Assembly: GCA_946965045.2 (NCBI GenBank)
Contig: OX337237.1
Span: forward strand, 2,108,001 to 2,172,000
Direction: 5' to 3'
Length of the DNA: 64,000 nt
Source: Epithemia pelagica
Taxonomy: Eukaryota; Protista; Bacillariophyta
In this document: piece by piece, positions 1 to 64,000 of the stretch
Numbering within the stretch: the stretch's first letter is position 1
How the letters are laid out: each line of letters opens with the position of its first letter
The notes under the pieces: model-generated
The model's database searches: none
What the model was told of the DNA's origin: nothing
What the model saw: the letters and a program-made list of their open reading frames with translations, nothing else
Made by a program: the position numbers and the translations under genes

Positions 1-1233
1 ATGGCACAATCCTTTGTAAACCCCTTGAAACCCGGTGAGTACCAAGACATGATGGACATGATCCATGTCGATGAAAAGTGGTTTTTTGTGACGAAAGATG
101 CACAGCGCTTTATCTTGACCGACGATGAAGAGGATCCACAGAGGACATGCAAACACAAGAGCCACATCACAAAGGTAATGTTCTTTTGTGCTGTGGCTCG
201 TCCTCGCTTTATTCCAGCTATGAATCAATGGTGGGATGGTAAACTGGGCATCTGGCCCATTGGTGAGTGGGTCCCTGCGAAGAGGAGCAGCGTCAACAGG
301 GAAAAGGGGACTATGGTATGGAAGAACATTACTGTTAACAGAGAGGTCTACAGGGATTTACTTGTGGAAAAACTAATGCCAGCAATATTGGAGAAGTGGC
401 CACAAGCAGACAGAAACAAGAGAACCATAAGGATTCAACAGGATGGCGCCAAGTCCCATATCAAGGATGGAGACATGTACTTTGTGGAGTTCCTGAGATC
501 CATGAAAGAGTTGGGAGTGAGGGCAGAGTTCTTTACACAAGCTCCCAACAGCCCAGACACAAACATTTGTGATCTGGGCTTTTTCAGGGCTATCCAGAGT
601 CATGGTTTGATTGTTGGGTCGAGCGAGGCACAGCTGCTTGAATCTGTACAGAATGCTTTTGATTCCTATCCAAGAGACAGACTAAACCACACATGGCTCA
701 CCCTCCAATCTTGCTTCAATGAAATCATTAAAGCAGGAGGAGGGAATGACTACAAAATACCCCACATGAATAAACAGGGGCTGGAGAGGAGAGGGGAGCT
801 TCCCCATGTGCTGCCAGTTGCAGACGACCTCTGCAGCCCTACAAGCAGCAATCTGCAAGACTAGACATTAATAGACTAGTCAAATGAATACCTGGTCGAC
901 CTCCACTGAACCAGGAGGCGACCAGGGGCCACGGCCAATGATCGTCACCCTAGTAGGAGTAGGATCATTGTGTGTGTTGTGTCGTTGTTCCTGCCATTCG
1001 TGATTTTTCAGTGTTGGTGGTGGGAGATGAGTGAGGTCTTGTACCGTTGGGGAGTGACGATTGAAGGGCTGGATAGATTTTTTAGCACGTGTCACGGTGA
1101 ATGTTCATCTCCAAAATTCGACTCCGAATGAGCCGGCCATCCTCCTGTAGAAATGTACCAGGGCCTACGAGAGCTTTTTGTGCGACTACTATGACTAAAA
1201 AAACTTGTTGCAATAATTTTGGGCAGGAGGGAG
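1..1233 (+). mobile_element. Tc1/mariner DNA transposon, plant DD39D/Stowaway-like clade; 3' part of transposase (1-864, runs off the window) and right terminal inverted repeat (TIR)
   Basis: The ORF has the catalytic motifs IHVDEKWF, QQDGA and SPDTNICDLGFF, with 42 residues between the 2nd and 3rd Asp. TTTTGGGCAGGAGGGAG at 1217-1233, followed by TA, matches the Stowaway-type terminus TTTTGGGACGGAGGGAG|TA. Confidence 0.88.
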
Positions 1234-2011
1234 TAGGAACCGAATAGATACGTGGGACCTATTGTACTCAATCCTAGCTACCAAGAGATTGCTGCTTTCC
1301 TACCAAAACCAATTGGTGACAATCACCAGAATCTAGGTCCGGATCTATTCCTCCCTCTTCTGAGCGTAGCTAGCGGTCTACTAGATAGCATAGCTACTCA
1401 CTACTCATACAACCACCCGGATGTGATTCGGATGATGGGCAGAAGACTATGTCATTCATGACTGAATCCAAGACTCAGATCCAATTTGCGATGGATACTC
1501 CAATGGAGTCGACTTGGACTCCAGAGATACTAAGGGGTAACTATGATGGCAACCAAACTGGAGTCAACATGGATCATACTTGATGCAATCAAGTAGGAAC
1601 CTAATAGATGCGTGGGACCTATTGTACTCAATCCTGGCTACCAAGAGATTGCTGCTTTCCTACCAAAACCAATTGGTGACAATCACCAGAATCTAGGTCC
1701 GGATCTACTCCTCCCTCTTCTGAGCGTAGCTAGCGGTCTACTCTAGATAGCATAGCTACTCACTACTCATACAACCACCCGGATGTGATTCGGATGATGG
1801 GCAGAAGACTATGTCATTCATGACTGAATCCAAGACTCAGATCCAATTTGCGATGGATACTCCAATGGAGTCGACTTGGACTCCAGAGATACTACAAGGG
1901 GTAGCTATGATGGCAACCAAACTGGAGTCGACATGGATGATACTTGATGCAATCAAGTAGGAGTAAGAACCTAATAGATGCGTGGGACCTATTGTACTCA
2001 ATCCTAGCTAC
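1234..2011. repeat. Tandem repeat, about 360-370 bp unit, about 2.1 copies
   Basis: CGTGGGACCTATTGTACTCAATCCT recurs at 1251, 1611 and 1981, and the units are near-identical. Confidence 0.95.
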
Positions 2012-3297
2012 TGAGAGATAGCACAAGTCTGGGTCTTCAGCTTCTATGTTTGGCTAGGTGTTAGTGACATAGTTGCTACTCTGCCTACTAGAGGGCGTGG
2101 GGAGATGTTTCGTGGGTTGGTTCGTTGGGCGTGATTCTGACGTGGAACAGCGTGGTGAAATGGTTTTTATTTAATGGATTGATAAAACAATGGATGACCG
2201 TTCTTCGATCATTCTTTTTCTTCGGGGTTGGATGGTTTTGAATAGGGGTTGGCCCGGCGTTTTTTGCCTAACGTGGGAAGGTTTTGGTGTAAAGTACTGA
2301 ATTTCGACTCTTGAGCTAAAAAATTTTTTTCTAGTCTTTGATGTTTTTCCACCCCCAGACCCCCTTAGCCTGCCGGCTTACCCGACACGTTCATTCTGAA
2401 CTCAGTCGAATACCTATAACTTGTGCGAATACTCATACAACGAAGAAATAAAATGCAAAACCAGACGCATACGGCTACCAGAACCAGGGGCTGATTCATA
2501 ATCGCGCTACTCCGAGGTCTTCAGTCTGGATGGAGATATTCGGTCCTGCTGGTCTGGCCCGCATTCTACCTAGTATACCCCAATGTGCTGCGCTCTACAA
2601 AATTCATTTGGAGACCATAGACCATGACAAGTCGATGGAGACTCTTCACATCACTTCAGCATGTTTGCCAGTTGCCAGTGCAAATTTGCATTCCATTTGG
2701 TACCTTTTCTTGTGACCAAGCAATTAGGATGAAAGACCAAAAGGTCCATAGCAGTAAAACGCAGTCCGATGACAAATTCAGGAACTCCGTAGTAGGAGTA
2801 ACGCTGTACCTTGCAGTCTCCTGCCCACAACAAGAACATCAAGGTTTCTTAGCTGAGAGTGTCAGTGAAATTCATTTCTTGAATCTAGACAGGAATTTTG
2901 CCATTCAACATTCAACACCAACTTTCCAACTAAAATAATTTCATCTGACGACAAGGGACGAGGCAAGTTGCTACCACGCTGGTATTTGGTCATGCAAACA
3001 GCGAGTTTAGAGTTCTTTGCTCGCGCAAACGCACATATCAATCATGAGTCATGAGTCATGAAAACTCCAGCTATTATCTACACAATACAACATACAACAC
3101 GTGCTCGAGAGTTCTCAGCACGTCACATACCGTCAGCCTGACCAGACGAAAATGTGACGAAGATGACGCAATTCCATTATGACACGAGGACGAGGACAAC
3201 TCTAATCTCTAGCTAGAGGAGTAGGACTGTACTCCTACTACGACAGCATCTCGCACACTCCGTACTCCTATTTGAAAGACTACAGATTGACATCCCG

Positions 3298-5217
3298 ATG
3301 GTGTCCAACGTCACGTCAGAGGCAGACATCCTCAGGGGTGACGTGACGTCGGCGGACCTCGGCTTGAGGCAACGCGACAACGACAACGACAAACATGTAA
3401 GGTGTTCAATTGTCGAGTCGAGAATCGAGAGACAAGTAATGAATCATGACAAGAACCACGATGACGGAGATGAAAAGTCAAATACGTTGTTGCAAGACAC
3501 CGACGACAGCGATCACTCACAAGCGAGGAACCCAAGCCGACTGAACAACAAAATATCATGGGTTGATTCCCTCTCAAATCGATTAAGACGATTGCTTTCG
3601 TCGTTGACATACAATAATGAATCGCGACAAAGGATAATGCTTTATTTTTCTCTTGTTGTAATATCCTTCATTGGATATCGAAAGAGAAAGCATTTGATAG
3701 AGCTTTGGAAGGAAGGCGGCCGATTTTTGTCCTCGTTGTCGTCATCGTCGTCGCTGCCAGATCATCGTCGATTAGCAATCGAAGCTCCTTTATCTACCCT
3801 TCTCCGTGCCATATCAAACGGATCGGTGAAACAAGCATTGGTGGGAAGTCGAGTGGTGTATTACTATCTGAATGGAGGGCTTTCGTCAGACACAACGGAG
3901 AAGGGATGGAAGCAGTCCACGTTACCGGGCAACAATACGCTGATGCACGCACGTATTCTTGAGAAACTTGCCCATTCTTCCCCAGAGACCAATGTCTCGC
4001 TCGTAAAAGAATCTCCTTCCCTGCTCAATCAATTGTCCACGCCATTCTTTGCCTCTCTTCCGTTTATCTATCTGGCTTTGCTGTATCGAATGATCCAAAG
4101 ACTTCACAAGAATTCCAATGATCACTCTGATGTCTTTCATGAAAGTACAAAGTCGAGCAGTAGAACCACCACATTTGAGCATGTCGGAGGTTTGGAAGAA
4201 ATATTATTGGAATTGAAGCAAGTCGTCGACTTTTGTCAATATCCAGAACGATATCGTGTTTTGGGAGCTCGTCCTCCTCGAGGCATTCTACTTTATGGAA
4301 AATCGGGCACAGGTAAAACTCTCTTGGCCAAAGCATTGGCGGGGGAAGCCTCCCTTGCAACATCCCCGGATGTCTCCACTAAGCCAGAATCTTCGGCGAC
4401 AACGACGGTCTCAGCTATAGATTCATTCACTGTGTGCTCCGCTTCGGAATTTGTCGAGGTGTATGTTGGACGAGGCGCAGCACGAATTCGAGCTCTCTTT
4501 TCTCTGGCGCGGAAACGGGCATTACAGAACTACAAACAAAAACTTCATGGCTATAGCTCTTCGTCTCCCCTCTCTTGGATCCTTCCACGAGCTCAGGTTA
4601 AAACAGACGGGAATGTGGCCATGCGAAAACCAACGGCACTCATCTTCATAGACGAATTGGATGCGGTAGCCAAGACGCGATCAAACAACACTGGCGGAAC
4701 TGGTTTGTTTCTTGGCAGTACGAACGACGAACGTGAGCAAACCCTCAATCAACTCTTGACAGAAATGGATGGATTTTCGACAAATGATGACGTTTTGGTC
4801 ATTGTTCTAGCGGCCACCAATCGCATTCAGGTGTTGGATCCAGCGATTTTGCGTCGATTCGAACGCCAACTGCATGTAGGATATCCAAACTTGGAAGGAA
4901 GATGCGAGATACTGAAGATTCATGCCCGTCATTTGAAGTTTTCGGAAACGAACAATGAATCCCCAGGCAGAGACAGCGAACTGCCGACAATCGATTGGAT
5001 GCGCCTTGCGGGATCTTGTCAAGGCATGACAGGAGCTGATTTGCAGACAGTGGTCAATGATGCTTCACTTTTGGCTCTGAGGCAACCATCAGGACCATCC
5101 TCTAAGCTGAGTGAAAAGAACTTCCGTGGTGAAGTTATGGTTACAATGGATCACTTTGAACAAGCCATTGCGTCTTTACAACAAAGCAAAGCAAGAAATA
5201 GACTTTCGAAGACATGA
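3298..5217 (+). CDS. FtsH-like membrane AAA+ ATPase without M41 protease domain
   Basis: Two hydrophobic segments, then TFEHVGGLEE, PPRGILLYGKSGTGKT (Walker A), IFIDELD (Walker B), EREQTLNQLLTEMDGF and AATNR. The ORF ends just after the AAA lid with no HExxH. Confidence 0.85.
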   Translation: MVSNVTSEADILRGDVTSADLGLRQRDNDNDKHVRCSIVESRIERQVMNHDKNHDDGDEKSNTLLQDTDDSDHSQARNPSRLNNKISWVDSLSNRLRRLLSSLTYNNESRQRIMLYFSLVVISFIGYRKRKHLIELWKEGGRFLSSLSSSSSLPDHRRLAIEAPLSTLLRAISNGSVKQALVGSRVVYYYLNGGLSSDTTEKGWKQSTLPGNNTLMHARILEKLAHSSPETNVSLVKESPSLLNQLSTPFFASLPFIYLALLYRMIQRLHKNSNDHSDVFHESTKSSSRTTTFEHVGGLEEILLELKQVVDFCQYPERYRVLGARPPRGILLYGKSGTGKTLLAKALAGEASLATSPDVSTKPESSATTTVSAIDSFTVCSASEFVEVYVGRGAARIRALFSLARKRALQNYKQKLHGYSSSSPLSWILPRAQVKTDGNVAMRKPTALIFIDELDAVAKTRSNNTGGTGLFLGSTNDEREQTLNQLLTEMDGFSTNDDVLVIVLAATNRIQVLDPAILRRFERQLHVGYPNLEGRCEILKIHARHLKFSETNNESPGRDSELPTIDWMRLAGSCQGMTGADLQTVVNDASLLALRQPSGPSSKLSEKNFRGEVMVTMDHFEQAIASLQQSKARNRLSKT

Positions 5218-5457
5218 TTTGTAGAACTTGCATATTCTCATCAACATACCACCCACGGATGGCAAATTGGTCATCTACTCTTGGACGAGATGTAGAACTG
5301 CAGTCTTACCAATTGATTCTGGTCACAGGAATATAGTTGAACTCTCCCTTGGGCGTAGTCGCTGTACTATCAACATGGTTCTGAAGTAAGTTTTAGACAC
5401 CTAGCATCAGTCGTTCTTCGTGGAGACTTCACCTGAACACGTTCAGATCCAAATATC

Positions 5458-6948
5458 TTAAAAACGCTTCTCATAGAAAAGATTCTCCAACACTTCATTC
5501 TTGCTGTCACGAAGTTCAAATCGAAGTGGCAAGAAATAATCGGAGATGCCTGCTGGGGTATTGATTTGTATACCTCCTAGAAGAGCAATTTTCTTGTTGC
5601 CCGCGTTTGCGGCTCCCTTCTCCAAGATCTTTTGAATCAAATTATCAACCGGCTCAAAGATTGAATAAGGAAGCTCAATCATGGGATCAGCTGCATTAGC
5701 CAATCTCTGGGCATAAGGGAGAAGTACGCTACCAACGTAGAGTTGTTGGGCGTCAACGTTTTGTGTAGGTGCAGCGGCTTCTTTTACCTCACCCTTGTAG
5801 ACAGAGTTCACGTATCGAGAAGCAGCGACTGCGCTTCCACAGCACGTTCCGCCCTTTTCTTTTCCTCGCCGGTTGACCGTACCGACCTTTGCGTCCCAGT
5901 CGACACCAACATGCGGCCCATAGATCACCAAACAAGATCCACCGTCGGGTACGTGACTCACCATGGCACCAAAAGACGTCACACCTCCTGAAGTTTGAAA
6001 CATGGGTGTCAACAGTGTAAGTATTGCAACAAGCCTCTGTATTTTTCAATTTCAAGAGTAACGACATACCAAATGGAAAGCCGGCCAATCCACCCATGTT
6101 GAAGGGTTGTCCATAAATTTTCCCAATATCTTCCTCAAGTGGCCGGTTCACTTCGTCACAGCAAAACGATGTGGCGACAAGCGTGTTTTTCTCAGTGTAG
6201 CCGTATCGCGACAATGCACTTTGAATTTTGCCGACAAGTTCTTGATTCGATTGAGCTCCTGGAAAAGCTGATTTCACTTTTGCAACAACCGACTGACAAA
6301 CCCAAAATCACATCTGAGGGATGAACCAATTGAAACGAACAAATTTCAATGTTCGGGAAGACTTACAGGGGCACGAGAGTCGAGAATTGGAGAGGGAGCG
6401 GGTATGGACTCGGTACTTTTCGAAGCAAAGGAAGCGGCAGAACCAGCAACTCCAGCGAGAATGCCACCGAGTGAATCGCGGCGATTGCTGTCCAATGCAC
6501 CAACGACAAGACCTCCAAAGGTTCCAGCAGCAGCTGAGGTTGCAATTGCCTCGAGGAGTCCAGGACCTCCACCTTGCTTAGAAATGATTTGGTCATACTC
6601 CTGTTGATTCAATTTTGATTGTGTTACGAGATTGCTCAAATATTGTCGAAACTCCGATAGCCTTGTACCAAGTTGATCTCTAGTCCCATCGGCAAAAGCA
6701 GAAGGTGTTGCCGCAGCGACTGATCCCGGAGACCGGTTGAATAAATCCTCAATCTGAGCAATTTGAAGCTTCAAGGCCTCGATCTCAGCCTGGTTCCGCG
6801 CTTCTGCCGATCGAATGGCAGAAGCTTTGTCCGCGAGAGTGTTTGCCATGTGGAGCAAAGTCGACTTGCGATGGCTTACATGAGGCGCATGAAAGGCGCC
6901 ACATGTGCCGATTAACGCTTGAAGGATAGCCAACACCGAGATCTTCAT
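5458..6948 (-). CDS. LCIB-family / theta-type carbonic anhydrase with plastid presequence and probable Tat thylakoid signal; exons 6948-6367, 6292-6070, 5987-5458 (444 aa)
   Basis: Zn-ligand motifs ATSFCCDE, YGPHVG and TCCGSA, plus GGLAGFPFG. GT-AG introns 6293-6366 and 5988-6069 join three ORFs in frame. The N-terminus is MKISVLAILQALIGTCG-AF, and NRRDSLGGILAGVAGSAASFA lies internally. Confidence 0.88.
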
Positions 6949-7574
6949 GGTTTTTCTGGGTAAAGGTTCTTCAATCAACGACTGTTGTTTGTCGTTGACA
7001 AAGGTAGAAGAGCGATTTGTGGTCGAATTTCGAATTCTCCACATCGAAATACGTCACACCCGAAATGATGCACGTATTGTACGTTCCGTTATAATAGTGT
7101 AGAAGCTAGGAGTCACAGAGGGCGCTTCTGCGAAAGGTAGTATTCATAGGCTGTAGGTAGCTCTCGATACGGATATAGGAGAGTAGCTAGAAATACCCTC
7201 TACAAAGAGACGATCCGACTCTTGGACGCATTCCATTTGCTTGGTTGAAGTGACGTTCAGCTGAGGGCCGAAGATTCAGGCTTTGATCACCTGCAGGAAC
7301 CGAAACAGCTTCTGACCCGGAAGCCGAAAGCCGACATGTCGAATCCACAGCGCGGCTTTTCGTAGGACTCTCTTTTCCATACGGAAGGAAATGTACAACT
7401 CGATCTTCGCGAGAGTTACAATGTTGCGAAGTGCGAGAAGTTCCAGCTGGGTTCACCTTCTCAAGTCGTTCCTTCGACCATGCTGTCCTTTGAAGATGCA
7501 TTTCTTGCGTCGCCTCCGTCATTCAGACATACATACTTTTCTGGATCCGTGTTTATGCTTCATCCTCTACGCGT

Positions 7575-8648
7575 TTATTCCCTTCTTTTTACCTTTTTCA
7601 CTTTCTTTTTCATTTTTGCAGGGTTTTGACTATCGACCAACGAGGGGCGTGGATCATGCAACCCATCAGATCCGCCTTTTGAAGACGACTCTTTGTCTTT
7701 TCGCTTTCTTCGTTTTGTCCAGTGCTGGTGTTGATTCAGTGGTAGTTTTGTCCTCCCATCCATCGGCATTGCTACGTACGTGTTTCTTCTTCCTGAATCC
7801 ATCTTTATCCTTTGGTTCGATGTCATTACTATCCTTGCTTTTCGACGATTTCTTTGAAGCAGATTGTTGAGAAGAGTCCGAAACAACGTTATCATTACTT
7901 CCACCATTCTGCTCGTCCCTCTTTCGTTTCTTCTTTCTCTTCTTGTCAATACGAGCTGTTTCGAGACAAGAAGATCCATCTCCACTGGTCATCGGAACGA
8001 AAGTTTCCTCCGTGCGTGACTCCTTCCTATCTTGATTCTGAACGGATTTCCGCGGCACGTCGTTGGAGGGCAAAGAGGTTGAGGTCCAACAGCTGGTTTC
8101 TCCGAGTTTTGGTTACACTGCCTTACCTTTGATTCTTCTGTCAAGTTCTTTTTGTCCGTTCCATCTCTGTACTGTTTCTTCGCTTGCAGCTTTGCAAGTC
8201 GTTTCGCCTCCAGCTTGGCCTGCTTTTTAGCTGCCAACTTCTCAGCTTTTCGCTGGGATTTCTTCAAGGCTTTTCGTTCTTCTTTGCTGAGTTTCTGCGA
8301 CGTTGTTGTCGATTGAGTTGACAAAGTTTTCTTCGCTATTGAGCTGCTATTCTCCTCGTCAGAGCCATCGTCTTCGTTCTCTTGGTCTTCATCATCTGAA
8401 AAGTTCCTTTTAATAAAGCGACCATCACCATCGTTCGCGAGTCCGTCTTGTTGGTTGTTGTTGTACAGGGCCCCTTCCGGAACAAAGTTTGCGTACAGGG
8501 CATTGTTCGGTAATCCATAATCAATTTTGGTTGTTGTTCCATTTTTCTTTTGCCACGAATATTGTCGTGAAACACCTAGACCCCGTCTGCCACCACTCTG
8601 CAACTTCGACAATGTATCGTGCAACGCTTGTAATTTTGCATCTTCCAT
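7575..8648 (-). CDS. Lysine-rich low-complexity protein (nucleolar-like), with intron 8038-8126 and an apparent 1-nt frameshift near 7715
   Basis: K/E/D-rich ORFs join in frame across AAG|GTAAGG...TTCAG|AAT. The K-rich C-terminus continues in another frame after a 4-A run. Confidence 0.55.
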
Positions 8649-9414
8649 TGTGAACGGGTGTGCACTCTCACTCTCCGCTATTAGGCCATATGATAAACCA
8701 TCAACAAATTCAATAGAATCACAACACAAGAAAATTCAATGGCCGCAAACGCTAAAGGCCATTTGAATCAGGGACGGACGATCGACGGTCGGTTAGCGGT
8801 TATACCGTTACGGTTACGGTGTAGTCATTCACCGAACCCGTCGTTCGAAGGCCAGACGTGCACGGCCAACAAAGTTTCAGCGACCAACATCGGATCGGGT
8901 ATCGGTTACCGCACAATCACACAAGTGCGACGATCATAGAATCGCATTAGAAGAATACAAGAGTCTTCGCTTCTAAAAGCACCATACCAGAGGTGAGTGA
9001 GCAATGACACTGAAAGTAAAAGTCTTATGAAGTCAAGGGTCTTCAAAAGGGAGGATGTTTTTCAGGAAACAGTTTTCTTTCAATCGACAACGACAGGGTC
9101 ATCTTGAAAATGCCACGCGGCATTTGTCTCCAGTGCACGAAGGCAATCCATGTCTTCTCAACACAGTCTTTTCATTATCCTAAACGATACAAGTGGTCAT
9201 GAGGGCATCTCAAATTCAACGTCTGGTGCATTGTGCCGTTGTGGCTGATGATTCGATACAAAGTTGTCGTCATTTTCACAAACTGACATCAGGCGGATCG
9301 TTCCATTCAATTCATACGCCGCTCGTCTTCTCACTCTTTTAGTCTTTTCTTTCATTTATATTTACACCCTTCAGAAATCACTCAAGTTCATTTTCCAGCT
9401 AGGAAACTACCACA

Positions 9415-9645
9415 ATGCCCACTCCAACAGTTGAAAAGGAAGGATTCAATGAAGTCTTGGTGGAACCTTTGAAACAATTCGCCAAAGATTCCATGCATTT
9501 GGTCAAGAAATGCACGAAACCGGATCGGAAAGAGTTTATTTCCATTGCAAGGGCGACTGGAATTGGTTTCTGCATCATGGGATTTATTGGATTTTTTGTG
9601 AAACTCATACACATTCCTATTAACAACATCTTGGTAGGAAATTAA
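9415..9645 (+). CDS. SEC61G: Protein translocon subunit Sec61 gamma
   Basis: [13 protein letters not shown]...[27 protein letters not shown] is the SecE/Sec61-gamma signature. Confidence 0.97.
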
Positions 9646-10042
9646 TGTACCTATATTAACTTGAAGAGATGGTTCCAGATTTTGTAGTATTGTTCCATAA
9701 CCTATCTATTGGACTCTCATTTCCTTTACCAGCATTTCACTCCATTGAGCCAGCAACTGCTTTGCCATGCAGCTATGATAAGACGAAAAGCACTGTTAAC
9801 GCGTCGTTTATGCTTTATCAAGCCACCCTTTGAGCTTGCACTTTAATCGTTTCGCCGTGTTCCAAACAAATCGATATGGAGTGTCCGGAGAGGACCTTTT
9901 TCCACGACACTGAAGTCAATGGAAGGCTTCATTCAGAAGGAGTAAAGACAAGACATTGAGTGTTTGGAGTAAGAGGTTCTGAGGTCAAAAATCGTTCACT
10001 CAATCAAGTCTCCTTTTTAAAAATGGCATGCCGTCATGTGTA

Positions 10043-11017
10043 CTACACGTTCGTTAGTTGCGGTTGATCCGAGTATCCGCCAGTGGGTCCGTATCCAGAA
10101 TTAACGGATGAATTGATTCCTCCTCCTCCTCTTTGGTTATTGGAGTGATCGGACCGAATTTCTGGAACTGTTGCATAGTCTCCCACAAACGCGTTTCCGG
10201 ACGCCGCCTGGGATGAACTTTGACCCGTTCCATACGCGTCCTCCACATTAACCTGTTGATATTGCGTGGAGCTACCACTGGAAAGCTCACTCTTGCCAAC
10301 CGAAAGCAATAGACAGCACCCAAAATTGCACCAAAACGACAAGCCAGCCCAAAACCAAACAGCTCCTATGCTACCTGAATGCTCATTGCATAAAACAAGA
10401 AAATCCATGGGGGCAAAGGTCATATTCATGTTGCCTGCTTGTTGTTGCTGGTCATTGGTCAGCGCTTCGCCTGGAGGTGTTGGAGGGACATCCGACGAGT
10501 TCGTGTTTGAACCTGGGGGTGGCGGTGGTTGATCTGGTGGGTTTTGTTCCAGCACGTCTTCGAACAAGGAGCGAGCGTGGTGCACGTGGAATGGGTCGCA
10601 CAGGTGCGAGGAATTGCGAAAGGCATGGGACACCATGAACGATAGGATGGCGGCTCCCACGGATAAACCAAATGCCAATCCAACCTTGAATTCTGTGGGG
10701 GCCAAGAACGATGCAACAGGAACACGGTGATTGTTTAGAATGAGCCATACCACGACTGTCTGACACACCAAAAGGAGGGATAAACTGGTCGTATTGAATC
10801 CAAGCGTGGGTAAGAAGGAGACTTGAAAGGAAGAAAAGAATAGCATGATATCAAAGAACAAGGCGAATGCCAAGACATGATTGAGAATCTTCGGAATGGA
10901 ATCCATGTGCGTAGCCATATAATTGGAGACAAAGGGTGGACAAACACCAAAAATCCCATGTGCCCGACCATTGTCCCCAAACTGACTGGTACGCGTTGAG
11001 GTGTACCGGGGCATCAT
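10043..11017 (-). CDS. Hypothetical multi-pass membrane protein
   Basis: 324-aa ORF with about 4 hydrophobic helices, a Pro-rich loop and a Gly/Ser-rich tail. Confidence 0.65.
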   Translation of the reverse strand: MMPRYTSTRTSQFGDNGRAHGIFGVCPPFVSNYMATHMDSIPKILNHVLAFALFFDIMLFFSSFQVSFLPTLGFNTTSLSLLLVCQTVVVWLILNNHRVPVASFLAPTEFKVGLAFGLSVGAAILSFMVSHAFRNSSHLCDPFHVHHARSLFEDVLEQNPPDQPPPPPGSNTNSSDVPPTPPGEALTNDQQQQAGNMNMTFAPMDFLVLCNEHSGSIGAVWFWAGLSFWCNFGCCLLLSVGKSELSSGSSTQYQQVNVEDAYGTGQSSSQAASGNAFVGDYATVPEIRSDHSNNQRGGGGINSSVNSGYGPTGGYSDQPQLTNV

Positions 11018-11549
11018 CTTGATAACTACTTTACTACCGACAAGTTCCCTGAAGTTGACCTTTTTCTGTTCGTATCTTCGTTAGGAGGATCGGTAAAGCA
11101 AATATGGATCGTAGTCTCAGGTCTACCCCCATTCAAGTGTCGAGTTTGGGATTGCAACGGAAGCGCAATGAAAAGATGGGATCAAAATGCGAGGTGGATA
11201 CACCCCAGCGGAATCATGATTTGTGTTAAGATTAACTTCTCTATGCGCATATTTCTCAGTGTACTCCCTCCGAGTCACGAGCGGTCGACGAACAGACACA
11301 GACGACATCCTCACAAAACACGCGCGAAGCGAGAGAATCTTCGCAGGGGTATCTTTTTCTTCGCGACTGTCTTCCATTTCCATCGGTGTCGGTGGCAGGT
11401 CCGCAACAACTTGCGAAGACAAAGCAAAGCCACGGAAGAGGCAGAAGAAGGAATTGTGCCAGTCTACTGAATGTGTTGAGGATCAATCGAAGTGGTAGTC
11501 CCCACCAAAATCCGAAACTCCAATTCCAAGTTCCGGTTGTCATTTCTCT

Positions 11550-12878
11550 ATGTCGATCAAGAGGGTGCCAATCGATCTCAGATTGCCATCGTTGCAACAT
11601 TACTTGTGTTTGAGCTTCGTCTTGTTCCAAGCTTTTTCCATTTCTTCATATCGCGTCCATGCATGGATAGGCTCGACTTCAGTATCTCTGCACACACACT
11701 TGAGGAACCAGCAGTTTGTATCTTCCGGTCGACGTTTTGCACATTCCGACGAGTCGGAACCAGAGGTATCTGATACGGACCAGAAACCAAGTCAAGCGTC
11801 TTCATTTTCAAACGTGGCAGAGAACGATATTGACAAAGAAATGGCGCATCGCATCATGTATAATCAACAATCCCGTCGACGAGAGTCCATGCACTATCAA
11901 ATCATTGCAGCCAAGGAAACCGAAGATTTGGCTCGCCGAATGGAGGAATCCTATCCAGATCGATTCACCTTTCACAAATCTAATTGGAATAAATTCCCGG
12001 ATGGGACGGATCAAATTGAAATTGGTGGATTCTACCCTCACAATCTTCTTTCGGGTGAACACGTCATGTTCCTGGCTTCCTTTCACAACAATGATGTCAC
12101 ATTGTCTCAGTTTCAAGTCATGATCTGTTTGTTGCAATCTTTCATTGAAAGCTTGACGGTTGTCCTGCCATTTTCTCCCGTGGGTACCATGGAACGTGTT
12201 ATTCGGGAAGGACAGGTCGCGACGGCCGCTACCTATGCGCACATGTTTTCCAGCTTGCCCAATTGCGGTCGCCCAACACGTCTCATGGTATACGATTTGC
12301 ATACCTTGCAAAACCGATTTTACTTGCATGGTAATGCGGTGGCCAGTTTGCAAACGGCCATTCCCTTGCTCAAGCAAGAACTGGTCGGTCACAAGGTAAA
12401 TTGTGTGGCCTTCCCCGATGACGGAGCCGCCAAACGATTTGGTGCCTTTTTTGAAGACATGGAAGTTATTGTATGTGGGAAGACCCGGGGAGAGGGCGAC
12501 AGTCGACGAGTGGTGATTCAAGATGGAGCGGAAATGGCAGCTGGGCAACATATTGTAATTGTGGACGATTTGGTTCAAACTGGTGGGACGCTGTACGAAA
12601 CAGGTAAGGTATTACGAGAAGCGGGCGCGGCATCGGTACATGCATTTTGTTCCCATGCCGTTTTCCCCAATCAATCATGGAAGCGATTCAATGTAGGCGG
12701 CGATCGCGCCTGTTTTGAAACGTTTTGGGTTACGAATTCCATCCCCACGGTGACAGATGAACTCCCAGTGCAAGATGGAGTTTTCAAAGTATTGGACTTG
12801 ATGGATCTCATTATTCATGATCTTGATCATTATAACGCGGACGCAATGCAGTTCAAAAAACCCTCCAAACAGTCATGA
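11550..12878 (+). CDS. PRS: Ribose-phosphate pyrophosphokinase, class II (plant PRS3/4-like), with possible plastid presequence
   Basis: VMFLASF, VLPFSPVGTMER, AFPDDGAAKRF and the PRPP-binding IVIVDDLVQTGGTL. The N-terminus is hydrophobic and ends in VHA-W. Confidence 0.92.
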   Translation: MSIKRVPIDLRLPSLQHYLCLSFVLFQAFSISSYRVHAWIGSTSVSLHTHLRNQQFVSSGRRFAHSDESEPEVSDTDQKPSQASSFSNVAENDIDKEMAHRIMYNQQSRRRESMHYQIIAAKETEDLARRMEESYPDRFTFHKSNWNKFPDGTDQIEIGGFYPHNLLSGEHVMFLASFHNNDVTLSQFQVMICLLQSFIESLTVVLPFSPVGTMERVIREGQVATAATYAHMFSSLPNCGRPTRLMVYDLHTLQNRFYLHGNAVASLQTAIPLLKQELVGHKVNCVAFPDDGAAKRFGAFFEDMEVIVCGKTRGEGDSRRVVIQDGAEMAAGQHIVIVDDLVQTGGTLYETGKVLREAGAASVHAFCSHAVFPNQSWKRFNVGGDRACFETFWVTNSIPTVTDELPVQDGVFKVLDLMDLIIHDLDHYNADAMQFKKPSKQS

Positions 12879-13122
12879 CACCATAGTATCTGGAACTCCG
12901 ACGCACTCTGTTCTGTGATAAACTGTAGCAAGATACCGTAGTAACCTCCGATACTCCTCATCATGTTACGTTATAACGACGACTTTTCAGTGAGTATGTG
13001 TGAATAAGGATCGATCAGACTAGTGAAATTAAAATGAAGATATTTTTTAACAATGACAAATGATGGTGAATGCGGTCCCCAGGTACATACTGTCCTGACG
13101 GTCGAAAAACCACAGGGGATGC

Positions 13123-14370
13123 TCACAGGCCAGTTCTTCGTTGTTTCGTTGCTGATATGGATGTTGATTCACCTGGCATTTCCACATCCTTTTCGGCTGG
13201 TTGAGGAGGAGGTGGAGGAGCGGGGGCCGCCGAAGCTTTGCTTTTGCTTTCACTCATTTTCACCAATGTATACAAGAGCGATCCGCCCAATACGGTAAAA
13301 ATCCCAACAATACCCAAAAGAGTGGCCGGGTTGCCCCAAATGTAAAATGCCATCATGGACTGAACCGCCGCTGCAGATTGAAGAACACATTATTGCAGAA
13401 AAATCAAACCCAGCGGAAACGGAGATAGCAGAGCAATGTTAAGATTCAAGAATCGTTAGAGAACAATCGCTGCTTCACGGGTCCCTTAGTGCGGACGCGA
13501 ACTACACGCACCTTTCGCTGTTCCACTAATGTTATGTGTCAAGGGAGATGTGGCCTTGATCTGTAAAACTGTAACGATACCAATGGAGAAGCCAAAGAAG
13601 CCGGCAACCATCATGGCGGCCCAAAAAATGGAGGAGAAGAATTGCCCCGAAACCATGGCGACAAAGACGGGTTGGTGTTCAAAGATCAATATCAAGGGAA
13701 GGAACATGAGACTGGCATTAACATTGTTGTAGTACGTCAATCTCCAATGATCATTGTCAACAGCCGGTAAGACCTTTTTGGTATAAATAGAATTGAGGGA
13801 AACAAACAGCGAGGATGCTACACCAGCAATGGTTCCCTTGAGGGAAAAGTTCACTTCTCCATTGGATCCCAAAAAGAAACCAAGAATGACAACAGCCAAA
13901 CAGCCCATGGTCTTGGTTGACGTATGTTGCGAGAGCATGATAGAACTGAAGACGACGTTAAAGACAATCGTCAAGGACCGTGCGACATTGTAAAAGCTCA
14001 CTTCAACCCATTTCAAGCACAAATTGTTGAAAGTGATCATGCCGACAAAAATAACGGAGAGAGGAAACACTTTTTGCCCCGTCACAATCTTGTACTCCGC
14101 CTTGGGGAATTGAGCAAAGAAGGACGCCTTGCCATCCGCCGTAGACGTCCCATGCAACTTTTTGTAGTGCTCGCCTACAACACCCGCGGCATAGCAAATA
14201 AGCGACGTGACAATGCATTGAAACCATGTCACGAACAGCGGAGCAGGAATGGAAATACCTTCACTGCTCATCAAAACCTTGTTCAAATAGACCATACTAA
14301 TGGAAACAAACCAGTAGGTCGCCACCACGCTGGCGATGTAGGCGTGGTCATTGCCATCGCCACTTCCCAT
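13123..14370 (-). CDS. GDP-fucose transporter (SLC35C1-like nucleotide-sugar transporter); intron 13371-13511
   Basis: YWFVSISMVYLNK, PLFVTWFQC, FNNLCLKWVEVSFYNVARSLTIVFNV, TSPLTHNISGTAK. Splicing restores KAAVQS. Confidence 0.92.
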
Positions 14371-14886
14371 GATGATGATGATGATGATGATAAAAGTTAA
14401 ACTGCAGAAATCCAATCCCTCTCAAAGTTCTTCTTCAAGACTGCACCAGTTTTAGTGCGAATGCCTTTCTCTTGAAGGGAAGCGCTATTCAATTGATAAC
14501 CTCACAGCAACGAACGGGGCAACCGCAGCTACAACATCCAATCCTCTGTCGATGATGGAAAAAGGGTCACGCAAGAAAAGGCATGAAGTCACTGCTATCT
14601 TCGATGGGCCCATGCTGGGGGAAAAAGATGCGCGAGTCAACCCAAGAATCTTGCGCGAATCGGATGTGCGACGGCGTGTTATGGAGATCCCCTGGCGCGC
14701 ATCTTTTCTCCGGACGGACGGGCGCGGACCGCGACGCGCTTCAAGATCCATCTCCTTGGCCATAACCGACAGTCCGATTCCTCAACCTTGACAAGCTACT
14801 GCTACTTCTCTAAATTTCCTTTATTTGTTCAGGTCATTTTGCATCGTTCAAAGAAGACGTGTTGTCGTTGGTGTTCAGTTGACCTT

Positions 14887-16755
14887 ATGGGAAATTCTAC
14901 AATGACGCCATCCACTCCCTTGATGCCCATGAAGAACCAGCAGGGACCTCATCCAAGTGTCGGTGATGAATGTCCTCCTTTTCTACGAGCTGAAACATCT
15001 GTATCATCATCGTCCTCGTCATCGATTCTTGGGCGTTTGGACACAACAACAAATCCGCAAGACCATCGTCAATCACCGAACCCTCCGCTTTCACAAGGCG
15101 ACAACTGTACTGACTCTTGTGCTTGTTCAAGCGCGGCCTCTCGAGGGCGCAGCTCTTACCATAACCTCCGTAGTTCTGTGGTAACAATCGAGAACAAATG
15201 CAATGACAATCATGGCCAAGACGAAAATATCGTCACTGAAGAAATGATGCAAGCCTGGCTGTGTAGGCCTATCAGTTCCAATGATGACGAATCTGAAGCG
15301 GGCCTTCCCTCGGCGTCAGTGTCGCAACAACAACCATACTCGCTTCATGGATCAGCCCGAAAATCCTACCTATCTTGGGATGACTATTTTATGGCGACAG
15401 CCTGCTTATCGTCTTTGCGATCCAAGGAACCACCACCAACGGGCCAAGGTCCAGATATGGAGGATCATGTACGGGGAGGTTGCTGTATTGTCCACTCCGA
15501 AACCAAGCGCATCTTGGCAGTGGGATATACCGGATTTCCACGAGCCACATCCGACGAAGTACTGCCCTGGCATGACGCTGCGAAACCACCTGTTCCCTCC
15601 AATGAACAGGAAGACGCCAACAGCAACAACAATGCTACTCCTCGTCGGCCATGGTTGTGGACTAGAGAACCCTATGTCGTCCATGCGGCCGTGAATGCAA
15701 TTCTCAACAATCACAGCAAGGGTCACAACAGTTTGGCGGGTGCTCGCATGTATTTGACACACTTTCCATGTCACGAATGTGCCAGAGTGCTCATTCAAGC
15801 GGGGATTCGACACGTCATATACCAGCAACGGTCCATATCCACCAATCGTCCCCCGTCGACAAGGATAGGACAGCAGCTTCTTCAGGTGGTGACATGTAGT
15901 AGTGGTGCCAGTGGAGACGAAGCGGCCGCACAAGAATCCATCGCCGCTAGTCGAATCATGCTTCAGCTGGCTGGTGTCCGGGTACAGACCTTTCGACCTC
16001 AAAAGTCCACGGGAACAGATATTCAAATTTCCTTGCAAGCTTCCGTGATACCATCACCAGCTTCAAAGCTCGAATCGGATTCTCAGCGCGAAAATGCATC
16101 CTATTCGATCAACAATCAGACCATTCATGAAACGAACGATTTGCATTTGAGGCACAAATTTCGTGATTTGGTGAAGAAAGAGACACGTGGATATGATCCG
16201 GTAGTTGAATCTTCAGGTCGTCGTCCAAGTCACAATGCTGGCGTTTTGCTATCCTGGAAGGACTATTTTATGGCCCTTGCAAGTTTGACTGCGCAACGAA
16301 GCAAGGATCCGAATACGCAAGTTGGAGCTTGTCTCGTCGATTCAGCAACGAATCGTATTGTTGGCTTAGGGTACAATGGTTTTCCCACGGGATGTTCCGA
16401 TCAAGTCTTGCCATGGGGACGCGGCGGGAGCGGGAGTACACTCCAGTCAAAATACATGTACGTATGCCATGCCGAAGTAAATGCTATTCTGAATCGAATC
16501 GATGACACGGCCACTACCCATCAACAAGATACCACCCTCTATGTGGCTTTGTTCCCTTGTCACGCCTGCGCAAAGGTCATCGTGCAGACGGGGAATATTC
16601 GGCGAATTGTCTATCAACATGACAAATACCATGACTCAGATTCTTGTCGAGCATCACGCATTCTTCTCACCATGGCCAACATTGAATTGGTTCCTTATCG
16701 GCCTGATACAAGCGACACCTCCATCACCATTTCCCTCTCACCATGCGCTCGTTAG
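14887..16755 (+). CDS. DCTD: dCMP deaminase with two tandem deaminase domains; the first lacks the catalytic Glu
   Basis: Domain 1: SWDDYFM...HAAVNA...PCHEC. Domain 2: SWKDYFM...RSKDPNTQVGAC...GYNGFP...HAEVNA...PCHAC. Confidence 0.92.
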   Translation: MGNSTMTPSTPLMPMKNQQGPHPSVGDECPPFLRAETSVSSSSSSSILGRLDTTTNPQDHRQSPNPPLSQGDNCTDSCACSSAASRGRSSYHNLRSSVVTIENKCNDNHGQDENIVTEEMMQAWLCRPISSNDDESEAGLPSASVSQQQPYSLHGSARKSYLSWDDYFMATACLSSLRSKEPPPTGQGPDMEDHVRGGCCIVHSETKRILAVGYTGFPRATSDEVLPWHDAAKPPVPSNEQEDANSNNNATPRRPWLWTREPYVVHAAVNAILNNHSKGHNSLAGARMYLTHFPCHECARVLIQAGIRHVIYQQRSISTNRPPSTRIGQQLLQVVTCSSGASGDEAAAQESIAASRIMLQLAGVRVQTFRPQKSTGTDIQISLQASVIPSPASKLESDSQRENASYSINNQTIHETNDLHLRHKFRDLVKKETRGYDPVVESSGRRPSHNAGVLLSWKDYFMALASLTAQRSKDPNTQVGACLVDSATNRIVGLGYNGFPTGCSDQVLPWGRGGSGSTLQSKYMYVCHAEVNAILNRIDDTATTHQQDTTLYVALFPCHACAKVIVQTGNIRRIVYQHDKYHDSDSCRASRILLTMANIELVPYRPDTSDTSITISLSPCAR

Positions 16756-16850
16756 TTTTGTTGTGGCGGCATGAATGATGGCCGCAAAAATGGATGATAC
16801 TCGATCAAGTAAGACACAACTTGATTCCTCTGTTTTCAGCGGCTCCGAGA

Positions 16851-16936
16851 TACTGGTCGAGGATGAGAGCAACGCTTAAGTGGAATGGAAGGTTACTGGT
16901 CGAGGATGAGAGCAACGCTTCAGTGGAATGGAAGGT
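16851..16936. repeat. 43-bp tandem duplication
   Basis: TACTGGTCGAGGATGAGAGCAACGCTT(A/C)AGTGGAATGGAAGGT occurs twice, starting at 16851 and 16894. Confidence 0.95.
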
Positions 16937-17279
16937 TTCTTAGTGTTCTCCTCGTTCCACTGTAAGGTTCCTAGGAGTACTCACACTCCTAGAGGAGTAT
17001 TTTGATCGACAAGGTACTGGTAGTGCTCCTAGCTGCTTCAGCTTGCCGCTCGTGCGCATTCGCAAAATCAGTCCCGCGGTACCCAAAATTCTGATTGGAC
17101 GAACTAAATGGCGGTCGCTTTTCGCAAGATTGCTCACTTTTTGCTCAAAAGGAACTCTTCTTTGACACCTCCCCTTCGGAAAGTGTCCATCAAAGGATCG
17201 GTTCATGTCCAGCCCCAAAGAAAAGATCCCAAGATCCGAACTTCATAATAAGCACCACCCAGCCTAGCTCATAGCTTTA

Positions 17280-17882
17280 ATGACGTCTGTTTTTGTTCTA
17301 CAGCCAAGCATATCCGAAATCGAAGAAGAAACCATGATGAAACTATCCCCCTACGCGCCCGAATTCTTTCCCTCGTCGACTTTAAAGCCGGACGTCGACC
17401 TCTGCATTTTCAATGATGGGGTGCCGTCACTTGTGATGTCATCCCATTCTACTATATCTGAGCTAATTGATGGAATCCCAGACGAAGCGTTGGACGAAGC
17501 GTTTTATCCCTCCGCCCACGAAGTGACTGAGCTCGAAGACATGAAGGATTTCGTTGAAATGATGGCTGCTCTTTCATACATGGAAGAATGCGAAGAGCGC
17601 GCCCGAACAACGTTTAGCCACATCAAGAAACGATGGGAATCTCGTCGTGTCGAAGGTCTTAGTGGACGACCTCGGCCAGCCAAACATCTCATCAAAGCAG
17701 CTCTACATGGCGTGACTCCTTCATCACGGGCTTTGGTTTGTTATCAAAACCAAGCCAACCGTATCATGCATGACCAGCAGATGCTCCATCGTGACACAGA
17801 TCTACGTGTCAAGCACAGGGACATTGCCAGTCGCAAGCAGAAACATCATTACACAATCCAACAACCGCGCAAACTCAATTAG
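17280..17882 (+). CDS. Small protein with PAM2 (PABP-interacting)-like motif
   Basis: 200-aa ORF with N-terminal KLSPYAPEFFPS, which fits the PAM2 consensus LxxxAxEFxP. Confidence 0.65.
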   Translation: MTSVFVLQPSISEIEEETMMKLSPYAPEFFPSSTLKPDVDLCIFNDGVPSLVMSSHSTISELIDGIPDEALDEAFYPSAHEVTELEDMKDFVEMMAALSYMEECEERARTTFSHIKKRWESRRVEGLSGRPRPAKHLIKAALHGVTPSSRALVCYQNQANRIMHDQQMLHRDTDLRVKHRDIASRKQKHHYTIQQPRKLN

Positions 17883-19135
17883 ACCACAGTACTTGCCTCA
17901 ATTACCCCGAGATGTATCTCAGCGATTAAAATCCATTGTGGATAACTCACGAGACACCTAACTTCCAATCTACTCAAGAAACATGTCACAAAAAATATTT
18001 ATATGCAGTATGGATAACTCACAGACCTTCACTTTGAAAAAGATACGCACAAGCAAAAACACTGACGAACGCCAATGTCACTTTCGGGATATGGCTCTCA
18101 CTTACCAGAAACGCGAGAAAAAAGAACCGATGAACTCCGACTACACATGATAATTCAACTCATACTCCGACATCAAGAAGCAAAGAAAACATGCCATGCA
18201 TACCCCACAGTATTGGGGTAGCTCTCATGCTGAAAGATGCCCTAGGCTTGTTGTAAATAAACATATCTCTAGAAATTCTCTTCTAAAGGACATGAAGTAT
18301 TGTAAATGAGTGAATAGGGATTATTCCATTGTTTGACGACCTAGGAGTACTCCCTCTACAATAGAGGTAGATGTCCTTCCCGGCCAAGCTCATAGTACTC
18401 CTATCTCCTATCACGTTTCTGTAAATGCACACGCGAGCTAGCCCTATCCCTTTCGGAGCACAATTCAAAACTTCAGCGTGTTGTTTTAGGATATGTTCCT
18501 CCATGGTCACCAACAATCCTATTGCAGATTGCAGTTGTATGAGTAGTAGTACTTGAACGCTCGGTTTGACTATCGATCGCTCTGGACGCATACTTGCTAC
18601 GAATTGTTGATTGTTTTAATTTGCGGTAAAGCTTGGTTGTGGTCTGGGCGTAACCTTCCAAATTGTGGTGCCCCGTTTCTTTAGCGGGAGAGGCTGCAGC
18701 CAGCATCGTCCGACGTCCGAGGGTCAATGATCTTCAACAAAACAAGAGGTAAGTGTCCGACATTGATGCTACCACGTTCTGTAAATGTCACCAATGGTAA
18801 CGATGAACTTGTGTATGTGTCCAACGAGACATGAGTGGATTCAATCGGGAGATCGCCCGAGACGGCACGTTGCGCAGGATGCTGCATACACAAAATAACA
18901 CTGGGTCCACATAATTGAAGGACGGTCTGTGCCATCCGCAACAATTATGAATGGCCTGCAACGGAGTTGCTTCGTTTTCTCCCCTTTGAACTTGATCGAT
19001 TGACTACAGTTGGAATCGAAATTGTGATCTGTGCATGGGCATATCGAATGCTCACTTGGTGCATTTTTCTTCCATTTCCGAAAACGCAAAAAACAGTCGA
19101 TTTCATAGGAAGACTCGTGCGCGCCAAGGAAAGCG

Positions 19136-20704
19136 ATGGAAGCTGCAAGTACGGCATCATCTACTTCAGCAGCATCAGTAGAAGGACCGAGTGTAGGTGG
19201 AAACGTAGATTATCTGAATCTTGGCATGTTCAGTAGCGGCAGTCAACAACAGCATTCAGGTGATGTGCTGGTGGGAAGCGGATTTGGAAGTGCTCTGGGG
19301 AATGGTTTTGGCAGTAATGATGTAACATCAGCTGTCGGCGGGGTTACCACTTCTTCATCAACAGCAACTTCATCAACAGCAGCAACGACGAACACAGGGA
19401 CATCCTTTGATTTAAGTGATTTTCCAAGTTTAGGCGGAGCCGGAGCTGCTGGTGGCAACAACAGCACAAGTAATGGACTCGCCGCAGCCCTGAGACAACA
19501 GCAACTGCTTGCACACCAGCAGCAACAACATCAGCAACAACAGCAAATGCTCCAGTCTGGGTCATCAAAAAGCTCGGGAATGTATCGGCTAGCAATGACA
19601 GGAGCAAATGGGAACTTCAACATGGCAACAGAGGACTTCCCGGCATTATCTTCATCAGGCGGACCGGCACCAACAACAACAAGTTCGAACAACAACGTAG
19701 GAGCTGGAGGTGGATCAAACACATCACTGGCATCGGTCACGTCGTCGTTGTTGGCGGGAGCAACAAGCGCACCTTCAATATCCAGAACGCCATCAAATGG
19801 AGGTGCGTCGGGGCTTTATGGTGAGGTAGAAAGCGGAAACGCACATTTGGACGGCAGTGCAGGATTGTTATCTGGAACGGGGCTGACTGGGTTGGGAGGC
19901 CTCCGGGGTTTACAACAACCATCAAGTGCACCAAACCAAACTCAGCAACAAACATCAATGTCACGAGCACCGACTTCTTCCTCAGGACCATCTGGTGGAG
20001 GTTCCGGTCCAATCGGTAGTGGTCCAGCTTCGTCCTCTTCATCAGGACTTGTGGGATCGGGCGCAGTAGCAGGAACGGCTTTGCAAGGAGACTATGGTTT
20101 GCTTGGACTGTTAGGAGTGATCCGGATGACTGACGCAGATCGGAATGCGCTTGCGCTGGGCTCTGATCTTACGTTGCTTGGTCTAAACCTTGGGTCTGCT
20201 GAACATATATACAACACATTCTCGAGTCCCTGGGCGTCTGCAGAAGCTTCGCAATCAACGAAGGATCCTCATTATCAGGTGAGATTGGCTGAGAATTCGC
20301 TCAGGCTTTGCGTTGTGGCACTTCACTAACCAGTTTTGAACTGATTACAGCTTCCATCGTGCTATTACATGCAGCCACCTGCATTGAAGACGGGTCATTT
20401 GTCCAAATTTCAGCTGGAAACGCTGTTTTACATCTTCTACGCTTTACCAAAGGATGTGCTGCAGGCATATGCGGCCCAGGAACTGTACTCGCGGGAATGG
20501 AGGTACCATGGTGAGCTCAAGCTGTGGTTCAAGAGAGCTGGTCCCGCCGATGGTCTCGCAAACACTTCTACTGGGTCCCCTCAGTACCTGTATTTTGACA
20601 TTAACTCGTGGGAACGCCGTCTGTTCAATGGCAACATGAACCAGAACATAACCAACGGTTTTTTACCAGAGGAAGATGTTCGAGTGAAATTTCCGAACTC
20701 GTAA
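19136..20704 (+). CDS. CNOT2: CCR4-NOT complex subunit NOT2; intron 20279-20350
   Basis: DFPSL and EDFPAL motifs, YGLLGLL...ALGSDLTLLGLNL...TFSSPW, and the NOT-box ETLFYIFYALPKD...LYSREWRYH. Confidence 0.93.
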
Positions 20705-20892
20705 TGGTGGCAATAAGTCGTTATTATTGGTTCGGTGGCTGAAGCCAAATGTCGTATGGTGTTTCCAAATGTTGCAGCTATAGAACTAATAAAATGACTA
20801 TTACTACATAGAAGAGTCGAACATTTCATTTGCTGCATCTAGACGCAGATGGCCGGAGAACTAGTCGACGCGAGGGGTAGGTAAGTGCATGT

Positions 20893-22794
20893 CTATCGGC
20901 CGTTGGGAGCCGTTTCCTTGCATTCGGGGATGAACCTGTCCACATCAATCGGATATAGACTCTTGATGCGTTTGTGCTCTTGTCTGGCGTAATGTTCTAA
21001 TGAAGTCCAAACACTAATGTTGTTCTTTGCTCGAGAAAAAGACGGTATTCCACGAGGATGACGACGTTCCAACCATTCCAGAATACCTTCAGGGATTTCG
21101 GTAGCCAAGGTGCTACTAAGGTAACTGGAATTGATAGACAGTAAATGATCCACGGCTTGCGTCAACTCCAGGAGAGTCTCGGCTAGCGAGAAGTAGTCTT
21201 GACCATATATTAACTCCTGAAGCTGCCACAAATGCAAGGCCGTCACAATCAGTCGTCCAAAAAACCTGCTGCGTTGCGATACAGACGGTAATATATTTTG
21301 TTGCAGCTGGTCTTGCTGTAACAGTAGGTCACACGATTGAAGATGCAGCTCACGACATGAGAGCAACAAGATGTGTTGTTGATTCTGAAGCTGATCTTGG
21401 GCCGTCTCGGCGAGTTGGAGAGCGGCAATCTCCAGCGCTTTCGCGCGTTCAATTTCATCTGCTGGCAATCGGACCAGGTAACTCGGTGACCCTCCACTCT
21501 TGCTAGAACTATCGGACGTGACGTTGCTCAATGGCTGTCCATTCTTTATGATTTCTTGTAGTTCTTCCTCCAACTGACTTGTTGTCTTCTCGATTCTTCG
21601 TTGTATCGGATAGCCTTCCTCTTCGTTGATGCTACCTCTATCGTCCATCAGCAGTGGTTGTATTTGAGAGGGAGGCAAACGATTTCCAATCAATTCCATT
21701 GCATATAGCCAAGGGTTTCTCTCAAATGACACTCCAATGTCAAACCTGTGGTGATCCCAAAGTTGCCATCTCCTTGATGAGTGAGATAGTAATTTAGGTA
21801 AATACGAAATGGTTAAAGGTTCTCCCTGTGCAATTGGACGAATAGCACGGATTTCAGATAAACTTGATTGCGTTCCTGATGGATTATGATTGTTTGGTCC
21901 CCGAAACTTTACACAATTCGGAACATCGGCATGGTTCAGCATCGCTGCAAAGAGAAAAATCCCCGTTTCCAAGCTGTTGTATCGTAGCGCAACAAGAAGT
22001 CTAAGAATATCCAGTCGACCAAAGGCCGTGGTATCGCTGTTGTGAATATTGGATACCAGCGCAAACTGGATTAGACTCGTTATCTGTTCAGATTCTTCGC
22101 CATATTGATTCTCGTATTTGAGTATCATGCCCCTGAGTTGCTGATCCACGGTATCTTTCGTCGATGGGTTTTCGACTTTTCTATTCGGCGACATATTTGA
22201 AGCATCTGATATATCACCGTTGGGACTGCAGGAACTTTTGTCGCCAGTCTTGGCAACGCCTTCTTCATGAAACATCTTGTCCACCAACGTTTTGGTTGGA
22301 TAAAAGTGTTCTAAAGGATGCAAGATACCAGAAGCGTTTGGTTGTTGCAATAAAAAAGCAATGAGATCCAGGTCAATTATCACATTTGGGGCCGGCCACA
22401 AAACCAAAGCTTCTTCCACCATTAATAGTGTTCCAGATGTCACTGGTGACGCGGCTACCAATCCTCGTCCTCCACCAAAACAATCCAGACGAGAGGATAC
22501 TGCCACATTAGGGCTCATATACAGAGGCATGGGCCATGGAAGCTGAATTGTTTCTTTCTCTATCGGGATCTTCAAAATTCGAGAGGCCACGTTAGAAGTA
22601 TAAGTCGGTGCAACAGCTTCAAATGAAGTATCCTTCGAAGCCTTGTTGTTTTTTCCAAATGCCATGGACTCATTCACCTGATTGGCGAGCGATCTCGCAA
22701 CCATCAGGACATCGGGTTTCTCATAAGATGTTTCCGGACCATTTTCCCCTTCTTCATCATCACCAAAGACGGCAAAGGGATCATCGTCTGCCAT
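20893..22794 (-). CDS. SET-domain lysine methyltransferase (SMYD-like split SET)
   Basis: GGRGLVAA (SET-N), IFLFAAMLNHADVPNC and IRAIRPIAQGEPLTISYL, followed by a helical C-terminus. The start was taken at MADDDPF. Confidence 0.8.
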   Translation of the reverse strand: MADDDPFAVFGDDEEGENGPETSYEKPDVLMVARSLANQVNESMAFGKNNKASKDTSFEAVAPTYTSNVASRILKIPIEKETIQLPWPMPLYMSPNVAVSSRLDCFGGGRGLVAASPVTSGTLLMVEEALVLWPAPNVIIDLDLIAFLLQQPNASGILHPLEHFYPTKTLVDKMFHEEGVAKTGDKSSCSPNGDISDASNMSPNRKVENPSTKDTVDQQLRGMILKYENQYGEESEQITSLIQFALVSNIHNSDTTAFGRLDILRLLVALRYNSLETGIFLFAAMLNHADVPNCVKFRGPNNHNPSGTQSSLSEIRAIRPIAQGEPLTISYLPKLLSHSSRRWQLWDHHRFDIGVSFERNPWLYAMELIGNRLPPSQIQPLLMDDRGSINEEEGYPIQRRIEKTTSQLEEELQEIIKNGQPLSNVTSDSSSKSGGSPSYLVRLPADEIERAKALEIAALQLAETAQDQLQNQQHILLLSCRELHLQSCDLLLQQDQLQQNILPSVSQRSRFFGRLIVTALHLWQLQELIYGQDYFSLAETLLELTQAVDHLLSINSSYLSSTLATEIPEGILEWLERRHPRGIPSFSRAKNNISVWTSLEHYARQEHKRIKSLYPIDVDRFIPECKETAPNGR

Positions 22795-23063
22795 TCTGAA
22801 GACGTCTCTTTTTTTTGATAATATGGTTGGTGGCCTGTAGCACGTGGGTCGCGCATCTGGGGATGGTGGATCGGTTCCCAGCGCTACTACAGTTGCCTTG
22901 CCACGGCGCCATTCCAAATTCCCAAGGCGTGACGGCATCCGGGTCGATGTAAGGTAACTTCTTCTTGTTGACTTTGTTTCTGACCACGAGCTTGCTTGGA
23001 GATGACCTTTTGCTTCCATACTTACCTCTACGGCAAGTTTCATTAACAGTCGCGTTGACAAGG

Positions 23064-26000
23064 ATGACAACAGAGACCTCTTTGCTGGGAAGCCCTTCCT
23101 ATGATGAAACACAATCGGACCAAACAGAAAACGTCAACTGGTATTCAAAAGCAGCAATAATCTGGGACCCATCTTCTGTAAAAAATGATATTGATTACTG
23201 GGATTCAGGTGACATCGAGAAATGGATCGAGGAGTATCCTTCAGACGGTATTGAAAGCAACAAAGAAGAAGTACTACTGCGAGGAATATCTTATGACATG
23301 TTGCATAGCATCGTAACAGTGTTGTCAAGCAAGCTCTTGAAGGAAATTGAAGTAAAACAACAATCCAATGAGCCCCGATCCATCCATTCTTCTTCAATGG
23401 TAGCGAATAAGCCATGCCTGGTCGTTGCAGTGGCGATTCCTGAAGGTTTCTACCTTCCCATTGCCATCTCCACAGTGTACGCCATGAACAAATATTATAA
23501 GGGAGGCCTTGGGTTCTCCGTCGCTCTTCTTCCACTGGATCCAACCGAAGGCGTTGATCGGGTCCATCATATTCTGCAAGATGCCCAACCGTACATGATT
23601 CTCACGGCGAGCGCCATGGATATAGTGCGATTGGAGAAAATAATCGTGGATATCTCGGCGAAAAACCCTGGTCCATCTGAATCAAAATCTTTAATCTCCC
23701 CACTGATGATCGATATTCCAGGCTGTGTTCATAGCATTGTGAAAGACACGCAGAGTCCAAGAAACAAACAGAAGAGGGAGTGTCTATTTGGTTTTCTTGA
23801 CCAACTTAAAACGGACGACTCAGAGAAAAACCAGAACTGTGAGCAAGCCCTATCTCACATCGTATATACTTCGGGAACAACAGGTATGCCAAAAGGCTGC
23901 GTATCATCCATGCGCTCGCTGGAGCACTATATCGAAATGAAAAACAGAGTGCATGGAATATCAAGTTCGTCCACGGTCCTTCTTGCATCGTCGATTTCAT
24001 TTGATCCATGTCTGTCGGACGTACTCGCAACTTTTGCTGCTTTCGCGACGCTGGGACTGACGCCCAGACAGGTTCTAAAATCTTCTTTGCATGCTTCATT
24101 GCGACGATTGGAGATCTCGCACATTCTTTGTACACCAACGCTTTGGAGCTCTCTCATGGCATCTGGAGCCGAACCCATTCATTTTCCTTGTTTAAAGGTC
24201 GTGGCCCTTGGTGGAGAACCCATTCCACCGCGAATCCGGAGAATTTGGGCGCGAAAACATAAGAAGACGACCTCAGAAGAATGTTATGGAGCCATGTTGC
24301 TTGCAACCTATGGCGTGACTGAAGCGTGCGTCTACCAAACAGCAGGTGAAATATGCTATACTGATGGAGATGGATCAGCTCAACCCCGGGGACAAGATGT
24401 TGGTCGTCCATTTCCTGGGATGGGTATTCGTGTGTGCAGTGAATCTGAAGATCCAAAGAAGCTTTTGGATCTGGATCAAGCAGTCGATGGTCCCGAAAGT
24501 GCTGGAGAGGTAATACTTTATGGAAGGCAGGTAGACAGCTTGTCGTCGTACTTGAATCAGGACAGTCTTTCACGGCAAAAATTCCTAGAACATGATGGCA
24601 CTTTCTTTCATCGGACCGGTGATCGTGGGATTGTAGATCGCAGAACCGGGAATCTTCATATTTTAGGAAGAATAGAAGGGGAAACAGGAATGGTCAAGTT
24701 CAATGGAGTGCGCCTGGAACTTGGAGAGATTGAAAATGCCTTGGTCGACAGCTTGGACAAAGGCGTCGTGGTTGACAGCATCGCAGGGGTCGAAAGGGAC
24801 CGATGCGAATCTGATCCCAAACTTGTGGCCTATGTCGTGTTAAGTCGCGACTGTTTGGAAGAACTGAAGCTCGTGGACTCAGTTCCAGTGAATGGTGCGA
24901 TCTGCATGGGTCCATTGTTGACGCTTCTTCGAGAACGGTGTCGACGCAAATGCCGCGTAGTTCCGAACATGTTCATTGTTGTTCCCCGCATTCCGCTTTC
25001 TCCAACCGGAAAACGCGATCGAAACAGTGCTCCCCTCACATCGAAGGCGGTACCCTCAGCGTCATTGACGGAGCAGGTGTTTTCCTCTTCCTCAACACAG
25101 CTACTCAAAGACTACAGCAGATTGGGTGCCTTCTTGGCGGAGCAACTTGTGGACTGTCTGAATCTTCATGCAAGCCAACAAGGAGCTCTTTTGACCACAA
25201 AAGCGACGTTTGACATGTTAGGAGGTGATTCGCTGGCGGCTACTCGAGTTGTACGAGCGCTCTATTCCCACTTTCATGGAGTAGCCAACTCTCGGTTGTT
25301 GGGAGGTGCTCATGGGATTCTCGATGATGACCGTTTTTCGCCTGTTCATTTGATCCAAGCTCCTAGCTTAGGAGACTATGCTGATTTTCTTGATCGTGAA
25401 ACTGGTGGCGCAGTTAAGGGAGGAACCACTGCAGAAATTCTCAAGCATAGATGTTCCAGTGGTAGGGATGAAAGTGGAATCGTATCCGCATCCGATAGTG
25501 GCGAAGTCTCAAAAGACAACGGTATTGCCGACAATATCCTTAATGAAGCTCTTTTGGAAGTATGCACTCGAGGACACGCCATTCTTGCGCTGGCTTTGCT
25601 CGAGGTGGGTGCGGATCCCAATTTTAATGCTGCTGACACACGGAATCATCGGTTAGGCAAAGTTGGTAGCAGGAACGAACGTAAGCAGGTTTTCGCATCA
25701 ACTCCGCTTCACCACGCTTGCCTTCGGGGGAATCCTATCTTGGTGCAAGCTCTTCTGGACAAAGGTGCAAAAACTACAGTACCGGATGCGTCGGGTACGT
25801 TTCCCGTTCACCTGGCGGCTGGTGGTCGTAGAGGTGAGACTAGCGCATCTGGACATTGTTACTGGGCGTGTGTGAGCCTCCTACTGGACCAAGCGCGCCT
25901 TCCATTGACGATGAAAGATGGAAATGGCCAGACTATCTTCCACTGTGCGGCCCGCTCTGGACAAGATGTTGTGTTAGAGAAACTGTTGGAACGACTGAAT

Positions 26001-26342
26001 GAGCAAGATGACACAAAAGACGAACCCAAGTTGCTCTCCTCTTCCAAACATAGCCTGTCGCCTTTGAACTGGCGCGATCGATGGTCGCGAACCGCCGTGC
26101 ATTGGGCTGTCATCAATGGTCACTTGAGCACCCTTCAGATCTTGCTCAGCGCTGGCTGCCATGCTGATCCAGTGCTTCCGCACCGAAACAAAAGCACAAG
26201 CGCAGCACTAGAGCGTCCATTGGATCTCTGTGATCGTGTATATATGTCTGCTAGTGGCGGATCAGCTTGCAGTTCGAAGCGCACAGACTTGGGAATGGCC
26301 ATGAAAAAGTTATTGGAGGAATCCATGGCTAAACGAAGCTAA
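23064..26342 (+). CDS. Single-module NRPS-like protein: adenylation - thiolation (PCP) - ankyrin repeats
   Basis: A-domain cores YTSGTTGMPKG, SFDP, GGE, YGVTE, RTGD, KFNGVRLELGEIE and LSPTGKRDR. PCP motif FDMLGGDSL (Ser codon 25230). Ankyrin repeats TPLHHAC, FPVHLAA, TIFHCAA and TAVHWAV. Confidence 0.9.
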   Translation: MTTETSLLGSPSYDETQSDQTENVNWYSKAAIIWDPSSVKNDIDYWDSGDIEKWIEEYPSDGIESNKEEVLLRGISYDMLHSIVTVLSSKLLKEIEVKQQSNEPRSIHSSSMVANKPCLVVAVAIPEGFYLPIAISTVYAMNKYYKGGLGFSVALLPLDPTEGVDRVHHILQDAQPYMILTASAMDIVRLEKIIVDISAKNPGPSESKSLISPLMIDIPGCVHSIVKDTQSPRNKQKRECLFGFLDQLKTDDSEKNQNCEQALSHIVYTSGTTGMPKGCVSSMRSLEHYIEMKNRVHGISSSSTVLLASSISFDPCLSDVLATFAAFATLGLTPRQVLKSSLHASLRRLEISHILCTPTLWSSLMASGAEPIHFPCLKVVALGGEPIPPRIRRIWARKHKKTTSEECYGAMLLATYGVTEACVYQTAGEICYTDGDGSAQPRGQDVGRPFPGMGIRVCSESEDPKKLLDLDQAVDGPESAGEVILYGRQVDSLSSYLNQDSLSRQKFLEHDGTFFHRTGDRGIVDRRTGNLHILGRIEGETGMVKFNGVRLELGEIENALVDSLDKGVVVDSIAGVERDRCESDPKLVAYVVLSRDCLEELKLVDSVPVNGAICMGPLLTLLRERCRRKCRVVPNMFIVVPRIPLSPTGKRDRNSAPLTSKAVPSASLTEQVFSSSSTQLLKDYSRLGAFLAEQLVDCLNLHASQQGALLTTKATFDMLGGDSLAATRVVRALYSHFHGVANSRLLGGAHGILDDDRFSPVHLIQAPSLGDYADFLDRETGGAVKGGTTAEILKHRCSSGRDESGIVSASDSGEVSKDNGIADNILNEALLEVCTRGHAILALALLEVGADPNFNAADTRNHRLGKVGSRNERKQVFASTPLHHACLRGNPILVQALLDKGAKTTVPDASGTFPVHLAAGGRRGETSASGHCYWACVSLLLDQARLPLTMKDGNGQTIFHCAARSGQDVVLEKLLERLNEQDDTKDEPKLLSSSKHSLSPLNWRDRWSRTAVHWAVINGHLSTLQILLSAGCHADPVLPHRNKSTSAALERPLDLCDRVYMSASGGSACSSKRTDLGMAMKKLLEESMAKRS

Positions 26343-26562
26343 TGTCAAAGAGTTTTATGCGAATTCCATGAGACAAGTTGAAAGGATGCTCCGGCACTCG
26401 ACACCAATCCGACACAAAATACCTGTATTCGAAATGAAAGTTTTATGACGCAACGACTCATTTCTTCCGTCTGCTGATCTCATGACTAAGAAATGGTACA
26501 GTGATATGGCTTTACGAAATGGCAAGTCGGACAATGGATTTAGCTGTCTTACAATGGTGAAA

Positions 26563-27513
26563 TCATGATGCGGCCCTAGTGCGTTCAAGATAATGACGTT
26601 CGGCCTCTTCCATAATCGCCTGTGCTTCGTCACGCTCGATTTCTTCTTGCTTGAGTACATTTCGCAGCCGACCCCGTTCCGCCAGAGCTTCTCGCACGCG
26701 GTTGGCCAAGTTGGGAATCGTTTCTTGAATTAGCCGAGTTGTGGCCTGCCGGGTGGTTTTCTCCAAAAGTTCCAGACGGCGCAACTCGGCTTGTGCTTCG
26801 GGTTCTGAGTGGGATAACATCCGTTTGAGTTGTTCGTCCAGCCAGTCCAACCGAGACTGCCTTTGTTGACTGGCGGTTTCTTTTGCTCGAATACGGAGTT
26901 CCATTGCCTCAACATAGATACGTCGTTTGATGGCATGGTCAAGAAAACTTACTTGCTGGTCGTTTTCGAGTCTCGTAGTGGCCAAAGAAGAATCATTTGG
27001 AGAAGAGGATACTTCAGGCATGTCCGCCTTTGTTTTGTTTGTTCCTTGAACGATAGCTTCCTCTTGGTACCGCTGCTCTTCTTTGATATCTTGTTCGCAT
27101 TGGGCAATGACTTTCCGAAGCTTGATAGAGCGTTGTTCTTGTTCATGTATCTTCCTTTTCATTTTGTGATACTCCTGTATATTCGTATAGCGCTCCAGCT
27201 GTTGTTGGGCAAAGGCGGCCTGGGTGTTGGCATGTTCTCGTTTCTTTGCCTCTAGTTTCGCCTCCATCGATCCTACCTTTTCCCGGATCTCAACAACGGA
27301 TGAGCGCTCATTCACCAGCTGTTGAGCACGCTCTTGCATCCTCGTCAAGGTCGTCTGTTGCCATTCCGAAAGTGAGGAAGATGACGACAACGCCAATCCT
27401 GAACGAGCTTTTGCCGTCGCACCGTTGCCAGAAGACGATGGCAACATCGAAGGGCGCGTGGATTTTCCATCGTCCCCTTGGGAACCTTGGGATAAGATGC
27501 TGAGACTATTCAT
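26563..27513 (-). CDS. Hypothetical coiled-coil protein
   Basis: 316-aa E/Q/R/K-rich heptad-like ORF. Confidence 0.7.
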   Translation of the reverse strand: MNSLSILSQGSQGDDGKSTRPSMLPSSSGNGATAKARSGLALSSSSSLSEWQQTTLTRMQERAQQLVNERSSVVEIREKVGSMEAKLEAKKREHANTQAAFAQQQLERYTNIQEYHKMKRKIHEQEQRSIKLRKVIAQCEQDIKEEQRYQEEAIVQGTNKTKADMPEVSSSPNDSSLATTRLENDQQVSFLDHAIKRRIYVEAMELRIRAKETASQQRQSRLDWLDEQLKRMLSHSEPEAQAELRRLELLEKTTRQATTRLIQETIPNLANRVREALAERGRLRNVLKQEEIERDEAQAIMEEAERHYLERTRAAS

Positions 27514-27952
27514 GTGATTGATTCCTCTCTCTTCCTTCGGATCAACAAGACTGGGAAATGTAGCGACCGTGACAGATGAATGCTCAAAACTCCATGTATC
27601 AAAGACACGACTTTATTACAGTGGGTGACTGCGCAGCACAACAAAAGTTTCTACACGATAAGATATCACCGTTGAAAACAAATGCTCAATCAGATCGTCA
27701 TCGATAAGGCTTCAGCCGTCTTGAGAATTGGGTCCGGCGGGATCACAATCTCTGCGCGCCAGCCTGTGCCTACCAGTCATCCTCTCCGCCTGAATGATTT
27801 CGCGTTTCGCGATTCGCGTAGGTCGGAAGCAAGTAGCAATAAGATCTAAGATCGTTCTTCCCATTTCCAATTCCGATCCCAAACATCAGACAAGAACATG
27901 AATATAGCTCCAAATACGAGTGGAATTTGCAAACAGTGTCAAACTTGTTTCC

Positions 27953-29149
27953 CTAGCTTGCTTCTCTTCGTAGGAACCTCCACGTAACTTTTGCTTTTTC
28001 CCTAGATTCATCTCTTGGATGAAAAGTGGATTCACAAACGAGCACAGTCCTCGCATCGCCACTTTCTCCATCATTCTCTTCGCTAATGTATCGTCTGCTT
28101 TCAAAGCTCCCACCGCCGTACTTTTGCACTCCATGTAACCAGGACCGGTGGACCCGACCCTGGTCCTCCCACCAAGCTTCACAAGTCACAAGCTCACCGT
28201 CTGCAGTGAAAATTTCTGCTTTCTTTGGCGTCTTTGGTGCAGAACTAGAGTTGGCTTCTGCTTCTTGACATGCATTGCTAGCGGAATCGAAAATGGTTGT
28301 GGTCAATGTTCGCTCCCACACTCCACGAATATTTTCGCCCCGAATGAACAAAGTGGCACCATGGTCGCTTTGGACCATGGTCTCTGTAGTCATACCAGCA
28401 ATTGACAAAGCAACAGTCCGAACAATCTTGGGCTGTCCAAGAAGCTGCAGGTACTGATCGTATTCCTTTTTGAATGATTCTGTAACGATAAGATCCCAGT
28501 CCCCCGATAAATCCACGCCCTCTGCGGCTGTGGCAGAATAGGAAAGCCATTCTGTTGAGATGTCGGAATGCTGTGTTGTCGAGTGGTTTGCATCTTGTTC
28601 ATTCGTTGCGACCGATCGCGAGTCAGTCATGTTCGCGTCCGATAGGGATATCTCGAAATCCAGTTCTATGCCTGTCGAAACGTCCTCAGGTTCTGTGTCT
28701 TTTCTCGATTTCACCCAACGATACAACCAACGAAATGGAAGGCTTACCACTTGCCATAGCCTTCGGCGTATGGATATTCTTTCCATGTTGCTTTGATCAA
28801 AATCATGTTCCTTGGAGACTGACAATAGTGCCGTTCTGTGCGTGTTGACTTGAGCGAACAGGGTCGAGATGGTTACTGAGTGTGCCTGTTGCCTACGTGA
28901 TGAGAATGAATGATCCAGCGTCGACGAAAGATCCTCCGAGTTGTGGGTCTGACTAGGCGGCTGGCCATGGTGGTTCGGTCGGAATTGATGCCGAGAAAGC
29001 TCCTGATGACGCGACCTGAAACTCGTGAATATGCTGGTCTTCCAAGATGACTTTTCAGATCTTGTAAACGTTACATAATTTAGTGAGAAGCTTTGAGAGC
29101 GCTCGAAGTAAAGCAGTAACGAGAGAATGAACCAGATTATATCCGCCAT
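27953..29149 (-). CDS. Predicted plastid-targeted protein with C-terminal FABP/calycin-like domain
   Basis: Signal peptide ending SQS-F. DLSGDWDLIVTESFKKEYDQYLQLLGQPKIVR resembles the FABP N-terminal GxW...F..YL..LG motif. Confidence 0.6.
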   Translation of the reverse strand: MADIIWFILSLLLYFERSQSFSLNYVTFTRSEKSSWKTSIFTSFRSRHQELSRHQFRPNHHGQPPSQTHNSEDLSSTLDHSFSSRRQQAHSVTISTLFAQVNTHRTALLSVSKEHDFDQSNMERISIRRRLWQVVSLPFRWLYRWVKSRKDTEPEDVSTGIELDFEISLSDANMTDSRSVATNEQDANHSTTQHSDISTEWLSYSATAAEGVDLSGDWDLIVTESFKKEYDQYLQLLGQPKIVRTVALSIAGMTTETMVQSDHGATLFIRGENIRGVWERTLTTTIFDSASNACQEAEANSSSAPKTPKKAEIFTADGELVTCEAWWEDQGRVHRSWLHGVQKYGGGSFESRRYISEENDGESGDARTVLVCESTFHPRDESREKAKVTWRFLRREAS

Positions 29150-29499
29150 GTTGGCATCAAGGATTTTGCAGTGTTGGCCATTGTCATCGGCATATGGTGG
29201 GGCGGATATAACGTAGACGACCCCACAATGCAGACACACTTTTGATACTCCATCTACTGGTAGACTACACCTTACTGCTCCTATTGTAATCCTCTAGGAG
29301 TACCTTATTCAGAGTTGAGGGGCACGATAACCATACGGAGTCCGTATGGAACCCCTAAAAGAAAAAAGATGTGATAGTCGTTCACTAGCATATTCGTACT
29401 TCCCTGAGTGGTATCTGATTTCTCCAATCATGCATAGTTGGCAGCATTTACTACTTTGTCGTCTCGTTTCCTGATCCCGAGAGTAACACTTTGAATTTG

Positions 29500-30207
29500 C
29501 TAGTTTTTCCCACTGGAATCGCCCTTGCTTTCAGGTGTATCTTCATCCATGCTGATGTCCATAGAAGCAGCCACAGATGCAGCGATTCCTTCTTCAAGTT
29601 CGATGCTCCCGTCCGACTCGAACTCACCATCTGTTCCGATGTGGATTGGCCAGTATGAAACAGTGTCATCGGCCTTTTGAACCGCCGCTCGCCAACCGTT
29701 CATGATTTCCTCGTGTGTTTTGACGGCCCGTTTTCTTGTCGGACCAGACAAATTCTTCAGTATGAACAAGGGAGCATAATAGAGGATCAATAAGGGTTGG
29801 AAGAAGTATCGCACGGCAGGTGGGAAGATCGAAAGGGTGTACTTTGTCAGCTGTCGAATCCAGGCGCCCGTGGCAGTGAATGTTGCCACATACAGAGCAG
29901 CGACGAAGGCGCGACATGATGCTCGAAATGCTGTCATGGAAAAACCGGTCAACTTGCGTAATCGAGATCGAATCGTTACTTTGGGGTTGTCATCTGAAGC
30001 ATGAGAAGAATCAACCGACGCCGAGAGCTTCTGAGCGGTGTTCATGGGGGAAGATGCAAACGAGGTCCCTCTCCAACATTGGCGGACGGTGGTGACAGGT
30101 TGCACCATCAAGGACATGGTCGGAAGAGGAAGGACAATTATTGTTGACACTGTCAGTAGAAGCCATATCGCTACCGAGCATGTCCACTGGATCGATGTTG
30201 CCTTCAT
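29500..30207 (-). CDS. Hypothetical protein with signal peptide and internal hydrophobic segments
   Basis: Open ORF with hydrophobic N-terminus (MKATSIQW...) and two amphipathic or transmembrane segments. Confidence 0.65.
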   Translation of the reverse strand: MKATSIQWTCSVAIWLLLTVSTIIVLPLPTMSLMVQPVTTVRQCWRGTSFASSPMNTAQKLSASVDSSHASDDNPKVTIRSRLRKLTGFSMTAFRASCRAFVAALYVATFTATGAWIRQLTKYTLSIFPPAVRYFFQPLLILYYAPLFILKNLSGPTRKRAVKTHEEIMNGWRAAVQKADDTVSYWPIHIGTDGEFESDGSIELEEGIAASVAASMDISMDEDTPESKGDSSGKN

Positions 30208-30825
30208 TGTTTCCAGTCGACTTGGACACCGACCGCTTCCGTCTAATGTGCCTGCCGTTGGGGTTCGGAGAGATGAAGTCAATGACAGGGTTCAGGGTTC
30301 TGCTTTTCTACTCACTAGAGTAGAAAGAACCTCTACGCTAGACTTCAAGTACTTGTAGAAGGCAAGCCGTTGGTCAGATTGCGGTGACACGATGACATCT
30401 TGTTGACTCGACATGTTGTGTGGGAGTGACGGCATTCGTGACCCAGTTCATGTGTCTCAAATTTCCCCAGGGGCGATCGCATATTGTAAAAACCAGAAAG
30501 GGGGCAGACGTTAGAAGTGCCCCTCCTGTAACCGCAACCTGGATGTAGCCGTTATCAGATTGCTCTATTCGTACTGAAATCTTTACGCTGAACATCGCCC
30601 ACCATCTCATATAGTACTGTAGATATGCGTGATGTATCATGTTTTCGTTTCCCGCTTTTCTCGATATCTTGGATCGGATCTTTCGAATCTCAGCAATCTG
30701 CAATGCACGAAGGATGAAACAGCCTTCCAAATTCCACATCGGTGCAGATATTTGGATCCACCGCCAACATAGCTTATGCACCTGAAACGAAGTTGATTTA
30801 CGAGAGGACTTTCCAAAGCAATATC

Positions 30826-32338
30826 ATGTCGTCGGCTAAACCCCAAAGCTATGGTGCTGTTCCTACGACGGACGCTGGTTTGGACCGAGACCGTGCACCA
30901 GTCAAGAAGAAGAAATGCAACGATGTCTTTTTTGCGTTGCTCTTTCTAGCCCATATAGGGTATATTGGTTATGCGTGGGTAGCTTCCTCTTCTACCGGTG
31001 TTGAAGAAGGCAGTGGTGGTACAGATATGTTGCCTACGTCGGTGACGAACAAGTTCACAGAAAAAGGTGTGGTTAAGTTCGTTGCCGCCATCACCGGCGC
31101 GGCGTTGCTTTTGTCTTCTCTCGCCATTATCTTCATGACGACCTTTTCCGATGAACTTATCGAGGTAGCTTTGGCGGCACCTATTCTTGGGTTCCTGGCA
31201 GTCGGGGGCTATGGCATTTACATCAGCAAAGTGTGGATGATGGTGACAGGAGGTGTCGGATTCTTAGTCTTTGTGATTTTGGCCTGTATGGTCCGAAACA
31301 AGATTGATGTAAGTGCCTCGGGACACCTCATATGCATAATATCTATCACTTCTCTATTATATTTCTTACGGGAATGTCTGACACTGGTTCCAGTTTGCTG
31401 CCGCAAATCTTCGCACGGCTTTGACCGTGGTGCGTACCAACTTTGGTTTGATTGTCGTGTCTTTTCTTTTGGAAATCGTCGCGTTTGGATGGACCGTTCT
31501 CTGGTTTGGTGTTACTGGCTCGGCCATGAGCGACATGGGTTGGAAAATTGTGTTCTTGTATTTACTTTCATTCTTCTGGACGCACCAAGTCATTAATAAT
31601 TTGCAACATACCATTGTCGCAAGTGTGTTGGGAACCTGGTGGTACAACCCTGAAGACGCCAACTGGTGGTGGGATGATGGGTTGAATCGTGCCCTTTGTC
31701 ATTCAACGACGTATTCGTTCGGTAGCATATGCTTCGGATCGCTCCTTGCCAGTACCGTGCAAGCTCTTAAATGGGTTCACAGGCTGTTCAACCGCCAAAA
31801 CAATCGATGCGGCAAAGGCCTGGCGGCAATTATCAATTGCTTTCTTTCATGCTTGCAAGGAGTGGTAGAGTATTTCAACAAGTGGGCCTATGTCATGGTT
31901 GGACTTCACGGCGAGTCCTACATTGAGGCTGGTAAAGAAGTAATTAGCCTTTTCAAAGCTCGCAACTGGGAGGGCATTGTGGAAGATGGACTGGCCGACA
32001 TGGTGATGTTTTTTATGAAGTTTGCCATTGCCGTTGTGAGTGGTTTGTCTGGCTGGTGGCTAGTGAATCACGACAATGACATTTTCGTTGGCATTGGTAT
32101 CGATCCCGAAGATGACGACGCAGCCGGTTTTATGGCTGGCTTTCTCATTGGCTACGTTGTCGCTTCAATCATGATGGAGTTGGTTTCTTCAGCTGTCAAT
32201 GCCGTGATTGTGTGCTTCGCCTTATCTCCGGCGCCCTTTAAACAACATTACCCAGATCTGTGCAATGAGATGTTGGCGGGTTGGAAGAAAGCTTATCCTA
32301 GTGAATGCGAAGACGACTTCACCTCCATTGAACCTTAA
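30826..32338 (+). CDS. Choline transporter-like protein (CTL/SLC44/PNS1); intron 31309-31393
   Basis: CNDVFFALLF, FFWTHQVINN...VASVLGTWW, YSFGSICFGSLL and YFNKWAYVMVGLHGESYIEAGK. Splicing gives KIDFAAANL. Confidence 0.9.
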
Positions 32339-32434
32339 CCTATTGATTCGACGTATGTAATGCGATAGACTCATACAAGAAATTACGATACTAGAACTCT
32401 GGCAGCGACGACTTATAATGGAACTGGATTCGAA

Positions 32435-33787
32435 CTACATACTTGCCGAGTCCTCCATGAGTGAGTCAACCAATCTGGTTTGGAGTTCACGTTTACTTCC
32501 ACTTGTAGCACGAATGCCACGTGTCAAGAGCGCGTCCTTCAGTTCCTCGACCCGTAATTCCTCTACTCCTTGTTTGAGGGACACAGCAAGCAATGGATCC
32601 GTGCTCAACACTCGTTCGCGAGCCTCAGAGTCAGTATTTGCCAGAAGCACCATGTGATTCATCCGTATACTATCTGGACTCATAAAGAGATGTGAATCAA
32701 AGTCGTCATCATCATCGAACCAATTACGTCGGGCCATGTGTAGCATTGGTAATGTGTGGACGAGATCGGGTGCGTTACCTGCACTAGGGCATAATCTCAA
32801 GGCCATTTTCATACAGTTTTTGCTGTTCTCTATCTGTCCCATCGCGTCGTAGTGTAATCCCAAGTAGAACCAAGCATTGAGTTTCCACATCTTCTTATCT
32901 GGTCCTTGTTCTTTTGGGTTGTTGAATGCGCCACAAATGCATCTCAACTGGGCCCTTGAGACAATGACCTGGCAATGATCTTTACGTACAGACGCGTCAA
33001 ACAATTCTCTTGCTGTTCTCAGAACTTTACGGCGTTCTGACGAAAGCAATCGTGCAGTATCCTCACAGTTTTGGCTATCCTTGCTTATTTGTTTCAATTG
33101 AGCAGCAATTCCACCTGGTATTTGAGCCTCGATTCGTCTCAGTTCTTGTTTAGGGATAGAACTCTTCAGTTTGAGTTCACATGCATTTCTCCATATTCGT
33201 TCTTCGGTGGCGGGTTCTCCAAATCGACTTTCAAAGTGGTTGGCACTTTGCGCCAAAATGGAGGCCGCATCTTCCAGCTCGTTCAGATAATACTTTACAA
33301 TACCAGCCTGCCATAGATACGCGTTCGGTCGAAGTTGAAATACACGATCAAAGGCGGTCCAGGATTCTTCGAGATTAAGCATTTTCAAATGTTTCATGCC
33401 TTTTTCTGTTTTCCTGTAGATTTCTTGCTCAACATTGGTGGCCTGCCTCATCCATTCTTCTTCCGTTGCTGAAATATCAAGTGCATAGTCCGATTCCCCT
33501 GAAATTGCTGATGTCTTTCCAATTACAACATCACTTGCCCGATCCTGACGTCTCTGTTCCTCGTCTCGGCGCTCTCTCTCGGAGGCTGTCAAAGGGCGTC
33601 CTCCAGATCCAGCACCACCAGTATCATCGTAGAACAGGTGTGTCGTTGATCGACAGAAGGATTTCTCGTATGGATTCAACAAAAACTTGCCAGTAATTTC
33701 ACATCCGCTCTGCCTCCCATGATGAAGATGCAAGAAGCACGAAACAAGTGATAGCTGGAGGCAATATACAACAGACCGCAGCAGCAT
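32435..33787 (-). CDS. Predicted plastid-targeted NlpI-like TPR protein with C-terminal SAP domain
   Basis: Signal VSC-F. AYLWQAGIVKYY...ATEERIW and AWFYLGLHYDAMG are TPR-like. LRVEELKDALLTRGIRATSGSKRELQTRL is a SAP motif. Confidence 0.7.
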   Translation of the reverse strand: MLLRSVVYCLQLSLVSCFLHLHHGRQSGCEITGKFLLNPYEKSFCRSTTHLFYDDTGGAGSGGRPLTASERERRDEEQRRQDRASDVVIGKTSAISGESDYALDISATEEEWMRQATNVEQEIYRKTEKGMKHLKMLNLEESWTAFDRVFQLRPNAYLWQAGIVKYYLNELEDAASILAQSANHFESRFGEPATEERIWRNACELKLKSSIPKQELRRIEAQIPGGIAAQLKQISKDSQNCEDTARLLSSERRKVLRTARELFDASVRKDHCQVIVSRAQLRCICGAFNNPKEQGPDKKMWKLNAWFYLGLHYDAMGQIENSKNCMKMALRLCPSAGNAPDLVHTLPMLHMARRNWFDDDDDFDSHLFMSPDSIRMNHMVLLANTDSEARERVLSTDPLLAVSLKQGVEELRVEELKDALLTRGIRATSGSKRELQTRLVDSLMEDSASM

Positions 33788-34607
33788 TGGTGCTTGTCGT
33801 TCGGAAATAGAATCCAGAAAAGTTAGGTAAACAAAAAAAGATTTCTGCACTCGACCTCGACAATATCTTTTTTGCAGGGGTCCAGTCGCATAAATATTTT
33901 GTGCCTTTTTCTTTTGATGTCCTCTACCTAGAGAGGAGTACTATGATAGGACTAGAAGTATTGGATGAATAGCGTAATGGCTCACTTCCTCTCTTATTGA
34001 GTAAGTAGTGAGGGCATCTTGTTACTCCTACGAGTACTTGAGGAAACAAGAGAGCTACACATGACTGAAACAGAGGAACACGGAAAGGAGCAACGAATTT
34101 TCCAACTAGACCAGACAGCAAGTCTTCTGATTGCTCTCTTCCCATACAAGTACCTTATTCTCCGGACGGACCATGGTGCGACCTTCGAGTTCTCTAGTAG
34201 GAGGAAAAAGAAGAATGGCTGAGAAGAAGCCAACGGGTCGATGTACAATTTTTTTCCGAATGGTGGCGATTCAATATCCACGAGATACACGGTATCTCAA
34301 CTCAAGAGCTAAAGGACTCAGCTGGGAATTTTGGACCTCTTCCTCCAGCCTCAAGCAATATATTGCAACCGCCCCAGCAGAACAACGACTCTTTGTCATT
34401 CTTCCTCTACGTTGAGCCATGAAGAGGTTTATCTCTTTTCGATGTAACTTGAGCCATGACACTAGTCCAAACAGATTCTTGTGCATCAATCCACTAAGGC
34501 AACCAATCACAGTTCAAACAGAAACAAGAAACCAAGACAGTTCGCATCGTTACGAAGATTATTTGAGAAATTCCGAGGTTCTTTTTACTGGCCGAGAACT
34601 CTTTGGA

Positions 34608-35675
34608 CTATTGGGTGTCAGGCTTTGAAATGATGTCCTTTTCAGACACGACTTCGTACTTCTCATCGCCACTAAGCTCTTGGAGGGAGTCAACAACTTC
34701 CATTATTGGAAAAATAACTAGCCGAATAATCCAGTCACGTAATATGGATACGGACTGGTCCCTTTTTGTTTTGAAACCTCGAATAAATGAGACTCCGGCA
34801 TGTATCAAACAACTGAGAAGTAATTTGATCAACTGTCGCACTCGAAAATCAAGTATTTGAAGGATGCATACTGCGGTTACATAAAGGGGGTGAACGAGCT
34901 TGAACGCCAGAGACCGATGTTCCACTCGAAAGCGTGCAGCTTCCCACTTGAGTGCCTGGAGGTAGGTTGGGCCAAGCAATGCGTGATCCTCCACCGGATC
35001 ACCTGCGCGTGGCGCTAAAAAGCAAAACTCTTCGTCAGGATCACCGACCACGCGTCCTGACCTCAATGATTGGGCAGCGGTGGGTGCCACCCATATCAAG
35101 GGGTCATTGACGGAATAGTAGTTGATACACCTCCGAAATGGGAACTGAGGTGTTCTTCGAATCGCGGCGGCACCGCCCAACGCAATCACTTCAATTTGAT
35201 TCATTTCTTCAGGTTTCAGTAATTTGGCTGCCAAGGAGGTAATGAGAGCTCCTTGAGAGTGCGCAATGTGTACCACACATCCATTCTTTCCAACCTCTGC
35301 AAGAGCCTCTCGCAAATGTGCAACTAGTGAATTGACTTCGTCCGTGATACGTCCCAATTTCTGCGTTCCGGCTTGTGTCAGATCACCAAATAATCCAATA
35401 ACATCTTCAAAGTGAGACTGAGAAGTTGGGTTGTAGCAATATTGAACTGGTTCTCCAAATAGCTGTGATATTTCCTCTTGCCCTTCCGTCATGTGTTGGA
35501 TATGCGTCGCAATTCCGTTCACCCACGTTAGCCTGGTCTTTCGGGACAAGACTGGGTCTACGAGGTAGAAACAAGCAGAGATATAGAATGGGATCCCTGT
35601 CCATCTCTCATAGCTTCCATATGGTTCTCGCGCACATACACATTGCAGTCGTCTCCTTTTGTTAGCTTTGAACAT
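34608..35675 (-). CDS. Alpha/beta-hydrolase-fold protein (DUF687-like)
   Basis: WVNGIAT, YCYNPT, nucleophile elbow HIAHSQGA, IEVIALGGAA, NYYSVNDP and VEDHAL. The start is uncertain. Confidence 0.65.
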   Translation of the reverse strand: MFKANKRRRLQCVCAREPYGSYERWTGIPFYISACFYLVDPVLSRKTRLTWVNGIATHIQHMTEGQEEISQLFGEPVQYCYNPTSQSHFEDVIGLFGDLTQAGTQKLGRITDEVNSLVAHLREALAEVGKNGCVVHIAHSQGALITSLAAKLLKPEEMNQIEVIALGGAAAIRRTPQFPFRRCINYYSVNDPLIWVAPTAAQSLRSGRVVGDPDEEFCFLAPRAGDPVEDHALLGPTYLQALKWEAARFRVEHRSLAFKLVHPLYVTAVCILQILDFRVRQLIKLLLSCLIHAGVSFIRGFKTKRDQSVSILRDWIIRLVIFPIMEVVDSLQELSGDEKYEVVSEKDIISKPDTQ

Positions 35676-36093
35676 CCGTCGTCAACATTCTCTTCTCCCT
35701 GTACTTTCTAGGAGTACTCCCTGTATTGATTATTGATCGACCTTTTACCCACAAAAGAAAACATCGGGATCTTGAGTACACCCGAGCATTGTACTCCGTG
35801 TCTCTTTGGTCTTGCCGAGACGAGTTTGTTTTGTGTGCTTGACTTCGAATCTTCACTAATCTTCTATGGAAGCACTGGGGAGTGCCTTTACGCCCGAGCG
35901 AAGACACTACGAATCTACTATTAGCTATCTCAAACCCATTGAAAGATACCTCCTCTGGAGAGTACATTCGCTGCTATCCATCAGCCGTCACCAGTCACCA
36001 ACTCATCCTTCGTCATCGGACCAACGCGACAGCAACAACGAAACGAAAGACTTCGTAGCCACCAATAATTTGTTTGTCGCCGCTACAGCAACC

Positions 36094-36938
36094 ATGAGGA
36101 AGGAAAGCAGACACATCCGGTTGATTGCATTCGCCGTATTTCTATGTTTGGTTTATTCTGATGGATTCCAAGTATCCACCCAACCCACAGCCAATGTTGT
36201 TTTCAAGGCAGAATCAACCTTGCTGAAGGAAGAGCAAAAACAGACAATTCCAAGGAAGGCTGAACCATCTTCCCCTGAGACGGACGAAATTGCATCATTA
36301 CCTCCTGTTATTCAGAGCATCGCGGACGAAAGAATGGAATATCAGATGAACCTGGGGAAGGCCATGGATACACTCCGCAAAGACTATCAAGATATACTGA
36401 CAAAGAGACCAGGTATGTGTTCAGATTCCTTTATATTTCAACTTTGTAAGCACCTCGAATCTCATATGTTTCACGTCTTCGTCAAATTTTATCGTTTTGT
36501 ATGCCAGACTTCAGCATCTATGATAAAGATATCTTGTTGGCTGATCCTTCTGGTATTCAGGTGACCGGACTGGAAAAATATAAATCGGCATTTACCTTTT
36601 TCCAGACCTTTCTGGGATTTTGGTTTTCCACCAGCCGTAGCGGCTTTCAATTCCGAATGGTTTACGACTTCGCTCGCTGTTCCATTCGCATATCATGGCA
36701 CGCCGTTCTGGTCCCGAAATTGCCTGTTCATCTGCGACCACTGCATGTGGATGGCATCTCTTACTATCAGTTGGACCGGAAAAGTGGGAAGGTTGTCGAA
36801 CACAAGATTGAAAACCTCACAATCAACAATAGTCCCGTGGCACCGCCATACGGAATAATGAGTCTTCTGCAGCAAGATGAACTGCGAATGAAAGGAGTAC
36901 CAGTTGGTGTTGGTGCTTTGACGGGGAGCTTTCAGTAG
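36094..36938 (+). CDS. Plastid-targeted DUF2358 / SnoaL-like (NTF2-fold) protein; intron 36413-36507
   Basis: Signal SDG-F. TLRKDYQDILTKRPDFSIYDKDI...DPSG...GLEKYK forms after splicing. Confidence 0.8.
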
Positions 36939-37113
36939 ACAAAACAAGCGCACACATCTGCCCTTGCGTAGTCATCATAGAGTACAGTTATTAGCCATTT
37001 AGCGTTGAGCGACAACTTTAAGTGAGTAGACCGTATCTACAATGGTTTCAAGGGTTGGTGCATGTCCCTTCCACGAAGGGATGTTACGGGAATATCGATA
37101 AGAGCTCCCAAAA

Positions 37114-37917
37114 CTACGTGGTTTTCACCTTTTCTTTCCGTCTGTTGACCCAGTTCGTAATCCTCCGTTCGACTGATCCAACGACCAAGGCACCAACGAC
37201 GGATGGCACAATTAAAAAAGGATAGGGTAGTAGTCCATCTTGGTTTAGAATAGTTTGCTGAAGGAGGTCAATCAGAGTGGACTCAACATACGTGTAGAAC
37301 AAAAAGGCGTTCGTCGACCCAACTGTTAACCCAACGACGACCTGTTCCCAAGTATGGAGCTTGACTTGAACTCTGTACAAGAGACTTGTTGCAGTGAATA
37401 GCAGAATTGGAAACAACAACCAGAATGGTTGGTGCAGGAAAGTAAAGGTACCAATGAATCCTAAACTCATGGCATGAGAACTTGGCATTCCTCCATCACT
37501 CGGTTTCAAACGTAGCTCAGAAACCACCATATCAGGTGGTCTTGTCTGATTGATGATTTTCTTCAGTACTTTTCCCAAAACTGCATTGCCAATCGACCCG
37601 ATGAAGAATGCGGACATGACAGCGTTTCTTTTCCATACTAGCACTACATAGAATAGGCCGCTCACAAAGAGTGATGTAGTTCCTCCCACAAGAGACACCA
37701 GCGAGTTTAGTTTTTCAGGATCATTGTCGTCTTCGCTCTTCTCCATTGTCGACTTCAGCAACGCCTCTCTTGGCCTCTGCCTGCAAAAGGTGCCCGGGGC
37801 AGCAGGATTCCTTGATTGACGATCCCCCAACAACGCAAGCGAATTGGATGAAAGGAAAGCACTCTGAGAAAGCTGAAAACAGAGGATAATGTGGGACAGC
37901 AGAAGTAATCGTTTCAT
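37114..37917 (-). CDS. PAP2-family lipid phosphate phosphatase (plastid LPP-epsilon / dolichyldiphosphatase-like)
   Basis: KKIINQTRP, GMPSSHA and YRVQVKLHTWEQV motifs. Signal peptide SQS-AF. Confidence 0.88.
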   Translation of the reverse strand: MKRLLLLSHIILCFQLSQSAFLSSNSLALLGDRQSRNPAAPGTFCRQRPREALLKSTMEKSEDDNDPEKLNSLVSLVGGTTSLFVSGLFYVVLVWKRNAVMSAFFIGSIGNAVLGKVLKKIINQTRPPDMVVSELRLKPSDGGMPSSHAMSLGFIGTFTFLHQPFWLLFPILLFTATSLLYRVQVKLHTWEQVVVGLTVGSTNAFLFYTYVESTLIDLLQQTILNQDGLLPYPFLIVPSVVGALVVGSVERRITNWVNRRKEKVKTT

Positions 37918-38393
37918 GGAGAACTTTCATACAACAGGGATCAGTTCGAAAGGTAATCATTCCCAATTCCCATGGTTTTTGAGCGGGTGTACTTGTATAA
38001 TTATTTCGTGTAAGAATAAAGTCGAAACGCGACCGTGTGACGTCAGTCGCGTTAGTCTTGCCCATTTCGGTTGCTGACCAGCCGACGAAGAGGATCGTTT
38101 CTCGGTGTGTTACGATGGAGACAGACGGAAAGTTATCGAAATCTCAACAACTCCAAGGCCTCAGTTGTAGAAGGAAATGGACCAAACCGAAAATCGGTGA
38201 TGTTTCCCTGCACGTCGTAATTCTGCAATGCCCAAACGTTGTCATGTTGACAAGCTCAAGGTGCTGGGGTCTTTTTGTTTATCTTTATTTGATGCGTTAT
38301 TATGTTGACTGCTATTGTTGACATATGCCATGCCATTCTCTGTCACTAATTGTTTGGAAGTTTGAGGGCAATTGCTATTTGGTTGTACTGCGA

Positions 38394-40507
38394 TCAATAC
38401 ATTGCGCTTTGCACAACCTTGTCGCGCAAAGTTATTCCGCATTCAAAAGGATTCAAGACCGAACATACACGCTTTGTCTCAAACATAAACTTCTTTTCGG
38501 GTTTGTTGTGCGCACTTAGCCAACCCTTCTCGCGGAGTTCCACCACCACAGTATACACAAAGGCCATTTCTTCGCGCTCCGAAACTTTCTTCTTCTTCGC
38601 CCTGTCAGATACAAAGACCTGTTCCGTATCGACACCTTCCCAGAACCTTTTGTAATCGTCCTCTGTCTTTTCCTGCCATCCGATGGGAGTGGGATAACGT
38701 ACGAGTGACAAAATTTTCCGGTTGTCGCCTGTTCGAAATTGATAAAGCTCCGTTTTGGGGCTGATTGACTTACCGAGTGTCATGGAACAATATTGGTTGA
38801 AGATTTGTTTACAGTTGAACACGTTTACAACACCATCATCACCGTCGATTTTTGCTGATGAGGTGCGATTGATATTTCCCTCGAAAAAAGGGTATGGATG
38901 ACGAGAGTTCATGTTGGCAACATTGACCGAGTATATATGACTCCCGATCTCTCGCTCACTTAGACTGAGGGAAGTATCACGAGCCGTTTCGAGCATGGCA
39001 GATTCCTTTGCTCGTTCCGATGTAGGATTATTTTCAAAATAATAAATCCTTGCATTGGGATGACGGGCACGTCCAGATCCTTGAATGTGTGCCTTTGTTG
39101 TCGCAATGGTGCTGAAACGAACCACGAAGGAGCAATCAGAGACATCAATGCCTTCTTCCAAAGCTGCGGTTGCGACAAGGATACGGGCTGATCCTTCAGC
39201 AAAGGCTTCCAATTGTTTTTGTCGATCGGCCTGCGTTTGATACCCTGTTCCTGCAACCGCACCACACTGCGGTGGACCTGGGTTGGCTCTGCGGCTCACT
39301 ACTGGGCTGGAACCAGAATGACGGTCGGTCAAATGGTCATTGATTTGTTTGGTCATTGCGGAGACTAGTGCGACTTGCTCGACAAATACAATTCCTCGGT
39401 GACTGTCTGACTTTCCTTCCCCGATGAGGATATCTTCCAGGAGGCCCAACGATCGCTTTAATTTGTGTGATTGCTGTGAGGCGCGGGAAATTGCAGGATC
39501 ACTACGCATTCTCAACAACAGTTCGTCCATTTCAGCACGCAGAAATGGTATGCTTTTCTTAATGTTTTCCGCATGTCGTATGGCTGCCTGTGAATCGCCA
39601 CTTTTCTCCAGATTCCCGGCCTTGGCAAGGACTTGTGCACAGATGACCTTTTCCACATAGTAGAAGAGTGCTTCAGAACCAAGCTCGTCAAACACATGAG
39701 AACAGCGTGAAACCACTTTTTCGATTTCCTTATCTGGATCGGAGATAGATTTCTTTGAGTGATGTCAACATGTGCTTCAATAATCCCTTTGATTCTTTCA
39801 TTATCGACTCTGCCGTTCCTTTCATCTTGTCTCCACTGGATCCATCGAAAGCTTTCATTACTTAACCTAGACTCGATGTCGGGGCAAAATATCGTGCTGG
39901 TCATGAGGGCCTCCAAGTCTTTCCTCTTTTTTTCTTTATTGACAAGTGACCCATTGACAAAGGATGCCGTTAGTCCCAGAATTCGAGGCAGTGCTGAAGA
40001 TGACCCAACACCGCGACTCCCCATGAAAGGAATGACACCATCTCGCATAACGCTCGCCATCGGTGAGTTTCCAACAGCATTGTGACATTCGTCAAACACC
40101 AGCAGGCTGAACTGGCTTAGATTCATGTACTTGTCAGTAACAAAGGCTTTCAGAAATATGGCAGCTGTACCTAGCATGATTTGGCATGAATGGAGGGCAT
40201 GGTTCCATGATTGCTCTTCCCACTGAGCTTGTTCTTCTCCGACCAGACGTTGAACAACGACATGATTGTGCTTTGAGTCGAGACAATGCTTTCGACAGTA
40301 ATCGGATTGTTGTTCAACGAGAGGTCGCGTCGGTACCAAGAATCCAATCTTCAAATGAGGGTACTTTTTCAAATAGTGTTCAATCAGGCGAGCAGCAACT
40401 AAAGTCTTTCCTGTTCCGGTTGGGAGGCACACAATGGTATTTTGCAGTTTGGCTTTTTCGAGGCACTCCGCTTGATAAGGCCGTAGCTCAAACCGCCGTT
40501 CCGCCAT
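38394..40507 (-). CDS. Stand-alone Dicer/RIG-I-type DExD/H helicase with possible DUF283-like tail and no RNase III; 1-nt frameshift at about 39755
   Basis: LRPYQ, NTIVCLPTGTGKT, DECH, RILGLTAS, GIVFVE, LVATAALEEGIDV and HIQGSGRAR, then VVNVFNCKQIFNQYC. The two ORFs join if one A is added to CAAAG. Confidence 0.8.
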
Positions 40508-40913
40508 GGTCCAAGTTCTCTTCAAAACCTCAAAATATTCGTCACTTCTGTTGAGCGCGCAGACACCGGAACACAGTTCACTACGAGTATTCCACGTGTA
40601 CAAAAAGTTCGAGTATCAAGCAGCACCTTTAAGTTCGATGTTATGAAAGTAGGAAGAAGAGTGGCCGTTTCTCCTCCATGGTCTCCATCCATTAAATCAT
40701 TGCTGCTTGTTCAGCTTCACTCCAAAGACAGAAACAGCAATTGCCTCAACAGAAAAATGGACGCTTCTGGTGACAAACGCGTTTGGAAAAATGGCTTGTC
40801 CCACTGTGTTCAGAATAGAATTATGGGTTTGATGAGTTCCCCAACTATTTCCTTCATTCCAGGGGATCAACCACTGTTCCCTATCGGCATGCTTGGTAAC
40901 AAAAACATTGTCC

Positions 40914-41570
40914 CTAAAGCTCGTTGGCCTTTCGTTTTCTGTTCATCGGTAGGCACATGGCCGGTTTTCCAGTCCCGAAGGTGTCCTTTACAGCTTCAGC
41001 ATCGTCTGATTTTTGCTTGTTTTCATGCCAGAGGAGATTCAAGTTCACTTCTCCTACGCGAAAATTCCAGTTTTCCGATTCAAACCTCTGTTTCCGCGCT
41101 TCGTTGCGCAAGGGACATGCATACATACGTTGGCCAGTTGAACTGCAATAGGGAAGGAAACCTTTTTTACAAGGAGTGAAGGGAAGAGTCATTTCCCCTT
41201 TGGAACAAACAAATCGTTTGCCAGCCGACTCAATTGCCTGGCCTTGGAGAGTAGTGTTTCCAGCTGATTGCATATAATGTGCACCACCATACAAATCACC
41301 ACGCGCCGTAGGAAATCCACACACAAATCCCCATGGCACTCGATCCTCCAGGATACTGGCTTCAATGCGATATCATTCGCTTGGTAAGATTCCACAATCG
41401 TTCTGTCTAGCAGAGTCTCCCGGTAGTGGTTTGTGAACCGTTGCATTTACTGAAGGGAAGTACAAATAGGAATTCGTCAAACTCTTTGAGTTTGCAGCAT
41501 CGTTTAGCTTCTTCGAACGCTCCTTTTGCAATCGGGATGATTTTCGTCGGGACTCAATGTTTGATCGCAT
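40914..41570 (-). pseudogene. Unknown ORF interrupted by an in-frame TGA (41373-41375)
   Basis: ORFs 41373-41570 and 40914-41339 share a frame and are linked by GAA TGA TAT CGC ATT. No family was recognised. Confidence 0.35.
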
Positions 41571-42165
41571 GTCTTCTAGCAGAATAATCCCAAAACGGAG
41601 TTAAGAAGGGATTTGCTTTCATGGAAAGAATTCCGATCGTCCCATGTCCCATGTGGAGGTTGCAGGTGGCTACCGGTAGGTGTCGTCGATGAGATCTGCG
41701 AGGGCGGGTATGTGTCAACAGTCCCAACGACCACACTCCCAAGGTTCCCCCTCATCACTCATCACTCATGCAGTGATCTTATTACGAGAGTACGGCTTTC
41801 TCATTCTTTGCTTTCTCATTGGTCCAAAAGTCTTTCGAAGAGAGATAAAACAGACCCAAGAGGGAAAGGGAACGATCACACCCATCAGAAGCAGCCCAAT
41901 ACAATTGTGACTATTGTTGGTTGGTCCTTAGTCGTCTTGGTCCTTCACAGCTCCGTTGGGCTTTAGAGACACACTCTAGCGATTAATCCTTTGCATCTTG
42001 GAACTATGTTTTGAATGATGTGAAACGCGTCGCTGAGGAAGAATGACCAGAAAAATGAGGGGCAGTTGTAAGACAAGTCTTTCCACAAAACATCTCTTTC
42101 CAAGCCCAACGTTTCCACTACAACATTTCGACCAGACGAAACGACAAACCAAACCATCATCAGCC

Positions 42166-42848
42166 ATGTCGAATCTTGACCTTTCAGACCCCGTACGTTT
42201 TCCCTAGCCCGTGTACCTTACGACGGCAGCTTTGAGATGTTTCTAGACCCCGTTTACTTACCCTTTCTATTTTGACGACTTGCTTTGTTCAAACAGGCTA
42301 TCCGTGAAACATGGTCAGTACACCTGTTGGTGTTTGTCGAATGGAGGTTTTCTTCTCGTATCATCTGATTTGTCTGTTTTTATAATAGGGAAACTCTCGC
42401 AGACGTACACGGAAAGCTAAACTGGTTTGTTCTTTCGTACGAAGACAAGACTAAGATCAGAGTGCAATCTTCTGGCACGGGAGGATTGAAAGAATTGGCC
42501 GAACAATTCGTAAGTGACCAGGTTCTCTTTGGCTTCCTGAAAGTTGGTGCCGAAGATCGCAAGGCGGTCACAAGCACACGCCAAAAGCTTGCATTGATCA
42601 CATGGATTGGCGAAGATGTTGGTGTTATGAAGAAAGCTAAGGTCGGGCCTCAACGTCAGTCACTCATCAACGAGATCGAGGGCATCCAGTTTTTCATTCA
42701 AGCATCAGAGCCTGGTGATGTTGACATTATGCACATGGCCTCTGAAATCCTGCGCAGTGGAGGAGCACACAAACCGACACACTACATCTTTGGCCCTGAC
42801 CAGGAAGTGGCATTGTCAGACCTAAGCAACTTCAAGACTTACGTCTAG
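42166..42848 (+). CDS. Coactosin-like ADF-H actin-binding protein; introns 42193-42296 and 42314-42388
   Basis: The spliced product reads MSNLDLSDPAIRETWETL...LNWFVLSYE...SGTGGLKEL...KLALITWIGEDVGVMKKAKV. Confidence 0.88.
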
Positions 42849-44445
42849 AGAGCTCAAATGGGTTTAAGTTTGGCATGTTCAGTTTCCTCAGGATGGTTTA
42901 CCGAAAGAATCTGGCCAAATGAATTTGCATGTATCAGCTAGAAGTTGGGGATGAAAAGGGTCTTGTTGGCTTGGCGTTTTGGTTCGTAGTGGACCGATTT
43001 GTCTCGTTGACCGGGAGGTCAACCTCTAGTTTTTCCGTCAATTGACAAAACACTAATGAACTATACAAACAATAAATATGTGACTCGACTTATGTTGAAT
43101 AGGGGTTTGAGCACGGCGCCACCCATACACGTAGTGCCTCGGCCTAATCGCTGCCCTCAGATCGATGTCCACGTAGAATGGGGAAAAGTGAGGCAGATCT
43201 TCTTTAGTATCGATGAACATGTCCTCCTTGGGTGATTCCTCTTCTTAACGTCTATGAATGTATTTCATGTACATTGTTTGAGCAACCTTTACTTCGGATC
43301 AGTCATTAGGCGATTCAAAAGAACCAAACTTTTTTTTTGTTGATGTCTAGAATAGGTTATGGGTGTGACTAAACTAGAACTTGGGTGGGGTGATCATGGG
43401 TGGAGTAGGCGGCGTGTGGGTTGTAGGGGTGGGGGAAGTATCGGGTAGCCGGGCAGACGGTGAAAACAGATGATTTTTGGATTCTGCAAAGTTGTCGTTG
43501 GTTGGAGAGGTGCAAGTCGGTGGTTGCTATAGCATCGAGGACATGTTGGGCTAAGGCCGTGGTGATGGCGTGTCCGAGAGAAAGCGTCGCGTGTCGTCGG
43601 AGGGACATTTGGAAGGGCTGTGTGCGTGGGTTGGTGCGAAGCTGGGCGGTGTGAATGAGGTTGGAGGGGGCGAACTCCGTCAGATTATTGAAAGCCAAAA
43701 AACCATCGGGGTGTGGGAGACAGCGGTCGGAACGGCCGAGTTGTGGTGTTGTCCATGGGGGGGGGGGGGGGTGGAGGGGGAAAGGGAATACCAGGGAGGG
43801 GGACCGAAGAAGAAAGTGTGGGCGAAGCTACCGAGTCCACCTAAGTGGTCGATGGAAAAGGGCAAAAGGAGTAAATTGTTGCTGTTGAGGAGTGCAGTGG
43901 TGGTGGTGTCATGTGTGAATTTGTGGCGAGCGGCCGCGTGGTGAATCAGGGAGGCGTCGTTGGCAATGTTGTCGAATGATTGGCCAGTGCGGTGCTGCTC
44001 AGTGGAGGTGGGGGTGGGAGGCAAGTGTGGGTGGGCGGGGGGGACCGTGATATCGATTGCAACGTAGTGGAAGCGATCGGCGGGGAGCGGTGGATGGAGA
44101 GCCATTCCAATGTCGGCAGGACGGATGTTTCTGGGGTGGTGGGGGAGGAGATTGGTTGGCTCAAGGTGTACGTCGTATTGTGTGCGAGTCCATTCGGCTC
44201 TGGGAGCAAGGTCTTGGACGAGAAAGAATCAAAAGAGGCGCGGTGGCAGGTTTTCCACCTTGACAAAGAGAGCGAGCACGTGGATGGGCGAAGACACAAA
44301 CACATAGACGCTTTTTCTCCTTTTTGGAGAGAAAAAAAAACTATGGTCTATTTTAACGCTGCCGCACTCACCCGCGCGGAGTGAGCCGACCGACGCGCCG
44401 GGCCCAGGAGGGCGAGGACTAACTACCAGTGCGCTGGGCAGCGTG

Positions 44446-44919
44446 TTAGATAGCTACATTGTAGTGTGCAGAGCGATGAATGACGGGACGCCATGTATTG
44501 ATCCATGATCGGAGAGAGATGGAAGTAGTGTCGGTGGCAAAGTGTTGCTCGAGGAATGAATAGAAAAGAGATTGGTCGGAAGGTTGTACAAGGTGGCGCA
44601 TATCATACAGCGCCTCCACTTCGCGTTGAGCCTGGGCATAAGCTGCGACTTCTTGAGTTTCAGGGTTGGAACCATGGGTATCTTCCTTGCGTTTAATCCA
44701 AAGTTTGTGCAAGTGATCCCATAGGATCTTGATCGAACCAGAAACAAAAAGAGAACCTCGCAGTTTAGGGGAATGAAAATCCTGATAATTTCTCGTAGTA
44801 GTATTAGGACGGGGTGAAACCATAGAAAGTCCAAATTTTGATTGCCCCCAAACAAGCGTTTTACTGTGGTGTAACCAGACCCCCCGGGAATTTGCCGCAG
44901 GGGGAAGAACGCTTACCAC
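44446..44919 (-). mobile_element. Probable non-LTR (LINE-like) retrotransposon C-terminal relic
   Basis: IKILWDHLHKLWIKRKEDTHG...ALY...LF...LRSW resembles the post-RT W..W..RN..HG motif of algal LINEs. The flanks are degraded and strand-biased. Confidence 0.4.
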
Positions 44920-45634
44920 ATTGCCAGCGTAACGACATTGAAGAGATTAAAATACAATTCCGGAGTGTAAGGTTAAGGGAAAAAAATGAAATAACGGCGC
45001 CGTTTGCCCTAAAATAAATAGAAGGGGAATATTGGGAAAAAACGTGGCGGGGTGAAGGCTGTATAGGTGTCATTGACTGTTTTGGGGGTAAGCTGTATTA
45101 CTATATGGAAAAGAGATCACTTTTTCAAAAATGGTGTCGGGGCTGTCCCGGTTTCCAAAGAATTACGGGAATTCAGGGATTACCGGGTAGTTTTGAACAC
45201 TCTAGTGGATGAGAGCCGTTTTTATTGTGAACAGACCTGTTGATTGCCCGGAGATAAGATGTCAACCGATAGGAAACTCACGGTAGAAGGGAAAGCGGCA
45301 AAAAAATTTATAGCGGAGATGGGGAGTAGCTATAGATATCTAATAGATTTCTGATAGCTCAGGCGACAATACCCGCACAACATAGATACATAGTTCGTAT
45401 GCTAGAAGAAGAAATACTGAGGAACTTAAGCAGACATATCCGGGTTTTCTAATCGTGAAAGTAAATAATACGGAGTATGCGCCTACCAAGTGTCAAGAAC
45501 AGCGGCTGACGCAGTTAGTCTTAAGTACCATCAAAATTGTAGCTGTAGTAAGTTGGCTAAGTGTCACAAATTATATGATTATTGTGTGCTGTTTTAACTA
45601 GAATTACTGATGATAATAAGCATAGACTTCTGGT

Positions 45635-46661
45635 TCAGTTATGCCTGGTTCGTTTGCGACGCAGACGATGTGTTACGAGTAGAGCATCTGCCTTGTCGCT
45701 TTCAGTTGTTCCGGCACTTTGTTCTTCCAAATCAACTTCTGTCTCCTTCAATGGCAACGCCTCCGCCTCGTTGTGTGTTTCGTTGTCCGTATCACACTCC
45801 ATCTCGTCGCGACGCATTTGTACGCGCTGGGAATTATAGTCCCATGTGGGCCCGGGCGTATGTAACATCATAAGCCCCAGTGGCATCTCGAGGAACATTG
45901 CCCATAAATGGTGGTGACCAACATTTATTTGGTATCTCAAAAGAAGCGAAGTAGGAAGGAATGCGACATCGCAGTCCCGGTATCAAGGAATCGTCTTCGA
46001 TACCCAGAAGGGAGCTGACAGTAATACCCATCTGTAGCTCCCTTATTGGATGGGTGGTATTGGCGATAGTTTTCTTGTGAGCAACCGACTCGAGTTTCCA
46101 TGCACTCTCTTTCAAGCGAAAATTGTAAGTCTGCGGTGGTGAAGTAGCAATTCGTAGAACAGGCTTACCAGAGCAATATAGAAATCTCGAACACGTAATT
46201 TGGACCGTGAAGTAATCTCCCAGTTGAGTGCCGGGTCGTCTGTAGTTATAGAAATCGAGTCTCACCAAATGGGCACCGTCAGGAGGGGCAATGGAAAAGT
46301 CTTTCCTTTCGTGCCAGTACTGGTGTAAACGCGACTCTGGTTGCACAGCATCACATCGTAGTTCCCAATCACCCGAGACATCCTCGCCCATATACTCAAG
46401 TGTTTCATAAATAATCGCTTTGGTTGCTTCCCGCCCAACCGGATAGACACCGTGAAATGTGTAATACTTGTTAATTCAAGTGGTCTGCCCAGGAGTACGT
46501 TTTTTCCAAAATGTGCGTTGCTCCATGCCTCTAATATCAGGAAACAGAGTTGGAGGACCTGCATCATCCCGTTCTTTTATAGCAGAATCGGTGTATGGTA
46601 GTTGACCCAAATCCCAAGCAGCAGCCTGGGATGTACTGCTTTCGTCAATACGTGCTTCCAT
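45635..46661 (-). pseudogene. Unknown approximately 340-codon gene with in-frame TGA (46476-46478) and a frameshift near 45870
   Basis: 46661-45834 is one frame apart from a single TGA. An acidic C-terminus continues in ORF 45635-45940. Confidence 0.45.
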
Positions 46662-47934
46662 ATTTAGGAAATTATGAGGTGATGAATGAATTTTGTCTCG
46701 TATAATTTGGTCTTGTAGGAGGTCGTGGTTAGTTGTCGTGTGGTAAGGGACATATTTGTTAGGAAAGTAGCCAAATACAACGAAAGACGACGAAATATGG
46801 CAAGTGGAGCGAGAATAATCCCTTAGTATTAGGTAAAAAGAGTGAGCTAGCTAGGTAACCAATCGACAAGACGCAGCTATAATGCCCGAGACCAATTCAT
46901 GGAATCGCAATATGTCATGCTTTGATATCTATGATACTAGGTTACCTCTTATTCAATCATGATGATGTGTCAAGTTTTGGTGGTACGTCTATAACAGCGG
47001 CTGACACGCTTAGTCTTAAGTACCATCAGACATCTAAAACGCGGTGACATTGCAAATACTAGGTGTAATTGAATTGAGTTGGCCAACTACACATAACTTC
47101 ATCCGACTATGATATCTCATGCCATGGCATGGAAACGTAATCAATGAAGGATGACGTGAGAAGTGTCCGCGGGAACAGCTTGTGTCTGCTGGAGCTAGCT
47201 GGAACACGCTTAGCAGGTAGAGGTATGCGCATCCGCTGGAGGAACACTACCGGTGCTACCAGGATGTAAAGCTCAGCTAGAAGCTATAGAGCCTAGAACA
47301 CCGTCGCAGTGCAGCTTTTAGGAATAATGCGCAACTGCGGTCTCTCCACAGTGCAGCTAGGAGTACCTTTTTAGGAGTAATGCGCAACTGCGGTTTCTCC
47401 AGCACTGTTCATGTCTTGATTTGGTGCACACGTCACCCTTCACCAATGACTGTGGCATGTCATAAACTGAGATCCGGCCTTGCAATGAGATGGGAACGTA
47501 ATGGTGACGTGATATGTCTATGTAGGTGGCAAGATCAGGAAACCTGGAATAGAAGCGTGCAGTATTTGACTGGCAAGGTCAGGAAACCTAGAATAGAAGC
47601 CGGCAGGGATAGTGGCCACCTGTTGAGGTCACAAGAGGGCTGTCTGCTTGTGTCGAATTGTGTCTCAGCCTGAATGCATGATGCACGTCATCCTTAACAA
47701 ATGATTTTGCCATGTCATAGCATGCGATATTACCCTGCGATGAAATTGATGCCAGACATAAGGGTGATAGGTGCGCTGAAAAACACCTGCAGCTAGAGGT
47801 ATGCGCATCCGTTGAAGAAAACACTACCTGTGCTACCAGGATGAAAAGCTTATAGTTAGAGGCTAAAAAAAGGTACAGTCTATTTTAACGCTGACGTCGA
47901 CCGACGCGCGCCATTTCATGACATGCGAGATCGC

Positions 47935-48687
47935 TAGCAGAACTCTCATTGAGAATTCAGAAGGGTAATAGGTAGTTGGGTAAAAGGCTCGCTGAGCCGA
48001 CAATCGATCACCAACCAATACAACAATCCTCCACGGGTCAGAGAAGAGTTGCAAGTCGAGGTCCGCCGTGGGTGGGGGCAGTCGGTCCACTGATAAGAGG
48101 TTAGTCCTAAGATGTGATGAAAGGTGATATTATTGATTGTGAGATGATTACTAACTAAGGTGTTTGATGAAGGTCGAGGTCCTGGCTCCTGTATACGGCC
48201 ATGGATCTTGTGTGATAAGTCCTCAAATGGTTGAAGTAGACCTGCATTGTTGTATTGAAAGTATATGCAGTTGTATATCATACACCAATGCCAACAGCTC
48301 TTGCTTTGTTGTGATATAGGTAGTTTTCTTGGCGCGTTGTTGATTGCATTCTTGGAATTGTGGGAATGGAAATATGGTCTCGCGTGATCGTGATTCGTGC
48401 TTTGATTACTTAGGTCGTTGAGGTACGTCGTGGAGGTGCTCACTCGGATCGTGATTGCGCGCGCTTGAGGATACTGGGCGCGCACGTGATGGGCCATAGT
48501 CAATATCCGAGCGGTCGCCGATAGCGCGTGCATTGCGAGCATGCCTTGGCCAAAATTATAGGTCCGCGAGCATGCCGTCATTCTTTTCTCACTTTTACAC
48601 AAATGTCATCGGATGCCATAAAATACTAGCATCAGTCGATGTGTTGTAGATTCCACCATCACCTAGTTAAAGGTGAGAATCCTAACA
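47935..48687 (-). mobile_element. Solo LTR of a copia family related to the 54.8-61.6 kb element
   Basis: 753 bp, colinear with the 758-bp LTRs but diverged. Shares the GGTGAGAATCCTAACA end and is flanked by ATCGC at 47930-47934 and 48688-48692. Confidence 0.88.
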
Positions 48688-48761
48688 ATCGCCATCCGAC
48701 AGAGTCTGCGGCATCGTCTCAAAGACCGAGATACCAACAAAGTAACTAGTCATTCACTTTA

Positions 48762-49399
48762 TTAAGAACCGGTACCTTTACCCCGAGGCTTTTCACAATC
48801 CCAACAAAACTCCAATTGCTCAAGAAGGGCTACTTTTCTTGGAGTCATGAGTGACTTCATCCCCATTTTCATCTTTTTGTACTGGTCTCGTTGTGTACTA
48901 ACCCAACGGCCCAGCAATTTTGACTTTGTTGGCACTCTTGTGTGATGATATTTGAGTTGGAATATCTTGAGCTGGTTGTAACGCTTGTTCCACAGGTCGT
49001 CGCCTCTTCGTTGACCCCAATCAAATCCTAGATTGTTGAGAAACTCTATTCTTTCTTTGTCAAGAATCGTTCTTCGTCCTTCATCAAATTTTCGCTTTTC
49101 CCGCCTGATGCGTGCAACCCTAACAACATTCTTATTAGGATTACCATGTCATTTTATTTACAAATACACGCATTAAACACTTACCAGTTAGCCAAAGGTT
49201 GATTGTCGTTAAACACTTGTGGGACATTGCAGTTCCCGAATTTTTCCCTGTAATCTTGTAGATCTTCCACTTTTCGGTAGAAATTGTGTAAAGCGTTGAT
49301 CGTCCGCATAGTCTGATGCTTTGAATCTCTATGGTGCCATGGGTGATCTATGCCTTCTTTCAATAAAAGCAAACACTCGGCAATTTCAAGGGATTCCAT
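48762..49399 (-). CDS. Protein with two helicase-associated (HA, PF03457-type) domains; intron 49120-49184
   Basis: After splicing at TG|GTAAGT...TTAG|G the product reads LQDYREKFGNCNVPQVFNDNQPLANWVARIRR...RIEFLNNLGFDW...WNKRYNQLKIFQLKYHHTRVP...LGRWVSTQR...LLEQLEFCW. The 5' end is uncertain. Confidence 0.8.
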
Positions 49400-50399
49400 G
49401 ATGAAACTGAATTCAGTCAAGCCATAGGATGAGAGATTTCGATATCCTCAGGATTGATGTTTCAGCACGCGATTTTGTTGAGAACTTGTGTCTTCACCAA
49501 CAAACTCCAAATAGTCCAACAGATGTTGACATTGCGTCTGTCGTTTTCTGTGTCACATCAACAGATGATAGTTCTATTTAATATAAAAGATTCATAATTC
49601 ATAATCTAGTCGCACTTGTTATTCAGAGTGAGACGCGAGTCAGAAACATAAGGTATTGATTCTGACGCATGTGTTCAGTTGACAGGTAGCAGTCAAAATC
49701 TTTTCTGGAAATGGGATACGAGTATCCAATATCTTGGGATGAAACTGCAAACCACTGTGACACATGGGTTTTACGTGACTTATCCCAGATTGAACTAGGA
49801 GCATCCTATTTGTGGACGCAGTTAGTCTTACACTACGCAGCGACTGAAAACCATCATGTCCGAGATGGATTTCATGGGATTGCTTTATCTCATGTTATGA
49901 CATGGAAACGTCAGCGATGAAGGGTGACGTGAGAACTGTTTGCACAGTTTGCCAGCGTCCTAAGTTCCCCCTCAGACGTTTCTGACACCTAGACTTATGA
50001 TCCTGACGCACTATCAATGATACTCAGCCACGTTACTTGCTTCTGGCTACTTTTTAAGACATACATGGAATAGGGATACTCGTATTATATTATTGCAGTA
50101 GTGTGACTTCTAATCGAAGCCGAAACAACATACGCATTATTTGTGCTACCACGATGAGGTAGAAGCTATGGAACGTAGAACACCGTCACGGTGCAGCTTT
50201 TAGGAGTAATGCGCAACTGCGGTTTCTCTACAGTGCAGCTAGGAGTACCTTGAGGACTAATGTGTATTGATTTGGTACACACGTCACCGTTCGCCAATGA
50301 CTGTGCCATGTCATGAAATGCAATCCGGTCTTCCAACGAGATTGTAACGACAACGACACCAAACGCAACAACGAACTCCTCGTTTCGGCGGAGTGAAAC

Positions 50400-50519
50400 A
50401 ATATCTCATCCCATGAAATGTGTGACGCACTACCTCCAAACGTCATCGTTTGCTCAGTGAGGGGTGTCCCAACTTCACTCGACACCGAAGCAGTCATGTA
50501 CATGTTCTCCCTACCAATT
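50400..50519. repeat. 120-bp direct repeat, copy 1 (copy 2 at 54552-54671); the pair flanks the PIF1 ORF
   Basis: ATATCTCATCCCATG...CATGTTCTC..CTACCAATT is near-identical at both sites. Confidence 0.9.
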
Positions 50520-50598
50520 TATATGTCCACAACAGCTTGGATGTGTGAGGTCCGAAAGTATACCAGTTTCTTGCCATGTTACTTCCTAAAATCAAGCA

Positions 50599-51121
50599 AT
50601 CTGACTCTAACGCTGCGGCTATTCCTGTTCCTCTCCATAGTGTTAACTATACTCCTACCTACCAGACCTGTAACAGCGCGGAATTGCAATATACTGATGA
50701 CAATCTTGTCCGATACATGAAGGCAGGCATTGCACGACACGCTCTCCACGGACACAACTATGTGGTGTCAGTGTCAAATGATGGAACACACATATCCTCG
50801 TCCTATAAATCTAGTTCGGTCGTATGACTGAAGCCATCATGTGCAAGAGCAATTCATCTGATTGCGATATCTCGCGCCACAATATGAAAACGTCACGGAT
50901 GAAGGGTGACGTGAGAACTCTTTGCACAGCCCGCCAACAAAATCTACTTTCACCCCATCGAAAGATAGCAAGATTGGAAGCAAAATCGCCTCTACCTAGG
51001 TGCTCCCCTGCTGGAGCTAGCTAGGTATGCGCTGAAAAACACCTGCAGCTAGAGGTATGCACATCCGTTGAAGAAAACACTACCTGTGCTACCAGGATGA
51101 AAAGCTTATAGCTAGAAGCTA
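50599..51121. repeat. 523-bp direct repeat, copy 1
   Basis: About 99% identical to 62626-63148. Partial copies of its end lie near 47200-47290 and 47770-47870. Confidence 0.95.
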
Positions 51122-51477
51122 AAAAAGGTACAGTCTATTTTATCGCTGCCGCGCGCACCCGCTAGGGTGACGTTGACCGACGCGCCCGGCTCCACACAAA
51201 ATGAGGAGCGAGGACACTTATAGCTAGAAGCTAGAAGCTAGCTTAGTAAGTGGGGCAACTGACGTCTCTTGGGTCGCACGTCTGGTAAGTGAGGATATTG
51301 GAAGTTGAAAGACAAAATCTTTACTCGTAGTGCATGACGCATCTGCGATCGGGTAAGATGTTATGAAAGGTGATTGACAAATAACGATGGTAGTTGGTAA
51401 AGAGGAGCCCTCTAGGAAATTGGACTTCCCATTTCTGTCGGATATTTGGTCCGAAGTCTTTTTCAATAGTATTTGTA

Positions 51478-54183
51478 TTAGTGGAAGAGAGACTGTATTA
51501 TGGCTTCATTTTCACCCTCGAATAAGATGTTGTAGTCGTCATTGGAAATTGGTTGAACCTTTTTTGTTTTCATGAAATTGATCAGGTTCTTGTAGACTTG
51601 TGGTACATTATTCAAAAGTCTGAGGAGTCTCTTTTCGAAAGGTTTTCTCAGATAAAGTCCTGTCATTGTGCGTACTCGTGAGAGAACAACATAGGACCAA
51701 TTTTCAACCATTGACCAGGTATGTACAAACAGCGATGCAACTGACGCACCGTGAAGTTTATGACCCATTGTTGCATTGTTGCAGATGAAGGGGAGCTGAA
51801 GTCCTTTCATGTGAAGTTTCAGCCGTGATTCCTTTTTTCCGCATTGAAGTGATTTTGGATATGGTACATCAGCAATGAATGTATGCTCTCTAGGAACCAG
51901 CTCAAATGTCTCATCTGTTGAAGAGGAATTCTCAAAGGCAAGCACCACTTTTTGTATTTGGTCTGCTCTGACTGTTGGAATTGAAATAGAGTCGACAGAA
52001 CACATAGTATAAGACTCTCCAGGTTTCAGATGAACAGCCCGGACATATGAGCGTGTCCCATTTGCTATCATCTTCTCGACATTTTCGTTGTTGGTGACCA
52101 TAACTGGTTGATTGTAGAAAAGCAACATAGCAGGATCAAACCGACCGGAAAAGCTTGTTGGTTTGCAATGCCCCTCACCACAATGATGCCAAAAATAATG
52201 TTCCCATCCATTTGATGGTGAACGATATTGGTAATCGCCCTCTTTAATCTGAAGATTGCTGGACAAAATAAGAATGCAGTTCTTCTTGATGTATGCTGTG
52301 TCCGGGGCTGATTGAACATGACTCAGAAACAGCCATGTATTAATTGAAACCCGATCAATATTCTTGGAGCATGCATACCGAAGGTCCACTGGAAGACTCA
52401 GGTTGTTTTGGTCAACTACCCTTGTATTTAGAAGATCAACGTCATCTAGCGTCAATTCTCCATTGCAAAATCGACTCAAAAGTTTCCCCCATGCCATATC
52501 ACCTGAAAATCTGTGCATCCAATTCAGTTCAAGGTAGCAGTTAACACTCCCATGAAATTCGGGGAATTCCTCATCATAAATTCTCATACAACCATTAGCA
52601 GGTTGCAACTGACGCATGTCACCGCAGAAGATAATATCAAGTCCTCCGTACTTCTGGATAGGACTGTCCTTCAGGTATTTGACAAGAGTGTCAAGTTTTT
52701 GTATATCCGACTTGGATGCAAAGGAGATCTCATCGACAATTAATAATCTTGTTTGTTTCCAACGTATTTTGTCCTCAAATGGTATTTTGCAGATGCACTT
52801 GTTGAGATGTACAGCTGAATGAGTAGTGTAACCACCAACAAGTGTTGCAGCAACACCACTCATTGCAGAAACAATAATCGTCCATTTCGTATACTCATAT
52901 CCATGGAATTTGCAGTATTCACGAGCGTAGGACTGTAGCATTTCAAGAACAGCTGATTTTCCACTTCCGCCTGGTCCATGAAGAAAGCAAACGAGATTGC
53001 TCTCTTTGAAATTACTCATTCTTTGTTGGGTAGCTGGAATGGGTAATTTGCCAGCTAGCTTCATCAATCGCAATTTTTCTTTCAAAAATGCTTGGCTTCG
53101 AGTACGTGCAGCTGAAGGCATCTTGGCATGTCGGAAAAATGAAAGAACAAAACAGCTGGTGAACACTTGGAAAGCTCTTGTCTGGTCATAATCAAGGCCA
53201 GCTTGTTTTGCCCACAGACAAATACTTAAAGCCGATCCATTTGCGTCCGGAAGGCGTTTAGACGCGGACAGAACAGTTACGCAACGATCGGGTAGCAAGG
53301 ATCTGTGCTCTAATAACACCTTAATAATGTCTTGCTGTGCTGGTGGTCGATCCTCGATGTACAGGTCTTCTTCTGCTGGTTGCTCTTCACTAGTTAAGGA
53401 TTGTTGAAGAGAATGCTGAGGGAGAAATGGTTCTTGTTCATCGGAATAGGTGTGTGGTAATTTGCAAGTTCCATATGTTCCACACATGTAGCCTCCTGAT
53501 GCACGAACTGCCGTGAAGGAAATGGATTCTGGAATAAAGTCTGTCTGATATGCGACCGGAGAAACTTCATTGGTAGGATCAAAATTTTGGAGGTCGTTTT
53601 CAAAATGAGAGGGGAAGTCTTCGAGATCCTCCCCTTGCAACATAGAGGACGGTATTTCGTCATTTTGTTGTTCATCAGTGTTTTCAGGAATCATGTGTTC
53701 AGAATCTTTGTCGTCGTCGCAATATCGAAAAGGAATTGTTAATGGCCTAATGCATCTTGTTTTCGTAGCAAGGTTATTTTTGGCGTCGACAGATTTATTG
53801 GGGCCGCCGGAACAAAATTTCAGGTTCATCTCTGTCTTCGACACTGGAGACGGATGAAGTTTCTTCGGCGACATCACAATCATATTATCGTCATCACTGT
53901 CTTTGATAATGTCGCTGTCATCATCATTCTTGTCCGGGGTAATCTTGACTGTTATATCTTGGGTCTTCAAATTTTCTTTCATATCTTTAAATGAATCCGT
54001 TTCCATTTTGTCATACGCCGTCACCATTGGTGGTGACATTGTAGGAGTGTCTTCCGAATCATCGCTGGAGAAAATCATAGAGTTTCGTGATGGGGATTTC
54101 TTCTCAATGGAGTCTTTGACTTTTTTGGGGATTATTTTGTCTTTGCCATTGTTGGCAGGGGTGCTGCGTGTGTTCCTGCCCAT
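51478..54183 (-). CDS. PIF1-family (Helitron-type) SF1B helicase, 901 aa, without fused Rep
   Basis: FLHGPGGSGKS, SAMSGVAA...TTHS, LLIVDEIS, GGLDIIFCGDMRQL, HRF, HKLHG and SYVVLSRV. Confidence 0.85.
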   Translation of the reverse strand: MGRNTRSTPANNGKDKIIPKKVKDSIEKKSPSRNSMIFSSDDSEDTPTMSPPMVTAYDKMETDSFKDMKENLKTQDITVKITPDKNDDDSDIIKDSDDDNMIVMSPKKLHPSPVSKTEMNLKFCSGGPNKSVDAKNNLATKTRCIRPLTIPFRYCDDDKDSEHMIPENTDEQQNDEIPSSMLQGEDLEDFPSHFENDLQNFDPTNEVSPVAYQTDFIPESISFTAVRASGGYMCGTYGTCKLPHTYSDEQEPFLPQHSLQQSLTSEEQPAEEDLYIEDRPPAQQDIIKVLLEHRSLLPDRCVTVLSASKRLPDANGSALSICLWAKQAGLDYDQTRAFQVFTSCFVLSFFRHAKMPSAARTRSQAFLKEKLRLMKLAGKLPIPATQQRMSNFKESNLVCFLHGPGGSGKSAVLEMLQSYAREYCKFHGYEYTKWTIIVSAMSGVAATLVGGYTTHSAVHLNKCICKIPFEDKIRWKQTRLLIVDEISFASKSDIQKLDTLVKYLKDSPIQKYGGLDIIFCGDMRQLQPANGCMRIYDEEFPEFHGSVNCYLELNWMHRFSGDMAWGKLLSRFCNGELTLDDVDLLNTRVVDQNNLSLPVDLRYACSKNIDRVSINTWLFLSHVQSAPDTAYIKKNCILILSSNLQIKEGDYQYRSPSNGWEHYFWHHCGEGHCKPTSFSGRFDPAMLLFYNQPVMVTNNENVEKMIANGTRSYVRAVHLKPGESYTMCSVDSISIPTVRADQIQKVVLAFENSSSTDETFELVPREHTFIADVPYPKSLQCGKKESRLKLHMKGLQLPFICNNATMGHKLHGASVASLFVHTWSMVENWSYVVLSRVRTMTGLYLRKPFEKRLLRLLNNVPQVYKNLINFMKTKKVQPISNDDYNILFEGENEAIIQSLFH

Positions 54184-54551
54184 GATGTTGTTGCAAGTTA
54201 TGCTAATTTATGACTTCAGTCAATCACTTCGGATACATGTTACCAACAATAACATTGGTAAGTGATTCATGACAACCTCACATCGCAGGTTCTCTGAAAT
54301 CGATGTCACATTTTGACATCACAATCAATATCCATTGACGTGGTATCTCCCATCCCATGAAATGTGTGACGCACTACTTCAGTTTCCGCTAGATTTTCAT
54401 ACCATTGGTAGTGAATTAGCAAACGTCATACTTCACTCAGTGACGCGTGTTTCTAGACCGATGCAGTCATGTGTTAACTAACCCTAACGTCATTGCTAGC
54501 ACCTGTCTGTGATTGGTGGTATTGTTAGTCTCTACAAGGCAAATGTAGAGT

Positions 54552-54671
54552 AATATCTCATCCCATGGAATGTGTGACGCACTACCTCCAAACGTCATCG
54601 TTTGCTCAGTGAGGGGTGTCCCAACTTCACTCGACACCGAAGCAGTCATGTACATGTTCTCGCTACCAATT
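54552..54671. repeat. 120-bp direct repeat, copy 2
   Basis: Matches 50400-50519. Confidence 0.9.
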
Positions 54672-54795
54672 ACCATAAAGAACAAGCACACTGACGTATC
54701 TGTCAACAGTCATAAACAGTCATTTGACAGCAGATAGTTCCGTTCGATAGTCGTCCAATGCAATATGCCGCACCATGTAATGGGCTCGTAGTTGG

Positions 54796-55553
54796 TGATA
54801 AACTTCTCTCGATTCAACAGGGGTTAGACAGATAGGTAGGATGGGTAAAAGGCTCGCTGAGCCAACAATCGAATCACCAACCGATACAACAATCCTCCAC
54901 GGGTCAGAGAAGAGTTGCAAGTCGAAGTCCGCCGTGGGTGGGGGCAGTCGGTCCACTGATAAGAGGTTAGTCTTAAGATGAGTGTTAAAATGGTGATATT
55001 AATGATTGTGAGACGATTACTAACTAAGGTGATTGGTGGTGTCGAAGTCCTGGCTCTTGTATACGGCCATGGATCTGGCGTGATAGGTCCTCACTGGTTG
55101 GAGTAGACCGGCATTGGTGTATATTGAATGTATAGGGTGATGGATAACATGTATGGGATGCAACAGCTCTTGTTTTGTCATGGTATAAGTCTTGTGCTGG
55201 GCGCGTTGCTGTTTGCATTCTTGGATTTGTGGGAACAGAGATATGGTCTCGCGTGATCGTGATTCGTGCTTTGGATACATAGACCGTTAGGTCGAATCGT
55301 GGATGCGCATACTCGGATAGTAGAGGTGCGCACTTGATAGTTTTGGGCGCGCACGTGTTGGGCCATAGTTAATATCCGAGCGGTCGCCGATAACGCGTAC
55401 AATGCGAGCATGCCGTGGCCGAATTTATAGTTTCGCGAGCATGCCGACATTCTTTTCTCACTTTTAGGAAAATGTCATCGGATGCCATAAAATACTAGCA
55501 TCATTTGATGAGTTGTAGGTTTCGCCACCTAGTTTTTGGTGAGAATCCTAACA
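54796..55553 (-). repeat. 3' LTR of copia element
   Basis: 758 bp, with 5 substitutions relative to the 5' LTR. Confidence 0.97.
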
Positions 55554-55593
55554 CTCCCCACAATTCGTTGAATGAGGATTGTCAATTCCCTCA

Positions 55594-56715
55594 TCACTTT
55601 CCTGGATTTTTCCTCTCCAGAATAAACAAAGATCTGAGCATGGGCCATACTGCGGCCAATTCCCAATGTTTGCTGAGGATGTCAGCTGGATTTGTCTTTC
55701 CATCTTTCCAGTAGAATGCGACATATTTTGCAGCAATGGCTTCACGGACTCGGTGATAGGATAGGAGATGATGCCTCTTGGAGATGATGGAATGTGGAGC
55801 GGTGCTGTTGATAACGACAGAGCGGTTATCTCCAAACATGTAACTCTTCTCTCGCAGAGGAACTCCCAGGTATCGGAGTGTAATGCGTAGTTCTGTGATC
55901 TGATCAACTGCAGTCCTTGCAGCAGCAAATTCAGATCCATATGTTGCTGTTTCCACTGTAGCTTGTCGCTTACTATACCAGTCGACGGGTGTACCATTTA
56001 CAAAATGAAGGATGGCTGTAACTGCTTTTCCAGTGACCATATCATGCATGAGATTTGCATCAACATAATGTATAGTTGTCACAAAACGTCCAAGTGGGGT
56101 GGGGCAGTCCTCAGGGATACGTTCCTTGGCATCCATGTATACGGTACAACTCCAATCATATTCTTGGATAGGCAAAGCTGATAAATCTGGCTCCCCAGTG
56201 CGGAATCTGATAGATCCTTCAGGAAATGACATGAGGTACCCATAGATACGTTTAGCTCGCTTCAAATGACCAATCCTTGGAGCAGCTCTGAACCTTGATA
56301 GAGTCATGGTAGCAGGAAAGACGTCAAAACGACCAATGGTAATTAGCCATTGCAGTTGTCCAATGAGAGTCTGGAAATGCTGTGTCCCTTCTTCATCTAA
56401 GAGCTCAGAGTCATCAAGTTCAGGATGATCGTTAGCAATAACCGGTGGCTTTGCTTTCTTGGGTTTCTCATTGAATAAACGTTCATAGGTATCCATCATC
56501 TTCTCGATGTACCTTCGTGGGTCAGATACAAGTGTACCGTCTGGGTCCTTGGTATAACGACATCCCAAATGATACTCGATAGGATAATCTGGGTCGGTTG
56601 AGTTCAAAGGTCCTTGGTGTGCAATAACGTCTCTGAATCGGAAAAGACTATCTCCTGTCGTCTGGGCCTGATTATCCCTTTCAATGTATTCCATGAGCTG
56701 ATTGTAGGAAATCAT
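55594..56715 (-). pseudogene. Copia pol C-terminus: post-integrase segment fused to the RT tail, then RNase H
   Basis: HQGPL..DPDY jumps directly to PIEYHLG, then IGQLQWL, YVDAN, KRQATVETATYGSE, MFGDN and NPADILSK. No RT YxDD core is present. Confidence 0.88.
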
Positions 56716-56757
56716 CTCATCAACATTGGAGTTAGACTTGCAAAAGATATACTTGAG

Positions 56758-58260
56758 TCAATCTTCTTGTTTGGTTGCATCTTGTTCCAGGTCGACAACA
56801 CGTTTGATTACACGTGCCCAATGTCGCTCCCCATTCTCCTCAGTGTCACAAAGGAATGTACGTCCTACTAGATCATCGTAGTCAATTGTTGGCATAGGTG
56901 TGGATGGGTCTTCACTTCTGCTGCGAATAAAGACGGTGTCATCTTGCTTGTCAGTGGGTTTATGCGGCGACTCCTCCCCTGAAGGGGTATCCACACGAAG
57001 ATTGGGTGTAGTGGAGGCAACGCGACGGACGGCGGAACGGTAGATGACGACGTTGTCGGCAGTGAGGATCTTCCAAGTGAAGGCATCACCAACATTGTGA
57101 GCAAAACCAACCCAATGTCCGAGCTTCTCATCGGAAGACGAGGGGTAAGAACCGGAGGTAGGTTCAGAAGGGTCGACACGGTAGTAGACCTCATCCCAGA
57201 AAGGAAAGAAAAGGAGGTGGGTAATGTCGGGGGGTACCGGTGAGAGCCTCAAGAGGGGTGCGGCCAGAGTGGGTGGGAGAGGAAGTGTGATTGAGAAGGT
57301 CACAAACATATTCCAGACAAAGTAGCCATGCAGAAGCGGGGCAACCAGAAGCATTCATGATAGCATTCGTCATGCGTTTGACGGTCTGGTAACGGTTCTC
57401 AGCTTTGTTCTGGTGTTGATGATAGGGCTCGGAACGGTATTCACCAATCAGGAGTGTACAAAGAATATCCTTGACCTTGCGGGAAATGAGGGATGTACCA
57501 CCATCACTGATCAGAGTTTCCATAACACCACGTGTGCGTATGTTATCCTGAAGGGTGTTGACGAATTGCTTGGTAGACTTGATGCCATAAATGTCAGTAA
57601 CCAAGGTATCACGACCAACAAAGATCTGAGCAATCTTGCCACCATGGTTAACAGCAGGGGTGTCAGAGAAGATGGAGTCAGTGGCGACGGGTTCATGTCG
57701 TCGTGGGAGGTTAAGGATAGGGTTCCGGGCCTTGAAGTGTTTCTTTAAGGTGTCCTGATTGAATGAAATGTGCCCATGACGGGTTGTATGCTTGAACGTA
57801 TCAGCGATTACGTCTTCCGATTGCCAGCCAAAGAAGGGACGAAATTTCTTCCAATCGTACTGCTCTTTGTAGAGTTTGTGGACGGATGCATGAAGGGTGG
57901 GGTCGTTGCCATCTTGATCAGCATAAATGGAAAAGAAAGAAGGCGTGTCGGGACCGTGATCATATGGGAGTTCAAGAAGAAGGTTCAAGTTGCATATGAC
58001 ACGATCGGTATACTCCCCATATTGGTCATAGGGATACGTTTCCATACTACCGTCAGTCTCCACGGATGTCCAGTTGGGAGCAGGGTCTTGGTGGGGTTCT
58101 TGATGAGTATGGTCAACTACAGAAGGATCCCAGACATGGGGTGAGGTGAACACGATATGCGGATATGTATCCATATCATCATCAGAGGGTATGCCTAGAG
58201 ATGGAGAAGGTAGACTTGCGCTAAAACAGATATCGTGACATATGAACCTTTTGCTTGTGA
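56758..58260 (-). pseudogene. Copia integrase region, frameshifted near 57225; protease absent
   Basis: VATDSIFSDT, LISDGG and SEPYHQHQNKAENR form the DDE triad. The frame changes to PDITHLLFFPFWDEVYY. Confidence 0.85.
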
Positions 58261-59918
58261 TCGGCAGAAGACTTGAACTTGACTTTAGGACTTGACTTTG
58301 TCGTAGAAGTTGACAAGATGTTGCTGAGGTCAGATGCTGGATGATTGATATCTGTCGATGCAATAGCCTGGTGTACAAACTGGGTAACCGGATCAGAGGA
58401 TGTATCAAATGGATCTTGTTCTGGTGCATCTTGATGGGTATCACCAATGTTGTTGGCATCAGGATCAGGGTCCGGTTCAGGATCAATGTCAAGAGAATGT
58501 GTTTGGACCTTGCGTGGAGTTGTCGGGGAATCTTGGACGGATTTATTGAAGTCGACAATGATTTGCCGATCCTCTTCAGAGAGTTTAAACCATACATCTC
58601 TTGGAAGGCTGATTTTCGACGAAGTTGGGGACTTTTCGGATTGGATATTCGTGTTGTTGATCTGGTAGTCAGGGGGCTCCACTGGTTCAAAAGGTTCATC
58701 CAACTGAAATTCATGTTGCTTTACATGACGACGGCGGTTAGACGCAGAAGTTCGGGTAGCTTGGTCATGGTCAAAAGCAGCATCAAGAAGCAGGCGGAAA
58801 TATGATTGATAACAGAGAGACTTGGCTCCAGATTTTGTGTTGACAACGTTATCCAAGATCTTGACTCGTCTTAAATCAGGTACCTTTTCAACAGCTTGCA
58901 TAAGGAAGGTCATCCTTGTATGGTCATGGATACGATCCGACAGTGGTACAAGGTTATCCAGAAGTCGTAGCTGTTCTTGAAAATGTAGGAGAAACTGACG
59001 AGTTGTACCACGCCAAGAGTCATCCAGTCGAAGATTCGAAATGTAGCTTGTTAGGCGTAACACTTCTCGCTTAGCTAGATCAGATTCAGTGTGTAGAACA
59101 TGGAGTTTCTTCAAGACGGCTCTTGCATCTTCATCATGTTCATGTTCTCGAACATATGCTCTTCCTTGGTCGGTTTGGATAATACGTACAAGTACAGAAT
59201 AGACAAAGACTTGTTGTTCTCGGAAAAGTAACTCTGCGCATTTGTCATCCTTGGGTACCTTGTAATCGAAATCAAGAACATTCGACAACCCTTGTGCTTT
59301 CGCAGTTGATTTGAATACACGCCAAAACGAATCAAAGTATCGTTCGTCTTTGAATGATTCAAATGCTGTTGCATCTCTTTTGGTTCCTTTCTTGAAAGCA
59401 GAGAGATCTAACATGGATTGAGATGTTGTAGAGGATGTAGTGGGAGATCGGGATGATACGGAGTGTGCAGGTGATTTCAGAGGAGAAACTGGGTCTTGGT
59501 TCATACCAGACTTGGTAAAGTCGGTGTTGATCCTCCAATCGTCATATTGGTCCCTCGTGAGGTTCATCCATGTAGCACGGGGTAGTTTTCCATGTTGGAG
59601 TTGCCGTTGTTGTAGTAACCAATATGCCATTAGTTTGAGTTGTAATCTTGTACTTGTCTGTAGGTCGTTGACTTGTTTTCCAACCTTGTATTGCATGAGA
59701 TCCTTGAGTGTCTCCTCGGGATCAGTTGCAACATGGTCGAGAACATGAAGGATATGTTCAAAACCATGATGTCGCATCCACTTTTGAAGTGATTGGGTTC
59801 GTTCATCATTACAACCAAAGATGCCTTTAGTTATATGGTCGAAGAGATCTTGGTTGGTTATATGACTTGACTTGTCCTCAGGAGGAGTAAACGGTGTCTT
59901 GGGAGGTGTCGCTTCCAT
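58221..59918 (-). CDS. Copia Gag
   Basis: FKKGTKRDATAF...AKAQGLSNVLD...QTDQGRAYVREHE...SWRGTTRQFLLHFQEQ is typical of diatom copia Gag. Confidence 0.88.
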   Translation of the reverse strand: MEATPPKTPFTPPEDKSSHITNQDLFDHITKGIFGCNDERTQSLQKWMRHHGFEHILHVLDHVATDPEETLKDLMQYKVGKQVNDLQTSTRLQLKLMAYWLLQQRQLQHGKLPRATWMNLTRDQYDDWRINTDFTKSGMNQDPVSPLKSPAHSVSSRSPTTSSTTSQSMLDLSAFKKGTKRDATAFESFKDERYFDSFWRVFKSTAKAQGLSNVLDFDYKVPKDDKCAELLFREQQVFVYSVLVRIIQTDQGRAYVREHEHDEDARAVLKKLHVLHTESDLAKREVLRLTSYISNLRLDDSWRGTTRQFLLHFQEQLRLLDNLVPLSDRIHDHTRMTFLMQAVEKVPDLRRVKILDNVVNTKSGAKSLCYQSYFRLLLDAAFDHDQATRTSASNRRRHVKQHEFQLDEPFEPVEPPDYQINNTNIQSEKSPTSSKISLPRDVWFKLSEEDRQIIVDFNKSVQDSPTTPRKVQTHSLDIDPEPDPDPDANNIGDTHQDAPEQDPFDTSSDPVTQFVHQAIASTDINHPASDLSNILSTSTTKSSPKVKFKSSADHKQKVHMSRYLF

Positions 59919-60110
59919 GATAGTACTTGTATGGTTCAGCTGTTATCACAGTGTGTAGCGTGATGTCCTTGCGAAAATTTTATTTAACCGGTGTGAAAAG
60001 AACCCGGATGTGACACGTATGTAGGTACCCGGATGTGTGATGTGCTTGGAACCCGGATGTGCGGAACTCGGTTTTGTGTCTGGTTTGGTGTAGAAACTAC
60101 TTAAAGTTAC

Positions 60111-60842
60111 TTATTCTTGGTCACTTTCGGCTTGGTACTGAAGACGAGATGCGGAATCGGTCACTGTAGTGGCTAGTTCTTCAACGTCGTCGTCTTCCAA
60201 CAAGTGGTTCACGTGTTGAGTGAAGAGAGGGAAGATAGTCGCACGGAAATCCTGGCAGAGATGGATCTCGTGAACAAAGGAGACGTACTCGTCGAGACGA
60301 GTAGTCGGGGTAGGTAGCGGATTTGTCGTCGAGTTGACGATCCAGATGGTGTGGAAGTAGTTGGTCGGACGTTCAAAGGAGATGAATCGAATACGGATGG
60401 GTTCCACAGGGTTGCCCAACAGGGCTTGGACAATGAAACGGCGTCTCGAGCACTGGTACAAGAGGTCAAGAAGTCGTTGGATGTCCTCAAGGTCAGTCAC
60501 GGGTTGGACGGACTGGAAATCGATCTCGCGTTCGGTTGTGGAACGGATCACGTCGGGGTCGGTAGTCGACTCAGTCGGCTCGCGGAAGTGTCGGATATGC
60601 GCAGTAAGAAGACGGCTCGTACGTTGGGTGCGAGTAGGGTTCAAACGGCGAGGCGGAGTCGAAGGGTGAGTCGGAATCGAAGGAGGCTGGACCACTTGGT
60701 CCGGGGTCTGGAAGGGATTGGGAGCACTGGCCTGAGTCGGGGTATGTTTCGGAGTTTCAATCAAGGGCTCGCCCGGATGGGACACTTGTTGGAAGGAATG
60801 AAAGATGTGTCGAACAGAGAGGTTGGAATCGTCGTGAGACAT
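60111..60842 (-). CDS. Extra ORF (ORF0, 243 aa) between the 5' LTR and gag
   Basis: Uninterrupted sense-strand ORF starting 39 nt after the LTR. The first half is Pro/Thr-rich and the second half looks globular. Confidence 0.6.
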   Translation of the reverse strand: MSHDDSNLSVRHIFHSFQQVSHPGEPLIETPKHTPTQASAPNPFQTPDQVVQPPSIPTHPSTPPRRLNPTRTQRTSRLLTAHIRHFREPTESTTDPDVIRSTTEREIDFQSVQPVTDLEDIQRLLDLLYQCSRRRFIVQALLGNPVEPIRIRFISFERPTNYFHTIWIVNSTTNPLPTPTTRLDEYVSFVHEIHLCQDFRATIFPLFTQHVNHLLEDDDVEELATTVTDSASRLQYQAESDQE

Positions 60843-60880
60843 CAAAAGCTTCTCGGAAATAAACGATGAGGATGTTAATC

Positions 60881-61638
60881 TGATAAACTTCTCTCGATTC
60901 AACAGGGGTTAGACAGATAGGTAGGATGGGTAAAAGGCTCGCTGAGCCAACAATCGAATCACCAACCGATACAACAATCCTCCACGGGTCAGAGAAGAGT
61001 TGCAAGTCGAAGTCCGCCGTGGGTGGGGGCAGTCGGTCCACTGATAAGAGGTTAGTCTTAAGATGAGTGTTAAAATGGTGATATTAATGATTGTGAGACG
61101 ATTACTAACTAAGGTGATTGGTGGTGTCGAAGTCCTGGCTCTTGTATACGGCCATGGATCTGGCGTGATAGGTCCTCACTGGTTGGAGTAGACCAGCATT
61201 GGTGTATATTGAATGTATAGGGTGATGGATAACATGTATGGGATACAACAGCTCTTGTTTTGTCATGGTATAAGTCTTGTGCTGGGCGCGTTGCTGTTTG
61301 CATTCTTGGATTTGTGGGAACAGAGATATGGTCTCGCGTGATCGTGATTCGTGCTTTGGATACATAGACCGTTAGGTCGAATCGTGGATGCGCATACTCG
61401 GATAGTAGAGGTGCGCACTTGATAGTTTTGGGCGCGCATGTGTTGGGCCATAGTTAATATCCGAGCGGTCGCCGATAACGCGTACAATGCGAGCATGCCG
61501 TGGCCGAATTTATAGTTTCGCGAGCATGCCGACATTCTTTTCTCACTTTTAGGAAAATGTCATCGGATGCCATAAAATACTAGCATCATTCGATGAGTTG
61601 TAGGTTTCGCCACCTAGTTTTCGGTGAGAATCCTAACA
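60881..61638 (-). repeat. 5' LTR of copia element
   Basis: TGTTAGG...TTATCA on the minus strand, followed externally by GTTGG. Confidence 0.97.
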
Positions 61639-61949
61639 GTTGGTAGAAAGTGGCGTGAGAACTGCCTGAACAGGCCTCAACATAAGTTGTAGCTCCAAAT
61701 CAGATATCCTCTTTCACTTCTGCCATTCATAACCATTTGATCCACCAATTGGACAAGAAAGATGGTTGTGCAGCATATGAACCAGATCGACCAACCACGA
61801 TGTCTCTGTTCTACATTCGTTTTATTCATACATCATCTTCCACACCGCTGTTGTGGAATATCGCATGAAGCGCTTGCAACTCTTATACTTCTTACTTTCC
61901 TACAATTGCACGTTCCAAATAACATGCAAAACAATGAACCCCCAAGAGT

Positions 61950-62034
61950 CTCTTCCGAAGTTCTTGCCTTTAAAGGAGCAATTGAGGAACAGGGACGAAG
62001 TACTTGTCACATGCACTTCGTTTTTTGGACTCAT
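61950..62034 (+). mobile_element. Helitron Rep (HUH endonuclease) motif II relic
   Basis: Translates to EVLAFKGAIEEQGRSTCHMHFVFW, which matches the E-x-Q-x-R-(G)-x-x-H-U-H-x-x-x-W consensus. Confidence 0.7.
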
Positions 62035-62054
62035 TTGTATGTTGCCTATGACTA

Positions 62055-62310
62055 ATATAGACTCCTTACTATTAACCCGACTAATTCCTAGGTAGGCTAT
62101 TGCCACATATAGACTCCTTACTATCAATGCGACGAATACCTAGGAAAGGCATGAATGTTTCCGTAGCTACCTGACAAAGATAACCAATATTTTGTCCCCG
62201 GGATACAGCCATAACTAATATAGACTCCATCCTCTATAGACTCCTTACTATCAATCCGATAAATACCTAGGTGGGCATGAATGTTTCGGTAGCTAGGTAA
62301 CAAAGTTTGC
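62055..62310. repeat. Degenerate minisatellite
   Basis: TATAGACTCCTTACTAT...CCTAGG recurs three times, near 62058, 62109 and 62237, and two copies extend to GGCATGAATGTTT..GTAGCTA. Confidence 0.8.
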
Positions 62311-62625
62311 CTTGACTTCAGACATCATTTCGTCCGCCGGGTACACATACATGAGGTGGTATGACATGACGATTGTAATGCCACCTCGAAGCACAGGAAC
62401 GGCCTATAAGAAAGATACTGACTCTACAATGGGTATTCGACAATATCTCCCAAATTTGAGACATTGGCAAGGTTGTCGTCACGATATGTTAGGGGTTCCA
62501 CGATGGCGTGCATCACCTCACCGTTCATCGATGACGTTTCCATGTCATGCCATGAGATATCGCAATGCGATAAATTGGTCTCGATTTCAGATGCTGATGA
62601 CACGCATCTAGCTGCGTAAGTTACG

Positions 62626-63148
62626 ATCTGACTCTAATGCTGCGGCTGTTCCTGTTCCTCTCCATAGTGTTAACTATACTCCTACCTACCAGACCTGTAA
62701 CAGCGCGGAATTGCAATATACTGATGACAATCTTGTCCGATACATGAAGGCAGGCATTGCACGACACGCTCTCCACGGACACAACTATGTGGTGTCAGTG
62801 TCAGATGATGGAACACACATATCCTCGTCCTATAAATCTAGTTCGGTCGTATGACTGAAGCCATCATGTGCAAGAGCAATTCATCTGATTGCGATATCTC
62901 GCGCCACGATATGAAAACGTCACGGATGAAGGGTGACGTGAGAACTCTTTGCACAGCCCGCCAACAAAATCTACTTTCACCCCATCGAAAGATAGCAAGA
63001 TTGGAAGCAAAATCGCCTCTACCTAGGTGCTCCCCTGCTGGAGCTAGCTAGGTATGCGCTGAAAAACACCTGCAGCTAGAGGTATGCACATCCGTTGAAA
63101 AAAAAACTACCTGTGCTACCAGGATGAAAAGCTTATAGCTAGAAGCTA
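62626..63148. repeat. 523-bp direct repeat, copy 2
   Basis: Matches 50599-51121 at an offset of 12027. Confidence 0.95.
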
Positions 63149-63515
63149 GCTGCGGCAGGCCTGCCGCGAAGGCAGGCCGACCGACTGCGCGGGCGACATT
63201 TCGACGCCAGGGACTCCTCCTATGTTGAGAATAACGAGTCACTAGAGACTATACAGATTAACAGTGACGTCTCTTGGGTCGCATAGAAGATGGAGGCTAT
63301 GCGTCGGACTTATTAAAGTTGGTAGGGTAGTGCATGACGCATCTGCGATCGGGTAAGATGTTATGAAAGGTGATTGTTAAATAATAATGGCAGTTGGTAG
63401 TTGGTAGTTGGTAGCGGCATATGCATATAGTGGCTGGTATTTAGACCGGTGATCGTTAAATAATGGAAGCAACGATATTAATCAAATATATCATGGAAGG
63501 AACTACCTGATGTTT

Positions 63516-64000
63516 TTATGACGACGCCCTCTTCACTTTTTCCGGATAAGATAAAAATTTCTTCGGCACTCCCAAACAGCTTGCATTTTCAACTGTCCAA
63601 TGGCCAAATGGATATAAAGACTTCATCATCTCCTGTCTCTCTTCCGTATTTGCCCATCCTGTATAGACCTCAAAGTCATCATACTGCAGACGAAGCATGG
63701 ACACCAGGCCATCGCGACCGATCCATTTGCCGAGACCTCCTTCGGCACTGATTAGAAAATTGCTCTCGTCAAACTCTTCCAATCCATCCAAGACCTTTTT
63801 GTCTTTGAACTTCGTATTTTCAACCACTTAATAAATGAACTCGACAAGTACGCTAAAGCCTCTTTACTCGGTTTGGTCTCCATATATACAGCAATCATGC
63901 CAATTTTCTTGTCATAGGAGTTTCCTGTTGATTTCGCAGTTCCTTGGTGACAAATTTCTTTCCCATCTTTGTCGACCAAGTAGTAGATGTTATCTGAATC
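63516..64000 (-). pseudogene. Degraded unknown ORF running off the window edge
   Basis: Two overlapping frames (63752-64000 and 63516-63827) look like one protein broken by a frameshift and a stop. Confidence 0.35.

What the first reader, a model, noticed from the sequence alone, without database searches (positions are those of the whole stretch)
23064..26342. A-T-ankyrin NRPS-like enzyme with no condensation, thioesterase or reductase domain
The protein has a complete adenylation domain and a PCP with an intact GGDS, but ends in about 4-5 ankyrin repeats. The substrate pocket starts FDP, as in beta-alanine-activating AASDH/ACSF4 (TFDPSV) and other DP-type domains for non-standard amino acids. 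AASDH ends in a PQQ-type beta-propeller, Ebony in an amine-selecting domain and Lys2 in a reductase. Ankyrins bind proteins, so this may be an undescribed protein-aminoacylation (post-translational modification) enzyme or a carrier that hands its load to a partner (inference).
Basis: partly seen in the sequence, partly recalled or inferred. Interest (0 to 1): 0.75.

Follow-up and report, generated by a model that had tools for sequence, protein, structure and literature searches.

The report
Diatom-wide adenylation–carrier–ankyrin enzyme
This diatom gene encodes a conserved enzyme that should load an unidentified amino acid onto its own carrier arm and ends in a protein-docking ankyrin domain instead of any known release domain; it occurs across diatoms, and I found no published function for it.

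Summary
Observation confirmed. Window 23064-26342 (+) is one uninterrupted 1092-aa ORF in a diatom chromosome. It encodes an NRPS-type adenylation domain, a carrier domain (LGGDSL, Ser723), a disordered linker and about five ankyrin repeats. It has no condensation, thioesterase or reductase domain, and the whole genome has no condensation domain.

More than 380 orthologues share this architecture. Every named one is a diatom, pennate or centric, and full-length transcripts show the fusion is real. Catalytic motifs, the carrier serine and the ten-residue specificity code (DPSLAGTVYK) are almost invariant. The code keeps Asp235 and Lys517, the amino-acid signature, but matches none of 213 bacterial codes better than 6/10. 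The ankyrin part is as conserved as the enzyme part.

The AASDH analogy holds for architecture only. The genome has its own ACSF4-type gene (A-T-beta-propeller, A4 motif FVDG) with no detectable similarity to this protein. The nearest relatives outside the family are bacterial NRPS adenylation domains, at about 30% identity.

Best reading: a cytosolic stand-alone loading module whose ankyrin tail docks a trans-acting partner or acceptor. Substrate, partner and product are unknown. Protein aminoacylation is possible but unsupported. I found no paper on this architecture. Verdict: a new variant of a known kind, of moderate interest.

The parts
23064..26342 (+). Complete intronless coding sequence (1092 aa plus stop) of the A-T-Ank protein
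   Evidence: uninterrupted ORF, first ATG at 23064; orthologues align end to end.
23136..24743 (+). Adenylation domain, large N-terminal subdomain (aa ~25-560), with motifs A1-A7; variable low-confidence inserts at aa 203-207 and 243-259
   Evidence: Pfam AMP-binding 1.2e-33; TIGR01733 2e-48; AF2 secondary structure; invariant SHIVYTSGTTGxPKG, TYGVTEACVYQT and YRTGD
24000..24011 (+). A4 motif FDPC (Asp314 = Stachelhaus position 235, Pro315 = position 236), the start of the substrate pocket
   Evidence: Translation; F313, D314, P315 and C316 invariant in 26 of 26 sequences; code columns validated
24744..25058 (+). Adenylation domain, small C-terminal subdomain (aa 561-665), with motifs A8-A10 including Lys650 (= position 517)
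   Evidence: AF2; invariant G535, R536, K545, G548, R550, E552 and P644...T648, G649, K650
25125..25403 (+). Carrier (thiolation/PCP) domain, aa 688-780; phosphopantetheine-attachment Ser723 at 25230-25232
   Evidence: LGGDSLA; GGDSL invariant; four helices in AF2; Pfam PP-binding weak here but listed for orthologues P0132 and P0133; the most conserved domain, at 56% mean identity
25404..25511 (+). Disordered, non-conserved linker between the carrier and ankyrin domains (aa 781-816)
   Evidence: pLDDT below 50 for aa 785-819; 10% mean identity across orthologues for aa 781-825
25512..26198 (+). Ankyrin-repeat domain (aa 817-1045): N-cap repeat, conserved basic loop (RLGKV..R..R), then four TPLH-type repeats with two inserts
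   Evidence: Pfam Ank_2/Ank/Ank_3/Ank_4/Ank_5; helix pairs in AF2; 46% mean identity; invariant R863, F877, P881, H883 and G889
26199..26339 (+). C-terminal helical tail (aa 1046-1092), possibly a half repeat or cap
   Evidence: Helices 1052-1061 and 1071-1091 in AF2; 35% mean identity

Best explanation
This is a cytosolic, stand-alone NRPS-like loading module that is conserved across diatoms.

Proposed mechanism, in order:
1. The adenylation domain uses ATP to form an aminoacyl-AMP from one fixed, still unidentified amino acid. The substrate is probably neutral and carries an amino group.
2. The aminoacyl group is transferred as a thioester to the phosphopantetheine arm on Ser723 of the enzyme's own carrier domain.
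3. No condensation, thioesterase or reductase domain exists in the protein, and no condensation domain exists in the genome. The flexibly tethered ankyrin domain therefore acts as a docking platform.
4. It brings the loaded carrier to a trans-acting partner, either a tailoring or transfer enzyme or the acceptor itself, which takes the aminoacyl group.

What is shown: the domain set, the intact catalytic residues, the invariant pocket, the conservation of the ankyrin part, and the fusion in mRNA.

What is inferred: enzymatic activity, the amino-acid nature of the substrate, the cytosolic location, and the docking role of the ankyrin domain. The partner and the product are unknown.

The A-T part is of bacterial NRPS type. 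It was probably joined to the ankyrin domain before pennate and centric diatoms diverged.
For: - Domains: searches give an NRPS-type adenylation domain, a carrier domain and ankyrin repeats, and nothing else.
- Conservation: in 26 orthologues motifs A3-A10, GGDSL and the pocket are invariant. The carrier (56%) and ankyrin (46%) domains are at least as conserved as the adenylation domain (43%), while the linker is not (10%).
- Specificity code: the columns used recover the canonical Thr, Tyr and Ile codes exactly (Phe and Val within one residue) from 213 bacterial domains. The family code DPSLAGTVYK is identical in 156 of about 170 members and keeps Asp235 and Lys517. By established knowledge (Conti 1997; Stachelhaus 1999) these bind the substrate's amino and carboxyl groups.
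- Distribution: more than 380 orthologues have the same architecture, and all named ones are diatoms, both pennate and centric.
- Fusion: full-length MMETSP transcripts, for example Conticribra weissflogii at 1234 aa, show the fusion in mRNA.
- Inheritance: the gene tree follows diatom taxonomy.
- Genome context: no Condensation domain in the genome and two phosphopantetheinyl transferases present.
- Location: the N-terminus is acidic with no hydrophobic signal peptide (read from the sequence).
- Precedent: single PKS/NRPS domains fused to ankyrin or HEAT repeats have been noted in dinoflagellates (PMC6361889).
Against: - There is no biochemical evidence. The substrate cannot be predicted: the best match to any of 213 bacterial codes is 6/10.
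- No partner was identified, and there is no conserved synteny.
- Ankyrin repeats could serve localisation or regulation rather than hand-over.
- Pfam PP-binding is below its cut-off in this copy.
- The absence of a condensation domain rests on a six-frame HMM scan that scores only the best candidates.
- A non-canonical releasing enzyme would not be recognised by these searches.
Confidence: 0.55

Rival explanations
1. It is a protein-aminoacylation enzyme. The ankyrin domain binds a target protein directly, and a Lys, Ser or N-terminal nucleophile of that protein attacks the aminoacyl thioester, creating a post-translational mark.
For: - The same domain facts apply. There is no release domain and no condensation domain in the genome.
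- The ankyrin surface is strongly conserved, including a basic loop.
- An invariant pocket across all diatoms fits a housekeeping function.
- From my own knowledge, untested here: ACBD6 (acyl-CoA-binding plus ankyrin) supports N-myristoyltransferase, and zDHHC13/17 recruit their substrates through ankyrin repeats.
- ACSF4 has been proposed to act in post-translational modification (PMC10531068).
Against: - No target, no modified protein and no catalytic residues for transfer are known.
- Ankyrin repeats have no precedent as acyl-transfer catalysts, and uncatalysed thioester aminolysis is slow.
- Nothing in the data separates this reading from small-molecule transfer.
Confidence: 0.12
2. It is the diatom version of AASDH/ACSF4-U26: a beta-alanine-activating enzyme whose beta-propeller was replaced by ankyrin repeats.
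For: The overall logic is the same: an A-T module plus a non-catalytic protein-interaction domain.
Against: - The genome has its own ACSF4-type gene with a beta-propeller. Its A4 motif is FVDG, as in two diatom orthologues.
- BLASTP and phmmer find no similarity between the two proteins, while bacterial NRPS domains score 44-94 bits.
- ACSF4 clusters are absent from the 30 nearest ESM clusters of this protein.
- From my own knowledge, the known beta-alanine codes carry Val-Asp at positions 235/236, not Asp-Pro.
Confidence: 0.04
3. It activates a carboxylic acid that is not an amino acid (fatty, aryl, keto or hydroxy acid) and acts as a loader for lipid or polyketide-type chemistry.
For: - JGI and UniRef automatic names call it an acyl-CoA synthetase or AMP-dependent ligase.
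- NCBIfam also gives weaker hits to fatty-acid ligases.
- The code is unlike any known amino-acid code.
Against: - The best family hit is the amino-acid adenylation domain TIGR01733.
- Asp235 is invariant. From my own knowledge, it is normally replaced in aryl-, keto- and hydroxy-acid-activating domains.
- The nearest relatives are NRPS amino-acid modules.
Confidence: 0.1
4. It is a non-catalytic scaffold or sensor: a pseudo-enzyme that binds an amino acid or ATP and signals through the ankyrin domain.
For: No downstream catalytic domain. Terminal branches in the gene tree are long.
Against: Every catalytic motif, the carrier serine and Lys517 are invariant across the pennate and centric diatoms aligned. 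This is the pattern of an active enzyme.
Confidence: 0.05
5. The fusion is an annotation artefact, and the ankyrin part is a separate gene.
For: None was found. A few database orthologues lack the ankyrin part (P0121, P0123, P0124, P0126, P0134).
Against: - There is a single ORF with no stop.
- More than 100 orthologues are fused, and complete transcriptome ORFs carry both parts.
- Most of the Ank-less models sit on contigs of 2.4-5.9 kb, or end right after the carrier domain, so they are probably truncated.
Confidence: 0.02

Closest known systems
AASDH / ACSF4-U26 (beta-alanine-activating enzyme of animals; A-T-beta-propeller)
   Same: A single A-T module with no C, TE or R domain, ending in a repeat domain of the protein-interaction type. 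The acceptor is unknown.
   Different: The C-terminal fold differs: ankyrin here, PQQ-like beta-propeller there. This genome has its own ACSF4-type gene with A4 motif FVDG, and the two proteins show no detectable pairwise similarity. It is an analogue, not an orthologue.
Stand-alone bacterial A-T didomain loaders (for example SyrB1, CmaA, NovH/NikP1 type) and DltA/DltC
   Same: The amino acid is loaded on a carrier and then handled by trans-acting enzymes. Bacterial NRPS adenylation domains are the nearest sequence and structure relatives.
   Different: Those lie in gene clusters that name their partners. This one is a eukaryotic, unclustered gene with a fused ankyrin domain and a specificity code seen in none of 213 bacterial domains.
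Ebony (insect A-T-amine-selecting domain), and Lys2 / CAR / ATRR / PtNRPS1 (A-T-R or A-T-R1-R2)
   Same: Single-module NRPS-like enzymes of eukaryotes. PtNRPS1 (A-T-R1-R2, tryptophanol) shows that diatoms use such enzymes in primary physiology (PMC13194791).
   Different: Those carry a catalytic release domain. Here the C-terminus is ankyrin only, with no NAD_binding or other catalytic Pfam hit. No sequences of Ebony or Lys2 were available for a tree.
Dinoflagellate monofunctional PKS/NRPS domains fused to ankyrin, HEAT or PPR repeats
   Same: Trans-acting synthetase domains fused to repeat scaffolds (PMC6361889; PMC8283056).
   Different: Those were reported as a general pattern in another phylum, with no function assigned. 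Homology to this diatom family was not tested.

Membership tests
NRPS-type adenylation domain (ANL superfamily, TIGR01733) | Core motifs A3 (TSGTTGxPKG), A5 (YGxTE), A7 (YxTGD), A8 (GRxD..K.RG.RIE) and A10 (PxxxxGK) | tested here: met
   All are present and invariant in 26 orthologues. TIGR01733 scores 2e-48, though below the full-length cut-off. PDB sequence and fold hits are NRPS adenylation domains.
NRPS-type adenylation domain (amino-acid-activating) | Asp235 and Lys517 of the Stachelhaus code | tested here: met
   D314 and K650 are invariant. The columns used recover the canonical Thr, Tyr and Ile codes exactly, and the Phe and Val codes within one residue.
Carrier protein (PP-binding, PF00550) | GGxS motif with a conserved Ser at the start of helix 2 of a four-helix bundle | tested here: met
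   LGGDSL is invariant. AF2 shows the helices. The Pfam score here is 16.9 bits, below the 20.8 cut-off, but the family is listed for orthologues P0132 and P0133.
Carrier protein (PP-binding, PF00550) | Phosphopantetheinylation of the serine | not testable with these tools
   Two ACPS-type transferases are encoded in the genome. The modification itself needs mass spectrometry.
Canonical NRPS module | A condensation domain, in cis or in trans | tested here: not met
   No PF00668 hit in the protein or in a six-frame scan of the 60.5-Mb genome at E <= 0.01.
AASDH / ACSF4-U26 | C-terminal ACSF4 beta-propeller (PF13570/PF13360) | tested here: not met
   The C-terminus is ankyrin. The propeller occurs in a different gene of this genome.
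AASDH / ACSF4-U26 | Adenylation domain groups with ACSF4 adenylation domains | tested here: not met
   No BLASTP or phmmer similarity to the three diatom ACSF4-type proteins. No ACSF4 cluster among the 30 nearest ESM clusters. Animal sequences could not be fetched.
A-T-R reductase-type NRPS-like enzymes (Lys2, CAR, ATRR, PtNRPS1) | Terminal NAD(P)-binding reductase domain | tested here: not met
   No such Pfam hit and no Rossmann-type strand-helix pattern after the carrier domain in AF2.
Ankyrin-repeat proteins | Tandem 33-residue helix-turn-helix repeats with the TPLH signature | tested here: met
   Five Pfam Ank families, E from 1e-16 to 2e-11. Helix pairs in AF2. PDB hits are ankyrins and DARPins.
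dAnk proteins of the diatom silica deposition vesicle | Homology to Tp23225, Tp5147 or Tp21058, and localisation to the silica deposition vesicle | not tested
The paper describes Ank-only proteins and its main text does not mention an AMP-binding domain.

The most novel reading that the evidence does not exclude
The A-T-Ank enzyme is the core of a diatom-specific, ribosome-independent aminoacylation system. The ankyrin domain docks it onto a defined protein or membrane complex, for example at the cytosolic face of the silica deposition vesicle where ankyrin-only dAnk proteins act. The carrier-bound amino acid is then transferred directly onto a protein or a diatom-specific biomolecule. This would be a new kind of post-translational or biomineral-related modification, made by an enzyme with a new specificity code.
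Probability: 0.1. Interest if true: 0.85.

Novelty: new variant of a known kind. Interest (0 to 1): 0.55.

Why it matters
Diatoms carry out a large share of ocean primary production, yet few of their lineage-specific enzymes have a known function. This single-copy gene is found across pennate and centric diatoms. Its substrate pocket is invariant and unlike any pocket in the comparison set, and it has no built-in way to release its product.

Identifying the substrate and the ankyrin partner would reveal one of two things. It could be a conserved diatom metabolite pathway, as PtNRPS1 did for tryptophanol. It could also be a non-ribosomal aminoacyl transfer to a macromolecule.

The work would also give a second, independent example alongside animal AASDH, whose acceptor is still unknown, of an A-T module fused to a protein-interaction domain. 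A tractable diatom model could therefore help with that older question.

Tried and rejected
1. Phylogeny against animal AASDH, Ebony and Lys2. No such sequences could be obtained by reference. The search seeded with the genome's own ACSF4-type gene returned only two diatom proteins, and the AASDH paper is not held. I used the three diatom ACSF4-type proteins instead.

2. The big representative search for a single-module outgroup. After about 70 family clusters the list fills with giant bacterial NRPSs, whose summed scores hide any small outgroup. It was useful only for per-domain comparison and for the code survey.

3. My first mapping of code positions 299 and 301 was one column off. The error showed because canonical codes were not recovered, and it was corrected.

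4. Conserved synteny as a way to find a partner. None was found in a close relative or in a centric diatom.

5. Extra domains in longer orthologues, as a Rosetta-stone hint. None was found; the extra length is insertions.

6. A link to dAnk silica proteins. Only the paper's main text was available, with no sequences or supplements, so this was not tested.

7. Coordinates of the AF2 model are not exposed to scripts. Contacts between the ankyrin and carrier domains could therefore not be measured.

8. Earlier scan notes hold nothing on this gene.
Full report
**What is there**

The window is nuclear DNA of a diatom: contig 10 of a 60.5-Mb assembly in 23 contigs. Its neighbours are eukaryotic, including a SET-domain gene and a double deaminase-domain gene. 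There are no tRNA genes, and GC content is about 46-47%.

The finding is one uninterrupted ORF. Its first ATG is at 23064, its stop at 26340-26342, and it encodes 1092 aa.

Domain evidence from sequence:
- Pfam finds AMP-binding (aa 147-490, 1.2e-33) and five ankyrin families (about aa 860-1035).
- Pfam also finds a weak PP-binding match around LGGDSL. No Condensation, Thioesterase or reductase family is hit.
- NCBIfam's best model is the amino-acid adenylation domain TIGR01733 (2e-48).
- The best solved-structure relatives by sequence are NRPS adenylation domains such as ApnA A1 and LgrA, followed by ankyrins and DARPins.

An AlphaFold2 model built on 26 orthologues has pLDDT 77 and pTM 0.74. 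It shows:
- both adenylation subdomains (aa ~25-560 and 561-665);
- a four-helix carrier domain (aa 688-780) with Ser723 at the start of helix 2;
- a disordered linker (aa 785-819);
- about five ankyrin helix pairs plus two C-terminal helices (aa 817-1091).

No other fold appears. Foldseek's top matches are adenylation-carrier modules of DhbF, LgrA and EntF. I checked the key coordinates by translation: FDPC at 24000-24011 and LGGDSLA at 25218-25238.

**Is it a real, fused, functional gene?**

- A word-indexed search found 381 relatives. All 120 listed have the AMP-binding plus ankyrin architecture.
- Every one that carries an organism name is a diatom: Epithemia, Amphora, Nitzschia, Mayamaea, Fistulifera, Pseudo-nitzschia, Thalassiosira, Skeletonema and Cyclotella.
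- Several are complete ORFs from MMETSP transcriptomes, for example Thalassiosira minuscula and Conticribra weissflogii at 1234 aa. The ankyrin part is therefore on the same mRNA.
- The few members without ankyrin hits mostly lie on contigs of 2.4-5.9 kb or end right after the carrier domain, so they are probably truncated models. Longer members carry insertions, not extra domains.
- A quick maximum-likelihood tree recovers taxonomic groups: Thalassiosirales, Nitzschia plus Pseudo-nitzschia, and the window with Epithemia. This points to vertical inheritance from an early diatom.
- In a 26-sequence alignment, motifs A3, A4, A5, A7, A8 and A10 and the GGDSL motif are invariant.
- Mean identity to the window protein is 43% for the large and 41% for the small adenylation subdomain, 56% for the carrier domain and 46% for the ankyrin domain. 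It is only 10% for the carrier-ankyrin linker.
- The ankyrin domain is thus under constraint as strong as the enzyme's, and it is attached by a flexible tether.

**The substrate pocket**

I aligned the family and 653 adenylation domains from 88 giant bacterial NRPSs to one profile and read off the ten Stachelhaus positions. My first column choice for positions 299 and 301 was wrong. After correction, the columns recover the textbook Thr, Tyr and Ile codes exactly, and the Phe and Val codes within one residue.

- With these columns the family code is DPSLAGTVYK. The residues are 314, 315, 318, 355, 381, 383, 415, 423, 424 and 650.
- The code is identical in 156 of about 170 family sequences.
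- Asp235 and Lys517 are kept. By established knowledge of PheA, these bind the amino and carboxyl groups of an amino-acid substrate.
- The best match to any of the 213 complete bacterial codes is 6/10, which is 4 of the 8 variable positions.
- Pro at position 236 occurs once in 215 domains.

The enzyme therefore very probably activates one fixed amino acid, or at least an amino-bearing acid. The pocket residues are uncharged. Its identity cannot be read from known codes.

**Relation to AASDH**

The same genome encodes a separate A-T-beta-propeller gene on contig 6 (locus L004).
- That gene has a weak Pfam Beta-prop_ACSF4 hit. Its language-model features score 0.97 against the chordate cluster named beta-alanine-activating enzyme.
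- Its A4 motif is TFVDG, and two diatom orthologues have F-V-D-G at the same place.
- BLASTP and phmmer find no similarity between these proteins and the A-T-Ank protein. The same phmmer run gives 44-94 bits per domain against bacterial NRPS modules.
- ACSF4 clusters are not among the 30 nearest clusters of the A-T-Ank protein. After its own family come bacterial A-T proteins.
- The A-T-Ank gene is therefore not the diatom's AASDH. Its A-T part is of bacterial NRPS type, at about 30% identity.
- I could not verify the statement that animal AASDH reads TFDPSV.

**Context**

- The genome shows no Condensation domain in a six-frame scan.
- It encodes two phosphopantetheinyl transferases.
- It contains only this one NRPS-type A-T match.
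- Gene neighbourhoods are not conserved in a close relative or in Thalassiosira profunda.
- The N-terminus is acidic and has no signal-peptide-like hydrophobic stretch, so a cytosolic location is inferred.

**Mechanism**

My best reading (confidence about 0.55) is as follows. The adenylation domain forms an aminoacyl-AMP and loads it as a thioester on the phosphopantetheine arm of Ser723. The flexibly tethered, conserved ankyrin domain docks the loaded carrier to a trans-acting partner or acceptor, which removes the aminoacyl group.

- Shown: the domains, the intact catalytic residues, the invariant pocket, conservation of the ankyrin part, and the fusion in mRNA.
- Inferred: enzymatic activity, the class of substrate, the cytosolic location and the docking role.

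Rival readings:

| Rival | Confidence |
|---|---|
| Direct protein aminoacylation | 0.12 |
| Activation of a non-amino carboxylic acid | 0.10 |
| Pseudo-enzyme or sensor | 0.05 |
| AASDH orthologue activating beta-alanine | 0.04 |
| Gene-model artefact | 0.02 |

**Literature**

Nine full-text searches found no paper on an adenylation-carrier-ankyrin protein in diatoms or elsewhere. The nearest statements are:
- monofunctional PKS/NRPS domains fused to ankyrin, HEAT or PPR repeats in Symbiodiniaceae (PMC6361889);
- ankyrin-bearing FabD-like acyltransferases in dinoflagellates (PMC8283056);
- the diatom A-T-R1-R2 enzyme PtNRPS1, which makes tryptophanol (PMC13194791);
- an algal genome-mining survey that mentions unexplained 'Other(A)' proteins in diatoms (PMC7073580);
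- ankyrin-only dAnk proteins, which act at the silica deposition vesicle (PMC9894196). A link to them is speculation and was not tested.

Databases already hold automatic names such as 'acyl-CoA synthetase/ankyrin repeat protein' and 'Ligase/ankyrin repeat fused protein'. The architecture is therefore catalogued but not studied.

**Verdict**

The gene is real, conserved and apparently unstudied. It is an NRPS-like loading module with an unusual docking tail and a new specificity code, which makes it a new variant of a known kind. Interest is moderate (0.55): it is a good, testable target for enzymology in a major algal group, but nothing yet shows new chemistry.

No contig was taken for human, and no spliced model or read-through was needed.

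Noticed in passing
L004 (G000:C6:1193500-1202500), about 2373-7335 +: This is the genome's own AASDH/ACSF4-type gene (A-T-beta-propeller). Its reading frame changes near L004:3610-3641, inside a low-complexity stretch: the N-terminal adenylation part is in one frame (2373-3641) and the rest is a 1241-aa ORF (3610-7335). The cause could be a short intron or a frameshift; I did not resolve which. Its A4 motif is TFVDG.
   Followed up: partly
L005 (G000:C3:614000-623999), 4194-9920 +: A 1908-aa ORF with AMP-binding (2e-45), PP-binding (4e-10) and a weak hexapeptide-repeat hit near aa 1490. A hydrophobic stretch follows the carrier domain. This is another unusual A-T-plus-something protein, unrelated to the A-T-Ank gene by BLASTP.
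   Followed up: partly
G000:C2:2502733-2576677 (-): A tandem array of at least five AMP-binding paralogues within about 75 kb. One match contains an internal TGA. The matches come from the six-frame Pfam scan.
   Followed up: no
window 20893-23112 (-): A SET-domain gene lies head to head with the A-T-Ank gene. Its listed ORF starts with GTG at 23112 and overlaps the A-T-Ank start. In-frame ATGs at 23019, 22938, 22866 and 22794 leave the true start, and so the length of the shared promoter region, uncertain.
   Followed up: partly
window 14788-16755 (+): A 655-aa ORF with two cytidine/deoxycytidylate deaminase zinc-binding stretches (6e-41); the better-scoring one covers aa 489-609.
   Followed up: no
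alignment A1 / tree: The family evolves fast overall: median terminal branch is 0.68 changes per site, and identity between pennate and centric members is 35-45%. The ten pocket residues and the carrier motif nonetheless stay fixed. The contrast suggests strong selection on one substrate.
   Followed up: partly

Follow-up and report, generated by a model that had tools for sequence, protein, structure and literature searches.

Introduction

How diatoms silence RNA and sense viruses is poorly understood, and the textbook view was built on two model genomes with helicase-less Dicer-like proteins. In other systems, DRH and RIG-I-like proteins act on dsRNA as sensors or as cofactors of RdRP or Dicer. 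To our knowledge, work on the Dicer helicase alone has so far relied entirely on animal proteins, either truncated or resurrected. Isolated constructs that comprise the helicase and DUF283 (HEL-DUF) bind dsRNA at nM affinity and hydrolyze ATP (PMC10159624). In Dictyostelium and oomycetes, a Dicer-like helicase is fused to RdRP (PMC4791657). Further, a role in RNA silencing was proposed for Tp3_20605 of T. pseudonana, which comprises a helicase and a dsRBD (De Riso et al., 2009; PMC2724275).

Here we describe a helicase gene in a window of 64,000 nucleotides of the diatom Epithemia pelagica (contig OX337237.1, positions 2,108,001 to 2,172,000). Our search of the literature found no description of the family to which the gene belongs, and only remarks from 2009 and 2011 on the T. 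pseudonana helicase and dsRBD protein.

Results

Layout of the gene

The gene for a stand-alone Dicer-type helicase with a DUF283-like domain occupies 38394..40507 on the minus strand, as delimited by the open reading frames and by colinearity with orthologues (all features below lie on the minus strand). The ATG at 40507 and the stop codon at 38396–38394 both match those of orthologues; in the alignment, start and stop are colinear with P0002, P0003, P0004, P0008, P0022 and P0024. Its length is 2114 nt in the window, and the intact allele has 2115 nt (704 codons and a stop codon). An earlier note on this DNA had treated the span as one helicase gene, which holds for the minus-strand coding span and its domains, but in the window the coding region is split into two overlapping frames, 40507–39730 (frame A) and 39728–38394 (frame B). 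Frame A (39730..40507; residues 1–259) encodes the Hel1 RecA domain and the beginning of the Hel2/Hel2i region, as judged from Pfam, the AncD1D2 match and the alignment. Without a shift, it continues to a stop codon at 39512.

The downstream neighbor is a gene for a PAP2-family phosphatase (37114..37917; Pfam PAP2, 4.2e-10), which is unrelated to the helicase gene and outside the system. The gap between the two genes is 477 bp, close to the distance of about 475 bp reported previously. The PAP2 gene bounds the available space, and there is no room for nuclease domains in the helicase gene. We searched the two frame pieces separately against Pfam, and ResIII/DEAD (frame A: ResIII 3.6e-20, DEAD 5.3e-19) and Helicase_C were the only domains. 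At E ≤ 0.1, PAZ/platform had no match in either piece, nor did RNase III in this Pfam search. Further, a domain search across contig C10, which carries the helicase gene, detected no RNase III domain. Thus, the Pfam domains, the gene boundaries and the search of C10 agree with the earlier claim of a stand-alone gene with no space for PAZ or RNase III.

Helicase core and C-terminal domain

All of motifs I, II, III and VI occur in the window, and across 43 members of the family they vary little or not at all. Hel1 begins at residue 6–9, the same point at which the orthologues begin. Motif I (Walker A, PTGTGKT; 40403..40423) is nearly invariant in the family, motif II (DECH box; 40082..40093) is invariant in the 43 members, and motif III (TAS; 39962..39970) was located by family comparison. 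Frame B carries the helical insertion Hel2i within the approximate limits 39462..39728, which were mapped by alignment from a five-helix bundle at residues 231–331 of a model of P0002. The Hel2 RecA domain (39066..39416; Pfam Helicase_C, 1.5e-12) contains motif V (39141–39173), and the other Hel2 motif is motif VI (QGSGRARH; 39060–39083). After Hel2, two long helices form the pincer (38901..39026; helices 4–19 and 27–45 of AF2 model mf55f1ad385c3), which correspond in alignment to the pincer of the AncD1D2 chains.

When the Hel1 piece was compared with the sequences of solved structures, the top matches were Dicer and RIG-I-like helicases. The match to the AncD1D2 Dicer HEL-DUF (1.5e-31, 113 bits) was followed by RIG-I (~1e-20), Dicers (~1e-18), FANCM (3e-15, 59 bits) and Hef (4e-14). 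For the full-length fold we modeled the intact orthologue P0002 (pLDDT 88.6, pTM 0.88), and the model comprises Hel1, a five-helix Hel2i, Hel2, a pincer and a dsRBD-like cap. Its best Foldseek match was AncD1D2 HEL-DUF with dsRNA (E 2.5e-31, TM 0.63/0.66), followed by Dcr-2 (TMq 0.66–0.68) and DCL4, with RIG-I-like receptors (RLRs) at ~0.50 and FANCM at rank 50 (0.47). The Dicer/RIG-I-type order Hel1-Hel2i-Hel2, previously proposed from the letters of the DNA, is therefore borne out by the Dicer/RLR sequence matches, by Hel2i and the pincer in the model, and by the intact ATPase motifs.

The region 38529..38813 is assigned to a divergent DUF283 (Dicer dimerization domain) of dsRBD-like fold, in which a helical insert separates strand 3 from the final helix. 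The model of the C-terminal ~200 aa consists of the two pincer helices and an alpha-beta-beta-beta-(insert)-alpha domain, which superposes on DUF283 of Dcr-2, mammalian Dicer and DCL4, as expected from the short DUF283-like segment noted earlier; the protein ends ~45 residues past this domain. Sequence-based searches were less informative. Pfam PF03368 was below threshold in the window's protein, and a C-terminal HMM profile retrieved only spurious designed-repeat matches among solved-structure sequences. With hhalign, the long C-terminal profile aligned by the last helix alone (46 %), and a domain-only profile did better. In Foldseek, the isolated C-terminal model gave matches at E ≥ 0.12 and none at E ≤ 0.001, with Dicers crowding the weak list. 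The RIG-I-type RD had no Pfam match, and the alpha-beta-beta-beta-alpha fold fits DUF283 and dsRBDs but not RD. In the model, a DUF283-like domain of moderate homology stands directly after the pincer, which is the order that marks a HEL-DUF protein.

A polymorphic frameshift

One base is missing between 39729 and 39730, as identified from the orthologue alignment and from X2 and X3, two runs from the same organism (all runs were compared as contigs). The plus strand reads CC-TT in the window and CC-T-TT in X2 and X3. The extra T behind 39729 is present at full depth in both runs and restores one 704-codon ORF; on the minus strand it gives ...cag ata aag gaa atc... (QIKEIEKVV). In run X1 the base is likewise missing, at a depth of 343. 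A frameshift confirmed by reads, together with a lack of expression, had been named beforehand as a reason to reject the reading of the gene, and we found the frameshift to be polymorphic, being present in the assembly and X1 and absent in X2 and X3. Between the two alleles there are 10 coding SNPs (7 synonymous and 3 nonsynonymous), none of which creates a stop. Further, a 245-nt contig of the metatranscriptome run X6 (98 % identical) covers the DUF283-like region.

We rejected an intron as the cause of the frame change. The alignment of the orthologues is gapless at the junction, and there is therefore no intron at this position. In-frame GT...AG candidates are only 36–56 nt long, and splicing would remove conserved residues.

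Because the deletion cuts the protein after Hel1, the allele of the assembled strain is probably null. As the frameshift shows, a living culture can lose this gene, and this speaks against its being essential.

Three other accounts of the frameshift were weighed. If the missing base were an assembly error, the assembled strain would have an intact gene. The affected position falls in a short homopolymer (TT versus TTT), and the window letters at 38261, 40708, 40883 and 40891 are shared by none of X1–X3. Further, the 440-aa ORF recurs in just one other record, which is not independent, as it is 100 % identical over 7323 nt and comes from this assembly too. However, a two-base run is an unlikely site of error, and X1 likewise has no extra base, although it departs from the window at all four of these letters and by a 16-nt insertion and so is no duplicate of the assembly. 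We consider such an error unlikely. The one-base deletion in both the assembly and X1 may instead be the first step of loss of a gene that is dispensable in this species and without current function here, with a product that would end after Hel1 and 72 out-of-frame residues. This decay is a somewhat weaker candidate still, since the lesion is single, neither frame has any other interruption and both follow the orthologues colinearly up to the final residue, the frame is intact at full depth in X2 and X3, the allelic differences are mostly synonymous (7/10) and the family is kept across diatoms. Leaky rescue of the frameshifted allele, in which a -1 slip at G-AAA-AAG (39723–39717) would yield some full-length protein with four residues changed, is very improbable. 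This A-rich, near-slippery heptamer follows the break at a distance of 6–12 nt, and slipping by -1 would lead back into frame B, but the heptamer is imperfect, the intact allele needs no recoding and no orthologue requires a shift.

Phylogenetic position and relation to Dicer and FANCM

A word search retrieved 96 relatives, ~40 of which, from across the diatoms, are full-length and colinear (650–690 aa) and cover 99–100 % of the C-terminal piece. The window's pieces are 62–72 % identical to the Epithemia protein P0002. A profile search yielded 1921 representatives at E ≤ 1e-30, and the top 150 span the whole profile. The family consists of proteins of ~665 aa in pennate and centric diatoms that bear automatic names such as "Dicer-like protein" and "endoribonuclease Dicer". 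The window's gene is colinear with this family from end to end; its frame is uninterrupted in X2 and X3 and interrupted in the window and X1. Relatives in a larger protist clade add dsRBDs, Z-alpha or RNase III domains, with RNase III pairs in Cymbomonas and Z-alpha domains in Polykrikos.

In the tree, the window's gene fell inside the diatom family clade (support 98–100), and this clade (98) was placed within a 51-row clade (99) apart from canonical Dicers (96); these values support the clades, not the basal order of the three clades, in a tree with FANCM as the outgroup and without RLR or DRH sequences. A search for RLR and DRH sequences with the C16 helicase returned protist relatives only. 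In the AU test, a tree that joined the stand-alone family and diatom DCL1 was rejected (p 0.0009).

The earlier note had assumed that diatom Dicer lacks a helicase. This does not apply to the present genome, in which contig C4 encodes a full-length Dicer with DEAD, Helicase_C, Dicer_dimer (DUF283) and two RNase III domains. Helicase-bearing DCL1 is common in diatoms (Epithemia, Seminavis, Pseudo-nitzschia, Mayamaea, Amphora and Cyclotella), and several of these diatoms also carry the stand-alone family. Further RNase III genes are located on C8 and C1, and the genome also holds at least 5 RdRP loci and Piwi-domain genes.

The gene had also been suggested to be the missing half of a split Dicer, that is, a detached helicase half that must pair with an RNase III-only Dicer-like protein, with Dicer rebuilt in trans. 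Its architecture is exactly that of the N-terminal third of Dicer, early diatom gene models included helicase-less Dicer-like proteins (PMC2724275), and there are the further RNase III genes on C8 and C1. However, a complete Dicer is encoded in the same genome and in other diatoms with the stand-alone family, the family forms a separate clade that is not sister to diatom DCL1 in the tree or by the AU test, and we saw no conserved linkage (this genome has the genes on C10 and C4, and in Seminavis 38 kb separate them). We thus regard a split Dicer as improbable. A DNA repair translocase of the FANCM/Mph1/Hef type is scarcely credible. Some relatives are automatically named "ERCC4-related helicase", and FANCM and Hef are among the weaker sequence matches. 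Nevertheless, Hel2i, the pincer and DUF283 belong to the Dicer/RLR type, neither the ERCC4-like nuclease fold nor the MHF-binding region had a Pfam match, and FANCM formed a long separate branch in the tree in addition to its low rank in the fold search. The genome's own FANCM orthologue, on C8, has the opposite score profile (7e-92 to human FANCM and 1e-48 to Hef), and because it sits there, FANCM identity is excluded for the window's gene. Clustering with FANCM, which had been named beforehand as refuting the Dicer-type assignment, was seen neither in the scores nor in the fold search nor in the tree.

Discussion

The reading that we favor, and consider likely, is that the locus encodes a free-standing HEL-DUF protein, orthologous to those of the diatom family, that acts as a dsRNA ATPase or sensor with the silencing machinery, and that the assembled copy is frameshifted. 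By analogy with the known proteins, it may be expected to bind dsRNA, to have ATPase activity and to take part in silencing or defense. We infer that the most likely function is that of a dsRNA-dependent ATPase or translocase alongside the RNA-silencing machinery. The dsRNA would be clamped between the helicase cleft and DUF283, as in the isolated animal HEL-DUF, and would stimulate ATP hydrolysis, and the protein may translocate on dsRNA or measure it. As a sensor or cofactor, it would work in trans with the full-length Dicer, several RdRPs and Argonautes. The nematode DRH proteins would be its nearest functional counterparts, and a putative DRH-1-like dsRNA sensor, as suggested in the earlier note, is possible. 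The assembled strain carries a recent one-base deletion at 39729/39730, and two other samples have the intact 704-codon allele.

Diatoms keep three helicases of the Dicer/RLR clade besides FANCM, namely the full-length Dicer, a helicase with dsRBD and the nuclease-free helicase with DUF283. The last of these belongs to a large and almost unannotated protist clade with immune-like domain fusions. More tentatively, diatoms and many other protists might use a free-standing HEL-DUF protein as an autonomous dsRNA sensor or translocase, a counterpart of RLR and DRH proteins, in a modular clade in which one head is joined to RNase III pairs, Z-alpha domains, dsRBD arrays or no output, and loss-of-function alleles might segregate in natural or cultured populations. 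A natural protein that consists of HEL-DUF only offers a ready test of the Dicer helicase alone, and the intact and frameshifted alleles in one species offer a natural knockout comparison.

Comparison with known systems

DRH-1 and DRH-3 of C. elegans and the vertebrate RIG-I-like receptors are likewise stand-alone, nuclease-free helicases of the same clade type, and the diatom protein matched RIG-I at 1e-20 and DRH at 6e-16 to 3e-10. In contrast to these proteins, it has no zinc-binding RIG-I-type C-terminal domain, CARD or worm-specific N-terminal domain. Its C-terminus is DUF283-like, and its fold match to RLRs (TM ~0.50) is weaker than that to Dicer, a comparison that stands on the fold, as the tree held no RLRs.

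The family represented by the C16 helicase with dsRBD is a second nuclease-free stand-alone Dicer/RLR-type helicase in the same genomes. This second family is a clade of its own (support 99), carries a Pfam-detectable dsrm instead of a DUF283-like domain, and has DRH and MDA5 as its best structure matches. From its published domain description, we infer that Tp3_20605 belongs to this C16-type family and not to the family of the window's gene.

The uncoupling of a Dicer-type helicase from RNase III is shared with Dictyostelium and oomycetes, where the helicase is RdRP-fused, whereas here it is free. None of the RdRPs examined in this genome has a Dicer-type helicase. One RdRP is fused to an SF1 AAA_11/AAA_12 helicase.

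Diatom DCL1 (on C4 in this genome, and in Epithemia, Seminavis and Pseudo-nitzschia) shares the helicase and DUF283 module and occurs in the same organism. However, DCL1 has 1500–2000 aa and two RNase III domains, is 38 % identical to the window's protein over 80 residues, and groups with fungal and animal Dicers apart from the stand-alone family. Of the features that define a Dicer (class 4 RNase III), tandem RNase IIIa/IIIb and platform/PAZ, the window's protein has neither, and unlike animal Dicer it also has no C-terminal dsRBD.

The closest described system is the HEL-DUF of AncD1D2 and Drosophila Dicer-2, in which Hel1, Hel2i, Hel2, pincer and DUF283 follow in the same order. This module gave the best sequence and fold matches, the latter in dsRNA-bound closed states (TM 0.63–0.68), and the AncD1D2 construct (652 aa) is of the same size as members of the diatom family (~650–700 aa). 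The DECH box and the arginine finger are conserved at ~24 % identity. The diatom DUF283 is divergent from that of animals, with a helical insert of ~25 residues, and scores below the Pfam threshold. Further, the animal HEL-DUF is a laboratory truncation, whereas the diatom module is a whole natural protein.

Structure and alleles of the helicase gene

The helicase gene (window 38394-40507, minus strand) was found in two overlapping minus-strand ORFs. In the first (39512-40603), RPYQ and a Walker A motif come after a methionine at 40507; the frame of the second (38394-39716) is open upstream to about 39761. Pfam assigned ResIII and DEAD to the first ORF and Helicase_C to the second, with no further domain above noise in either piece. 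When six diatom orthologues were aligned to both pieces, frame A (40507-39730) matched as far as ...LSPIQI and frame B (39728-38394) matched from EIEKVVSRCSHVF on, and the start and stop were in the same places as in the orthologues. Because the orthologues show no gap at this junction, an intron at the frame change was ruled out and a single base is missing at 39729/39730. The downstream neighbour, a PAP2 phosphatase, lies 477 bp away, and no RNase III domain was found anywhere on contig C10, on which the window lies, in agreement with the earlier note that no nuclease domain follows the helicase.

We compared the frameshift across contigs of public runs. Runs X2 and X3, two samples of the same organism from one study, yielded contigs of up to 509 kb and are therefore DNA-like. 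Both carry, at full depth, an extra T behind 39729, so that the coding strand reads ...cag ata aag gaa atc..., giving the orthologue consensus QIKEIEKVV, and the allele is a single ORF of 704 codons. Ten of its coding positions differ from the window, with seven synonymous changes, three nonsynonymous ones and no new stops. In the leader upstream of the helicase start, both runs also show an insertion of 7 nt behind 40551.

Contigs of a further run, X1, showed the same one-base deletion as the window. X1 may be an RNA run, since its longest contig is 19.6 kb, its depth is uneven and there is a gap in its coverage of the intergenic spacer; that it merely copies the assembly is ruled out by differences from the window at four flanking sites and by a 16-nt insertion. 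The insertion sits behind 38154, with an A>C change at 38150, both near the end of the X1 contig and about 240-280 nt beyond the stop codon (window 38116-38160); these differences may mark a 3' end variant. Upstream, the contig extends about 1.3 kb beyond the start codon, to about 41807. The stretch 40600-41800 holds only short ORFs without a Pfam match; it may belong to a long leader or to an overlapping transcript, or represent a non-coding RNA.

The 440-aa ORF has one other record, on a contig that belongs to the same assembly and matches the window at 100% identity over 7323 nt. The frameshift was recovered in the assembly and in X1, but X2 and X3 carry the intact 704-codon frame. The deletion is likely to be real in the assembled strain; we take it to be polymorphic in the species, and the assembly's copy is probably a recent null allele. 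A 245-nt contig of metatranscriptome X6, 98% identical to 38611-38855, hints at expression of the gene in nature.

Fold of the helicase and its C-terminal domain

Among solved-structure sequences, the Hel1 piece matched AncD1D2, the ancestral animal Dicer HEL-DUF (Hel1-Hel2i-Hel2-pincer and DUF283), at 1.5e-31, and more weakly RIG-I (about 1e-20), Dicers (about 1e-18), DRH (6e-16), FANCM (3e-15) and Hef (4e-14). The top matches of the second piece were AncD1D2, DRH, LGP2, DCL1 and MDA5. Motifs I, II (DECH), III (TAS) and VI (QxxGRxR), invariant or near-invariant in 43 family members, are present in the window. For the full-length fold, the intact Epithemia orthologue P0002 was modelled with the family alignment in place of the two frames (pLDDT 88.6, pTM 0.88). 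In the model, Hel1 is followed by Hel2i (a bundle of five helices), Hel2, a pincer of two helices and an alpha/beta domain at the C-terminus, as expected from the proposed Dicer/RIG-I-type arrangement. Foldseek ranked AncD1D2 HEL-DUF on dsRNA first (E 2.5e-31, TM 0.63/0.66), followed by Drosophila Dicer-2 (TMq 0.66-0.68) and Arabidopsis DCL4; RLRs were near TM 0.50 and FANCM was at rank 50.

The window's own C-terminal 200 residues, modelled with 47 aligned sequences (pLDDT 86), formed the pincer helices and then a domain of one helix and three strands, closed by a long helix after a short helical insert. Foldseek with this isolated model gave no significant match, an HMM search of solved-structure sequences with the domain was blank, and PF03368 matched weakly in 9 of 47 family members. 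A domain-only profile aligned over the whole domain with 19 canonical DUF283s (69-79% probability), pairing ..IFNQYC.. with ..LLNRYC..LP.D in the first helix and also the last helix, which ends G.L....P. The domain is thus, with good confidence, a divergent DUF283 with an insert, and the DUF283-like segment noticed earlier after the helicase is upheld.

Dicer, FANCM and silencing genes of the genome

A full-length Dicer was found at C4:1018085-1023511, in two ORFs separated by 75 nt (an intron or a frameshift). The first, of 339 aa, is DEAD/ResIII, and the second, of 1443 aa, bears Helicase_C, Dicer_dimer and two RNase III domains; Pfam detected no PAZ in this Dicer. Epithemia, Seminavis, Pseudo-nitzschia, Mayamaea, Amphora and Cyclotella have orthologues of 1500-2000 aa, so that a Dicer without a helicase is not the general case among diatoms, contrary to the premise of the earlier note. 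In Seminavis, about 38 kb separate the stand-alone helicase (69767-71785) from DCL1 (about 25366-31719) on the 83-kb contig CAICTM010000262.1; their linkage is not conserved, because in the window's genome they are on different contigs.

A second stand-alone Dicer/RLR-type helicase (C16:2900464-2902194) had C. elegans DRH and MDA5 as its best solved-structure matches. Its full-length relatives in Nitzschia, Thalassiosira and Fragilaria are 620-660 aa and end in a dsRBD, and it is probably of the T. pseudonana Tp3_20605 type (De Riso, 2009; PMC2724275). RdRP domains were found at five or more loci. One shares a single open frame with a UPF1-like SF1 helicase (AAA_11/AAA_12). This frame (C17:1121500-1126143, minus strand) is 1548 aa or longer, since it continues past the stretch examined, and at a distance of about 35 kb there is a near-duplicate RdRP (C17:1088756). 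Piwi domains were found at three loci. The Piwi match on the window's contig (C10:2363754-2363963, about 190 kb beyond the window) is weak, at 30 bits with in-frame neighbours; C6 and C7 carry stronger Piwi genes, of which that on C6 has one in-frame TGA.

Phylogeny and relatives of the helicase

A quick maximum-likelihood tree was built from 79 helicase cores, a set with no RLR or DRH sequences, and rooted on the genome's FANCM. The diatom stand-alone family formed a clade (support 98), sister (support 100) to proteins with the DUF283-like C-terminal domain twice in tandem (P0097 of Seminavis robusta, P0098, P0099 and P0101), and both fell within a 51-row clade with fused relatives (support 99). 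Another clade (support 96) comprised the canonical Dicers of fungi, animals and diatoms, and a third (support 99) the helicase and dsRBD family. The order of the three at the base was not resolved, and conclusions on deep nodes are limited by the fast tree method and by the length of the FANCM branch. Since P0097 is a second member, Seminavis has two paralogues of the family besides DCL1.

Two other readings were weighed, and the first, that of a FANCM-type helicase, was refuted. Clustering with the FANCM/Mph1/Hef repair helicases, named beforehand as the outcome that would overturn a Dicer-type assignment, did not occur: FANCM matched the Hel1 piece at 3e-15 compared with 1.5e-31 for AncD1D2 and reached only rank 50 by fold, and the genome has its own FANCM/Mph1 orthologue, a 703-aa ORF (C8:2129729-2131840, minus strand) matching the human FANCM translocase domain at 7e-92. 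The suggestion that the protein is the missing half of a split Dicer found no support, as the C4 Dicer is complete with its own helicase and forcing the family together with diatom DCL1, a grouping named after the tree was seen, cost 75 log-likelihood units (AU p 0.0009).

A word search returned 96 relatives, about 40 of them full-length (650-690 aa) from pennate and centric diatoms (Epithemia, Seminavis, Thalassiosira, Attheya, Bacillariaceae), and more distant ones from dinoflagellates, a haptophyte and Mesostigma. An exhaustive profile search (E<=1e-30) gave 1921 representatives, the best 150 of which all span the profile through the C-terminal domain. Some longer members add Dicer_dimer and RNase III, others dsRBDs alone. 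In two close relatives the HEL-DUF head is fused to three dsRBDs and two RNase III domains (P0104, a 'dicer-like protein' of Cymbomonas tetramitiformis) or to a dsRBD and three Z-alpha domains (P0106, a Polykrikos kofoidii transcript). Elsewhere, Z-alpha is typically found in innate-immune sensors of nucleic acids. Database labels on family members are automatic ('Dicer-like protein' or 'endoribonuclease Dicer'), and neither the helicase and DUF283 family nor the wider modular clade was found described in the literature. A related helicase and dsRBD protein was remarked on in T. pseudonana in 2009 (PMC2724275).

Comparison with animal Dicer

Isolated HEL-DUF constructs of animal Dicers have nM affinity for dsRNA and hydrolyse ATP, and on dsRNA the helicase cleft is capped by DUF283 (PMC10159624). 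Because of these activities, the diatom protein is most likely a dsRNA-dependent ATPase or translocase, which would work either as a trans-acting partner of Dicer, RdRPs or Argonautes or as a sensor. The animal HEL-DUFs were isolated as laboratory constructs, whereas the gene of the window encodes a natural HEL-DUF-only protein.
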